Of a DNA stretch of 64,000 bases, positions 1-64,000 are shown one piece after another. Numbering within the stretch: the stretch's first letter is position 1; every line of letters starts with the position of its first letter. The position numbers and the translations under genes are program-made. The DNA is taken from the NCBI RefSeq assembly GCF_001194135.2, contig NC_068985.1, forward strand, positions 98,065,835 through 98,129,834, given 5' to 3'. A model generated the notes under the pieces. It made no database searches and was not told the origin of the DNA. It saw only the letters and a program-made list of their open reading frames with translations. This stretch comes from Octopus bimaculoides. Lineage: Eukaryota.

Positions 1-200
1 GTATGTGTGTTTGTGTGTCTGTGTTTGTCCCTCGATGCTGGTGTGTTTACGTCCCCGTCACTTAGTGGTTTGGCAAAAAGAGACCGATAGAATAAGTACT
101 AGGCTTCCAAAGAATAAGTCCTGGGATTGATTTGCTCGACTAAAGGCGGTGCTCCAGCATGGCAGCAGTCAAATGACTGAAACAAGTAAAAGAGTAAAAG
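1..200 (+). mobile_element. SINE family A, 3' half
   Basis: Near-identical to 9210-9382, 56800-56998 and 58420-58622; ends gactgaaacaagtaaaagagtaaaag. Confidence 0.8.
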
Positions 201-599
201 AAAGAGAATATATGTGATCGTGCATGTATATGTGTCCATATGTATATGCAAGTGCATGTATATATGCGTGTATGTATGTATGTAGTTGTGTGTGCATATG
301 TGTGTGTGTACATGTGCATATGTGTGTATGCATGTGCATTGCTTCAGTACATACTCCTTTTTGCCTGACCTATTTCTCTTTATGTTTGAGCTATCCTCCT
401 AATTCATCATTATCATTTTAGCATTCATTTTTTTTTTCTAGGCTAGTATGAGTTAGGTGAGTTCTGCCGTTCATGTTTACCATATTGCTATACATGATGC
501 TAAACCATGTTATTTATCTATGAGATCTAGCATCCTAAATTCTAACCTCGCCATTTTTTAAGACAACCCATATCATAAATAACTTAATATAACATAAAT

Positions 600-900
600 T
601 TTAGATCTGATTTAGATCCATTCCACTTGTATTTTTCTATAACGTATTCACCCATTTTTCATCATCTGCTTTCCTTACAGTGCTCTGCAATCATCTCTCC
701 TACATACATCAGCTGATGCTTCTAATGGCCAGCTGCTCTTTCAGCTCACATATGCTCCAGTTAACACATCCATAACACATCCATTATATTCTCCATCATT
801 TATAATACACTTTCTCGAAATGGGTCTTATCTCCTCCGTAATGACCAACAAATTTGAATATATTCAAAAATTGCCACTTGTCTTATTCTTAAAATTTATG
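600..900 (-). mobile_element. Heavily decayed RTE-clade LINE ORF2 3' fragment
   Basis: Minus strand reads ELKEQLAIRSIS*CM*ER*L with stops, resembling the fragment at 52420-52650. Confidence 0.4.
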
Positions 901-980
901 ACCTGCGTAACCAAACCACTTTGCTTTTGTAATCTGCTATCATCTATATAGACTACATATCTCTCTCTGCTATATATATG

Positions 981-1167
981 TGCGGGTGACACGTAAAAGC
1001 ACCCACTACACTCTCTGAGTGGTTGGCGTTAGGAAGGGCATCCAGCTGTAGAAACTCTGCCAAATTAGATTGGAGCCTGGTGTTGCCATCCGGTTTCACC
1101 AGGCCTCAGTCAAATCGTCCAACCCATGCTAGCATGGAAGGCGGACGTTAAACGATGATGATGATGA
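981..1167 (+). mobile_element. Family C repeat (RTE-LINE-type 3' end with (GAT)n tail)
   Basis: cacgtaaaagcacccactacactc...ccaacccatgctagcatggaa...gttaaacgatgatgatgatg; many copies in the window. Confidence 0.8.
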
Positions 1168-1780
1168 GATATATATATATATATATATATAGGTGCNNNN
1201 NNNNNNNNNNNNNNNNNNNNNNNNNNNNNNNNNNNNNNNNNNNNNNNNNNNNNNNNNNNNNNNNNNNNNNNNNNNNNNNNNNNNNNNNNNNNNNNNNNNN
1301 NNNNNNNNNNNNNNNNNNNNNNNNNNNNNNNNNNNNNNNNNNNNNNNNNNNNNNNNNNNNNNNNNNNNNNNNNNNNNNNNNNNNNNNNNNNNNNNNNNNN
1401 NNNNNNNNNNNNNNNNNNNNNNNNNNNNNNNNNNNNNNNNNNNNNNNNNNNNNNNNNNNNNNNNNNNNNNNNNNNNNNNNNNNNNNNNNNNNNNNNNNNN
1501 NNNNNNNNNNNNNNNNNNNNNNNNNNNNNNNNNNNNNNNNNNNNNNNNNNNNNNNNNNNNNNNNNNNNNNNNNNNNNNNNNNNNNNNNNNNNNNNNNNNN
1601 NNNNNNNNNNNNNNNNNNNNNNNNNNNNNNNNNNNNNNNNNNNNNNNNNNNNNNNNNNNNNNNNNNNNNNNNNNNNNNNNNNNNNNNNNNNNNNATATAT
1701 ATAAAGTGTAGTATATTGCCACTACACTTTATCGTGCAGTTACTGTTAATACTTCATTTAGAGAATTAACATTGCTTATA

Positions 1781-1811
<31 letters not shown>

Positions 1812-1813
<2 letters not shown>

Positions 1814-2020
1814 GTGTGTTTGTGTGTCTGTGTTTGTCCCCCCAACATCGCTTGACAACTGATGCTGGTGTGTTTACGTCCCTGTAACTTAGCAGTTTGG
1901 CAAAAGAGCCCGATAGTATAAATATGAGGCTTACAAAGAATAAGTCCTAGGGTCGATTTTCTTGACTAAAGGCAATGCTCTAGCATGGCCGCAGTCAAAT
2001 GACTGAAACGAGTAAAAGAG
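1812..2020 (+). mobile_element. SINE family A, 3' half
   Basis: Matches the family A body and tail. Confidence 0.75.
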
Positions 2021-2261
2021 TATATATTACTTGTTTCAATCCTTGGGCTATAGACATGTTGGGGTGCTACCTTGAAGGGTTATAGTAAAAAGAACTGACC
2101 CCAGTACATACTTTAAGTCCAATTCTCATTCTACCAGTTCACTTTGCTGAACAGCTAGGTTTCAGGAATATAAACGAACCAATGCTGGTTGTCTAGAAGT
2201 GGTGAGGGACAAACATAAAAACAGACACACACACACACAAACACTTGTGAAAGGCTTCCGC

Positions 2262-2504
2262 ATAGTTTCCTTTTTCTTTATTGCCCACAAGGGGCTAAAC
2301 ATAGAGGGGACAAACAAGGACAGACAAAGGGGTTAAGTCGATTACATCGACCCCAGTGCGTAACTGGTACTTAATTTATCGACCCCGAAAAGATGAAAGG
2401 CAAAGTCGACCTTGGCGGAATTTGAGCTCAGAACGTAACGGCAGACGAAATATCGCTAAGTATTTCGCCCGGCGTGCTAACGATTCTGCCAGCTCGCCGC
2501 CTTA
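2262..2504 (-). mobile_element. SINE family B, tail type 1
   Basis: Reverse complement of ggcggcgagctggcagaatcgttagcac...gccccttgtgggcaataaagaaa; near-identical to 5808-6036. Confidence 0.8.
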
Positions 2505-2941
2505 ATGATGAGGATTATTATTAAATCTCTAAACAATGTGGTCAGTAAATCCATCATATTAAAATTCACAGCCAATTAGCCATATCTGACATTTAAAGCG
2601 GATAGAGTGTATTGATTTTGCAATGCCTATAAATAAATAAAAAATAAGCCAGTATTAATTTATTTATAAAAAGTTTGGGAAGAGAATAATTTATTTTACT
2701 GTCAGGAAGAGCAGTCAAATGTTTTAGTCAAGAATGAACCTTGGTTTGAAAGAGAGAGATGAAATGTTTTTTGATGAAAAAAACATGAAATGTTTAATCT
2801 ATGGTTAGTTAAGATGGCTGACTTCTTTCACCTGTGGAATGGGTAATAAAAATAAAATCTCTGCTCTTAGTCTGTGAAACCTGATTGCTGTTCCATGAAA
2901 GTTTATGTGTGAATATGATAAATTTGTGCTAGTGTGAGGTT

Positions 2942-3260
2942 TGTGAAGGCATGTGGCTTATTGGTTAAGGATATTCATCTCGCAATTGTAAGGTTGTGAG
3001 TTCAATTGCTGGCTGCGTCTCGTGTCCTTGGGCAAAGCACTTTATTTCATATTGCTCCAGTCCTCTCAGCTGGTAAAAATGAGTTGTACCTGTAATTAAA
3101 AAGGTCACATATTGTGTCACTCTGAATCTCCCTGAGAACTGTGTTAAGAGTATGCATGTCTGTGGAATGCTCAGCCAACTGCATGTTAATTTCATGAACA
3201 AGCTGTTCCGTTCAGTGGATCAACTGGAGCCCTCGTCATTGTAACTGACAGAATGCCAGG
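2942..3260 (+). mobile_element. tRNA-head SINE (family E head joined to a family D-type 3' half)
   Basis: A/B-box-like head gtggcttattggttaagg...gagttcaattgc, then ccttgggcaaag; the 3' half matches 35640-35800. Confidence 0.65.
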
Positions 3261-5494
3261 TAGCATAGTTTGTTGTTGCTTTAGAGTTCCAGGTCAGTTC
3301 TGAATGGTTAGGTATTGCAGCTGTGACCATCCTATCTTTTATTCGGTCAGCATAGCAGTGATTACTAGATTATTAAACATTTATTTCTTTTTTAAGATAG
3401 TAAGATGCAATTAAAAATAGATTTGGCTGCTATTTCTTGCAGCTAGAGTCACTACATACAGGATACCTCATTGGCTTGACTATAAATTGATCTGATTGTG
3501 TGTGTGCTTGTTTTACTCTGAATGTTGTTGTATATCCTTGATGCTTTATGCAGGCATGTAAAAAAAAAAAAAAATCAATGAATCTAAATCGATCAATCAA
3601 TGATTTATCTTTTAACAGATTACCACTATGAAATGCTGGTTGGATTTTCTCCTAAGATTTTAAAATAATCCTGTCCAGAATACAAAATGCATTTTAACAT
3701 AAATATTTTGAACTAACCTTGTGCTAGTGTCACATAAAAAGCACTTAGTACACTTTCTAAAGTGGTTGGCATAAAGAAAGTCAGCTGACCATAGAGACCA
3801 TGCTAAAATAGACAATCAGAGCCTGGTGCAGTTCTCTGGCTTGCCAGCTCCTGTCAAACTGTCCAGTTCATGCCAGTATGGAAACAGACATTAGATGACT
3901 CCCCCCCCACTCCCTCCATCATTTCTCTTTATTCACCTCAAAAACCCTGTTATCTGATTGGCTTTCATTATAACTAAGGTTTCATTAAAGTAGTGAGCTA
4001 GTAAAATCGTTAGCACACCAGACAAAATGCTTAGAAACATAGAAACATTTTGTCCATCTCGATGTTCTTAGTTCAAATTCTACCTTGGTCAGCTTTGCCT
4101 TTCATCCTTTTAGGGTTAATGAAACCAGTACCAGTTGAGCCACTGGAATTAATGTAATCCACTTGTCCCCTCCAAAATTTCAGGCCTTGTGCCTATAATA
4201 GAATGAATTATTATTAAGCTTTCCTTACCAAGGACCTATTTCTTTACATTAACATTTTCCATATTCCAGGTGGAAGCATTTAACTCCTGCCCTAACCTTT
4301 TTATTTTTTTCCTATAAGGGTCACTTACATAGTAATGCAAATTTGTATGTGAATGTCTGATTGCTGTCTTTTTTTTACCACCCATGCAAGGGGGCTTTGG
4401 GATGCTGTGGTATTTTGACATTATTGTATACCTCTATTGTCAAAGCTACCCTATTGGCTCAATAAATCTGATAAGAGCACACGCTCTTGTTCATGGGAGT
4501 TAACAAACATTTTGTTTATTTTCCACTTTATACCAAATTTAGTTTTTTATATTCTAATAAGTCCTTGCTGTTGTTTAGTGCAGGATCAGTCCAAAATGGA
4601 CAAACCTATGATAAAAGGTGTTCAACTCCTCACAATCCTGTCCCTTCATTTTCACAGCTACAGTAATGTGTGCTTCCAGTTTTTAAGACTATAGGTGTGA
4701 TTTGAAATTTGGCTGTTATTTCTAGTAGGTCAAGTTACTTCATAGATGTTCCCTTGTTGGCTCGTTTTGTTACTTGTTATAATTTTTTTTTGGTCTTTTT
4801 TGTTGCTTCTTCTTTTAAGATTCTGGTTTCAGCATCAGTAAGCTTCGGTTGTCCTTGAACTGAATCTAGCAAATATTTCTGACTCTCCCACTTGTTAGGG
4901 AAAAATGGTGAATTTGGACAATTCTCAGTGATTCTCGTTCAGAAATGGATATTTTCTCTGTGTTTCTTTTATTTAGATACAAAATTGTAACTTGGGATGG
5001 GGTAATTGGCAAGAACTATAAAAAGAAATGCTTCTTTCTGTTTCTTTTTTTTTGTTGTTTTTTTGTTTTTTTTCTGTTTTGCNNNNNNNNNNNNNNNNNN
5101 NNNNNNNNNNNNNNNNNNNNNNNNNNNNNNNNNNNNNNNNNNNNNNNNNNNNNNNNNNNNNNNNNNNNNNNNNNNNNNNNNNNNNNNNNNNNNNNNNNNN
5201 NNNNNNNNNNNNNNNNNNNNNNNNNNNNNNNNNNNNNNNNNNNNNNNNNNNNNNNNNNNNNNNNNNNNNNNNNNNNNNNNNNNNNNNNNNNNNNNNNNNN
5301 NNNNNNNNNNNNNNNNNNNNNNNNNNNNNTTACATGTAGTGTTTACAAATATCCACTCCCATAACATAATGCCAATCGCATGTGACTTATATCCATTCAT
5401 ACTCTTTAAAAAAACACAGAAAAGGCTAATATTTTAACCCACCCTGTTTGATGGCACAAGGACACTTCATGCAGACTTTGATTGCCAAATACTC

Positions 5495-5546
<52 letters not shown>

Positions 5547-5807
5547 GTATATAGTTTTAGTGATCACTTTCCATGCATGGGCCACATGGTGTTTATTGAG
5601 GAAGATTTTCTATGGCTAGATGTCCTTCCTGCTGCCAACCCTCATCTGTTTCTAAGTAAAGAAATACTTCCTTGTGGCCAGACATATTTTTACAGAGTAT
5701 TGGAAATGAATGACATTGCCTCTATAACAGTGACATACATTTGCAACTAACACATGATGTCAAGACAAAGAGACATAAACATAAACACTGGGCTTCTTTC
5801 AGTTTCT

Positions 5808-6036
5808 TATTTCTTTATTGCCCACAAGGGGCTAAACACAGAGGGGGACAAACAAGGACAGACAGAGGGATTAAGTCGATTACATCAACCCCAGTGCGTA
5901 ACTGGTACTTAATTTATTGACTCTGAAAGGATGAAAGGCAAAGTCGACCTCGGCGGAATTTGAACTCAGAACGTAACGGCAGACGAAATACCGCTAAGCA
6001 TTTCACCCGGCTTGCTATCGTTTCTGCCAACTTGCC
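5808..6036 (-). mobile_element. SINE family B with 17-bp TSD, nested in a family A-head element
   Basis: ggcttctttcagtttct at 5791-5807 and 6037-6053 flanks it. Confidence 0.85.
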
Positions 6037-6489
6037 GGCTTCTTTCAGTTTCTGATTATCTAATCTAAGGCTTTGGTTGGCCTTAGCTATTGTAGAAACA
6101 CTTGCCCAAGGTGCCATGCAGTGGGACTGAAGCTGAAATCCTTTAGTTAGGAAGCAAACTTCTTACCCACACAGCCATGCCTGCACCTCGGCGGCAACAG
6201 TATTTGATAATTGAGACAGCTTGAAATGTCTTTGTTATTATACAGAGAAAGTTAAAACATTAGCATTTTTTTTTTTTTTTTTTTTTTTTTTTGTCAAATT
6301 TTAAAAGGTTGTATGTCTCATACAACTGGAATTATGTTTTGAAAACAGAAATATGTCAAGGAAATAACTTTTGACGGTAAACTTATTTATTTCAAATTTC
6401 TTGTGTTTCGTGTTACTTGTGAGGAGTGTTTCATTGCAAAAGAGAAACTCTTGTGTACATGTATTTGTGGGTTCATGTTAATGGCTAAG

Positions 6490-6857
6490 GTTTCAGTCAT
6501 TTGACTGTGGCCATGCTGGGACACCACCTTTAGTCGAGCAAATCGACCTCAGAGCTTATTCTTTGTAAGCCTAGTACTTATTCTATCAGTCTCTTTTGCC
6601 GAGCCGCTAAGTCACAGACGTAAATGCACCAGCATCGGTTGTCAAGCGATGTTGGGGGGACAAACACAGTCACACAAACGTGTGCACACACACACACGCA
6701 CATATATATATGATGGGCTTTTTCCAGTTTCTATCTACCAAATCCACTCAAGGCTTTGGTTGGCTCGAGGCTATAGTAGAAGACACTTGCCCTAAGTTCC
6801 ACACAGTGGGACTGAACCCGGAACCATGTAGTTGGTAAGCAAGCTACTTATCACACA
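6490..6857 (-). mobile_element. SINE family A, near full length
   Basis: Reverse complement of the 9018-9382 copy, with internal (CA)/(TA) microsatellite. Confidence 0.8.
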
Positions 6858-7577
6858 ATGTTTTTAAAGGGTTGGGTGAGATTTGGAGGAAGTTTTGTGA
6901 TTATTTCCTACAGTTTATTTGATTATGTAAAGGCTTTATCTTCTGTCAAAGTCTGGCAACTGATGGATGTAAACAGATGAACTGTGTTACTTCAAGCTGA
7001 TGTCTTAGTATGAAACATACCAGTAGGATTTAATTCAATAATTTACGATGGTTATGGTCCGAATGGGGTGAGATTAAAGCTATGCTATTTTAAAAAATTT
7101 AAAGAGGATAAAGCAATTATTACAGATATTACTAGATAATTAAATACCACAGTAATTTCTTAATCCAATATGAACTTAAAAATGTCAATTAATGAAGTAA
7201 TTAAAAAATGCTATTAAACTAATTGAAAGCTTTAAAACTAATACCCCTGACCCCACTCCCGCCCACATCATCACTTTCTTGTTCATTTGCACTCATGTAC
7301 CTGTATGTGAACAGATATATGCATGTGCTCACATATACATGTTTATGCTCACAAATGCACTCATTGACGCATCTGAGTTATTTCACTCAGCTTAGAGTTT
7401 GTAATTATGTGTACAGTAATAGCTCGACTATTTACTGGTGTTACATTCCAAAACCCCACTGCAATAGGTGAAAATCTGCAAAGTAGGAACATTGCTGTAC
7501 TGAATAAATATTTTTTTTTATTTCTATAATTTGTATATATTTTATTATAAATGTAAAACAACATCATGTATATATAT

Positions 7578-8323
7578 GTAGGCGCAGGAGTGTAGTAAGT
7601 AGCTTGCTTACCAACCACATGGTTCTGGGTTCAGTCCCATTGCATGGCACTTTGGGCAAGTGTCCTCTACTATAGCCTTGGGCTGACCAAAGTCTTGTGA
7701 GTGGATTTGGTAGACAGAAACTGAAAGAAGCCTGTCATCATCATCATCATCATCATCATCGTTTAACCTCTGCTTTCTATGCTAGCATGGGTTGGACGAT
7801 TTGACTGAGGACTGGCAAGCCAGATAGCTGCACCAGGCTCCAATCTGATCTGGCAGAGTTTCTGCAGCTGGTTGCCCTTCCTAACGCCAACCACTCTGAG
7901 AGTGTAGTGGGTGCTTTTACGTTCCACTGGCACGAGGGCCAGTCAGGAGGTACTGGCAACAGCCACGCTCAAAATGGTGTTTTTTATGTGCCACCTGCAC
8001 AGGAGCCAGCCCAGCGGCACTGGCAATGACCTCGCTCGAATGTTTTCTAACGCGTCACTGGCAGAAGTGCCAGGAAGGCGACGCTGGTAATGATCACACT
8101 CAAATGGTGCTATTTACGTGATATATGTATATGTTTGTGTGTCTGTGTTTGTCCTCACCACATCACTTGACAACCGATGTTGGTGTGTTACTTAGCGGTT
8201 TGGCAAAAAGAGTCGGATAGAATAAGTACTAGGCTTACAAAGAATAAGTCCTGGGGTCAATCTGTTCCACTAAAGGCGGTGCTCCAGCATGGCCGCAGCC
8301 AAATGACTGAAACAAATAAAAGA
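7578..8323 (+). mobile_element. SINE family A split by a minus-strand family C insertion (about 7737-8120)
   Basis: A head 7578-7736, then (CAT)n and C body in reverse, then A 3' half from about 8121. Confidence 0.75.
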
Positions 8324-9017
8324 ATATATATATTGCAATATTGTTTCTTGTTTTTATACAGGAATTCTGTCATACTTTTATTTTTTCTTCCTTTCTTTGT
8401 CTTCCTTTCTCTTCTTCTCTCTCTTTGCCTCCCCTTGCTCCTCTCTCTGTTCTATCTTCTCCCTCTCCTCTTTCCTTTTCCTTCTACTTTCTATCTAGAC
8501 CTATCCCTCACTGCCCTTTCTCTCTCTCTCCCCCTCTCTCTCTCTCTCCCCCTCTCTCTCNNNNNNNNNNNNNNNNNNNNNNNNNNNNNNNNNNNNNNNN
8601 NNTCTCTCCCCCTCTCTCTCTCTCTCCCCCTCTCTCTAAAACTGTGTCTCTTTGTCTCACACTCTAGCACCATCTCTGCTCTGGCTCTAACCCTTTGCTC
8701 TCAGATATCTATCCACTCTTTGCCACTCCTATACATCTTCATTGATGTTGGCCACAAAGAACTACAATACAAAGAACTGTTAATGTTCTACCACCATATT
8801 GGTCTATTAAGCAGAAACAGCAGCAGCAGTATTTTATAAAAGAAATATTCCAATTATTTTCTGTTGGAAGAACAAATTTCTTTGATAAGAAATGAAATTG
8901 TTTTCTTTTATATTTATAGTGAAATCTATTTTATTATAAAGGTGTAAATGACTACCATTCTTAGTGCTAAGAAAACATTATGGAACAGAAATAGTGTATT
9001 CTAAGAGTTTTTTTTTT

Positions 9018-9382
9018 GGCTGTGTGGTAAGTAGCTTGCTTACCAACCACATGGTTCCAGGTTCAGACCCACTGCTTTGCACCTTGGGCAAGTGTCTTCT
9101 ACTATAGCCTTGGGCCGACCAAAGCCTTGTGAGTGGATTTGGTAGACGGAAACTGAAAGAAGCCCGTCGTATATATGTATATATATATATATATGTGTGT
9201 GTGTATATGTTTGTGTGTCTGTGTTTGTCCCCCCACCATTGCTTGACAACCGATGGTGGTATGTTTACGTCCCCGTAGAATAAGTACTAGGCTTCCAAAG
9301 AATAAGTCCTGGGGTTGATTTGCTTGACTAAAGGCGGTGCTCCAGCATGGCCGCAGTCAAATGACTGAAACAAGTAAAAGAG
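9018..9382 (+). mobile_element. SINE family A (tRNA-like head, ccttgggcaag central domain, internal (TA)n(TG)n, gtaaaaga tail)
   Basis: Head ggctgtgtggtaagtagc...ggttcagaccc is Pol III A/B-box-like; more than 10 related copies in the window. Confidence 0.85.
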
Positions 9383-10138
9383 TATATATGTAGTGTGGTA
9401 AGTAGCTTGCTTCCCAACCACATGGTTTCAGGTTCAGTCCCACTGTGTGGCACCTTGGGCAAGTGTAATTGTGAAGGAAACTTTTTTTTTTTTTCAACCA
9501 TGCCTAGAGAATATAATAAAACAGGAGTATCAGAGAGAATAACTTGATTCTTTATAGCAGGGTTCCACGAGAGAGCGCCAGGGGTACCATGAGAAGTCAC
9601 TAGGGGTTTCATGAGGAATAGTGATAAATAAACTAATTATATGCAAATGTATTTTTGAATGATTTTTGTGTTTAATTTTATATTTGTAAATATATTATAC
9701 ATGCATGACATATTCCCTCATCTAGTGAAAGCCTAGCATTTGTGGGTGGTACGACTACCTTATGGGAAAAGTGACTTTTTATTAGAAAATTGGAAAGGAA
9801 TTTGATCTAAGCAAGGTCTTGGTTAGCATGAAATTTCTTAAATATCCTTTATGGCTTCTGATGGATTTGGCATTAGGAAACATTTCAAAGACAGGTTCGT
9901 GATACGTTATATGTCTTATGAAATTGAACTTTATGAATGGAAAAGAAAAATTATTAAATAGATGAATGATAGTATAGGCCTGGTTATGCTGTTTGTATGT
10001 GTTGTGGGTATGTGCTGCTTGCTTTGCAATCATGTGGCTTGGAGTTCAGTCCTGTTGCAACGGCCCCATTAGCAGTGTCTTCTAAGGGTTGACCAAAGCT
10101 TTGTGATGGGATTTGGTTGACAGAAGCAGAAAGCTTGT

Positions 10139-10420
10139 GTGTGTGTGTGTGTGTGTGTGTGTAGTGTAGTGTGTGTTGTGCGTGTGTATGTATTGTGTGT
10201 GTTGTGTGTGTTGTGTATGTGTTGTTTGTGTGTTGTATGTGCGTGTGTATGTATTGTGTGTGTTGTGCGTGTGTATGTATTGTTCGTGTGTGTGTGTATG
10301 TCTTGTGTGTGTTGTATGTGTGTATGTATTGTGTTTGTTGTGTGTGTGTGTATATATTGTGTGTGTTGTGTGTATGTGTTGTGTGTGTGTGTGTATGTAT
10401 TGTGTGTGTGTGTGTGTGTG
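10139..10420. repeat. Compound (TG)n-derived repeat with recurring gtgtgttgtgcgtgtgtatgtatt units
   Basis: Read directly; explains the Val/Cys and His/Thr ORFs. Confidence 0.9.
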
Positions 10421-10744
10421 AATGGTGACCAGAATGACCACAGCTTTCAAGCTGAAACAGGCTAAAGAGTTATAACTAAATAACTTAGATTGGTTTCAGC
10501 CATTATCAGCCCAGGCTATGACTAACTCAATAGCGTCACCTGGTGAATTGTAAACATAATACCGATATCATTTGGATGATATATTTGGTGGAATATTTTC
10601 CACATGGTACAAATAATGTATCACTCATGGTGGCGTTGCAAAGAATAGTTTCAGCTGTTTATGTTGAGCCCAAATATATTGTCTAAGAGGACCCATCAAG
10701 CCAAGTGCACCCATGCTGGTGGTACGTAACAAAATCAACCTTTG

Positions 10745-11200
10745 AATGTTGGGCCTCCCGGAAGCAAAGTGGCTGACTTCCTTACAAGTGCTGGGCCTCA
10801 CAGACACGAGGTGGCCAAGTTCCTTTCGAGTGCTGGGCCCCATGGAGGCAAAGTGGCCAGGCTCCCTTCGAGTGTTGGGCCTCACAGAGTCAATGACCAA
10901 AACTTTTGGCATTATGACATGATTAAGAAGACTCCTCAAGCCAAGCAAAATCACAGTCATGGCAGATACCAGTGTCATGCAAATGGTACCCATGTCGGTA
11001 GCACGTAAAAGCACCCATTATATTCTCAGAGTGGTTGGTATTAGGAAGGGCATCCAGCTGTAGAAACCCATACGAAATCAGACAGGATCTTGGCACAGCC
11101 TTCTAGCATGCCAGCTCATTCAAACTGTCCAACCCATACCAGCATGGACAACAGGCATTAAATGATGATGATGATGTTGATGTTGATGATGATGATCACC
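10745..11200 (+). mobile_element. Longer family C element with an internal 42-bp tandem repeat and (GAT)n tail
   Basis: About 3.5 units of agtgctgggcc...gtggcc...cctt, continuing into cacgtaaaagcaccc and gatgatgat. Confidence 0.6.
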
Positions 11201-12004
11201 ACCACCACCTTCCTCCTCCTCCTCCTCCTCCTCCTCCTCTGCTGCTGCTGTAGATTTTTTCTGAGGTTGAAAATAAAACTCAATCTTATTGTTTATATCT
11301 CATAACTTTCTGGTTATAACAAGTAGATCCATAAAATAAGTACCAGACTAAAATAAGTACTGGCTGGAAGGAGGGGGGGGGGGCGTCAATATGATTGACT
11401 AAGAAAACATTTGAATAAAATAATACTACTAGCTTCAGTACCCCTGCCAGGTGTTAAATCTGTAAACTGAGTGACAATTGAAGTATAGAACTTCCGTCAG
11501 GTGATGGGGGAGGGGAAGCAGACTTGTTCTTCCTTTGACCTTCTATCAATCTACCCCAGTGCTTCAGTCCTGAGACAAAGGTCTGATTGGATAAGGGCAA
11601 GGAAGTGTGTGTATGTATGGGGCAGTAGTGCCCCCTAACCCTTACCGCTTCTGGTCACTTGGTAAAAAGAATTAATTCTCCTTTGTCACTTAGCTGTGAC
11701 CCCTATCTATGATCTCACCTCCTTCTCTCCCCATTGTCACATGAATCTAGGACAATAATAATTAGCTGTTTTGTTTTTATTGACAGTGTATATAAAAGGA
11801 GTTATAAAACGCTAATACACCACCTACCTGGTTGTATTTACCTGAGTCAAGTCTTACCTGCTGCTGTGTATGTTATATCTTATTGAGGAATAAATACAAA
11901 AGCTAGCTCCCCTCCTCCCTTTTATTCCCCCATCCAGCCCTCAGTTTAATCCCTTTTTATTTAGGATTATTCAGAAGGGCTCATTCTACTTATGTGTTTT
12001 TATT

Positions 12005-12351
12005 TTATTTCTGCTTCATCAATTTTGTGGCCATGCTGGAGCACCGCCTTTAGTTGAGCAAATCGACCCCGGGACTTATTCTTTGTAAGCTTAGTACTTA
12101 TTCTATCGGTCTCTTTTGCCGAACNNNNNNNNNNNNNNNNNNNNNNNNNNNNNNNNNNNNNNNNNNNNNNNNNNNNNNNNNNNNNNNNNNNNNNNNNNNN
12201 NNNNNNNNNNNNNNNNNNNNNNNNNNNNNNNNNNNNNNNNNNNNNNNNNNNNNNNNNNNNNNNNNNNNNNNNNNNNNNNNNNNNNNNNNNNNNNNNNNNN
12301 NNNNNNNNNNNNNNNNAAAGCTAGGGGGACAAAGACACACACACACACACT

Positions 12352-12411
<60 letters not shown>

Positions 12412-12585
12412 CATACATATATACGATGGGCTTCTTTCAGTTTCTGTCTACCAAATCCACTCACAAGGCTTTGGTTGGCCTGAGGCTATAGTAGAAGACA
12501 CTTGTCCAAGATGCCACGCAGTGGGACTGAACCCGGAAACATGTGGTTGGTAAGCAAGCTACTTACTACACAGCCACTCCTGCGT
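12005..12585 (-). mobile_element. SINE family A, interrupted by gap 12125-12316
   Basis: Reverse complement of family A head and tail on either side of the gap. Confidence 0.8.
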
Positions 12586-12989
12586 AAAATTTCTTTAAAT
12601 ACACTGTTATCTATGTGTGAGCATACTTGTAACTCATTCCATTCTTGCTCATATACATACTTTTATTTTTTACTTACAGTCAAATTTCACAGGAAAACTA
12701 AATACATAAGATACACAGTAACATCATATATTCATATAATGATATACTTTTATATATTCATACACTCTTGAACACATCTCCACAAACATACACACTTGAC
12801 TGCTTTCTCAAAAACACTGTATCTACACCCATACACACACTCACACATATATCTACATACAAACATCTATATGCTTCCTTACATACAAGACTCGGAGAAA
12901 GAGCGTACATTTACTAAACCAATACTGCTATCATCAATACAACAATCAATTTTTTACACTTAGGTTTTCCAGTAATTCCATAAGTTTTA

Positions 12990-13026
<37 letters not shown>

Positions 13027-13194
13027 CTTCTTTTCCCTTACAGAAACAATTTTACTTGAATGGTTTTTAATGTTGTTTTTTTAATGTTTTTTTTTTTGTT
13101 GTAAAGAGCTATTTCACACATGAAATCAGTGTTACTCATTTTCTATAGCAATCTGTGCAACATAGATTGTGTGCAGCAATATGTGCTACATAGT

Positions 13195-13605
13195 CCTGTA
13201 TGGTACAGGTCATGTTTTGTGGATCTGTGTGACATGGACTTTGTTGCATGGACCTGTGTGAAATAGACTTGTGACATGGGCTTTGCCAGACGAATTTGAG
13301 TGGCACAAACTTTGTCATGTGAATTTGTGTGGCATGGGCTTTCTTACATGGATTTGTGTGACATAGACGTTGCTATGTGGACCCACATGACATGAGTTTT
13401 GTTCTGTGGATTTGCATGACACAAACTTTGCTAAATGGCTCAATGTGACACAAACTTTGCTAAATGGCTCAATGTGACACAGACTTTGCTAAATGGCTCA
13501 ATGTGACAGACTTTGCTAAATAGTTCAATGTGACAGACTTTGCTAAATGGTTCAACGTGACACAGACTTTGCTAAGCTGAACTGTGTGACACAGACCTTG
13601 CTGAG
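13195..13605. repeat. 27-30 bp minisatellite (core tgtgacacaaactttgctaaatggctcaa)
   Basis: Period 29 is near exact at 13417-13500; 27-bp variants follow; diverged units lie upstream. Confidence 0.9.
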
Positions 13606-14196
13606 TGTGTTTATTTGGCACCTTGTCAGGTGGGTCTGTGTGTTAGTAAATGTTAATTCTATGATATTTCAGTTGCTAAATTAACTAAAGACTGCTACAA
13701 TGTATAGAGTTAACTTCATAATTAAATGTTATTGCATTCACCTACAGTATTAAATTTACTTAATAAATAACAGGCCATTGCGGTGTCAGCTACAATCTGT
13801 GGTGCAAGTAAATGACTATAAACATATATAGTGTTACAACAAAATATATAAGATTAATATAATGCCCCCAGAAGTCATAATAATTTCACATCCAATCTTA
13901 TGGAATAACTTGATAATTTTGTTGTGCGCATGTATTGCACATAAAGGCCACCAGTCTTTGTTACATTTTATAGGGTAACATAACCGTAGAATGGGATCCT
14001 TTCATAATGAATCCTTTATCATTCTACCTTTTATAACAATGCTTATATAATGAGGATTGGTATTAGAGCTGTCTGTATTCATTGCCCCACTACTCACATA
14101 TATTTATTTCTTTTCTTCAATCCTTTTCTCTCTCACTCTCTGTCTGTCTCTCACATACATACTCCCACATCAATCACTTTGTGTTGACAAATGTCA

Positions 14197-14243
<47 letters not shown>

Positions 14244-14253
14244 NNNNNNNNNN

Positions 14254-14300
<47 letters not shown>

Positions 14301-15339
14301 CATTACTTCACTTCCCCTTTCATTGTACTGAATTCTCCTGTCATTTCCTTTTCCCCTCATCATAATACACATGCTGTTTTCTAGTCTATCTCCAGCAACC
14401 AACATATAATAATTTATATTCTCTCTTCCATTACTTCCATCTTGTTCTCGGAACTTTCTATCCCCATCCTACCCACACTTCCTCACCTTCCACCGTCTTG
14501 GTCATCATCAATACACTGGGCAGACTGGTTGGTATTAGGAAGGTCATCTTGAAGTAGAAACCAAGGCAAAAAGCAGAACAGCCAAGTGCAATGTGATCCA
14601 CTGACTTGTCTAGGAAGCTGGACATCCGACCGATGGTAGAATGGAAAGAGAATGTAAAATACTGAGAATGACTAAAGGTCATTGTAGTGTCACATACAGC
14701 CTAAAAGGTTAGCAAATGACTAAAAGCTGTTAGTGTCAACTAAATTATATTGGGTTAATGTAATATCTAAAGGCCAATAATGTCACCTAATATTTATAGA
14801 GCAATCTTCATCATCAGTACCAATATTAGTTCTAACCTTTTTGCCATCAACACTATGAATGCCACCTTGCTATGACAGTTACCTCAGTACTGTTACTACC
14901 ACTACACACTCCTATCAAACCCTACTATTAACCATCCCGCAATTTATTGTGATGCCATACTACCAAAAACTATTGACTGCCCTTAACCATTATCACAACT
15001 ATTTCCAAACCACTATCCTATTATTAGACAACACAGATATCTACTGCTTCTTCACTCCCTGGGTCCATTAGAGTACTGGAAAAATGCATTACAGTGTTTG
15101 GTCTAACTCTTTAAATTCTGAGTTCAAATCTTGCTATGGTCAACTTATTTTTATATCATCCCCTAAAAGGATGAAAAACAAGGTACCTGTCTAATACTGC
15201 AGTTGATGTTTTCGACTAATTACCCTACTCTGCTGAAATCAGAAACAATCATTATTATTATTATTCAGTGCATTTCATTCAATTTTGGTAATTATCACTA
15301 ATATTCTTTTCAACTCTAAGTACAAGGTGGGACATTTGG

Positions 15340-15502
15340 TGGAGGAGGGGGTCAGTATGCAACTGGTACTTAGTTTATTGACCCCAAAAGGATGAAAGGC
15401 TAAATCGACCTCGGTGGCATTTGAACTCAGAACATAAAGACAGACAAAATACCGCTAAGCATTTCACTCGGTGTGCTAACATTTCCGCCAGCTCACCACC
15501 CT
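15340..15502 (-). mobile_element. SINE family B, diverged
   Basis: ctggtacttagtttattgaccccaaaaggatgaaaggc...tttgaactcagaac. Confidence 0.7.
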
Positions 15503-15554
15503 GATTATAACTAATATTGCCATAATTATCATTGTTACTAAATTTCAACTATTT

Positions 15555-15800
15555 TACTTAATCTCTTTGATCCCTAAGGAGCATAGGCCATTGATGATCT
15601 TCTCCATTGTTCTCAACTCTGGGCTCTTCTTCCTCTTCAAGGTCCTACTGGTTTTGAATTGTCATCCATGCTTCTTCAACTTTGCTTTGTCTCTTGATAA
15701 AGCTGTTGACCCTATGCAAACCCATTTTTACTTTAAGAAAGAGGTAGTCCATCTTAGTCTATCCTTTAATTCTTTGACTTGACCAGCACTACCAGGAGCT
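15555..15800 (-). mobile_element. RTE-clade LINE 3' terminal fragment
   Basis: Minus strand ends ...RTMEKIINGLCSLGIKEI, like the RTE C-terminal W..V.GLCS.G motif (from recall, not searched). Confidence 0.5.
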
Positions 15801-16845
15801 TGTACAACACTAGCATAGTTCTCAGGTTCATCCGTCAAGCTACCCAAAGCACTGTTTCTACTATCACTGTTATAATCACAACTGCCACCACTATCACCAC
15901 TGTCAGCGTTACTGCCATTTTAACCCCTGACACTTTTATCACCATTACCATCACTATCTGTACCGTTACCACTACTATGATTCACTATTATTACCATTGT
16001 CATCATTCCTACCACTCTGCTACCATTTCCACTGCCACTTTCACCTCCAGCACCATTTCCACTGTCAACATCCCCATCATCACATACATTACCTCTATCA
16101 CCAATATATCAATTCTTTACTCCAGTTTTCAGGCATTTTTTTGCTATCAATTCACTCAGAAGTCATTGATTTTTCTCCAAAAGTTTTTTCTCTTATAGTT
16201 TTGTGCAAAACACTTCATGTCATGTGTAATGCACTCCATATCACACATGTAAATCAGTGTAAGACAGTTTATGTAGCTATCTGAGCAACATGTATCCAGG
16301 CAATGCATAATTGTATCAACTCTGCAGTACTTTATTCAAAAAAGTTATTTCTTAAAATAATCATTTGGGTATCAAATGTGATATATATACATTTTACTGA
16401 GGTATTCATCCAAAGATAACATCTCTTGTGAACATGTGTTTTAAAGCAATGTAAAAGAGGGGATGAAAATTCATCCAGTAGTGGCTAGCAAGAATGCCAG
16501 ATGTACTTTGACCCCATTGAGCCCTATAAATAATGTGTCCTTGCACCCAGCTACATGCCTAGACTAGATCTGTCACCTCTGATATACGAAACAGTGAAAT
16601 GAACATTAACTGATATTGTGAATTGCTGCCTGATTGAATAATAACCCAAAACGCACAATTGAATCCAAAGGCTACATTTTAAAACAGCTGAAATGGTTAA
16701 TTGAATTGATCTCATTATATTACTGATACTTTCTTTTACTGCCTCTAGATGAAATAAAGGCAAAAGTTAGTAGCCTTTGAGCTCGGAACTTAGGGAAACA
16801 TAAATTACTGCATTGCATGCCAGAAATGCTTCTGCTCTGAATTCA

Positions 16846-17355
16846 TCATCATCATCATCATCATCATCATCGTTTAACGTCTGCTTTCCATGCTAGCATG
16901 GGTTGGACGATTTGACTGATGACTGGTGAACCAGATGGCTACACCAGGCTCCAATCTGATTTGACAGTTTCTACAGCTGGATGCCCTTCCTAATGCCAAC
17001 CACTCCGAGAGTGTAGTGGGTGCTTTTACATGCCACCGGCACGAAGACCAGTCAGGCGGTACTGGCAATGGCCACGCTCAAAATGGTGTATTTTACGTGC
17101 CACCTACACAGGAGGCAGTCCAGCGGCACTGGCAGCGATCTCGCTTGAATGTCTTTACACGTGCCACCGGCACAAGTGCCAGGAAGATGACACTGGGCAC
17201 AGGTGCCATCATGATATCGCTTTCGCTTGCCCCAACAGGTCTTCGCAAGCCGAGTTTTGTGTCCAATGAAGGAGATGACGTTGGCATGGGTGCCAGTCGT
17301 CGAATTTAGTTTGATTTCGATTTCACTTGCCTCAACAGGTCTTTGCAAGTGGAGT
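16846..17355 (-). mobile_element. Family C element, long copy
   Basis: (CAT)n tail, then reverse complement of the 46480-46958 copy. Confidence 0.8.
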
Positions 17356-18355
17356 TTAGTGTAGGTATAAATTTTTCCAGATCTGGTACTTCTTTCTAAT
17401 GTCCTCCATTCTATGGAAAATTTCTTCCATTCACTTCAAACAAGGAAACCAGATACAAGTGGATTCAAAAATTCATCCACACAGCACTACACTCCAACTT
17501 CTCTTTCTTTAAACAGATGCTACGCTCTGTGAATCTTAGTAGTTCTTTTCCTGAACCTTTTTGATACCAACCAGTTTGAGACTACCCTCGAGGTTGGTCG
17601 ATGGTGTAAACTTTGTGCTTTAAAGCGATCTAAAGTTCATGTTCGTTTATGCTGAAGGTAGGGTGCCAGTATGGCTGCAGTTCAATGACTGAAACAAGTA
17701 AAGGATAAAAGATAAACCTCAGCTTAATAATAACAAACTTATTTGATGAAATTCTTTGTTATTTTTAAAAACAAACGAAACAAAGGCTGTGTATTTCTCT
17801 AGAAATGCGGTAACAAAAGTGTTAAACAATTATTGTCTTGTTTTCAACATTTTTAAGAATGAATTATTATTATTGTGACTTTTAAGAAAACCTGTTTGTT
17901 TTCCATTGCTTAATTTCATTCTTCTCTTCATGTTAAAGTCATGTTAAAGTTTAAGAATATAATCTTTGTTTGGAATAAATGCAGCAGTTAATTACAAGAA
18001 TATATTTATAAAAATACCACTGACCATAAAACTAGTTATCATCTTGATCCTGCCATTCTTCATACATATCTCTTCTTTATGTTGCTCTTTTTCTATTTTC
18101 TCCTTTATTAGTCAACAAACTGTAAATATTTGGTTGTAAACTTGAATTGAACTTGTTCCTCTTTCTCTATGATACCAGAATACAATAAAAACTGCTCATC
18201 AAACATCACTAACCATCTAGTTTTAATGATTGTACTCAGTGAACCTAAATATTTGTCTAAATTACTGCACTGAATGGCCAAAACCTTGGATTAATGGTTA
18301 TATTAAAGAGGCGGTTTGATTCTTTTGTTTTGCTTGATCATTTCTTGGGTGTTTC

Positions 18356-18403
<48 letters not shown>

Positions 18404-18409
18404 CGTATG

Positions 18410-18452
<43 letters not shown>

Positions 18453-19081
18453 ACTCACTCACTCACATGTTCACATTAGATCTCTGTCACTCACTCCTTC
18501 ATGTTTCTTCCTCAGTGACTCCGCTCTAACCTGTTTATTAATCCAGTCATCTATATTCACTACAGGAAGCATTTCAGAATAAACCGTTATTTTCCTTGTT
18601 AATAAACGTTAGCCTCTCACTTCAACTGCGCCTTCTCCTTCCATTTCTTGTTCTTTTCCTTTGTGGATAGCTTTTAAGCAAACACCAAGATGGCAGTGTA
18701 CACACTCCTTCATCTCCACAGAGCTACAGCCTCGGCTAGAACCAACCAGTAAGAGTAAACAAAATCATTTAACATCAAACCATTGATACTGAATGAATTA
18801 GCAACAAAATAAAAAGTCACTTGTTAGCATTATCCCTTGCAATGGTAATTGGATAATTTTTTTCCTAACATGAATAAGACGTTTTTCTTTGTTGTACCAG
18901 ATAAGTCATCAAAATAGAATGGAAGGGATAAAAATAACAAGTACAAAAAAAAAAAAAGTTTCCAGATGCAGGTGTGGACAGGCATAAAATATCTGATCTA
19001 TCATACCTGCTAATTAGTGTCTTTACCCCTCGCCACTGAGACTCCTTGCTATACCATTGACTTAGATAAAATGTATTACAA

Positions 19082-19312
19082 TTAACTCTTTTGTTATCGT
19101 ATTTCTGTTGAAATACACAACCTTGTTTCAGTTTATTTAGAAAATAAGGAAGGGTTCAGTAAAATAACTTTGTCATTATTAAGCAGGTGTTTGGAATATA
19201 GATTAACAAGGAATTTTGGTGAACGGTTTTAATTTAGATCGATTTAAAACAGGAAGTTTGTATCATATAACCAGAGGCGGTCTTGGGTGGGTTGATATCA
19301 AAAGGAATATTG
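19082..19312. mobile_element. TTAA-type MITE, same family as the outer element at 48553-48998, without the inner insertion
   Basis: ttaactcttttgttatc...gatatcaaaagg ends; body aligns to 55810-56036. Confidence 0.6.
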
Positions 19313-21574
19313 TTAGAAACTCGTTATTTAGTCCCAAATCAACCCAAATTCAGCAGACATATCACACTTGGTGATTACTTATGCATCCTCATTATATTAG
19401 CTCAGTCTGTGTTTGTTGCCCTTATTTAACCCAAGATCAATTGCAATACTGTAGATCTATGATTAAAGGCATTCTAGCCATGTTTATCTTCATTTTTGTA
19501 TATCAGGAATTATTTTGGAGTTAGCTTTTTTTAAGAAGGTAGGGTGAAATCTGAAATTAATACTTGCAACCTGAGTGAGTAGTGTAAAGGCTATCAGTGG
19601 TTTGACTATTTAAAATATAATAAATATACATGTGTGGGCATGTATATATATTGTTTCACTGTGATTTGAATGTAATGCAAGTCTTTTCAATGAGGTCAAA
19701 ATGGCATTATTACATGGACAAATCATAATGAGGTGATATTTTTGATTGGATTAACTCTGAATTGCCACAGACCCAGTTTCAGATGTTCCAACCAGATTGT
19801 TTTCATTTCCATTGGGTTCACTCTGTTCTTCCCGTTTAACTTGAAAATATACCAGACACCCTGCACCAAATTCAAATCTATTCTTGGCAAAATGGTATTG
19901 CTATTACACTGCTATTTACTTATTTTGCAAAATGTTAAAATTTTCTTTGAGGAAAGATGGGTGTTAGTGGTGAGGTGAATACACAAGAAACCAGTCACCA
20001 CATGTTGGGGACATATTTTAAAATTCCACTTAGATATAATATTTCACCGTCAAAACAGCAATGACTGCCAACTGGCCTATTTTTTGTTATTTCACTTTCT
20101 CTCAGTATCATGGTTAAGATGTAGTCAATTATATAAATAACAAACTTACAACTGTCATGTTGTTTTTATTTACTTTTTCTAAAGAATATTACTTCTAATA
20201 AGTTACTAATTATACAATACTAATTATAGAATCACTTCCGTTTTCCTTTTCTATTTTTGAACCTAAGGAGGGACATCTTGGTTTCATTTATTTTTTCTAA
20301 GTCTCATAAATTTGGGGATCAGCATTTTTATGTGTAAATATTATACATGTTGATATATGTAAGCCACATGTTGGCATTGACTGAGCTGACCTATAATCAA
20401 TAGTTTACAAAGTCTGTGATCAAGGACCATGACATTTGGAATTTAAGCCTCATCTTGTTATTGTTCGTTTCCACCCTTGACTAAGTTGACACCTGATCAA
20501 AGGTTTTTCTGTTTGTGACCATCCTACCATCCAATATTCTTTAGGAAAAGGATTGCGAATAGGGGTTAGTATGGGGATCCACTGAATGTTTTTACAGCTG
20601 CTTTAACAAATAAACCTTCCTGCTTAGGCAAAATGTATTTACAAGGTTTTTTCCAAAATCAAATGTGTTTTCTTTCCATTTTTTTGTGTATGTTTGATAT
20701 AATCAGCTCACAGAATTATCTCTGCTTGAAATGTGTTTATATGAAATTTATAATTAATAAAAGATTTGCTTCACAATCATAGCGAAGACTTAGAAACTGC
20801 AAATAGGAGTTACAGCTATTTTATTAAATTCATATATTTTTTTGCTGTTTTCTTTCACCTATCTGTTATCATGCCTGCCATTACATATATTACAACTACA
20901 TAATGCATACTACATTACAATCACAGCTACATTGCACATATATTGTCACAGCACTGTGCACAGATATATTACCATTGCACTGGCCACACAGTGCTGTAGA
21001 ATTATAGATATTCTCCATTTGGAATATCATATGAACAATTCTTGTATCCCTCTTTTCTTCTCTCTATTCCTATATCTCTTTCTCTCTCTCTTCAACTGAA
21101 AATACATTGAAGCAAGTAAATATGTCATATTTGTTTATCTCTAGAGGAAGGTATATTTATTTCTCTCGCATTTTGTTAGCGAAATCATTGTGAGGCATCT
21201 GTTAGGTTTCAGCAAATGAAATTGTTTCTGTTACTGCATTGCTAATCCTTCTTGGTTGCTTAGGGAGAACACACATTCTGTGTTTAGGATATTCAACTGC
21301 AACTTGTGCTGGCCTTCACACTCAACCCACTTGCTTGCCACCCCTATATTGATATGTGACTTGCTATTTCTTAAAATAATATATCTGGTCAATAATGAGG
21401 CTTTTTCTCTCAGTTTACTGTGTATCCCTTCCTGACCTACTCTTTCCTTAGTATCTTGGAGACAGCCTCATTCCAGAAATCTGCTCCAGATTGCAGAGTA
21501 GAATGTTATACACTTTACACCAGGGCTCATAGTTATACACATTACACCAGGGCTCATAGTTATACACTTTACAC

Positions 21575-21872
21575 CAGGGCTGGTCAACCTGAGGCCCACG
21601 AGCTACATGTGACTCACTTGATATTTTCTTGAAGTATTGTGTTTAATTTCAAAATAAAATTATTTGTATATGACATTTGTTTCAAAATAAATCTTAAATT
21701 CATAAGTGGCAATAACGCAATAGCCTACAATTTTATAATTTTAAACAAACACAAAGTAAGAAAAATTATTGATGCTGTAATTTGACTATTAATACATAAA
21801 GTATACAAGTGGCCCTCAAAAACTTTCTATGATTAAAGTGTCCCACAATGTAATTTGAATTGGCCAGGCCTG
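21575..21872. mobile_element. hAT-type MITE, copy 1
   Basis: Termini cagggctgg / ccaggcctg; 8-bp TSD ctttacac / ctctacac (1 mismatch). Confidence 0.8.
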
Positions 21873-22230
21873 CTCTACACCATCTACAAGTCACAGAAGG
21901 GAGCAGTAATTCTAGTAGGGGAAGAAATTCCCAAAAGCTGATACAATTGTGGTACTTCAATCTTGTCAGACAACTCCTCTCATGTATGTGAAACAATAAA
22001 ATATACTCAGTCCATACTGTAAAGTGGTTTGTGATAGGAAGGGCGTTTTGCTGTAAAAATGTGCCAAAAGCAGGAGTCAGGTCACTGAAAACTAATCCTA
22101 ATATTCATAGTATGTTAGTGCTGCTATAGTTCTCTTGACCATAAAAGAGAAGTTGAAGACTATCCATCTACGAAAACTCCTGCATGCTGATGGTTTAGTT
22201 GTCATAGGTGTATCTATCAAAGGATTAGAG

Positions 22231-22551
22231 CAGGCCTGGCCAACTGGAATTACATTATGGGCCACTTTAATCACAGAAGTTTTTTGAGGGCTGCTTGTAT
22301 ATTTTATGTACTAATAGTCAAATAATCAAATTACAGAATCAAGAATTTTTCATACTTTTCATTTGTTATAAAATTGTAGGTTATTGCTTTATTGCCACTT
22401 TTAAATTTTAAATTTATTTTGAAACAAATGTCTTGTGCAAACAATTTTATTTTGAAATTAAACACAATACTTCAAGAAAGTATCAAGCGGGCTGCAAGAT
22501 AAAAGTCTGCAGGCCACGTGCGACCCGTGGACCTGAGGTTGGTCAGCTCTG
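22231..22551. mobile_element. hAT-type MITE, copy 2, inverted relative to copy 1
   Basis: Reverse-complement similarity to 21575-21872 along its length; own TSD gattagag / gattagcg. Confidence 0.8.
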
Positions 22552-22896
22552 GATTAGCGAATAAATTCCAACTGTGAAAGCAGAAACAGAAGTGATAGTT
22601 TGCAGGAAAGAAGACAAGGCTGTTACTGTGATTGGAATTTGGTAGATGGAAACTGAAGGAAGCCCGTCGTATATATATATTGTTTGTGTCTGTTTGTCGC
22701 CCCATCATCGCTTGACAACTGATGTTGGTGTGTTTACGTCCCTGTCACTTAGTGGTTCGGCCAAAATAGACTGATAGAATAAGTACTAGGCTTACAAAGA
22801 ATAAGTCCTGGGGTTGATTTATTCGACTAAAGATAGTGCTCTAGCATGGTGGCAGTCAAATGACTGAAACAAGTAAAAGCGTAAAAAGAGTAGTAC

Positions 22897-23370
22897 CTAT
22901 TGGGTTTCCTTGAAGTAGTTGATGGCTTTCACTATCTTGGTGACCAAAATAGCAGTAGAGAAGGATGTTCCAAAATCATAGTAGCCAGCATAAGATTGGG
23001 GCATCTTCAAGTGAAGACTGAGCTGGTACAGATATGTGATGCATGTGGAAGGTGTCAGTTGGATAATGTAATGCAAAATGATCCAAGTGGAAGAAACCCG
23101 TGAAAGAGGTAGTAGAAGTGGTGGTGGTAGTGGTAGTAGTAGTAGTGGTGGTGGTAGTAGTGGTGGTAGTAGTAGTGGTGGTGGTAGTGGTAGTAGTGGT
23201 GGTGGTAGTGGTGGTGGTGGTGGTGGTAGTAGTGGTGATGGTGATAGTAGTAGTAGTAGTAGATGATCTCGGGTAGCTAAACTTCAAGAATGAGATGACA
23301 AGATGGCAACAAATTGTGAGATATTGTACCGGTAAAGTTCCGTCCAACCCATGCCAGCACGTAATAAAGA
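22897..23370 (+). mobile_element. Internally deleted RTE LINE fragment containing a (GGT/AGT)n array
   Basis: FLEVVDGFHYLGDQNSSREGCSKIIVASIRLG, then RLSWYRYVMHV and EETRERG; DDL resumes after the array; ends in a family C-type tail. Confidence 0.7.
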
Positions 23371-24027
23371 CATTAAGATGTTTTTTTAATGGGATTGCTA
23401 TGGCATGCATATACATAATTCTGTTTCATTGCACAGATGAAATGTCATCAACATATCATCCACTGTATACATCTTATCTTATCTTATTTGTAATCACCTG
23501 ATGATCTTTTTTTGCCATATCTTTCTTAGAATCTGTCTTCCATTTATTGTTGCAAGCAGTAGCAACAGTAACAACAACAATAGTAGCAATGACAATAACA
23601 ACAAGAACAACAACATCAACTACAGAGCTGTTTACATCGTGAAGTATGTCAAGGCTGTATGACTTAATGGCTTGAACAGAATAAGCTGCAAGAGAGCTCA
23701 GATGTTGTCTAAATATGTTTCAGCTCTGACTAGACTACTAAAGTTTATTAGTACACAGCAACTATTCACTATAATCTTTCCTTGGCTATATTCACAATTA
23801 TTCTTTATTGATCTTTATCAATCAGTTGATACCATGGCTGTAAGGTTCAGCGGGAGAGACTGTTGACCACGTGTTCAAGAGTTCTAACATTATTACTTCT
23901 ATAGCCCTTACATTAAGTGTATATTATTTGCCTCAATGAACTTAGGTAACTACATGGTCTCTACCCTACTTTATTGCAAGTTGTTTAGTTGCAGGAAGAT
24001 CACTCCCTATAAAAATAATTACTAGCT

Positions 24028-24318
24028 GCATAGGAATGGCTGTGTGGTTAGTAGCTTGCTTACGAACCACATGGTTCCGGGTTCAGTCCCACTGCGTGGC
24101 ACCTTTGGCAAGTGTCTTCTACTATAGCCTCGGGCGGACCAAAGCCTTGTGAGTGGATTTGGTAGATGGAAACTGAAAGAAGCCCGTTTGGTCATGGAAG
24201 AATATTACTTTGCTTGGAAACAGGTGAGGGCTGTGGAAAATGTGCTCCAGTAAATTCCATCAGACTTAGGCAGGCATGGAAATGTGGGTGTCAAAATGAT
24301 GATGGCAATGATGACGAG
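24028..24318 (+). mobile_element. SINE with family A head/body and a (GAT)n RTE-type tail
   Basis: Matches A up to gaaagaagcccg, then diverges to a catggaaatgtgg...atgatgatg tail. Confidence 0.7.
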
Positions 24319-26536
24319 AATTTTCCCATGCTAGAATAAGTTGTGTAATTTTGCTGAATGTTAATTCACCTCTTTAAATTAATTAGTTCTAAAAGAATTC
24401 TCATTATCCATTGCTGATTCTTTGGCTTAACTGCTACAATATTCAAAGGACCTAATTAAGTTATAATGCAGCAATATAAATTTAGTGTTGGGGGTTTGTT
24501 ATCTGGGTTCTAGAATTGCTACATCAAGAGAATATATATGCAAACAATTACCTTGTCATTAAGAATGTCGAAAAATCCTGTCGTATGTTCTTGAGATTGA
24601 GCTGAAGATTGTTGTAAATATTTTTTTTATAGTCTTGGGCCAGATGTTCCTAAAGGCCCCAGGTATTTTGTTGTTGTTTGCGCCCAGGTAAGCCATGATT
24701 GAACAGCCCTGTGATCTAAGATATCTGTTTTGTTTATTTTTCAAATATAATGTATATGAAACTACAGAATGTAATGTGTAAACCCATTCTTATGTTGGTA
24801 TAGTAAGATTTAAAGGAAATATGGCTGTTCTTTTTTGCTTGTCAAATGGCATTAGCATTTGTGGCTCATGATCTGTGATGTCAGGTGTTATTAATCTGTC
24901 AAAATTCTAATGTCTTTAATTCTGCTGTTGGAGTGTCACTCATTTGTATACATCTATTTTACTTTTAAATGATAATCTCTCTGCAATATTATGTTATAAA
25001 AAGCTTATCTATAAGCATTTTTTTTCCATATCCAACATGTTACCCAAAATTGCATGGTATATTACTGCTAGCATGCATGTCATAAGTTTAATGTCACTGC
25101 TCTAGATGTTTAACAATGATAAATTCTTCTGTGACAATTTGTTAAAACTATCAAAATATCCATATTTGTTTTAGTGTTATTAATATGAAATTATAAAAAT
25201 GTTGAGCATTGATGAAAGAATATTTAGTGGGTACTAATGAATATTTGGGGAGTGATATATTTTTCAATCCTTTTAATATTCTCACCTGGGACTACCTGTA
25301 GTTCTGCAATACAAAGTCTACTATTTAAATTAAAATCTGTAACAATTCTATGTAAGATACCTTTCATCATATTCCAAACACCAGTTTGATTATGAGTTTT
25401 GCTTAATTCCTGCCAATTCTTGATTAATTTCGAAATAAATTGGTTTACATAATGTGTTATACTATTAATATGGTTCTGAAATTGTTTTTAAAAAAACACT
25501 GCATAACAATAATATAAAGAAACCGGAAGCTAGTGTTAGGTGAGTTTCTATCATTACATTTTGACAAGATTCTATTGATTTTTTTCAAATGAAATTATGG
25601 AAATATTTTGTAGGCTCTAAGCATTAGTTTCCTCAAAGGTAAATTCAGTCATGCTGCTAAGTGATTTCTACTTTCCCAAAGTGTGTTTTATTTTAACTCT
25701 GAACAATATTTTAGTCTGATAACTTCTTTCATGACTATTTTTAATGAAATGCATCACAGTGATCTAGTGAAACAATAAACATTTTCATTTTTAATCTGGT
25801 CTTTCAAATATAACATAAAAGATTTTGACTTTAAATTATGATGGAATATTATTAATTTAAATATGATCATTTTAAAGCATGGTGTAGTGTAACACAGAGT
25901 CAGAGATTATCTCGGGCATATTGGTATTAAGAGTTCAATAGGTTTCAATATTAATATAATTCCTAACCATTTTGTTTCATTGATCACAATTTATAGCACA
26001 GTATTCTTCTGTGGAATTGATTTCTGATGTATGTATCGACACAAAGAAAAGAGTTTTATAATACATTGGTTTTATATCATAATACTATGTTGATCCAATT
26101 TGCCTTTAATTTAGTATAGCTTTATATTGTCTCTTCATGGCATTAATGATTTCTGTGCATTCCTACTGCAGCTCCAAAATGGTTCATGTTTCATTTTCTG
26201 AGAATTACTACTGTACTATCCAGTGGCCACCAACCTCAAATTTAGTTTGTTTGTGGCCAAATTTGAAATCTTTGCTAGAACTGTCTACTTAATCCTCACT
26301 TGAAAATGCTACGGATGTCAACTGCTTAGACTAATTGATAAAATGGAAGTAATAAATAAAGTAATTAACAAAAATATAAAGTAATCTCTGCAAAAGGCTG
26401 TGATCAATATATTGTCAGTTGGGAAACAACATATATTAAGATCCGGATCAATGTTTTGTGCATGTTGTGCAGAACAATGAATTAATAATGGCTCTTAGTA
26501 TTTGAAAATAACAATGATAATATTTAACCAATATAT

Positions 26537-26571
<35 letters not shown>

Positions 26572-26848
26572 AGGGAGAGATGGAGATGGAGAGAGAGATG
26601 GAGAGATGCAAGCAACACTTTGATATTGTTTTCATGATCATTTGGATATTTCTGGTAACATTTCTACTACAATCGGCCCTGGTAAATTAAAATTTAATTT
26701 ATTGATTTGCTAGAGATTGGCTCTTTTATGTACGGGAATCTGATCTTTGTGTGGAATGTGAGCAACAGGTGTCAACACTTGACATTTTTATAAAGAATAT
26801 CAAATGTAAATTGCCTCTTGCTGCTAATTGTTGTTAACCACCCCACCA

Positions 26849-26882
<34 letters not shown>

Positions 26883-27823
26883 ATAATAATAATCAATAAA
26901 AGACCCAAACTGAGTTTGATAAAAAATTAATTCATCTTTGATTAGTGAAATGCAAATATATGAATTGAAGAACTTATGACTGTTTTCATTGATGAAAAAA
27001 TAATGTAAAAACATATCAATGGAAATAGTGGCGCATGCTGTAATCGAAGGTGTATAAATTTGAGTTTTTATGTTATTGTTTTGTGTAGAATAATTGGAAC
27101 CAAGTCTGTTAAAGTCAGAGAAGTCTTTTGTTAAGGCAGTGATTCATTCAGCTTTTGACTTTCAATTAAACTATTTCCATGAATTTTGTATTCAGGAAAA
27201 GAATTTGGCAACAAATTAATAGGATTATATTATGAAATTTTAGAAATTAGTGTTTTTTTTTAAAGGTCTTTTAAAGGCAGCTCATGCATCAAATGAAATT
27301 TCTTTTACAGTTGTGTCATCAACATCTATGGGAAAATGGAATAGATTTTTTTTTTAGGGTTTCATTCACCAAGATTGCACTTAAATTCTTCTGTACTCCA
27401 CTCTCACCAATGTTATATGATTTTTTAAACTCAGAAGCAATATTTGATGATTGATATATGAACTTTCAAGGGAAGAATGACCCACCCCTTTAAGGAAACT
27501 ATTACTTTATTTATTATTATTATTATACATAAAACCTGAAATCTTGGGAGAAGGTGGAAGTCAATTACATTGATAAATTAAGTACCAGTTGAGTACTTAA
27601 TGTCAACTCTGAAAGAAACCCCGCTGTACATACATATCTATATCTGAGTGCCTGTATATGTACCCTTGTCTTGGATATCCCGTGATGGTTGAAAATGCAC
27701 TCAACCATCCTGCAAGTGATGTTTGTTTCTAGTCGTCCATGCTAATTCTGGAAAATATTACTTTGGAAGTAGATGATGGGTTGTTGACTGCAAAAAATTC
27801 CATCTGACCTATGCAAGTCTGGA

Positions 27824-28181
27824 CGAGGGTTCCAGTTGATCCGATCAACAGAACAGCCTGCTCGTGAAATTAATGTGCAAGTGGCTGAGCACTCCACAGA
27901 CACGTGTACCCTTTACGTAATTTTCAGGGAGATTCAGCGTGACACAGAGTGTGACAAAGCTGACCCTTTGAAATACAGGTACAACAGAAACAGGAGGAAA
28001 GAGTGAGAGAAAGTTGTGGTGAAAGAGTACAGCAAGGTTCGCCACCATAACCTGCCGGAGCCTCGTGGAACTTTAGGTGTTTTCGCTCAATAAACACTCA
28101 CAACGTCCGGTCTGGGAATTGAAACCGTGATCCTACAACCGCGAGTCCGCTGCCCTAACCACTGGGCCATTGTGCATCCAC
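27824..28181 (-). mobile_element. tRNA-head SINE family D with 11-bp TSD
   Basis: gcaagtctgga at 27813-27823 and 28182-28192; head tggcccagtggttagg...ggtttcaattccc; homologous to 35242-35814. Confidence 0.88.
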
Positions 28182-28535
28182 GCAAGTCTGGAAAAGTGGA
28201 TGTTAAATAATGATGATAATGGAGGAAAATTTGCTCTTCATCCCTCTGATTTTTATGAAAACAAGCACCAGACATGTAAAGGATTTGATTTAACCACCTG
28301 ATAACTCCTGCAGGTATGTGGATCTTGTGTAAATATAAGAAAACATGCCAATAGTCAAATTAATGAGTTGGCTTTGTGAGGTACAGGGGTGTAGATGAAG
28401 AATTTGACTGTTAAGGGTTCTAATTGAGAATGGTAACTGGGATACACCTGTTCTTTAATTGTTTTCCTGTTTTCATTTGAAATTTTAGGTTTGATAAAAC
28501 TGATTCAACTGATAGTGGGAGAAGGAATTAAAACT

Positions 28536-29085
28536 GAAAAAAAAAAAAAAAATTGCTATGAAAAGAGAAATTAAATGATGAATAATAAAAATATGGTTTC
28601 ATTAAAAGAAAAAGAAAATAATTGGAATTTGAATCAAATTCAATTTTAGTTTGTTTAGAAAAAAAAGTTAGTGTCTATGAAATTTTAAATAAAAAGACAA
28701 ATGTTTAAAAATATTTCATTCAAATGAAACAAAATCTTTAGAAATGTCTTCTCTCTTAAGGCATCATATCAGTCAACCATAAACATACCTAGCCTCACTT
28801 CATGGNNNNNNNNNNGAAAAAAAAAAAAAAAATTGCTATGAAAAGAGAAATTAAATGATGAATAATAAAAATATGGTTTCATTAAAAGAAAAAGAAAATA
28901 ATTGGAATTTGAATCAAATTCAATTTTAGTTTGTTTAGAAAAAAAAGTTAGTGTCTATGAAATTTTAAATAAAAAGACAAATGTTTAAAAATATTTCATT
29001 CAAATGAAACAAAATCTTTAGAAATGTCTTCTCTCTTAAGGCATCATATCAGTCAACCATAAACATACCTAGCCTCACTTCATGG
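28536..29085. other. 270-bp exact duplication across a 10-N gap (probable assembly artefact)
   Basis: 28536-28805 reads identical to 28816-29085. Confidence 0.85.
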
Positions 29086-29361
29086 CTCATTAAAGACCTG
29101 TTTACTGATCTGTAAAATATGTCATGTATCATTCCACAGTATAGGAGGTGGGGTTTTACTATATAGTCTCTTGATTTGTTAATAATAGCAGCCAAATTTC
29201 CCTCCTATCATCCTCAACCATTTTAAGAAAAATAGACCTACATTCTGGATAATATAGTCTTGTATGCATTATTGTGCCTTAAATTAAGGCAGGGTAATCA
29301 CTTTAGGAGTGTCTTTGAGTATAGAAATACACAAAGGTCACCTGTACTTTTCGAATTTACA

Positions 29362-29853
29362 TCTCTCTCTCTCTCTCATTATATATCTCTCCTTCTATCT
29401 TTCTCTTCCCTACATCTCTCCCTCTCTTTCTTTGCCTCTCTTTTTCTCTGCCTCTTTTGTTCCATGCCTCCCTTTGTATCTCCCTATCTCTCTCTCTGTA
29501 TCTCCCCATTTCTCCCTCTCTCTCCCTCCCTCCCTCCGTCTCTCTCTTTCTCTCTCTCTCTCTCCTCCCTCCNNNNNNNNNNNNNNNNNNNNNNNNNNNN
29601 NNNNNNNNNNNNNNNNNNNNNNNNNNNNNNNNNNNNNNNNNNNNNNNNNNNNNNNNNNNNNNNNNNNNNNNNNNNNNNNNNNNNNNNNNNNNNNNNNNNN
29701 NNNNNNNNNNNNNNNNNNNNNNNNNNNNNNNNNNNNNNNNNNNNNNNNNNNNNNNNNNNNNNNNNNNNNNNNNNNNNNNNNNNNNNNNNNNNNNNNNNNN
29801 NNNNNNNNNNNNNNNNNNNNNNNNNNNNNNNNNNNNNNNNNNNNNNNNNNNNN

Positions 29854-29897
<44 letters not shown>

Positions 29898-30128
29898 CTA
29901 TCTCCGTTGCTCTTTTACTCTTTCTCACTTTTTCAGTCTCTCTCTCTCTCTGTCTGTCTCTCTCTTACTATCTCCGTTGCTCTCTTACTCTCTCTCTCAC
30001 TCATTCAGTCCCTAACTCTCTCTCTGTCTCTCTCTCTCTCTCTCTGCCTGTCTCTCTCTGTCTCTCTCTGTCTTTCTCTCTCTCTCTCTGTGTCTCTCAC
30101 TCTCTCTCTGTGTCTCTCACTCTCTCTC

Positions 30129-30160
<32 letters not shown>

Positions 30161-30495
30161 CGTCTCTCTCTCTCTCTGTCTGTATGTGTGTCTCTCTCTC
30201 TATGTCCCTCTCTCTGTCTCTCTCTCCCCATCTCTCTTTCTGTATCTCCCCCATCTCTTTCTTTCTCTGTATCTCTCTCTTTGTATTTCTCTTTCTCTCT
30301 CTTTGTATTTCTCTTTCTCTCTCTTTGTATTTCTCTTTCTCTCTCTGTCTCCCCCTCTCTCTCTTCTTTTCTTTTTCTCTCTCTCTGTCTCCCCCTCTCT
30401 CTCTTCTTTTCTTTTTCTCTCTCTCTTCTTTTCTTTTCTCTCTCTCGCCCTTTTCTTTCTCCTCTCCCTCCCTCTCTCACCCCCCTCTTCTCTTC
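29362..30495. repeat. Long compound (CT)n / pyrimidine-rich tract with gap 29573-29853
   Basis: Read directly; source of the Ser/Leu and Arg/Glu ORFs. Confidence 0.95.
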
Positions 30496-31125
30496 TATGA
30501 GAAGCTAATCAGTTCTTAATTTTCACTGTAGGATCTCAATCTAATATCATTTCTCACAATCACCTCACAATCACCTCACCTCTCCACACAAATACAATGT
30601 TTGCACTAACACACTCACAGTAACAGACATACCTACTCACTCATTCTCTCTCTCTCTCTCTCTCTCAAACACACACACACCAACCATAATTAAGACAGAA
30701 GTGACAAGCTGCTCTACTTTCTTCCCTTATGGCAGCAGGCCAAACTTTAACCGTTCTTTATCTATTCTAGTCTTCAATGTCTCTCTGCTTTCCCACCATC
30801 AAGCCTTCCTACATCATCATTGTTCTCTTTCCTATCTACATCATTTATTCTTTGCAATTCTTCACCCGTGACCCTCCGGCATATTTACCTCCCCACCACC
30901 ATAATGTTTCTACTCCAGTTTTGCCATTCTAAAGCAAGTATCAAATTATTAAATATAGCCACCCGCTTCACCCACCTTTAACTCTTTCCATACCAACCAG
31001 CCTGAGACCTAACCATACTTAAGTGTTCGTATTTTAATTAAAATCTCAATCAAAATCTCATAACATGAAAATTCATTTGGTTAACCTCAACATAGAAATC
31101 ATTATTAAATGGACATTTGAAAAGA

Positions 31126-31330
31126 TTATTACACCTCTGCCTTAGCAAAGGCAGAGGTATTGTTTTCAGTCATGTTTATTTGTTTGTCCATGGACAAGAT
31201 ATCTGAAGAACCGCTGGATGGATTCGGGTGAAACTTTCAGGGATGTCTGGCCTCGTGACTGGCACAAACTGATTAAATTTTGGGATTGTTCGGATACCAG
31301 ACAAGGATTCTGGATTATTTATTATATTTA
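31126..31330 (+). mobile_element. HINE/DINE-1-like non-autonomous rolling-circle element (5' part)
   Basis: ttatt then an 11-bp stem acctctgcctt-agca-aaggcagaggt (31133-31158), then gtttatttgtttgtcc and gaaactttcaggg. Class assigned from recall. Confidence 0.5.
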
Positions 31331-32248
31331 CTTTACATGAAGTATTACGATCTTATGTTAACTTTCAAGTCGTTCTCTTATTATTTCCCTTGAAAGCATG
31401 CTCATGGTTTCCATGTAAGTTATGGTGGAATTGCTGTTTCCAAAGTTTTATTATCGTTTCTCTATTATTAATTTTATTCCTGTCTCTATCTTAGTAGAAA
31501 CTGATGGATAAAGAAATCAAAGTACATAAATAAATGGCAGCGAAACCGTTTGGAGATTATATAACACTAACATATTCAGTAACAATAATAAATTTAATTT
31601 ATCCTTGACAATTCTTAGTTTTACCAGTTTTGAATATATCACTCATGTTTAAACCACCTCTTACTTGACAATTATATTTCTAACTCTGCCTTGAAGGAAG
31701 CTTTACTTCTTGGACTCATGTTTTTGTGCACAATGATGTTAAATGTCCGTTAACAGCACCGTATGCAGATCCTTTCCATTTTCTTTCACACACAGATAAA
31801 TTTTTCGCTATAGACCTTAATGGGTCTATAAAGACATTACATCAATAGATAGACTAAAAAAGGCCTTTTCAGTTTTTGTTGGAGGAACTTTAAGAAATCA
31901 AAGACTGTGAGTTCTAGTTTATGAAGTTTATTGAAGGTTTTGTTTAGGAATAGATAGTATTGTGTTTTGTATTTTTCTGATAAGTGTTAATACCTGTGTT
32001 AGAGCGACTGAAGCATCATTGTCATCATCATCATTTAATGTCTGCTTCCCATGCTGGAACGTGTTGGATGGCTTGACAGGGGCTGGCAAGGCTGGAAGCT
32101 GCACCAGGCCCCATTTCTGTTTCGGCAGGTTTTCTATGGCTAACCTTAACTCTTTCTAATCACAACCACTTTATTGAATGTACTGGGTGCTTTTTCTGTG
32201 GTATCAGCACTAGTGCTAGGATATTTTTTATTGTCTTTGTTCATAGAT

Positions 32249-32524
32249 TTACAAGTGTGTTTCACTGGAATTTACACTATGTTGGCTGTTTATGCAAAAA
32301 AGGAAGAGTGTACAGAAGCCCTGTTGCATATCAGACAAAAGGATATGGATTATAGAGGGTCTCACCGACACATTGTATTGAAGTAGTCTAGTAGAGACCT
32401 TGTAATCCAAGAGGTGGGTGCGTTCTACATGTGAGCCACTTGATTTGAAGCTTCTCATAAAGAATATGGCCAAAGGCTTTGCAGATGTCAAGTGTAATAA
32501 CATTGCTTTTGGTAAAGTTCTCAA
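32249..32524 (-). mobile_element. Decayed CR1/L2-group reverse transcriptase fragment
   Basis: Track ORF contains AKPLAIFFMRSF and ILLSDMQQGF, resembling PLxxIFxxSL...LLSDxQHGF. Confidence 0.45.
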
Positions 32525-33286
32525 AAGCTAGAAACCACTAGTGTGTAATTTCCTGTGGAGACAGAAATCTCAATAATTTGGTTGTCAGACATAAACTCTC
32601 CCTTTCTATTCATTCTGTTCTCTCTTTCTCCATTAACTTCTCTCTTCATTGATCTTTCTCTCTTTCTCCCTCCAGTTTTTAATGTCAGAATTATTTTAGA
32701 GACAAACCAAATTAGAATTAACATGTTTTACCCATTCATACTTAGTTTCCTCAGTCTATACTAATGAGAATGTTATTTGAAGTTAATTTTATCAAATCAA
32801 AATAAATTAAAAAAAAAGTTTTCATGAACTAAAATAAAATTTGCAAAGTTGAATCAAAATCAAAGTAGTAATTGTAGCAGTGGTGGTGGTGGTGGTGGTG
32901 GTGGTAATGAAATGTAGAATTTGGGAGAAGAATATAGCGAATTATATTGGTCCCAGAATTTAACTGGTACTTTAGTTTCGTCATTATCAAACGTCCATTT
33001 TTCCATGCTGGCATGAGTTGGATGGTTTGACAGGAGCTGGAAAGCCAGGGAGCTGCACTAAGNNNNNNNNNNNNNNNNNNNNNNNNNNNNNNNNNNNNNN
33101 NNNNNNNNNNNNNNNNNNNNNNNNNNNNNNNNNNNNNNNNNNNNNNNNNNNNNNNNNNNNNNNNNNNNNNGTCAACCTCAGCAGAATTCAAACTCAGAAC
33201 ATAAAAACAAACCGAATGCCTCTAAGAAATTTTGTCAAGCATTCTAATGATTCTACCAACTCATAATAATAATAATAATGATAATC

Positions 33287-33352
<66 letters not shown>

Positions 33353-33379
33353 TTTTTATTATTATTATCCTTTCTATTA

Positions 33380-33586
33380 AAAGTACAAGGCCTGAAATTT
33401 TGTGGGAGGGGACTAGTTGATTACATCAACCCTCCAGTTTTTCACTTATACTTTATTTATTGACCCTGAAAGAATGAAAGATAAAGTTAACCTTGGCAGA
33501 ATTTGAACTCAGAGCATAAAGATGAGTGAAATGCTGCCAAGCATTTTTCCTTGCATGATAACTACTCTGCCAGCTCTTCGCCTTAA
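33380..33586 (-). mobile_element. SINE family B, tail type 2, next to (TAA)n/(TTA)n
   Basis: Reverse complement of the 54074-54290 copy; lies about 100 bp upstream of visible exon 1. Confidence 0.7.
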
Positions 33587-33682
33587 TAATAATAATGATG
33601 ATGATGATGATGATAATATTAATAATAATTTATAGATTAATTTTATAATTAATCTAAATGCATTTTTTGTTGTTTTTTACAG

Positions 33683-33843
33683 ACACTGCTGTTTTGGACT
33701 GGTGTATTTGTCGGATGGGCTGTTATAATCCAGCTGTTGATGTTTTTATACATCTGTTGCATTTGTTGCAAGAAGAAAAAGAAGAAGCATCGGGAAGTAA
33801 AGTGTATACGATGTTTCATGGCAATATTCATATTTGTTTGCGC
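33683..33843 (+). CDS. tty: tweety homolog, visible exon 1/11 (TM1, Cys/Lys-rich loop, start of TM2)
   Basis: Acceptor ttttttacag, donor GC|gtaagt; 161 nt, phase 0 to 2. Translates TLLFWTGVFVGWAVIIQLLMFLYICCICCKKKKKKHREVKCIRCFMAIFIFVCA, matching the tweety TM1-CC-TM2 layout. Confidence 0.9.
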
Positions 33844-35241
33844 GTAAGTTGTTCATTTTCCTTGTTCTTCTTTGTTACTAACTTCCAAAAACAGATGATA
33901 CATTGTTGGTTTAAAAATTTTCTCTTATTTTATTTATTATTATTATTATTATTATTTTTTTTTTTTTTTTAGTCCTAGGACTCTTAAAGTTGGTTGCTAG
34001 GTTTTCATGGTACATCAGTGACACCTAGATTATAACATTCCTCCTGAATGGTATGCTGGTCTGTTGCAGGATTCAGGCCCAGCAATTTTGAGGCATGTGC
34101 CAGTCCCGTGTGGCTCCTGTGCAAGTGGCATGTAAAAAGCACCCGCTTCACTCTCGGAATGGTTGGCATCCAGCTGTAGAAACCTTGCCAGATCAGATTG
34201 GAGGGAGGAAAGGCAAAATTGACCTTGGCAGGATTTGAACTCAGAATGTAAAGCACCAAAAGAAATACCATTAAGCAATTTTGTCTAACATTTCCACTAA
34301 CTCACTGCCCTACAATGCTAGGTTACAGTTAATCAGAAAGACAGGTGTTATCTATCATCATAAAAATTATGGATATGAGAACACAAAATTTTGAAAATAT
34401 ATTTATATTTCTTAAATACCTTTCTCCTTGTCAGGAATGGAAATTTTTAGATATTAATTAATTTTTTTTGTCTTCTCTGTCTAGAAGAATAATTTCCAGA
34501 AGCCAAAATATAAATTCCTTGTAGATTCATTAAATTCTTTGTTTTTAACTGAAATGATGCCGAAGGCTCTACTATGGATTACCAGAAATTTGTTGCAATA
34601 TTTTCCCAAATATCAAGGGGCCAACAGTTTTTGCAAATTTTATTCTTTTGATTTCAATCTTTGTTTCAGTTTTGAATACATTAAAGTATGTAATAAAATA
34701 ACCTTGTTGTTATTAAGCTGGTCTTAGGAACATATTATCATGCAATTTTGATTGGAAGTTTTAATTTAGATAACTTTAAGACAAGTTTGTCTTGGTTAGG
34801 TTACTATTAAAAGAGTTAATCAGAGGAGGAACAGTGGCACCTCTGATCTCTCGTAGGGCTTTTAAGACTGGTAGGAAAAAGGGAGGGACAAAAACCAAAC
34901 CATAACATCTGGGTTTTTGTGAGAGAGAGAGCAAGCAATGCATCAGAGTTTCAAGTTATTCCTAGACTAGAGGACTGGTCTCAGTTTCTATAAGAGAATC
35001 CATGCCTCTTACTCAAGTGTTTTAAACCTGCCATTGGATTAAGTCTACCATACAAGAACTGGTACAGCTCATCCAATCTACGAAGCTACATAATTTTAGT
35101 TTATAAGTCTTGAGTTGGCCTTTGACTATGGTAGAAGACACTTGCCCAAAGAGCAAAGAGAAGGATCATGCTTTGATTTACAAACTGCCAAACAAACTTC
35201 TTAACTATAGTGTTAAATATCAAGTCGTAATCTTCCCATGG

Positions 35242-35814
35242 GTGGAGGCGCAATGGTCCAGTGGTTAGGGCAGCGGACTCGCAGTCATAGGATCTTGGTT
35301 TCGATTCCCAGACCAGGCGTTGTGAGTGTTTATTGAGCGAAAACACCTAAAAGCTCCACGAGGCTCCGGCAGGAGATGGTGGTGAAACCCTGCTGTACTC
35401 TTTNNNNNNNNNNNNNNNNNNNNNNNNNNNNNNNNNNNNNNNNNNNNNNNNNNNNNNNNNNNNNNNNNNNNNNNNNNNNNNNNNNNNNNNNNNNNNNNNN
35501 NNNNNNNNNNNNNNNNNNNNNNNNNNNNNNNNNNNNGCTCCACGAGGCTCCGGCAGGGGATGGTGGCGAACCCTGCTGTACTCTTTCACCACAACTTTCT
35601 CTCACTCTTACTTCCTGTTTCTGTTGTGCCTGTAATTCAAAGGGTCAGCCTTGTCACACTGTGCCATGCTGAATCACCACGAGAACTACGTAAAGGGTAC
35701 ACGTGTCTGTGGAGTGCTCAGCCACTTGCATGTTAATTTCACGAGCAGGCTGTTCCATTGATCGGATCAACTGGAACCCTCGACATCGTAAGTGACGGAT
35801 TGCGAACAAAAAAC
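35242..35814 (+). mobile_element. tRNA-head SINE family D with 13-bp TSD (gap 35404-35536 inside)
   Basis: aatcttcccatgg at 35229-35241 and 35815-35827. Confidence 0.88.
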
Positions 35815-36669
35815 AATCTTCCCATGGATATTATAATTACTGGTCTTTCTACATGACATTTCAATTTGTAGCAGCAAGTTGATGAAGCATTTGGGAATTC
35901 TGCAACACTGTTACTACTTATAACACTTGTAGTACTTTGTTAGAGCCATGCAGATTTCACTGTCATTGTCCTGCTATAAAACTACTTATCCCTTGTGTAG
36001 TGGTTCAATACCTTGTCATCCCAGATATTATTATTCTTACTCATATTACTGCAGTCTAAGGTGACGAACTGGCAGAATTGGGAGCACACTGGTTTGTCAA
36101 ATTCTGCCAAGGTCAACTATGCTTTTCACCCCTTCTAGGTCAATAAAATAAGTACCAGTTGAACACTGGGGGGGGGGGGGGGCAATGTAATCAACTTGGT
36201 CGCTCCACCAAACTTGCTGGCCTTGTGCTAAAATCTGATAACAATATTACTGCAGTCTCTGCTAAATAATACTGAAATATTGCTGGAGCTTCTGCTGAGT
36301 GTTTTAGAAGTGCTGTTGTAGTCTCTGCTAAATGGATATAATAATTAGAGATAAAGAGAAATAATATTTAGCAGGGAGACTTAAGTACTTCTGCTAAATC
36401 TAATATGATAAATGTGAAAACTAATCTCTGTGTGTCAGTGTGTCTCACTTTGACTCCCACCCCTCTCACTATTCACTGACACTATTGTTGATGATGTTTT
36501 ATTAAAAGTAGTAGTGTTGATGGTGGCAGTGGGAGTAATAAGAGAGAGAGTGAGAGAGAGGAAGAGTGTGGGTATGTGAGAAAGTGGGACTGAACACTGA
36601 ATTCATTTTCTTAGTACCATCACAATCATCACCACATCTGCTAAACACACACCATTCAGACTTCTGACG

Positions 36670-37086
36670 CTACCACCATCACCACTGTCCACTTCCCCTC
36701 CACCACCATCACCACTGTCCACTTCCCCTCCACCACCATCACNNNNNNNNNNNNNNNNNNNNNNNNNNNNNNNNNNNNNNNNNNNNNNNNNNNNNNNNNN
36801 NNNNNNNNNNNNNNNNNNNNNNNNNNNNNNNNNNNNNNNNNNNNNNNNNNNNNNNNNNNNNNNNNNNNNNNNNNNNNNNNNNNNNNNNNNNNNNNNNNNN
36901 NNNNNNNNNNNNNNNNNNNNNNNNNNNNNNNNNNNNNNNNNNNNNNNNNNNNNNACCATCACCACTGTCCACTTCCCCTACACCACCATCACCACTGTCC
37001 ACTTCCCCCCACCATCACCACTGTCCACTTCCCCTACACCACCATCACCACTGTCCACTTCCCCTCCACTACCATCACCACTGTCT
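36670..37086. repeat. 30-bp minisatellite caccaccatcaccactgtccacttcccctc (gap 36743-36954)
   Basis: Units are visible on both sides of the gap, with 27-bp variants. Confidence 0.9.
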
Positions 37087-37594
37087 GATCCAAGTGTACC
37101 TGTAGAATGGTAGTGAGAGGCTAACCTTGACTTTTGAGAGAGAGAGAGATAGAGAGAGAGAAAGAGAAAGAGAGAGAGGTGTGAGGGAGGGACTTAGCTG
37201 TTTCACCAGTAAAGTGTTTTTCTGTAACTTTATCTCCAGATATGCAAACCATTTTTATTTTAACCTTTATAAAGACAAGTGACCAAATTGCCATTTTGCA
37301 TTAGAAATCTATTTGGCTATCTCTCCCTATATGCCTGTATATTTTTCGCTGTCTGTCTATCTTTCTGTCTTTTTGCCTCTCTCTCCTTCTCCTTGTCTGT
37401 ATCTGTTTGACTCTCCTACATAACAGACAGACCTACACTATCTGTTTATTGAAAATCAAATTCTTTCCATCTACAGCTCTTTTAAATAAGACTTATTCTT
37501 TCATATTTTGTTAAAATGATTATTTTTCAAAGACTTCATTTGTATTCTCTTTTCCCAAATGATTAATCAGATTCTACTTTTTCTTCATTTCCAG

Positions 37595-37706
37595 AGGTTC
37601 TCTCGCTGTTGGTTTCTATGGTAATGAAGAGACAAACCGAGGAATGACTAAATTCATAACCCACTTAAAATCCACAACTGGTACAATCCGTGGCTCCCTA
37701 TCTACA
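37595..37706 (+). CDS. tty: tweety homolog, visible exon 2/11 (end of TM2, GFYGN motif)
   Basis: Acceptor ttcatttccag, donor ACA|gtaagt; 112 nt. GSLAVGFYGNEETNRGMTKF contains the tweety hallmark GFYGNxETNxG. Confidence 0.95.
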
Positions 37707-38282
37707 GTAAGTTGGCCATTGCTCTCGTCTTGTAATTTTAATTATCTTTTGTTTAATGAATGACATTGGCAGATGTGGAATGACAGCAGCCATGGTCTTT
37801 GAGTTTCCACGAGTAAAGAAAGATAGGAAGAAACCATGGTTTGTGAGTTGTTGTTGTAGAAAGCAATGCACCAAGTCTCTGAGTTACCCTCAAGTTGGGG
37901 ACCTGGCCTGAATGCTTTCAGCATAGCGGACTCTACTTAAAAGTAGTGGATTAAGATTATCCTCCAAGTTGAAACGTTAAAAAAAAATTTGGTACAATAG
38001 GGATTAAAGTTGATTTGGAAAATGCTGTAATTGTGGGAAAAGAACTTGCTTAAGGACTAAGTAGTATAAAGAATGGTGGCCAATGGGAAGAGGTTTTGAT
38101 GTTTATGGATGCAGTAGGAAAATGTATTGACTGTTGTGGGCATTGGATAGAGATGGGGATTATTGTGGGCCTAGTGTAGATGTGACAAAATTCACAGGCA
38201 CATTTGATATATGTGGTGACTATTATCTGTAAATTGGGTGAGAGGTGGTAATTGTTGTAGATGTCTGACTTCAGTGGCACGT

Positions 38283-38594
38283 GAAAAGACATTCGAGTGA
38301 GGTCATTGCCAGTGCCGCTGGACTAGCTCCTGTACAGGTGGCACGTAAAATACACCATTTTGAGCGTGGCCATTGCCAGTACCACCTGACTGGCCTTTGT
38401 GCCGGTGGCACGTAAAAGCACCCACTACACCCTCGGAGTGGTTGGCGTTAGGAAGGGCATCCAGCTGTAGAAACTCTGCCAAATCAGATTGGAGCCTGGT
38501 GAAGCCATCTGGCTCACCAGTCCTCAGTCAAATCATCCAACCCATGCTAGCATGGAAAGCGGACGTTAAATGATGATGATGATGATGATGATGA
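38283..38594 (+). mobile_element. Family C element
   Basis: Same body and (GAT)n tail as 981-1167 and 46480-46958. Confidence 0.8.
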
Positions 38595-39470
38595 CACTGG
38601 ATAGGGTGACAATGTTGTAGACATATAAGGTATGAATAAGTGTTGACAAGGAAATTAGATACAGAGTGCAATGTTCAGCTGTACCTTTTACATATCTGAT
38701 GATAGTTATAGGCAAATTGTTGATGTGTAATAATATAGTTGGGGTAGGCATTGGTAGAGGATTGGAATAATAGGTTGCATTGTTTGCAAAAGATCAAATA
38801 TCAAGGTGTATAATGTTGGTGATAATGAGCAACTGTAGGAGGGTGATTAAATTTTTGTGATGTCTAGATATCACTTGAGGTTCAGATTTGGTCATTTGAT
38901 CACAATGAACTGATTCTTGTTGCTTAGTCTTCCATGATCAGATTGACCAGAGACTATGATCAAAGGTGTTTCAGCCTTGACCATACTTTCATTTGATTTT
39001 GTATTAGTCCATAGTGTATTTGATCATTCATTATATTTACTCACTATTAAAGTGACAACACAATATTTTCTCTTCTTTACTCAGACAATGGGTAAGAATC
39101 AAAACATTAGTTCAGTTTCTGTGAGGAATGAGATTCTACCAAAGCTGTCTAGACCATCAGGTAGTAAGGTATGATCAGAGAACAATATGATTGCTATTTC
39201 TAACAGATCAGGTGACCATATAAAGACACCTTTGTTGGCTCATCTGGTGGAATCTAAGACATGCAATTAAAATATTCATCTTTAACTTAAAACGTGGAGA
39301 GAAAATTGTGTAGCCTATAACTGAGATAACTGGAAATATGGAAACAGTAGAGACTATAGAAGAGACAAAAGCAAGTGTAAGATTAGTAAAAAGAACAATG
39401 GTAGCAAAACTATATTACTTTCAAATTGCTTAGCTTTAATCCTTCTTTTCCTTTGTATGTATAATTTCAG

Positions 39471-39706
39471 ATTGATACAATAGACCAGTTATCATCCAGA
39501 ATCACACATAATGTAGCTGAAGTGAAATTTATCTTTCATAGCTCAATAAAGAACAAAACTGTATCTCGTGATGCAATTGAGCTGATTGAGAAGTTTGTCT
39601 ACAATACAAAACAAATGCGAGATTATTGCTCTTTCATCAGGCAACAAACAGAACATAATCGACTGGATACAATATCTGCTCTTACTTCATTAGTGGAACC
39701 CTACAG
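39471..39706 (+). CDS. tty: tweety homolog, visible exon 3/11 (first extracellular domain)
   Basis: Acceptor ataatttcag, donor AG|gtaaga; 236 nt open. IDTIDQLSSR...LTSLVEPYR ends at the conserved ExYR(W); overlaps track ORF 39522-39710; NKT sequon. Confidence 0.92.
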
Positions 39707-40259
39707 GTAAGAACATGCTACTTCTAAGGCAGCCAAATAATGGTTTATTATATTCTTTGTTAGATGCTAAATAATGACAGGAATTGTAGAATGATGCACT
39801 TTATTTATATAACTATTTATGACTTTGTCTAGAGGAAACGACAGTGCTGTATCTGTGACCTTTACAGACCCTCCAAGATGGGTAATTGATATAGTTTGGT
39901 GTTCAGTTTGAACTAAATTCTTTGTAATATATATATATATTTTTTTTTTTTTTGCATTTTTTTTTCTACTTGTTTTAATCATTAAACTGTTGCCATGCTG
40001 AGACACTGCCCTGAAGGGTTCAGTCAAATAAATCTATTTATTTTTTTAAAGTCTGGTTCTTATTCTCTTGGCCTCTTTTGCCAAACTGCTAGGTTACGGG
40101 GACATCAGCAGCTCAACACTGGCAGTCAAACAGTGGACACACATGCACGTACATACATCCTCACACACATACATCCTCACATACACACACACGCACACAC
40201 ACATCCTCACATACACATACATCCTCACACATACATGCATATGAACACACATACACACA

Positions 40260-40478
40260 CAGAGGAGAATCTGGATAAACTGGGATTTTCAGAAAGAGAA
40301 ATAGACCGGCTAATTCGTACATTACAAGTGCAATCTGTGAGTGGAACAGTAAAAATATGCAAGACTTCTCAAGTTCCAAATGTGAATTTGTCTGTGTTAA
40401 CTACACCCCAAAGATGGAGTCTTGTATCTTTGTTGGAAACTGGCTCCCTCCTCAGTGGAAGATTTATAATAATTAAGA
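40260..40478 (+). mobile_element. 3' end of a restriction-like-endonuclease (R4/NeSL-group) LINE
   Basis: ENLDKLGFSEREIDRLIRTLQVQSVSGTVKICKT resembles C-termini of such elements (recall). No splice signals; phase is not needed by the gene model. Confidence 0.5.
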
Positions 40479-41510
40479 AATAGAAGATACATACATACAT
40501 ACATACATACATACATACATACATACAAGTTGACCTAGGACTATAGTAGAAAATACATATCCAAAATACAATCAATACACAATGGGACTGAAGCTGAAAT
40601 CATATTTACAAAGTGAGTTTCTTAACAACAGAGCCATGTTAAAATCCCTCTAGAATTCTAGATCAATAAAACTAGTTCTCATAAGACGCTATAACTAATT
40701 TAATTCTATTGAGTAAACCCACTTGCCAACAAATTTATTATTTGGCATTATTATGAGAAATCTTTATGCATGAAAGAGGAGTAGAACTATAAGTTATAAA
40801 TTTTATCAGATTTTTATTATCGAAGTAATTAGGTAACTGTTCAAATTTGATGATTAAATTTTTTGTGTATGTGGTTATTTTCTGACTTTGAGAATGGCTT
40901 TGAAAAATATAGGGAGATGAATTGATAGTCTAATAATAAAATAATTTCTCTTAGTGATTTATTTTGTATTAATCCAAGCAGTTTCTGTTTTAGTATGTTT
41001 GGTTATAGGTTTTTTCAGGGTAAACTCTTTGAAAGGAATGTGACATCATAGTCAGTATCCAAGGGGGATAATTATACTTGGATAGAACTGCAGCATTGCA
41101 TTAGTCAGCAAAACCTTTTGAGCTATTCTGTGTCACCCCCACCACCACCACATATGCTATATCATCTGTATACTTTGCCAGATAATGTTTGACTCTGTAA
41201 CATACAGTATCAGTTAGGGCATATTGAGTGTTTTGACACCCTATTTACTCTTTTAAATTTGTAGCTACTTATGATTAGTACAGCAAAACTGAATTCCTAG
41301 TTGCATGGCAATTTTATTTCCTTGAAATTCACCGGTTAGCATTGAACATGCATTTTGTGAAAAGCAGCTATAATACTGCTAATAATTTATGTGTGATTTT
41401 AGTACTGTAACTTCAGAGGGTTGATACCTCTCATGGCAATATCGTTATATTCAGTCTGGGAAGAAAAAGAATCATCTTAATTTTATGACTCCCTCTAGGT
41501 TCTGTTAAAG

Positions 41511-41831
41511 CAGTGGTTCTCAACCAGGGATCCATATAATATTTTGTGGGGTCCACACCACAAAATAGTAAATTGGGGATCCACAATAGTATTTTAAGGG
41601 CCCCTGAGAAAATTTTGCTCTAGATGCATGTATTGCAAAAAACTGCTGGGTTCCTTTCTCTAACATTTTGCATAGTTCAACCTAGACATGTTAATGTGTG
41701 TAAAACAAAATAGGAATTTTGAAAAGAAGTTTCTATAAAACTAGGTTTTGAACCTGAAATGACTATGGGGTCAACCAGAATAAAATAATACTCAAAGGGG
41801 TCCATAGATAAAACATGGTTGAGAGCTCCTG
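41511..41831. mobile_element. hAT-type MITE with perfect 8-bp TSD
   Basis: TIRs cagtggttctcaacc / ggttgagagctcctg; tgttaaag at 41503-41510 and 41832-41839. Confidence 0.88.
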
Positions 41832-43239
41832 TGTTAAAGAGAGACTTAGAAGAGATTTAACACTTGCTATTACCAGGAATGTGGCACAAGTGAATCTAAA
41901 GATAAAGCTTTTGGTACTTTGGCTGTGATTTTGAAAAACAGTCTTGAATATATCCATGAGATGAGTATCTAAATGTTATTAGATACTTTAAACATAAATT
42001 TGAGATAGAAAGGTATATCAGACCGCTTAACAATGTGTTGCACTCATAACTGGCTTTCCAGGTTACCAAATATACTGCAGAACGCCATCTGCTATCCCAT
42101 CTTCTCAAATTATGTATTCTAAATTATCTCATATCATTTACATGAAAATCTCAGCAGTTAATTTATAATTTGATACAGTAGGTTATTTTTCATTGTAAAC
42201 ATCAAGCCATGGACACGTTGGTATGTTGAACTTTAGTTGAAGCTTTTAGAGATAGAATCAGAGATAAAACAAAAGATTTATGGTATTTAATTTAAACTGG
42301 AAAAGCAGGTATTCTGTATATATTATTAGGTCACTCAAATGTTTACCAGCTAACATATGTCCTTTGTGTCCAATTTGTGGACACATCTCCCTCCCAAACT
42401 GGGGCTTAAAGCATTCAGTATCTTTTACATTAAAATCTTATTAGTTAATTCAGCTTTTAAAAATAGAAAGTTTTGAGTTGCAACACTGTTATCAGAATAC
42501 TTTTTCTTAACTGCTTAATATTTACTTTCAAACCTAAATAGTAATTTCTAGTCTATCAGGTTAATAAATGCTTTTAGAAATGAGGAGCGTTTTACATTTA
42601 GATACCTATTTTTAAAAAAATTTTTTTTTTTCATATAAATACATATCTTTTAATATTCTGAATATAAATTACGACTTGTTTTTTTTTTCTTTTTTAGTTT
42701 TAGATAAATTCCCACTGCAATTAGAATGTAGCCATGCTGGAACTTGAGGGATTTTTCATTGATTATATTAACACCAATGCAAATTTCAGTTTGGTGTTTA
42801 TTTTAAAAATCTCCGGTTAAATATCCTTTGGTGTGTAGTGACACAACACTAATTTAAACTAGACAAGCATTAACACAAATCTAAATACATTATCCTCCTC
42901 ACCATCATGTTACTTTATTATGTTAGTATTGGATTGGGTGGGTCTTCTGAGTCACCTTCTGTGATAAGTAGGGACGTGGTGTACCTCTTCTAATTCTGGC
43001 GTGTGTGTGTGTGTGTGTGTGTGTTTGTGTATATGTCTGTGCTTCTCTGAAAATTGCTGGTAATGTTTTTGTCATCTCCCCCCACTGTCAACAAGGTGGC
43101 AAGAATCGTTAGCACACCAGGTGTAATGCTTAGTGATATTTCATCTGCCCTTACATTCTGAGGCTGACTTTGCCTTTAATCCTTTTTGGGGTAGTCAAAA
43201 TAAGTGCCAGTTAAGCACTGGGGTCAATGTAATTGATTT

Positions 43240-43630
43240 AACTACTCCTGGGGTAAGAGTATAAAATAAATGCACCCCTCTGCCAAGCTATGTCAAGCCA
43301 GTGTTGCAGAGTAGGTGCATCAAACCAGTATGACTCGAAGCTCAAATTCGTGGCCTCAACGTCAGACTGTGGTTGGTGGAGGGAACATGCTGAGGCCTTC
43401 GTCCTGCAGTGTGCAATCCAATCCAGTTCCAATCCTCTGTCAACAAATGGGCTGCCAGCATTCCACTTTTGAAGACCTGTGGAATTAAAAGACCCTTTAC
43501 TTGAAAAGCAGGGAGAGTTAGTAAGAGGAAAGACATTCAATTATAAAACCATTCTTCAATAAATTATTCATCAAGGTGGTGCTCCAGCATGGCTGCAGTC
43601 AAAGGACTGAAACAAGTAAAAGTAAAAGAA
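43240..43630 (+). mobile_element. Probable RTE-clade LINE 3' end carrying the family A tail
   Basis: WWREHAEAFVLQC resembles the RTE C-terminal WRxxxEAFVxQW; followed by ggtgctccagcatggctgcagtcaaaggactgaaacaagtaaaag. Confidence 0.5.
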
Positions 43631-43952
43631 TAACCCATGTTAAGATGGAAAAACAGATATATAAATGAAAACACACACACACACACATTCATGCTTGGAT
43701 GCGTGCACATGCGCACAGACACCTATGCACACAGCAAGGGCTTTTGTGTTGTTTCTGTCTTCTAAATTCCACTCCCAATATATTAGTCAACATGAGGTTC
43801 CCAATAGAAGATAATTTCTCATAGTACCTGATGTTATTGAACCCAGAATCAAGTAATTGTAAAGCTAACCTCTTAGCCACATGACTGTGCCTGATTTTTT
43901 TCAGTTATAATTTTGCAATATTATGATTGATTGATATTTTGATTTATTTTAG

Positions 43953-44048
43953 ATGGATTGCTACTCTTTCGCTGTTCAGTGTTCATGCTTTAATAAGCCT
44001 CTTGCTGCTTATTGGGATGCTGACTTGTTCCCGTTGTTTGTTGATATT
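43953..44048 (+). CDS. tty: tweety homolog, visible exon 4/11 (TM3)
   Basis: Acceptor gatttattttag, donor TT|gtaagt; 96 nt, phase 2 to 2. (R)WIATLSLFSVHALISLLLLIGMLTCSRCLLI(F) completes YRW and matches the TM3 GxxxxSR pattern. Confidence 0.92.
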
Positions 44049-45849
44049 GTAAGTATTCACAAATAAGTGTTATAATTTGCTTGAAGCTTTTGTAATGTGT
44101 AAATGATATATATGTATTGAAATCACCTTTAAACAATGCATAGGGGAAAAGTTAGTGAAAATATATGTGTGTGTGTATGTATCATCATTTATTTAATGCT
44201 TCTGTTATATTTTGGAAAAGATCCCCACTTAGGAAATATTAGAAAGAAAACAATCCAAGTGCCTGAACACTTTTTCTCTGTAATCTTGAGTTATTTTCTT
44301 TTTTTATATTTGATAAGGAGAATCTTTGCCGAAATATAATAGAAGCATTAAACAAATGATGATAGACACACACACACACACACACACAAGCACAGATACA
44401 TAAGCACACACATAAATTTGTATGTTTGTTTGCAGCTGTGATTGCTCGTATAGTGTAGCAAGGGATATTGTTTGTTGTCAGTTTCTCCTGTCAACAAATC
44501 ATTTGATCACTTTGTGCATTTGATGCCACATATTTCATTAGAGATCTCTTCCTTGTGAAAAAAAAAAAAAAAAAAAAAGAATGAATTAGAATCACAAAGG
44601 ATAGTTGACTGAATACTATGCTTTAGAAAGCATATTTGTCCAACCCATGCAAGCATGGAAAAGCAGACATTAAAAATGAATGAATAATCTCCAGTGTGCC
44701 ATGAAGTTTAAAGAAATCAAGAACTACTGAGTTAGAGTTATGGAATTTTATCAGTCACCTCAATAAACTCCAAGATTAATGAGTAGGATGGTATGAGAGT
44801 TAATGTTCACTAGACCAGAAATAAGATTGAAGTCAGTCTGAGTTCAGTGAAGGATAGAACTATTAAATCACTGATTACTTTAGCTATAGAATAGCAGTCA
44901 ACCAGTTCCTAGTTAGTTTATTCAGTGTGGGCACAGACTTGGAAAGAATGTGTCACTTAGATTAGTAGCTTGTAATTAAACTTTAAGAGATATAAATAAG
45001 GGTCATAAGAAAGTAATTTTTTGGAAACTGGTATGAAAATTAGGATGTTCTTTTGAAACAGAACTTGTAGTCGGAAATAAAAGCAGTATTTTAACATCTA
45101 TGGTTATATATTTTTTATTTATTTGGTATTGCAATTTGTGAATAATAGCACTGTTGGTTACACAGAAATTTTGATCATGAGTGTGACATGGGACCTGGAA
45201 ATACATGGTTGCGAAGCAAACTGCTATGCTTGCACCCAGGTGTAGGGCTAACCAAATAATGAAACAAATGATTCAATTTTAGTTTTGTATTAACATAAAG
45301 TTAGTTAGTGATATTTATAATGTTCAGCAAGACAGAAACTCATGTAGTTTCAGAATGTGTTGAAGGGGAAACTTAGAGATATCTTGGATAGTAAGGCATT
45401 TTGAAATACGATGCATTAAAGTGTATACTGGAAAGAGTGTGGGTGTGTGTGAGTAATCGTGTGTATACAATGCCTTCCTTTCAAGTATTTGTAGTGTTTT
45501 GCAGCTCATGAGTATAGGTAATGGCATGTTTCTGGTTTCACCCTCCAATCTGGATGATCAACTACACAAATTACCTGTGGGGAAACCTGCTTAATGAGGG
45601 CATGAGTCTTTACTGCAGATGTGGGTAGCTAATTCCATATTTTGATTATTCAGAGTGTGAAGTACTGGGCTTGCAAAGAGTGGGTCCCGGGACCGATTTG
45701 CTCGATTGAAGGCGGTGCTCCAGCATGGCCACAGTCAAATGACTGAAACAAGTAAGAGTATAAGTATATATGCATGTTCGTGTGTGTGTGTGTGTAATGA
45801 CACACACACACACAGACACACATACACACCTATGTGTATGTACATATAT

Positions 45850-46172
45850 TCCATAGCCATCACTCATGAGTATGACTTGACGGCATGTACCAAGGTTTTG
45901 GTAACTGTTTTCGGTTCCCACATAGTCATGAAAAGACAGAGAAACACTCCTGGTATTCCTACTCTTGACCTAAAAGAATATGAAGGACATGACAGCTGGT
46001 GGGTGTGAGAGTTGCTGTAGTATTTGTCTCGCACACATTTCCAACTGCGTACACTGGAGCAACATGAAATGAAAGTTCTTGTTGAAGAACACAAGATGTC
46101 GCCACATGCAGGATTTGAACGCACCACCCCATGATTGTGAACCCAACAGCCTGGACCCTGGCCACTGGGCCA
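45850..46172 (-). mobile_element. tRNA-head SINE (family E-like)
   Basis: Minus-strand head atggcccagtggccagg...gcgttcaaatcctgc and a ttcttcaacaagaac central motif. Confidence 0.6.
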
Positions 46173-46479
46173 TATTTGAAGATATGTAGTTGAAGTAAAG
46201 GAAAGGTATCTCTTATCTTTTCCTTTTAGTTGTTTCCGTCACTGCATCGCAGCAATGCAGGAGTACTGCACTGCTTGCAGGGGTCATTCGCATATAGTGA
46301 CCATATACTTTTTCTTTTTTTTTTAAAGTCTGGTACTTATTCCATTAGTTTCTTTTGCCAAACCACTAAGTTACAGAGACTTAAACAAAGCAATATTGTC
46401 AAGTGGTTGGGGACACAAACACAAGACTACAGACACAAAAGCACACACAGATACACACACACATGCACTCAAAACATTT

Positions 46480-46958
46480 CTTCGAAATTGAACCAAATTC
46501 GATGACTGGCACCCATGCCAACCTTCCTTCATTGGACACTAAACTCAGCTTGCGAAGACCTGTTGGGGCAAGTGAGATTGAAACTGAACCAAATTCGATG
46601 AATGGCACCCATGCCAGTGGAGCGCTAACAGCACCATCCGAGCGGGATCACTGCCAGAACAGCAGTCTCGCTTCTGTGCCAGTGGCACGTAAAAAGCACC
46701 ATTTGAGCGCGATCATTTCCAGCTTCGCCTTACTGGCACTTGTGCTGGTAGCATGTGAACAAAACATTGGACTGACTCCTGTGCAGGTGGCACGTAAAAA
46801 GCACCCACTACGCTCTCGGAGTGCTTGGCGTTAGGAAGGGCATCCAGCTGTAGAAACTCAGATTGGAGTCTGGTGTAGCCATCTGGTTCGCCAGTCCCCA
46901 GTCAAATCGTCCAACCCATGCTAGCATGGAAAGCGGACGTTAAATGATGATGATGATG
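46480..46958 (+). mobile_element. Family C element, long copy
   Basis: Homologous to 16846-17355 in reverse; (GAT)n tail. Confidence 0.8.
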
Positions 46959-47484
46959 TAAAAATGTTTCTGAAAGTCATGGATACTGTGCTGATTTTTA
47001 TGATTTCTATAAGCATGTCCATGAATGGTAAAGGTATTGAAATCAAACATTTTGTTTCAAATTTGCTCAAAATTATCAAAACACAGGCTGGTTTTATTTA
47101 TTTTTTTTTTTTTCTAAACCAACCTGTGTTTTAATAAGGTTAATTTTCATTGTTACTTTCATTTAAATAAAGCTTTGAGCAAATCATTGCTTGATGTTTA
47201 GTTAAACTTTTTATGATCGTTTTCACTTTTACTTTTTCTTTAAGAGTTACGCACCCAAAAATTTTTACCTAGTTAGGTCATATTTATTTTCATTAAAGTC
47301 AAAAGCTAACATGCTTCTTCAATCAGCTTGTTTATATATGAGCAAAAATCTAAAATAGATTTTGTGGTGTAGGCTTGACAAGTAGTGCATGAGAAGAGTA
47401 ACATAGTGCACTATAGAGCTTATGAATATACTTTTAGCATTGTTCCATGTTGCTTTGTAGTTTTAAGCCATTATGTAACCCACA

Positions 47485-47880
47485 AAGGTGACAAGCTAGC
47501 AGAAATGTTAGCACACCAAGCGAAATGCTTAGCAATATCTTGTCTGTCTTTACATTCTGAGTTCAAATACTGCCGAAGTCGACTTTGCTTTTCATCCTTT
47601 CGGGGTCGATAAATTAAGTACCAGTTGTGTACTGGGGTTGATCTAATCGACTAGTCCCCTCCCCCAAAATTTCAGGCCTTGTGCCTACAGTAGAAAAGAA
47701 ATGCTTAGTGGTATTTTGTCTGTCTTTATGTTCTGAGTTCAAATTCTGCTGAGGTCAACTTTGCCTTTCATCCTTTCAGGGTCGATAAATTAAGTACCAG
47801 TTGCATACTGGGGTTGATATAATCGACTGGTCCCACTCCCCTGAAAATTTTGGGCCTTGTGCATAGAGTAGAAAAGATTA
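47485..47880 (+). mobile_element. Head-to-tail dimer of SINE family B (tail type 2)
   Basis: Full copy to about 47700, then a 5'-truncated copy starting gaaatgcttagtggtattttg. Confidence 0.8.
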
Positions 47881-48455
47881 TCTGACCCACATGCATAGTA
47901 CATAGTTGAAAAAGACATTAGTCTTTCTTCTACAATTTAAGATGTGAATGGGTGATTTAAGATTTGGCTGTTATTTCTAGCTTGTCAAATTGCCATAGAG
48001 AGACTATGAGAGAGACTATGTCTAGCAGTTTGAGCTACTGTGGACTGGTGTTAGTGATTACTGAAACAACAAGAAAATCTTAAACAAACAAGAAAATAAA
48101 TAAGAGACAAGTAGTAGTAGTAGTAGTAGTAGTCTTTGTTGTTATTTCTTGATTGTGCAAATCTATAGTCAAATGCATTCCATTCATTCCCGACCATCTC
48201 CAGCTCTGTGTGTATTTAAGACTACAGTATCCAATATTGGGTCTTCCTTCTGTTTTTTTTTCTTCTTGAGGGGAAAATGGTTGTTACTTCTAGCTATTCA
48301 ATGGATCATGCAGGGGTTCCCTAAATGAATTGTGTCAAGTGATCGATTACTAATCTTGACAACTGTTAAAAAATAATTATCTGTGTTAATGAGAAGCAGT
48401 AATCGTTATCCCTGTCATCTTACATGTTGATACTTTATTTCTTGTCTCCTTACAG

Positions 48456-48528
48456 CTGCGTATTGTTCGGGTGCCTGGCTCTGATGTTAATCTGGATTGG
48501 TGGAGGGCTTTATCTTGGAACTGCTGTG
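48456..48528 (+). CDS. tty: tweety homolog, visible exon 5/11 (TM4)
   Basis: Acceptor tctccttacag, donor GTG|gtaagt; 73 nt. CVLFGCLALMLIWIGGGLYLGTAV aligns to tweety LxxWxxxGLxxxxAV. Confidence 0.92.
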
Positions 48529-48552
48529 GTAAGTTACTCTTTATCTCTTTAA

Positions 48553-48998
48553 CCCTTTCGTTACTGTATTTATTTTGAGATGCTCCATGTTTCTTTCAAT
48601 TACTTTAACCCTTGAGTGTTCACATTATTCTGCCAAAATTAATGCTTTTTCATCCACATTGTTTTGAACTAATCATGCATTATCTTGTAGCTATGAGATT
48701 TTGATGAGGTAGCTGTTAATTTTTAAAACGATATTGTAGGGCTGGTGTGAGAGACCAGATCTGGTCAGTTTGAAGATAAAACAGGCAGAATACTTTTGGC
48801 CAGATATGGCCGGTTTAAATGCTAAAGGGTTAAATATAACAAAGAATTTAGTAAAATAACTTGGTTATCATGAAGCTAGTGTTAAGAACTTAAATTGTGA
48901 CTAAGGCTTGGTGGAAGGTCTTGATTTAGAACTTATGAAAACAAGACTTTTGTACTACAGAGCCAGAGCCGGTTTCAGCTGGGTTGGTAACGAAAGGA
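48553..48998. mobile_element. TTAA-flanked (piggyBac-like) MITE with a second TTAA MITE nested at 48609-48829
   Basis: Outer ttaa-ccctttcgttac...gtaacgaaagga-ttaa; inner ttaa-cccttgag...gctaaaggg-ttaa. Copies without the insert lie at 19082 and 55810. Confidence 0.78.
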
Positions 48999-50098
48999 TT
49001 AAAGTATTTTCTATCTAAACATTGTAGGCCAGGTCTCCTTTGGTTTGGTCTGATGTCTCCATCGAATTAATATGATAATTATTTCATCCGCTTTCATTTT
49101 AACCCTCTTTTTTCTTTTTCCTCCCTCTCACTTTCTTCCTTTTAAATTTTTCTTCTCCCTCCCTTATTGCCTTTCTCTATTTCTTCTCTCTTATCACCTT
49201 TCCTTTGTCACTTCTGGCTTACCTTAATAAATCTCATCTCTCTCTTCCACTGTCTCCTGTTGCTCATCCCCCTTGTCTATCTCCATTCCCCCTACTTTTT
49301 CCTCTTTACACCCCCTCCGTGTCCCCCCCTCCCAACAGTCCCTCACATTTTCCATTTATTTCCATTTTTCTCTATCTACACTTCTTTCTGACAGACAGTA
49401 GTCCAATCACTTTCAAATCACATTTCCCCATCTTAAAAAAATGTAACATACATTGGATAAGTTACTTTTTGAAACACCAGTCTTCTTGAAACACTGGTTG
49501 TTCATGGTTGGAATAACTTTGATCAAACATCTANNNNNNNNNNNNNNNNNNNNNNNNNNNNNNNNNNNNNNNNNNNNNNNNNNNNNNNNNNNNNNNNNNN
49601 NNNNNNNNNNNNNNNNNNNNNNNNNNNNNNNNNNNNNNNNNNNNNNNNNNNNNNNNNNNNNNNNNNNNNNNNNNNNNNNNNNNNNNNNNNNNNNNNNNNN
49701 NNNNNNNNNNNNNNNNNNNNNNNNNNNNNNNNNNNNNNNNNNNNNNNNNNNNNNNNNNNNNNNNNNNNNNNNNNNNNNNNNNNNNNNNNNNNNNNNNNNN
49801 NNNNNNNNNNNNNNNNNNNNNNNNNNNNNNNNNNNNNNNNNNNNNNNNNNNNNNNNNNNNNNNNNNNNNNNNNNNNNNNNNNNNNNNNNNNNNNNNNNNN
49901 NNNNNNNNNNNNNNNNNNNNNNNNNNNNNNNNNNNNNNNNNNNNNNNNNNNNNNNNNNNNNNNNNNNNNNNNNNNNNNNNNNNNNNNNNNNNNNNNNNNN
50001 NNNNNNNNNNNNNNNNNNNNNNNNNCTCTCTCTCTCCTCTCTGTTTTTCTGTCTCATAAATTTTGTCTTCTCTTTTTCTCTCTCATACATATACACTC

Positions 50099-50136
<38 letters not shown>

Positions 50137-50644
50137 CTACACTCTCTTTGTCTCTCTTTCTCCCTCTCTCATACACATGCACAATATATTTGTCTTTCTC
50201 TCCCAGATACATACTTTCACTGTTGCAGTCTCCTATATTTGTCGAGCAGTGTAACATAATTAGATTTTTCAACTGAGAATGTCACCACTCTTTACATTTA
50301 CTTAAATATCATTTCCCATGGTTCGTTGATGGAGTTTGGCAATCCTACAGATATTGTGTCAGGATTAATTAACTATAATTTAGTCTATTTCCTTTTACTT
50401 CATATCTTCTTCCCCTCTCTCTTCTACATTTATGTCATTGCCTAACTTGCGAATCAAAAATGCATAGGTAGGTAAGATAGGTTATGTCATGCCCTATACA
50501 TATACTTGTAGATTTTCTGAGGAAGCAAGAAGACAAAACCTTGCAGCCATCATGCTGGAACCTCATGGATCTTTTAGGTGTTTTCAACTTAGTCAATACC
50601 ATATTTAGCTATGTTAAACTCATGTTATGATTTGGTAAAAAAAG

Positions 50645-50980
50645 GGTAAAGACTCACATCGGTCATGTATGACCATGGGATTGCACCCAAAAAGTTCCCT
50701 TTCGAGGTACAAGTCCGAGCAAGGTTGTTTATGGAAGACCAGCAGTCGCCCATGCATAATAGCCTACCCTCTCCATGCCACAGATGTTATCCAAGGGAAA
50801 GGACAATATAGCTTGGCACCAGTGAAGTTGCAACTCATTTCTACAGCTGAGGGAACTGGAGCAACAGAAAATAGTCTTGTCCTTCTCAAGAGCACAACAC
50901 ACAACCTGGTCTGGGAATTGAACTCACTGTCCCATGATTGTAAGCCTGAAGATCTAACCACTGAGCCATGGACCTTCACA
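50645..50980 (-). mobile_element. tRNA-head SINE family E
   Basis: Minus-strand head gtgaaggtccatggctcagtggttag...gagttcaattccc and ctcttgagaagg motif. Confidence 0.7.
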
Positions 50981-51294
50981 TTATGATTGTGAATCCATGA
51001 TTCAGTAATGTCTAGATTATCCATCTTATGGTCTTTTGGTTAATTTGAAATATGTAATTGGTAAAATTTACCCTTTACATTATTAACTTGGAGCTATAAT
51101 CCCATGAATTGCCACTAATTACTTAATATTTTTGCACTGAAGGTATACTACCTTCAATAATTCCATACTACCTTCAAAAATTCTTACTTGATCATGTTGA
51201 CTACAAAATATATTTCAGTTTGGTTGTGTATGTGAAATTTTTATGTTCCTATCTTTAAAATCTCAATTTTTATTTTTTTTTCTCCTTTTCCCAG

Positions 51295-51364
51295 GATTTT
51301 GGTGACCTTTGCGTCAACCCTGATAATTATGTAAAGCAGCAAACCAGTGCAAACATGGAAGCTA
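51295..51364 (+). CDS. tty: tweety homolog, visible exon 6/11
   Basis: Acceptor ccttttcccag, donor A|gtaagt; 70 nt. DFGDLCVNPDNYVKQQTSANMEA matches the DxCxxPDxY motif. Confidence 0.93.
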
Positions 51365-51474
51365 GTAAGTAAATGATGATATTGTTGTCTTTATTTCAGA
51401 TTGTATCATATTTTCTTAAAACTATATTCAGACAATATATCTGAGACAAACTGTATTTTTCTTTCTTTAAACAG

Positions 51475-51527
51475 AAGTCCTTAATGCTTATTTGAAATGC
51501 ACTGATATTCGAGAACCATTTGCAGAG
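51475..51527 (+). CDS. tty: tweety homolog, visible exon 7/11
   Basis: Acceptor tttctttaaacag, donor GAG|gtaagt; 53 nt, phase 1 to 0. (K)VLNAYLKCTDIREPFAE matches YxxC...PF. Confidence 0.9.
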
Positions 51528-51759
51528 GTAAGTGGATAGGGTAGTTCATTAGACCATAGCTAGAATCCATACAACCTACATATTTTTAGAATTTAATTTC
51601 TTTTCTCTAATTTCTATTTTTAATTCCTTCTACTTTGTCTTTTTAATGTATATTCTGTCATAATTCACAATAAAATAAAATATCTATTTTATTAACATAT
51701 TAAAATTTCTTTGCCAATGATCAATCTTAACTTGCTGACGACCACTTTTCTGCATAACT

Positions 51760-52980
51760 CTCTAAAGCCAAAACAGAAGTTTTGAAATTGACTGTCTTTA
51801 GTAACTCATGTATGCTGTTGACCAGATTCTTCTAGCTGCATCATGTAGAAGACTTAAAGAAATTCTTGACATGAAAGCCTAGAATCAAGAGATCTCAAAA
51901 TAAACTTGGCAGAGGCTAAAGTTCTAGTGAGTATGACAGATGACCCTACTGCTATCAACAAAATGTCTAAGTTTAATTTGCAGAAAAGAGACGAGGTGAA
52001 AATACGATATGGTGTATTCAGCATAAATGATGGCTGCACAAAATGTGTAGTGGAATCATAGGCAGACTGACAGAGAAAGTACACTTTATATGTGACAGAC
52101 ACACAAGAGCAGTCAGCAGAAGCAAATTATTTCAAATACCTGGAAGACTCCTTAGAAGTAGCTGAAAGCTGTTATTACCTATGAGCTGTTATTATCTATT
52201 TTAGTGTAGGTGGATGTTCTGAATACATAGTAACCAAAGTAAAAATGGAGTTGGATAAAGGTTAAGAAAGCTATTACCTCTGCTGATAACAAAACTTTTT
52301 CTTTTTATCAGAATGAAGGGTGAATGATATAATGCTTCAGTATAATGTGCAATACAATCTGGTAATAAAATGTTGGCTTTGAATGCAAAAGATTTGCAAA
52401 AACTTGAAAATAAATCTGCCAGGTTATTCTAGTGGATGTGTAAAGTCAGTGTGCATAAATAATAGAGCAGAAACAAGAAAAAAATCTAGAAATGAGAGTA
52501 ATGAAAATGCAGTTTGCAAGAGAGAAGACTGCATTGGTACAGGCATGTAGTGTGTATGGAAGATGTCAACTGTATAAAGAAGTGCCATGTGGTAGTGAAA
52601 GACATAAAGGGATATGATGAAGATTAATCTTAAGAAGTTGAAAATCATGAGTGAGATAACAGAAGACTCTAATACAGGTGTAATCGGTAGAAGATTTTAC
52701 TCTTTTTCTATATTTCATTCATACGTTATCATTGAAAATAAAGTGACTTTTTCTTATTATGCAAGTTACTTGGTGACCTCACTAGTGCTAGTAGCATGGA
52801 AAACAAGTACCCAGTACACCCTGTACAGTGGTTGGTGTTAGAAAGGACACCCAGCTATAGAAACCATGGCTAATCTGACATCTGAGCTTGACACATCCCT
52901 GCAGCCCAATGGGTTCTATCAAACCAACCAACCCATGCCAGCTTGGAAAACCGACACTAAATGATGGTGATTTTTAATGT
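51760..52980 (+). mobile_element. Decayed RTE-clade LINE (RT C-terminal part plus 3' UTR ending in the family C tail)
   Basis: LESRDLKINLAEAKVLVS, EDSLEVAESCYYL, VGGCSEYIV, ERRLHWYRHVVCMED with stops and frameshifts; ends ccaacccatgccagcttggaaaa...aatgatggtgat. Confidence 0.8.
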
Positions 52981-54073
52981 GAAGGACATTGACTAATATA
53001 AGTGCTAATATGTGACAGAAAAGGTCAACAGACCTACTGACAGGATACAAATCACAATTACAATGGCAGGAAAAATGCTTTATAATATTTAATTTGGTAA
53101 GAGAGAATTGAAGGCACTCTATAGAGTAGTCAGAAATGTGATCGTTTGGCAAGCAATATGTATATATTGTTTGTATCTGTCAGTGGGCTTGTTGCTCTTT
53201 TAAGTCTCAAATTCATGTTTAGAAGGTTTGTCCTTCTATTTCATCTCTTGTTTTCAAATACACACACGCACAAGTAAATGGACAGATGTTAATTCTATGA
53301 ACATCATCCTTCTCTTTTAAAATTTTACTCATGTAACTTACAGAAAAGAAAATAAAGAATTATGTTCAGTTATTTCATGGCGTCTGCTGTAATACGATAG
53401 TTGTTTCTCTGTGAAGTGCTTTTGCAAAATATTTTCATTTCTGCACAGAGCCATTTCCTTTCATTCATATCAATAATGTATTTGATAATGGCATGAATAT
53501 TAAAAGAAGGTGACACCCCTGCCCTGTTCTCCTCTCAAAAATTAAAAACTTTACGTTTTAGTGACAACTAACTTGTTTGTGCTTGCATGAAATGATCTTT
53601 ATTCACCGAATTGCTTAAAATAAATTTGCTTAAGATAAATTTTACTTAAAATAGATTTCCTTAAAAACAAATCTACTATGAATTAATTTATAAAATAAAA
53701 CAAAACAAAACAAACTGATCAATGAAAAACTTTTATATTCATGTTGTGAAATTAAGAGAATTTTTAATTGAAAATTATATAAGAAATAAAAACAAGAACA
53801 TATATGAATATAGAATTTGAATAAAACAGATTTAGCTTGGTATATTTATATACTTAGGTTTGATAAGTTATTTATCTATGTATTCATATGTTTTAAGAAC
53901 AAGTTACATTTTAATTTTTTATTTTTGGCTCTACCATGTTTAATATTCTACCATGTTTAATATCTCTTCCTATCCTTCTGTAGTTGATAAAATTTAGCAC
54001 AAGTTAAATATTGGAGTTAGTTTCAACTAATTATTCCTGTTAAGGAATGTGGCCTAGTGATTACAATGTTGCA

Positions 54074-54290
54074 AAGGCAGCAAGCTAGCAGAAACATTAG
54101 CACGCTGAGCGAAATGCTTAGCGGTATTTCGTCTGTTTTTACGTTCTGAGTTCAAATTCCGCCGAGGTCAGCTTTGCCTTTTATCCTTTCGGGGTCGATG
54201 AATTAAGTATCAGTTGCTTACTGGGGTTGATCTAATCGACTGGTCCCCTCCCTCAAATTTTCAGACCTTGTGCCTTGAGTAGAAAAGATT
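54074..54290 (+). mobile_element. SINE family B, tail type 2, with probable TSD
   Basis: gattacaatgttgca (54059-54073) versus gattaagatgttgca (54287-54301), 13/15 match. Confidence 0.8.
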
Positions 54291-55046
54291 AAGATGTTGC
54301 ACTCCTGATCATAATATCATGGTTTTTATTCCCAGACCAGGCAGTGCTTTGTGTTCTTGAGCAAAGCAATTCATTTCATGTTACTCTAGTACACTCAACT
54401 GTAAATAAGTTCCAGCAATTGCTTGGAAGTTAATTCTGTAATAGACTGCCATCCTGTTTAGGGAGGACTCTTGTAATCTCAGTCAGTTAAAAACCATGAA
54501 AACTAGGCTAACCTTATGAGACATAGGGCTCATGACAGAATTCAGTCTAAATATGTTTAATCCCTCCCCTGAAATGTTTAAAATTGTGGCCTAGTGTCCA
54601 TGTTGAAATTGTCATTTTATATCTTTGAATACTGCTCAAGTGTTCCTCCAATATTCATAACTCTTATGAAATATCTTTTTATATTAACCTTTTTTTCAAA
54701 AATTTCTTTCAAAACCATTTTTATATTTTGTGTGTTTGTGTATTCCTTTGTGCAATTTTAAAACCAAGGAATATCTTGTTGATAAACAGTTTAAACCTAA
54801 GTGCTTTATGGAACATGAATTGCTATGTCAAATGCTGTTTCCAGATTCTGAGGGCATGCTGTTACTGGACTTTGTACACAATGCTGTAGGTACTCAATGC
54901 TGCATGATTTTGCAAATGCACCATTATTTGAAACCACAAAACAAAGTGGGAAGGACCTGAACCCCCTTCCAATTTATTCTGTTGAATAGATATAATTTTC
55001 TGAATCATGTTATTTATGTATATTTCTTGTCTTTGTTTCCTTCTAG

Positions 55047-55139
55047 AAATACAATGCTGCTCTCTCTGCTATTGTCCGTGCCAACAGTACTTTAAGTGAG
55101 GCACTATACATGGCTTCACCCTACAACATGGGTAGTAAG
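55047..55139 (+). CDS. tty: tweety homolog, visible exon 8/11
   Basis: Acceptor gtttccttctag, donor AAG|gttagt; 93 nt, phase 0 to 0. KYNAALSAIVRANSTLSEALYMASPYNMGSK; NST sequon. Less conserved, so support is mainly splice signals and phase. Confidence 0.8.
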
Positions 55140-55177
55140 GTTAGTTTTTATTTTCTTATCTTACGTCTTGTACTTTG

Positions 55178-55208
<31 letters not shown>

Positions 55209-55394
55209 TGATGCTGATGCACACCCTGATATAGTTAACATATTACTGTGTATAATATAAGTTTAAATGTCACATCTCCATCAGTGTGAGTGTGTGTATA
55301 TATCACATCATGTCTCTGTGACCTGTATATCTATACCTAATGCAGATTTCTGTGCATCTATGAACACACATTTCATTGTGTATATATATATACG

Positions 55395-55785
55395 TGTCTG
55401 TTTAATATCCACTTCTCCATGCTTGCATGGCTCAGATAGAATTCATTGAAGCATATCTGTTGTGACCTGATGCCCTTCTTGTCATCAGCCCTCACTTCTT
55501 TCCAAGAAAGATAATATTTCCCCAAAGCCAGGCATGTTTATCATGGAAGATTGGAAATAAATGGCATTGCATGTATGGTGGAGACACTTGTTTACAGCTA
55601 TCACACAATGTCATGCACACACACAGCTTGCTTCTTCCAGTTTTCATTTACCAAATCTACTCACAAGACTTTGGGGAAGTGTCATCTACTATAGCCCTAG
55701 GCTGACCAAAGAGCAATGCAAGTGAGACTGAACCCCAAAACCACATGGTCAGGAAGTGAACTTCTTAACCACACAGCCATACCTA
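55395..55785 (-). mobile_element. Family A-head SINE with RTE-type tail and an internal micro-inversion
   Basis: Reverse-oriented A head at 55625-55785; body resembles 5560-5790 and 24190-24318. Confidence 0.65.
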
Positions 55786-55809
55786 TAACACATTTTAAAT
55801 TAATCATGT

Positions 55810-56036
55810 TAACCATTTTGTTACCATATTTCTGTTGAGATGCTCTGTGTTTCTTTCAATTAATTTTAAATAAAACAAAGAATTTAGTAAAATAACTTTA
55901 TCATTAAACTAGTGTTAGGAACATAAATTGTGACTAAGGTTTGGTGGAAGATTTTCATTCAGAACTTTTGAACATTAGACATTTCTACTACAGAGCCAGA
56001 GGCGGTTTTCTGGCAGGTTGGTATTGAAAGGGTAAA
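55810..56036. mobile_element. TTAA-type MITE (family of 48553-48998), no inner insertion
   Basis: Aligns to 48553-48608 plus 48834-48998. Confidence 0.7.
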
Positions 56037-56178
56037 AGAAAGTATCCTAATCTTCAGTTTTCAGCTTTGAGATACCATATTTACTGGGATCATCATGTTT
56101 CAGTATGATGTATGCAATAAACTTACACTCCCATTTCTAAGTCTGTTCTAATCCCTATATTACTAATTATTTTTGCAG

Positions 56179-56318
56179 TTACGCAGCCTTGTTCGAAAGA
56201 TCCGTTTAGAAGTGACCGCAGCAGTTTCCAATGTTTCCCTCCTCAATCAAATTTCCGGCTGTTCTTTTATCCACAACAATTACATCAATGCACTTAATGG
56301 AATTTGTCATCAAAGCCT
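56179..56318 (+). CDS. tty: tweety homolog, visible exon 9/11
   Basis: Acceptor atttttgcag, donor CT|gtgagt; 140 nt. LRSLVRKIRLEVTAAVSNVSLLNQISGCSFIHNNYINALNGICHQS(L) matches tweety CxxxHxxYxxALxGxC. Confidence 0.93.
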
Positions 56319-56600
56319 GTGAGTAACTTTTTTTATTTCTTCTACCAATATTTTTTTATCTACTTTTATATATGGCTTAATCATAAAACAAAGGGTAGTG
56401 CTGATGAGCTCATGATTTTAGTAGGGTCTTCAAGACAAGTGTGTGTGTGGGAGTTGAGCCTTGATTTATTGATTGTTGCAGTCTGTATCAGTTCATCAAG
56501 TTATTCCCAGATTTAAGGGCTGATTTAAATGCTTGTAACAAAGGTATCTCTGCTAAAGCCAGGTGGTGCTGTCCAAACAAGTGATGTATTTGAATATATA

Positions 56601-56998
56601 GGTGCAGGAGTGGTTGTGTCGTAAGTAGCTTGCTTACCAACTACATGGTTCCGGGTTCATTGCCACTGCATGTCACCTTGGGCAAGTATCTTCTACTATT
56701 GCCTGAGGGTGACCAAAGCCTTGTGAGTGGATTTGGTAGACAGAAACTGAAAGAAGCCTGTTATATATATATATTTTTGTGTGTGTGTGTGTGTGTGTAA
56801 ACGTTTGTGTGTCTGTGCTTGACAACCGATGCTGGTGTGTTTACGTCCCCGTAACTTAGCGTTTCGGCAAAAAGAGACCGATAAAATAAGTACTAGGCTT
56901 ACAAAGAAAAAGTCCTGGGGTTGATTTGCTCGACTAAAGGCGGTGCTCCAGCATGGCTGCAATCAAATGACTGAAACAAGTAAAAGAGTAAAAGAGCA
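56601..56998 (+). mobile_element. SINE family A, near full length
   Basis: Head, body, microsatellite and tail as in 9018-9382. Confidence 0.85.
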
Positions 56999-57704
56999 TA
57001 ATGAATGTATACACATGGATGCATGCATGTATATATGATCATTTTACTTCCAATAAAACTCCAATAGAATACCAAATTTTTAAACAACTATTATCACCTA
57101 TGTATGGATGTATGTATGTATGCATACATCCATTCATGAGAGTTAGTTGAAGAAGGAAAGGCAGCACCCAGGACCTTTTTAAAAGGCATCTGTGATTGAG
57201 AGGTGGTGCAGTGGGTAGTGAATTATGTTTAATTCTTCAGCATTTACTTTGGACACATCCAGCCAAAATATTTCATCTGTTTTATGGTTTAAACTGGCCA
57301 AATCTGATCTTTTGTACCTCCCATGCAATTTCATTTAAAGATGGACACTCACATCATTGAAATCTTGAGGCCACAAGATAATATATGATTAATTCTAAAC
57401 CAATTTTAAGCATTACATTTGACAGTAATCTGAAAGCTATAAAGACTTAAACCAGAACCTGATCCAAAAGCTTGCAGCAATGAACTTCGATAGAGGCACA
57501 TAAGTGCCTGGTGGAGGTGTTAAACTGAGCGAGGTGTTAAACCTTTTATCATAATTGCTAATCATTGTATCAAGATATTGTAATAAAGACTTAATACCTG
57601 ATTTAATTGGTCTCTGGTCGTTATATCGTTATTTCAGTTAATTTTGTGAGTTTCATTCTTGTTTAAACAAAAGACTTTATTTTTATCTCTTTTTGTTTTT
57701 CCAG

Positions 57705-57806
57705 GATTGGAGTGGCTTTCATGAGTCTTGTATGTGGTATTGTAGGAGTTGCACTGACCATTAACATCTGTTTGGCCACAAGGGCTTCAATCTTATTTGC
57801 AAAGAG
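57705..57806 (+). CDS. tty: tweety homolog, visible exon 10/11 (TM5)
   Basis: Acceptor ttgtttttccag, donor AG|gtctgt; 102 nt, phase 2 to 2. IGVAFMSLVCGIVGVALTINICLATRASILFAK is a hydrophobic helix. Confidence 0.88.
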
Positions 57807-58165
57807 GTCTGTATGATACATAATTTAATTAATGTATTTAAATAAATTTTACCTGAAATTGTCTGGCTTGTGTTTATGCTTCAGTGAATGGATGGGTCGA
57901 TGGATAATGGATATATATATAGATATATATATATATATATATATATATATTCTATGTGAATTTATCCCATGTGCATCTTTTTTCCTGGCTCTTTTTTCAT
58001 CATCTCTCTCTTCTTCTCTTCCCAGTTTCTCTTGGACATTTCTCTATTATCTGAAGAAGGACTGTGTCTGAAATGCAATACACCCTTTATTTCCATTTTT
58101 CCCTTCAATGTCAAAACTAATAACTGTGAATGTCTCTTGTACTTTTTTCTTTGTTGTCTTTTCTT

Positions 58166-58194
<29 letters not shown>

Positions 58195-58196
<2 letters not shown>

Positions 58197-58358
58197 GGCG
58201 TAGGAGTGGCTGTGTGATAAGTAGCCTGCTTACGAACCACATGGTTCCGGGTTCAGTCCCACTGCGTGGCACCTTGGGCAAGTGTCTTCTACTATAGCCT
58301 CGGGCCGACCAAAGCCTTGTGAGTGGATTTGGTAGATGGAAACTGAAAGAAGCCCGTC

Positions 58359-58407
<49 letters not shown>

Positions 58408-58622
58408 GTATGTATGTGTGTGTGTCCCCCCCCCCCAACATAGCTTGACAACTGATGCTGGTGTGTTTTTACATCCCCGTAACTTAGCAGTTCGGCAAAA
58501 GAGACCGATAGAATAAGTACTAGGCATGCAAAGAATAAGTCCTGGGGTCGATTTGCTCGACTAAAGGCGCTGCTCCAGCATGGCCGCAGTCAAATAACTG
58601 AAACGAGTAAAATAGTAAAGAG
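58195..58622 (+). mobile_element. SINE family A, full length with long (TA)n
   Basis: Starts ataggcgtaggagtggctgtg; ends gagtaaaatagtaaagag. Confidence 0.85.
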
Positions 58623-59054
58623 ATATTGGAAAGAATGAAGGTGATAACTGATCTCTGGATGCTGGGTTTTAGTCCTGAAAGGGTTAACAAGGAAGTGAGG
58701 CATTGTGGTGGTACAGTCCTGCTGAATCTACACCAGCTTGGGAAAGTGAAAGTGAATAGATAGCGTGTGCACGCACACACACTTTGCATGTGTCTTTGGT
58801 CAAGGTACATAACTCTGCTGTTCTAGTTTGCTTAACCATAAAACAATTGGTGTATCTTTTTGTATTAAAAAAAAATCCATCACATGCTTTGATAGATGGA
58901 AATAAAACATATACTACTAGAATGTGTATAGATTTTTGCACGTATGTGTATGAATTTTTCTATGTGTGTGTTTGTGTATACACACATAGCAAAGTATACA
59001 CACAAAGCTAGTTGTAAAATCTCAATAAGAGATGAAAGTAGTAACTATACTAAC

Positions 59055-59632
59055 AAGTAAAGTTAATTGCAGCATCAATATGGTTGTTTAATGTTACTAC
59101 TGTTTTAATTCCAGGCAGATCTTCTGCCAGCTGTTTTATAGGTGCAGCCTGCACCCTGTATATATTATAAGCAGGGGAGCTAATACCTACCACTCTCCAG
59201 CAGATGATGGGATTGCAAGACTGACTTGGTTTTGAGCTAGTTTTGTTCATCCTCAGTTGTAAACACTTGATTGCTAGAGAAATGGCCAGAGTCTGCTACA
59301 GCAAGCAATATATAGAAAGCAAAGCAACCATCGGTCACTGTGCAAATCAGTGACCGATGGCCACTCTGTTTTCTATTTATTGCTTGCGGGAGCCGACTCT
59401 GGCTATCTCTCTCGCAACAGGTGTTCATGAAAGGAAGATGAGTAAAACTAGCTCGAAACAGAGTCGGTCTTGTGATTTCATTGTCTGCTGGAGGGTGGTA
59501 TGTGTCTGCTCCCCTGCTTGCAATATATATGGGGTGCAGGCTACACTTATAACCAGCTGGTAGAAGATCTGCCTGGGGTTAAAACAATAGTAACATTGAA
59601 CAGCCATATTGATGTGGCAATTAACTTTACTT
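59055..59632. repeat. 578-bp foldback inverted repeat (about 285-bp arms, 7-nt loop)
   Basis: Centre ccatcggtcactg-tgcaaat-cagtgaccgatgg (59328-59360); arms pair out to aagtaaagttaattgc / gcaattaactttactt. Confidence 0.92.
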
Positions 59633-61006
59633 CCTTCTATCCATCTATGTTTGTAGATTTGTATGTATGTCTACGTATTGTGTGTTTGTATTTACCATTT
59701 ATTTTGGAATTGAATTAAACTTATTAAAAACCTGAAACCAATTATGTAATTTCTAACTATTTCTTCATTTATTTGTTCATTGATTTTGTAATTAAAAATT
59801 TAATCTTTTTTAATAATAATATAATTTATAATAAACTTCAATCTTCATGTAAGCAGAAGAATATTACTGTAAAATTACAGTAATTAACGAAAATTTATTT
59901 TATAAATAGATATGATTACTGTAGTTTGGACCATTAACCTCATTTCTGCCTCAACCCATACAAGGATTTTAAAATGATGGTGATGATGATGAAGTTATTT
60001 AAGCTCTCATTAATTATATTTCGAACAGAAATAGTTAATGCATGTGTTTTAACACATAAAGCACGATGGGCCACGATCGTGTCCCAGATAGATGCATTTA
60101 ATTTATGAGTGTTTGTTGGGGTCTAATATCACTCAAACGCTCTGATACCCCACCCCAGAATGCAAGAGGACTAATAGTTCAACTAATGACCTTTCAGATG
60201 ACGTAAGACTTGCCACCATTATATACTAAGAAGATATTTTAACTCTTTTTTGTTTTTTACGTGTGCATGGTAGTCTTATTTTCATAAGATGTGCTCAGCA
60301 GTCCATGCTATGTAAGTGCAAATTCCGACGCTTTATGAGTTAATTAATTTTCCAAATAAAGTATCTGTAGTAACTAAATTAAGAAAAAAAAAAAATGCTT
60401 CTTATTGCTTAGTCCTAGATGAGTTATGGTTGAGCAGACTTATGATCAAAAGCTTTCTGGGCTTGATCATCTTGTCTGTTTTGTTTATCAGGAATAATGT
60501 GTTTTGGACCACATTTTGTTTTTGTTTTAAAGATGTAGATTTGGTTGCTACTTCTAGCAAATCTTTCAGCTACGTAAACCTTAGTAGTATATTAAGTTGC
60601 TGGCATTTGTTGTTGCTTAGCTCCAGATTAACTCTAATTGAGCAGATCTATATATATATATATATATTCATCATCATTTATTGTCCACTTTTCTGTGCTT
60701 GCATGGGTTGAATGGAAGTTATTGAGGCAGATTTTGTATGGTTGGAAGCTCTTCCTATCACCAACCATCACCAAATAGACGTGTCTCATATCTATTTTCT
60801 CTTGAATATTATATCACTGATGGCACATTTAGTCCATTTGTTAAGGGTTTTATATTTCCAATAAATATAACAGGCTACTCATAAAAGTAGAGGTGCTAAT
60901 CATTGTTGTTGATGAACTCCAGGTAATCTCTCACTGAACACCTCTATGGTCAAAAAGGTATTCCAACTTTGACTGCCCCCTTCAGTTTTCAAAAATACTC
61001 TAAGAC

Positions 61007-61853
61007 TTCACTTGGGATGCTGATTTTTCTGCCAATTGACTAAAGAACATCAAACTATTCAACTCTTCACTAATATATAATCTCTTGAACCAGTAACTGA
61101 TATGCACTATAAGTATATTGTCTTACATTCTATGTAATAATGTGTTGTGTTGCATTTAAAAAGATTAAAAAAAAGGTTTATTTTAGAGCCATAATGATTT
61201 ACACTTTATATGTCTTTATCTCTTTCTCTGTCTACATAAAACAATGTGTCTTTATGTTGTTGACTAACCCCATTTTAGTCCTGATCAAGCAGATCTATGG
61301 TCACAGGTACACAACACATTACCATTTCATTTTGTTTTTCTTCGAGGCATAAGACTTCATTATCTAATATTTACTTCTTTTAAATTCATTTTTCACTCCA
61401 TTATTTTTACAGCATTCTTTTTATAATATTTCATATTTGTTTTTTTATTTCAGTTTGGTATACTATCCTGTAGATGACACCGATCCATTCTTACCCAGGC
61501 CACCTCCCTACAGCTACGGCACCCTCCCAACGGCTCCGAATGATCCTTTCCAAGTGGACGTACGCAGAAGTTACTTGTAAGTAGATACGACAGCAACCAC
61601 CACAACAACAGTCCTGTCTGTGGATTTGTTAGTTGCTTCTGACAGTTGATTTCACTTGGGATGATGACTTTCTCTGCCAATTGACTTAAAGAACATCAAT
61701 CAAGCTATTCAATTCTTTACTCTTTGCTAATATCTCTAGAACCATTATCTGTTATACACTATAAATATATTGTTCTATATTCTATATAATAATGTTATCT
61801 GTGTTGTGTTTCAAAAGAAAGGAAAATGGTTTATATTAGAACCACAATGATTT
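61007..61853 (+). repeat. Diverged direct repeat, about 200 bp (61007-61200 and 61651-61853), flanking visible exon 11
   Basis: Both start ttcacttgggatg and run colinearly to aatgattt. Confidence 0.8.
61454..61580 (+). CDS. tty: tweety homolog, visible exon 11/11 (cytoplasmic tail; ends at stop 61578-61580 or splices after 61576)
   Basis: Acceptor ttttttatttcag, phase 2. (S)LVYYPVDDTDPFLPRPPPYSYGTLPTAPNDPFQVDVRRSYL* has the tweety DDxDPF motif. The 3' boundary is ambiguous. Confidence 0.85.
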
Positions 61854-62194
61854 AAATTATATAATGTTTAAGCGAATTAGTTTTTTTTATATAACTAAAT
61901 TGTTATTGAATTTAGAATTTTCTTTTATTTAAAAAAAGGTTTCCTGATTGAGTTTAAAATCAGTTTTCTCTATGCCACATGTTTTGTTTGCGCCAATTCT
62001 TTAAATATCCTTGTTTGATCTACAAGAAAAATCTCACCGGACTGTATATGCCATAACATTCACTAAATGGTATGAATTAGTTTGTGTGCCATAATGAAAA
62101 TAAGCACAAAATATGTTATATTTCTTCATTCTAAATAATACTGATACTAATAATCATCATAATCATAAATGATTCTAATATAATTGTTGTTGTA

Positions 62195-62375
62195 GTGAAT
62201 GGAAATAACCAAAACGTGAGAACCGAAACAGAAATAACCCTCATAATAATAGGTGCCTTGGGAATGATTAAAAAAATGCAGGCAGATATATAAGCAAAAC
62301 CTCACAACTTATTCATGTACTGAACACTACCAGCAACTGGACACACATTATGTAAAACATTTTGAATATAATAGA
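62195..62375 (+). mobile_element. Decayed REL-type LINE 3' fragment
   Basis: TEITLIIIGALGMIKK resembles the PxxIGALG motif of REL-domain LINEs. Confidence 0.5.
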
Positions 62376-63399
62376 AAATGCAACACAAAACAGACCACTG
62401 CGCATATCCAAGCCACATTGAGCTGTGTTCAGCTGTGTAATGAAAGCATGCAATAAAGTTATGATTATAGAAACAATAACTGTTTCTATGTTAGTCACAA
62501 GACCAGTACAGAAACTATGATAATAGTAGTTTCTTTATACCTGAAGATCTTGTTTCATTACATTTGAGGATTCTTCATATGTAAATATATTTTATAAAGG
62601 GTTTCAAAACAAAACCTGTTAGTGTGTATGCAGGCTGTAAATGGGGAGAGAGGAAGACAATGTACTCTGACTAACTTGAGAAACATATTTCAATAAAATC
62701 ATAAATAAAGGCACCTACAAAGAGAAGGTTCGGGTTACCTGCAAGCCTTGACCACCTTCTGCTCTGAGTGCTTGTTCTTTCCTGATTGTAAACTCCAAGA
62801 AAACTTAAAACACTGGCTTTCTCATATTTACCAAATTGGCCCTCTCACACACACAAATCAGCAAATTCTGTGTAGGGTAGTATCTCTTTATCTCTAACTC
62901 TTTGTATACCTTAGACTTTAAGTTCTGCTTGAAGAAAGTTAATGAGGACTTAGGTGGAGATATAGCTTGCATTCATTGTACAACCTCTTTCTCCATAGTG
63001 GCCAGATAGAAGAAAACTGCTTTGCCAAAGAAGAGTGGTAGGATGATCATTACACAGGTCTCTGCTGACAGATGGATTCATCCTGTATATCTTACAGTAG
63101 TTTGCAATTGCTGCACATGCCAGCAATCATCAGAAGTAAAAACGTGCATATTAAATGTTGTCTTCATTTGCTGTGCATCTAAGACAGGCTTAACAGATGA
63201 CACTGCTATCCTTACAGAGCTTATCCTGAACTTGGAGCACTGCCATGCTCAGGTTTTCTGGAAATTCTACATAGTGTCTGCACAAAAATGTCCTCTAGAA
63301 TAAACTGGTTAGGTGATCTTTGGTGATACTCAATGCCCAACTTCTAGAGGATTGTTAGCACCTGAATCTGATGCCCAATCTTGGTCTACATTCAACTCA

Positions 63400-64000
63400 G
63401 AATTATTGTTCCAACAGAGAGATGAGCTGTGGAAAAGCATATCTAGCTAAAGCAAACCACACATGCTCACCATCCATGAATTTTTGCAGATGTCAAATTT
63501 AATGCATGTATGTGAATCGTCAGCCATGGATAGTTTTGTAAGTCTTTTGAATATGTTGGCTCATGAAGCAAAGAACAGGTATTTCAATTTGGTCAATTGT
63601 AGCCTGAAGGAAGATGCAACAGTCTGGTGGTAATAAATAATGGAGGTATTTTGTCTGTCTTTATGTTCTGAGTTCAAATTCTGCCGAGGTCTTCTTTGCT
63701 TTTATCCTTTTGGGGTCGATAAATTAAGTACCAGTTGCATAATAGAGTCGATCTAATCAACTGACCCCATCCCCAAAACTTTCGAGCCTTGCACCTAGAG
63801 TAGAAAAGAATAAATAATGGAGGTGTTGTGAGCATTCACTTCCTCTGATTTTTCATAGAGAACTTTCTCTCAATTCATTTCTGGATGAGAGTAGCAATCC
63901 TGTTTACAACCACATCTCAGGTTTCTATCCACCTGCCACTCTGGCATTAACCAGACCCTCAGGGACCTTAATCAGGTTGTTGATCCAGCAGTATACACTA
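63400..64000 (+). mobile_element. Possible decayed CR1/L2-group LINE ORF2 (host of the SINE B insertion)
   Basis: Weak motif resemblance (ENFSLNSFLDES); boundaries uncertain. Confidence 0.3.
63648..63808 (+). mobile_element. 5'-truncated SINE family B with 16-bp TSD
   Basis: aataaataatggaggt at 63632-63647 and 63809-63824. Confidence 0.85.

What the first reader, a model, noticed from the sequence alone, without database searches (positions are those of the whole stretch)
59055..59632. 578-bp intronic foldback hairpin in the tweety pre-mRNA
Two ~285-bp arms, roughly 80% complementary by eye, meet at a perfect 13-bp stem with a 7-nt loop. I see no TSD, no coding capacity and no other copy in the window. 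It lies in the intron between the TM5 exon and the tail exon, so it is transcribed. It is either a foldback/Mutator-like MITE or a local inverted duplication. The RNA would be a long duplex, a candidate ADAR hyper-editing, endo-siRNA or splicing-control structure. Many arm differences are transitions, some of which would retain G:U pairing.
Basis: partly seen in the sequence, partly recalled or inferred. Interest (0 to 1): 0.7.

Follow-up and report, generated by a model that had tools for sequence, protein, structure and literature searches.

The report
Old foldback repeat in tweety intron
A real 578-base self-complementary repeat sits in an intron of a cephalopod tweety-channel gene, but every test run here suggests an ordinary, neutrally decaying foldback repeat, not a conserved regulatory RNA.

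Summary
Window 59055-59632 is a whole-length palindrome: arms of 286 and 285 nt, 82% complementary, with a perfect 13-bp apical stem and a 7-nt loop. The sense RNA folds at -408 kcal/mol (z = -34). It lies in an intron of a + strand tweety-family gene, between the TM5 exon (57705-57806) and a PY-motif exon (61454-61576), which is not the last exon.

Nothing marks it as selected. The arm differences look like neutral decay: 38 transitions to 12 transversions, against 310:125 in local SINE-like repeats, and similar age. The excess of sense-strand G:U-compatible differences (27:11) is only marginally above the local strand-bias background. That background is 0.55 from SINE copies and 0.56 from 14 other foldbacks (one-sided p about 0.03-0.05). 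The orthologous intron of the cuttlefish Acanthosepion pharaonis has neither the sequence nor any long hairpin. No complementarity to the flanking exons was found.

Foldbacks are common in cephalopod tweety introns. The window has a second one, and 120 kb of cuttlefish locus has 15, including a multi-copy family.

No flush target-site duplication was found, and genome copy number could not be tested. Transposon insertion versus one-off inverted duplication therefore stays open. I lean towards a transposon (about 55:30). Interest is low.

The parts
59055..59340 (.). Left arm of the foldback (286 nt)
   Evidence: Aligns to the reverse complement of 59348-59632 at 82.4%. Only one CpG is left (o/e 0.08).
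59341..59347 (.). Apical loop TGCAAAT (7 nt)
   Evidence: Read from the sequence. Unpaired in both MFE folds.
59348..59632 (.). Right arm of the foldback (285 nt)
   Evidence: Retains 6 CpGs (o/e 0.42).
59328..59360 (.). Perfect 13-bp apical stem plus loop
   Evidence: CCATCGGTCACTG and its exact complement. A 13-bp perfect run is expected about 8% of the time at 82% identity, so it is not special.
57705..57806 (+). Tweety TM5 exon (AG acceptor 57703-4, GT donor 57807-8)
   Evidence: Splice signals read. 74% identical to cuttlefish TTYH residues 228-269. Aligns to TM5 of human TTYH1 7p5j.
57807..61453 (+). Intron (3647 nt) that holds the hairpin. The hairpin starts 1248 nt after the 5' splice site and ends 1821 nt before the 3' splice site.
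   Evidence: Exon mapping.
61454..61576 (+). PY-motif exon (…YYPVDDTDPFLPRPPPYSYG…RRSYL), followed by a GTAAGT donor. It is not the last exon.
   Evidence: for the sequence; about 96% identical to the cuttlefish exon 53059-53184; the cuttlefish protein continues with SESAAGSEDT…
59042..59051 (.). Offset direct repeat: TAACTATACT in the left flank against TAACTTTACT at 59622-59631, which is inside the end of the right arm
   Evidence: The same or better occurs in 3.3% of random position pairs. Weak; recorded only as a possible trace of origin.
58944..58981 (.). TG/TA-rich low-complexity flank, similar to 59657-59695 on the other side of the hairpin
   Evidence: Local alignment score 29 against a background mean of 19 and 95th percentile of 25. 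The hairpin (43% G+C) forms an island within AT/TG-rich sequence.

Best explanation
It is a genuine, old, whole-length palindromic ('foldback') repeat in an intron of a coleoid cephalopod tweety-homologue gene. Most likely it entered as one unit, as a non-autonomous foldback or MITE-type DNA element, and split a TG/TA-rich low-complexity tract. Its two arms have since decayed independently by about 10% each, at the neutral rate and with the neutral spectrum of this locus. It is transcribed only as a passenger of the tweety pre-mRNA. There the sense strand would fold into an imperfect duplex of about 285 bp: 260 pairs, 28 of them G:U, with the longest uninterrupted helices 40, 33 and 28 bp. That makes it one of many ordinary intronic dsRNA substrates for promiscuous ADAR editing, removed with the intron. 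Shown here: the structure, its intronic sense-strand location, the neutral-like divergence, the lack of deep conservation, and the abundance of similar structures. Inferred: origin by transposition, transcription, and editing.
For: Structure and significance. Gene context and strand: the Pfam Tweety model scores 39.8 bits against a cutoff of 31.8 on collinear + strand exon pieces; PDB TTYH1/2/3 hits; the only database homologue is TTYH of Acanthosepion pharaonis at 79% identity; the exon maps are collinear. Neutral-like decay: ts:tv is 38:12 against 310:125 in 26 SINE-like copies of the same window; per-arm K2P is 0.104 against 8.7% SINE divergence from consensus; TG-versus-CA dinucleotide differences show CpG decay. 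This pattern also argues against an assembly artefact. The G:U bias of 27:11 compares with background fractions of 0.55 (SINEs) and 0.56 (14 other foldbacks, 79:62), and with a window-wide + strand TG>CA skew of 4688:4063. The resulting p is 0.034-0.05 one-sided. There is no conservation: no blastn or nhmmer match anywhere in 120 kb of the cuttlefish locus, and no long hairpin in the orthologous 5.6-kb intron. Foldbacks are commonplace: a second one lies at window 21617-22487, and the cuttlefish locus has 15 with arms of at least 80 nt, including a whole-length palindromic family with at least 7 full copies in 120 kb. For insertion as a unit: both boundaries are sharp, the arms are of equal length, the 43% G+C island sits between similar TG/TA-rich flanks, and TIR and MITE families are annotated in octopus genomes (PMC13282606). 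For a generic ADAR substrate: the hairpin meets the dsRNA criterion used for metazoan editomes including octopus, namely a reverse-complement match of at least 80% over at least 50 nt (PMC9989829).
Against: There is no flush target-site duplication of any length from 2 to 12 bp. There is no second copy in the other 63 kb of the window, which only bounds copy number below roughly 10^5 per genome. The arms have no tandem subrepeats. The termini (AAGTAAAGTTAATTGC…) resemble no superfamily motif that I can name. Genome-wide copy number, the defining test for a transposon, could not be run: protein-space and DNA-pattern searches of the available collections returned nothing. A residual sense-strand G:U excess (0.71 against 0.55) is not fully explained.
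Confidence: 0.55

Rival explanations
1. One-off local inverted duplication. A break or stalled fork in the intron led the 3' end to fold back on a short native inverted repeat and copy about 285 nt of its own strand. This made a palindrome with a 7-nt loop that is single-copy in the genome and has since decayed neutrally.
For: No flush TSD. No other copy in the window or in any searchable collection. A very short spacer and arms of exactly matching extent. An offset 10-nt direct repeat links the left flank to the end of the right arm, which could be a junction trace.
Against: Both boundaries are compositional breaks into similar TG/TA-rich sequence. An in-situ duplication should leave one arm continuous with its native flank. 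The direct repeat has about a 3% chance expectation. Multi-copy whole-length palindromic elements demonstrably exist in a cephalopod tweety locus, which raises the prior for a transposon.
Confidence: 0.3
2. A selected regulatory dsRNA. The hairpin would be maintained because its sense-strand duplex does something: an ADAR hyper-editing or ADAR-recruiting element, an endo-siRNA (hpRNA-like) precursor, or a modulator of splicing of the last tweety exons.
For: The sense strand folds 50 kcal/mol better than the antisense. Of 38 transition differences, 27 keep a G:U pair on the sense strand, which is nominally above background (p about 0.03-0.05). All 8 inferred CpG decays are C>T on the sense strand.
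Against: The same strand bias is present in unrelated SINE copies (0.55), in 14 other foldbacks (0.56, some individually more extreme, e.g. 10:1 and 10:3), and in window-wide TG>CA counts. It is absent from the cuttlefish orthologous intron. There is no complementarity to flanking exons above chance. There is no Rfam family; the best hit is a generic mir-549-like 33 bits against a gathering score of 93. The arms have no homology to any coding gene that could be an siRNA target. It lies more than 1.2 kb from either splice site.
Confidence: 0.07
3. Assembly artefact: a chimeric or fold-back read assembled into a false palindrome in a gapped draft assembly.
For: The window is a draft with 2225 N. 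Palindromic artefacts are known from some library types (general knowledge).
Against: The arms differ at 18% of sites, with a transition-rich, CpG-decay spectrum equal to that of genomic repeats nearby. An artefact would give near-identical arms. There are no N runs next to it.
Confidence: 0.02

Closest known systems
Whole-length palindromic MITEs and foldback-type non-autonomous DNA transposons (e.g. human Made1, the source of mir-548, PMC1784062; Foldback-like elements such as Tetris, PMC4079207, and Tm1, PMC3169594)
   Same: Sub-kilobase, non-coding, arms complementary over the whole length, short central spacer, intronic location, hairpin-forming transcript.
   Different: No TSD. No demonstrated second copy. 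No tandem subrepeats in the arms, unlike classical FB elements. Termini match no named superfamily. At 578 bp it is much longer than Made1 (80 bp).
The multi-copy foldback family found here in the Acanthosepion pharaonis TTYH locus (L001: 31297-31744, 83231-83705, 88683-89109, 99982-100421, 105632-106046, 106488-106931, 107615-108192)
   Same: Same gene family's introns, same host clade, similar size (430-580 bp), whole-length self-complementarity of 77-91%, similar degree of decay.
   Different: No detectable sequence similarity to the window's hairpin. The cuttlefish family is clearly multi-copy and has repeated sub-terminal units. The window element is single in the 64 kb available.
Inverted repeat pairs as promiscuous ADAR substrates (inverted Alu pairs in primates; 'evolutionarily young repeats' across metazoans including Octopus bimaculoides, PMC9989829)
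   Same: Intramolecular dsRNA of at least 50 nt at at least 80% identity within a transcribed intron. It would work the same way: hyper-editing of a long imperfect duplex.
   Different: Here the two arms are one contiguous foldback with a 7-nt loop, not two separate insertions hundreds of bases apart. Editing itself was not observed.
Drosophila hpRNA (hairpin endo-siRNA) loci (general knowledge: Okamura et al. 2008, Czech et al. 2008)
   Same: Long inverted repeat with arms of a few hundred bp and a short loop.
   Different: hpRNAs are their own transcription units whose arms derive from, and target, a protein-coding gene. No such homology was found here, and no small-RNA data were available.

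Membership tests
MITE / non-autonomous TIR DNA transposon | Small (<~800 bp), non-coding | tested here: met
   578 bp. ORFs are at most 72 aa and have no homologues.
MITE / non-autonomous TIR DNA transposon | Terminal inverted repeats | tested here: met
   The outermost 16 nt are perfectly complementary, and the arms pair along their whole length.
MITE / non-autonomous TIR DNA transposon | Target-site duplication flanking the TIRs | tested here: not met
   No flush direct repeat of 2-12 bp. Only an offset 10-mer with 1 mismatch, at about 3% chance. Decay at about 10% per site could hide a short TSD but not an 8-10 bp one entirely.
MITE / non-autonomous TIR DNA transposon | Multiple dispersed copies in the genome | not testable with these tools
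   No cephalopod genome of the source species is searchable. There is a single copy in 64 kb. There were 0 hits in metagenome, prokaryote-genome and viral collections and in protein space.
Foldback (FB) elements in the strict sense | Long inverted arms built of tandem subrepeats | tested here: not met
   TRF finds no tandem array inside 59055-59632. The direct-repeat scan finds none either.
Mutator-like (MULE) derived foldback | 9-11 bp TSD with long TIRs | tested here: not met
   Long TIRs are present, but there is no flush 9-11 bp TSD.
ADAR hyper-editing substrate | Long intramolecular dsRNA in a transcribed region (at least 50 nt, at least 80% identity; criterion of PMC9989829) | tested here: met
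   285-nt arms at 82%. The sense MFE structure has 260 pairs with helices up to 40 bp. It lies in an intron on the gene's sense strand.
ADAR hyper-editing substrate | Clustered A-to-G RNA-DNA differences | not testable with these tools
   No RNA-seq data were available.
hpRNA / endo-siRNA locus | Arms homologous to a target gene | tested here: not met
   The six-frame translation found no homologue in 5.8 billion proteins. phmmer against 1.84 billion representatives gave only spurious hits to repeat proteins.
hpRNA / endo-siRNA locus | Dicer-sized small RNAs from both arms | not testable with these tools
   No small-RNA data were available.
Conserved intronic regulatory structure | Presence at the orthologous position in other lineages | tested here: not met
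   The cuttlefish orthologous intron (L001 47416-53058) has no sequence match and no long hairpin. Closer relatives were not testable.
Editing-site complementary sequence (ECS) for a nearby exon | Extended complementarity to an exon | tested here: not met
   The longest exon-hairpin complementarity is 9 nt. Duplex energies fall within the range for shuffled sequence.

The most novel reading that the evidence does not exclude
The hairpin is a lineage-specific, selected dsRNA element of the tweety pre-mRNA. On this reading, substitutions that keep sense-strand pairing (G:U) have been preferentially retained (27:11; all 8 inferred CpG decays on the sense strand), because the duplex recruits or titrates ADAR, or feeds an endo-siRNA pathway in neural tissue.
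Probability: 0.06. Interest if true: 0.6.

Novelty: new member of a known kind. Interest (0 to 1): 0.2.

Why it matters
As it stands it matters little. It is one more decayed foldback repeat in a repeat-rich cephalopod intron, and a routine source of intronic dsRNA. The work does yield a usable control: sense-strand G:U-compatible arm differences cannot be read as evidence of RNA-level selection here. The locus has a background strand asymmetry of about 0.55-0.56 in the same direction, seen in SINE copies, in other foldbacks and in TG>CA counts. If future RNA data showed heavy editing or small RNAs specific to this hairpin, it would become a convenient single-locus model for how cephalopod ADARs handle long cis duplexes.

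Tried and rejected
1. Pfam scans of long concatenations of + strand ORFs found no Tweety signal. Short exon pieces scanned alone or joined did. A tblastn with a human TTYH1 sequence written from memory served only as a lead to those exons.
2. The search for homologous proteins on a spliced TM5+PY peptide found nothing. A longer exon concatenate found the cuttlefish TTYH.
3. Attempts to find other copies of the element through ORFs all failed. These were a six-frame concatenate, exact ORF look-ups and a full phmmer of the 113-aa stop-free frame. The last gave only two weak hits that sum 25-37% matches over tandem repeats in long proteins, and I rejected them as spurious.
4. Exact DNA-pattern scans with arm-conserved motifs in metagenome, prokaryotic-genome and viral collections gave 0 hits. 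These collections are not expected to hold cephalopod DNA, so the result says nothing about copy number.
5. Rfam gave only sub-threshold generic miRNA-hairpin hits. ARAGORN found no tRNA-like SINE head.
6. TSD readings were considered and rejected. A TA reading needs 3 extra complementary bases by chance and the termini are not Tc1/mariner-like. A TTAA reading would need 8 extra complementary bases outside the TSD. A TWA reading has the wrong orientation.
7. A paralogous 'empty site' search with the joined flanks found only microsatellite matches.
8. The supplement of the Octopus vulgaris repeat-annotation paper holds no TE library.
9. Two short sub-palindromes inside each arm (GGCAGA-TCT-TCTGCC and GGTGCA-GCC-TGCACC) were read by eye. 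At a hand-estimated Poisson p of about 0.07 (not computed) they are not significant.

Full report
**Observation.** The repeat finder reports three collinear inverted-repeat blocks that together span the interval. A global alignment of 59055-59340 with the reverse complement of 59348-59632 gives 234 matches, 50 mismatches and 3 gap columns, or 82.4%. The centre is a perfect 13-bp stem (CCATCGGTCACTG) around a 7-nt loop, TGCAAAT, at 59341-59347. As RNA, the + strand folds into one long hairpin of 260 pairs at -408.3 kcal/mol, against -163 +/- 7 for dinucleotide shuffles (z = -34). The - strand reaches -358.7 (z = -31). With 300-nt flanks added, 259 of 260 pairs are kept. The longest uninterrupted helices are 40, 33, 28, 23 and 21 bp. 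blastn and nhmmer find no other copy in the window, and TRF finds no tandem subrepeats in the arms.

**Context.** The window is gapped eukaryotic draft sequence rich in microsatellites and SINE-like repeats. Collinear + strand exon pieces are as follows.
- 37.6 kb: GFYGNEETN
- 51.3 kb: DFGDLCVNPDNYV
- 57.7 kb: a TM helix
- 61.5 kb: DDTDPFLPRPPPYSYG

Joined, these score 39.8 bits on Pfam Tweety against a cutoff of 31.8, and they hit the solved human TTYH1/2/3 structures. The only homologue in the 5.8-billion-protein collection is TTYH of the cuttlefish Acanthosepion pharaonis, at 79% identity, so a coleoid cephalopod origin is supported. Mapping that protein onto the window and onto its own 120-kb locus L001 gives these window exons: 55047-55142, 56176-56319, 57705-57806 (TM5; AG acceptor and GT donor read) and 61454-61576 (PY-motif exon). 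The last of these ends in a GTAAGT donor, and the cuttlefish protein continues through two further exons, so it is not the terminal exon. The hairpin therefore lies in a 3647-nt intron on the sense strand, 1248 nt from the 5' splice site and 1821 nt from the 3' splice site.

**Is it under selection? Substitution pattern.** Counted exactly, there are 38 transitions and 12 transversions. Of the transitions, 27 give G:U on the sense strand and 11 on the antisense strand, which explains the 50 kcal/mol advantage of the sense fold. Several differences are TG-versus-CA dinucleotides, the signature of CpG decay.

I built two local controls.
- Control 1 used 26 copies of two SINE-like families in the same window, compared with their consensus. 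They give 310 transitions and 125 transversions. After normalising for composition, the ratio of (C>T + A>G) to (G>A + T>C) on the window's + strand is 1.23, an expected fraction of 0.55. The + strand also carries TG>CA generally: 4688 against 4063 in the window, and 236 against 169 in this intron outside the hairpin.
- Control 2 used fourteen other foldbacks in sense-transcribed tweety introns, one in the window and thirteen in the cuttlefish locus. Pooled, they give 79:62, or 0.56, and individual cases are as extreme as 10:1 and 10:3.

Against 0.55-0.57 the finding's 27 of 38 has a one-sided p of 0.034-0.05. That is unremarkable as one of fifteen. The transition:transversion ratio (3.2 against 2.5) and the per-arm distance (K2P 0.104 against 8.7% SINE divergence from consensus) match the neutral repeats. 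The same spectrum rules out an assembly artefact, which would give near-identical arms.

**Is it under selection? Conservation and other tests.**
- The cuttlefish orthologous intron (L001 47416-53058) and the whole 120-kb locus contain no blastn or nhmmer match to the hairpin.
- That intron holds only TA microsatellites and one 41-nt inverted repeat.
- There is no exon-hairpin complementarity above chance.
- No Rfam family is matched. The apex scores 33 bits on mir-549 against a gathering score of 93, which is a generic hairpin match.
- No frame of the element has a protein homologue, so nothing suggests an hpRNA derived from a target gene.

**How common are such structures?**
- The window has a second, unrelated foldback at 21617-21877 / 22226-22487, with 261-nt arms, about 84-89% complementarity depending on how gaps are counted, and a 348-nt spacer.
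- The window also has many inverted SINE pairs within 4 kb of each other.
- The cuttlefish locus has 15 inverted repeats with arms of at least 80 nt within 600 nt.
- Several of these belong to one whole-length palindromic family of about 430-580 bp. It has at least seven full copies in 120 kb and repeated sub-terminal units.

Foldback elements are thus a normal component of cephalopod tweety introns. Octopus repeat annotations list TIR, Mutator and MITE families (PMC13282606).

**Origin.** Two readings remain.

For insertion as a unit (a foldback or MITE-type element):
- Both boundaries are sharp.
- The arms are equal in length.
- The hairpin is a 43% G+C island between similar TG/TA-rich flanks (alignment score 29 against a 95th percentile of 25).
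- Multi-copy foldbacks are shown to exist in this clade.

Against it:
- There is no flush TSD of 2-12 bp.
- There is no second copy in 64 kb.
- The termini match no superfamily that I can name.

An offset direct repeat, TAACTATACT at 59042-59051 against TAACTTTACT at 59622-59631, could be a junction trace of an in-situ fold-back duplication. It arises by chance in 3.3% of random position pairs. Genome copy number would settle the matter, but it could not be obtained. ORF-based and DNA-pattern searches of every available collection returned nothing, and those collections do not hold the source genome. I put transposon origin at about 0.55, in-situ duplication at about 0.30, selected function at about 0.07 and artefact at about 0.02.

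**Mechanism.** The element is transcribed passively with the intron (inferred) and folds into a long imperfect duplex (computed). By the criterion used for metazoan editomes, including Octopus bimaculoides (reverse-complement match of at least 80% over at least 50 nt; PMC9989829), it is a plausible promiscuous ADAR substrate, like inverted repeat pairs elsewhere. It is then discarded with the intron. No step of editing, dicing or splicing control has been shown.

**Verdict.** This is an ordinary member of a known kind, and interest is low.

Noticed in passing
window 21617-21877 and 22226-22487: A second, unrelated long inverted repeat: 261-nt arms, about 84-89% complementary depending on how gaps are counted, with a 348-nt spacer. 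It has no flush TSD and is single in the window. Its arm differences are symmetric between strands (9:9).
   Followed up: partly
window, e.g. 9017-9384, 56611-56990, 58207-58617 (+), 6490-6857 (-); and 47485-47699, 54072-54288 (+), 2328-2503, 33368-33584 (-): Two SINE-like repeat families: A is about 390 bp with 15 copies or fragments, and B is about 200 bp with 11. Many copies lie as inverted pairs within 4 kb (e.g. 9017-9228 against 12365-12576, 87%), so this pre-mRNA has many other potential dsRNA regions.
   Followed up: partly
window-wide; intron 57807-61453: Strand asymmetry on the gene's sense strand. TG exceeds CA (4688 against 4063 after masking; 236 against 169 in this intron). C>T and A>G substitutions exceed their complements by about 1.2-fold in repeat copies. 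This is consistent with transcription-associated mutational asymmetry.
   Followed up: yes
window 61454-61582: The PY-motif exon ends in a consensus GTAAGT donor at 61577, whose read-through would give an immediate TAA stop. The cuttlefish orthologue splices on to two more exons (SESAAGSEDT…, …YADWFHRERMSASNKVG). Their counterparts were not found in the remaining 2.4 kb of the window.
   Followed up: partly
L001 31297-31744, 83231-83705, 88683-89109, 99982-100421, 105632-106046, 106488-106931, 107615-108192: A multi-copy whole-length palindromic (foldback) element family in the Acanthosepion pharaonis TTYH locus. It has shared extended termini (…CAGTATCTGTCTATATTTCTGAGATGAGGTATTATGTACACTATTTAC…) and tandem partial units (e.g. 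83743-83914). Its TSDs and superfamily were not determined.
   Followed up: partly
P0001 residues 1-133 (cuttlefish TTYH annotation): The N-terminal ~130 residues of the deposited cuttlefish protein are SLSLSPLSL… low complexity, apparently a translated CT-rich microsatellite and not tweety sequence. The gene model is probably wrong or truncated at its 5' end.
   Followed up: no
window 59042-59054 and 59622-59634: TAACTATACTAAC in the left flank resembles TAACTTTACTTCC, which spans the right end of the hairpin. About 3% chance expectation. It may be a junction trace or a coincidence.
   Followed up: yes
window 29300-30520: A very long CT/AG-rich microsatellite tract interrupted by an N gap. 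It produces 350-400-codon artefactual ORFs on both strands.
   Followed up: no
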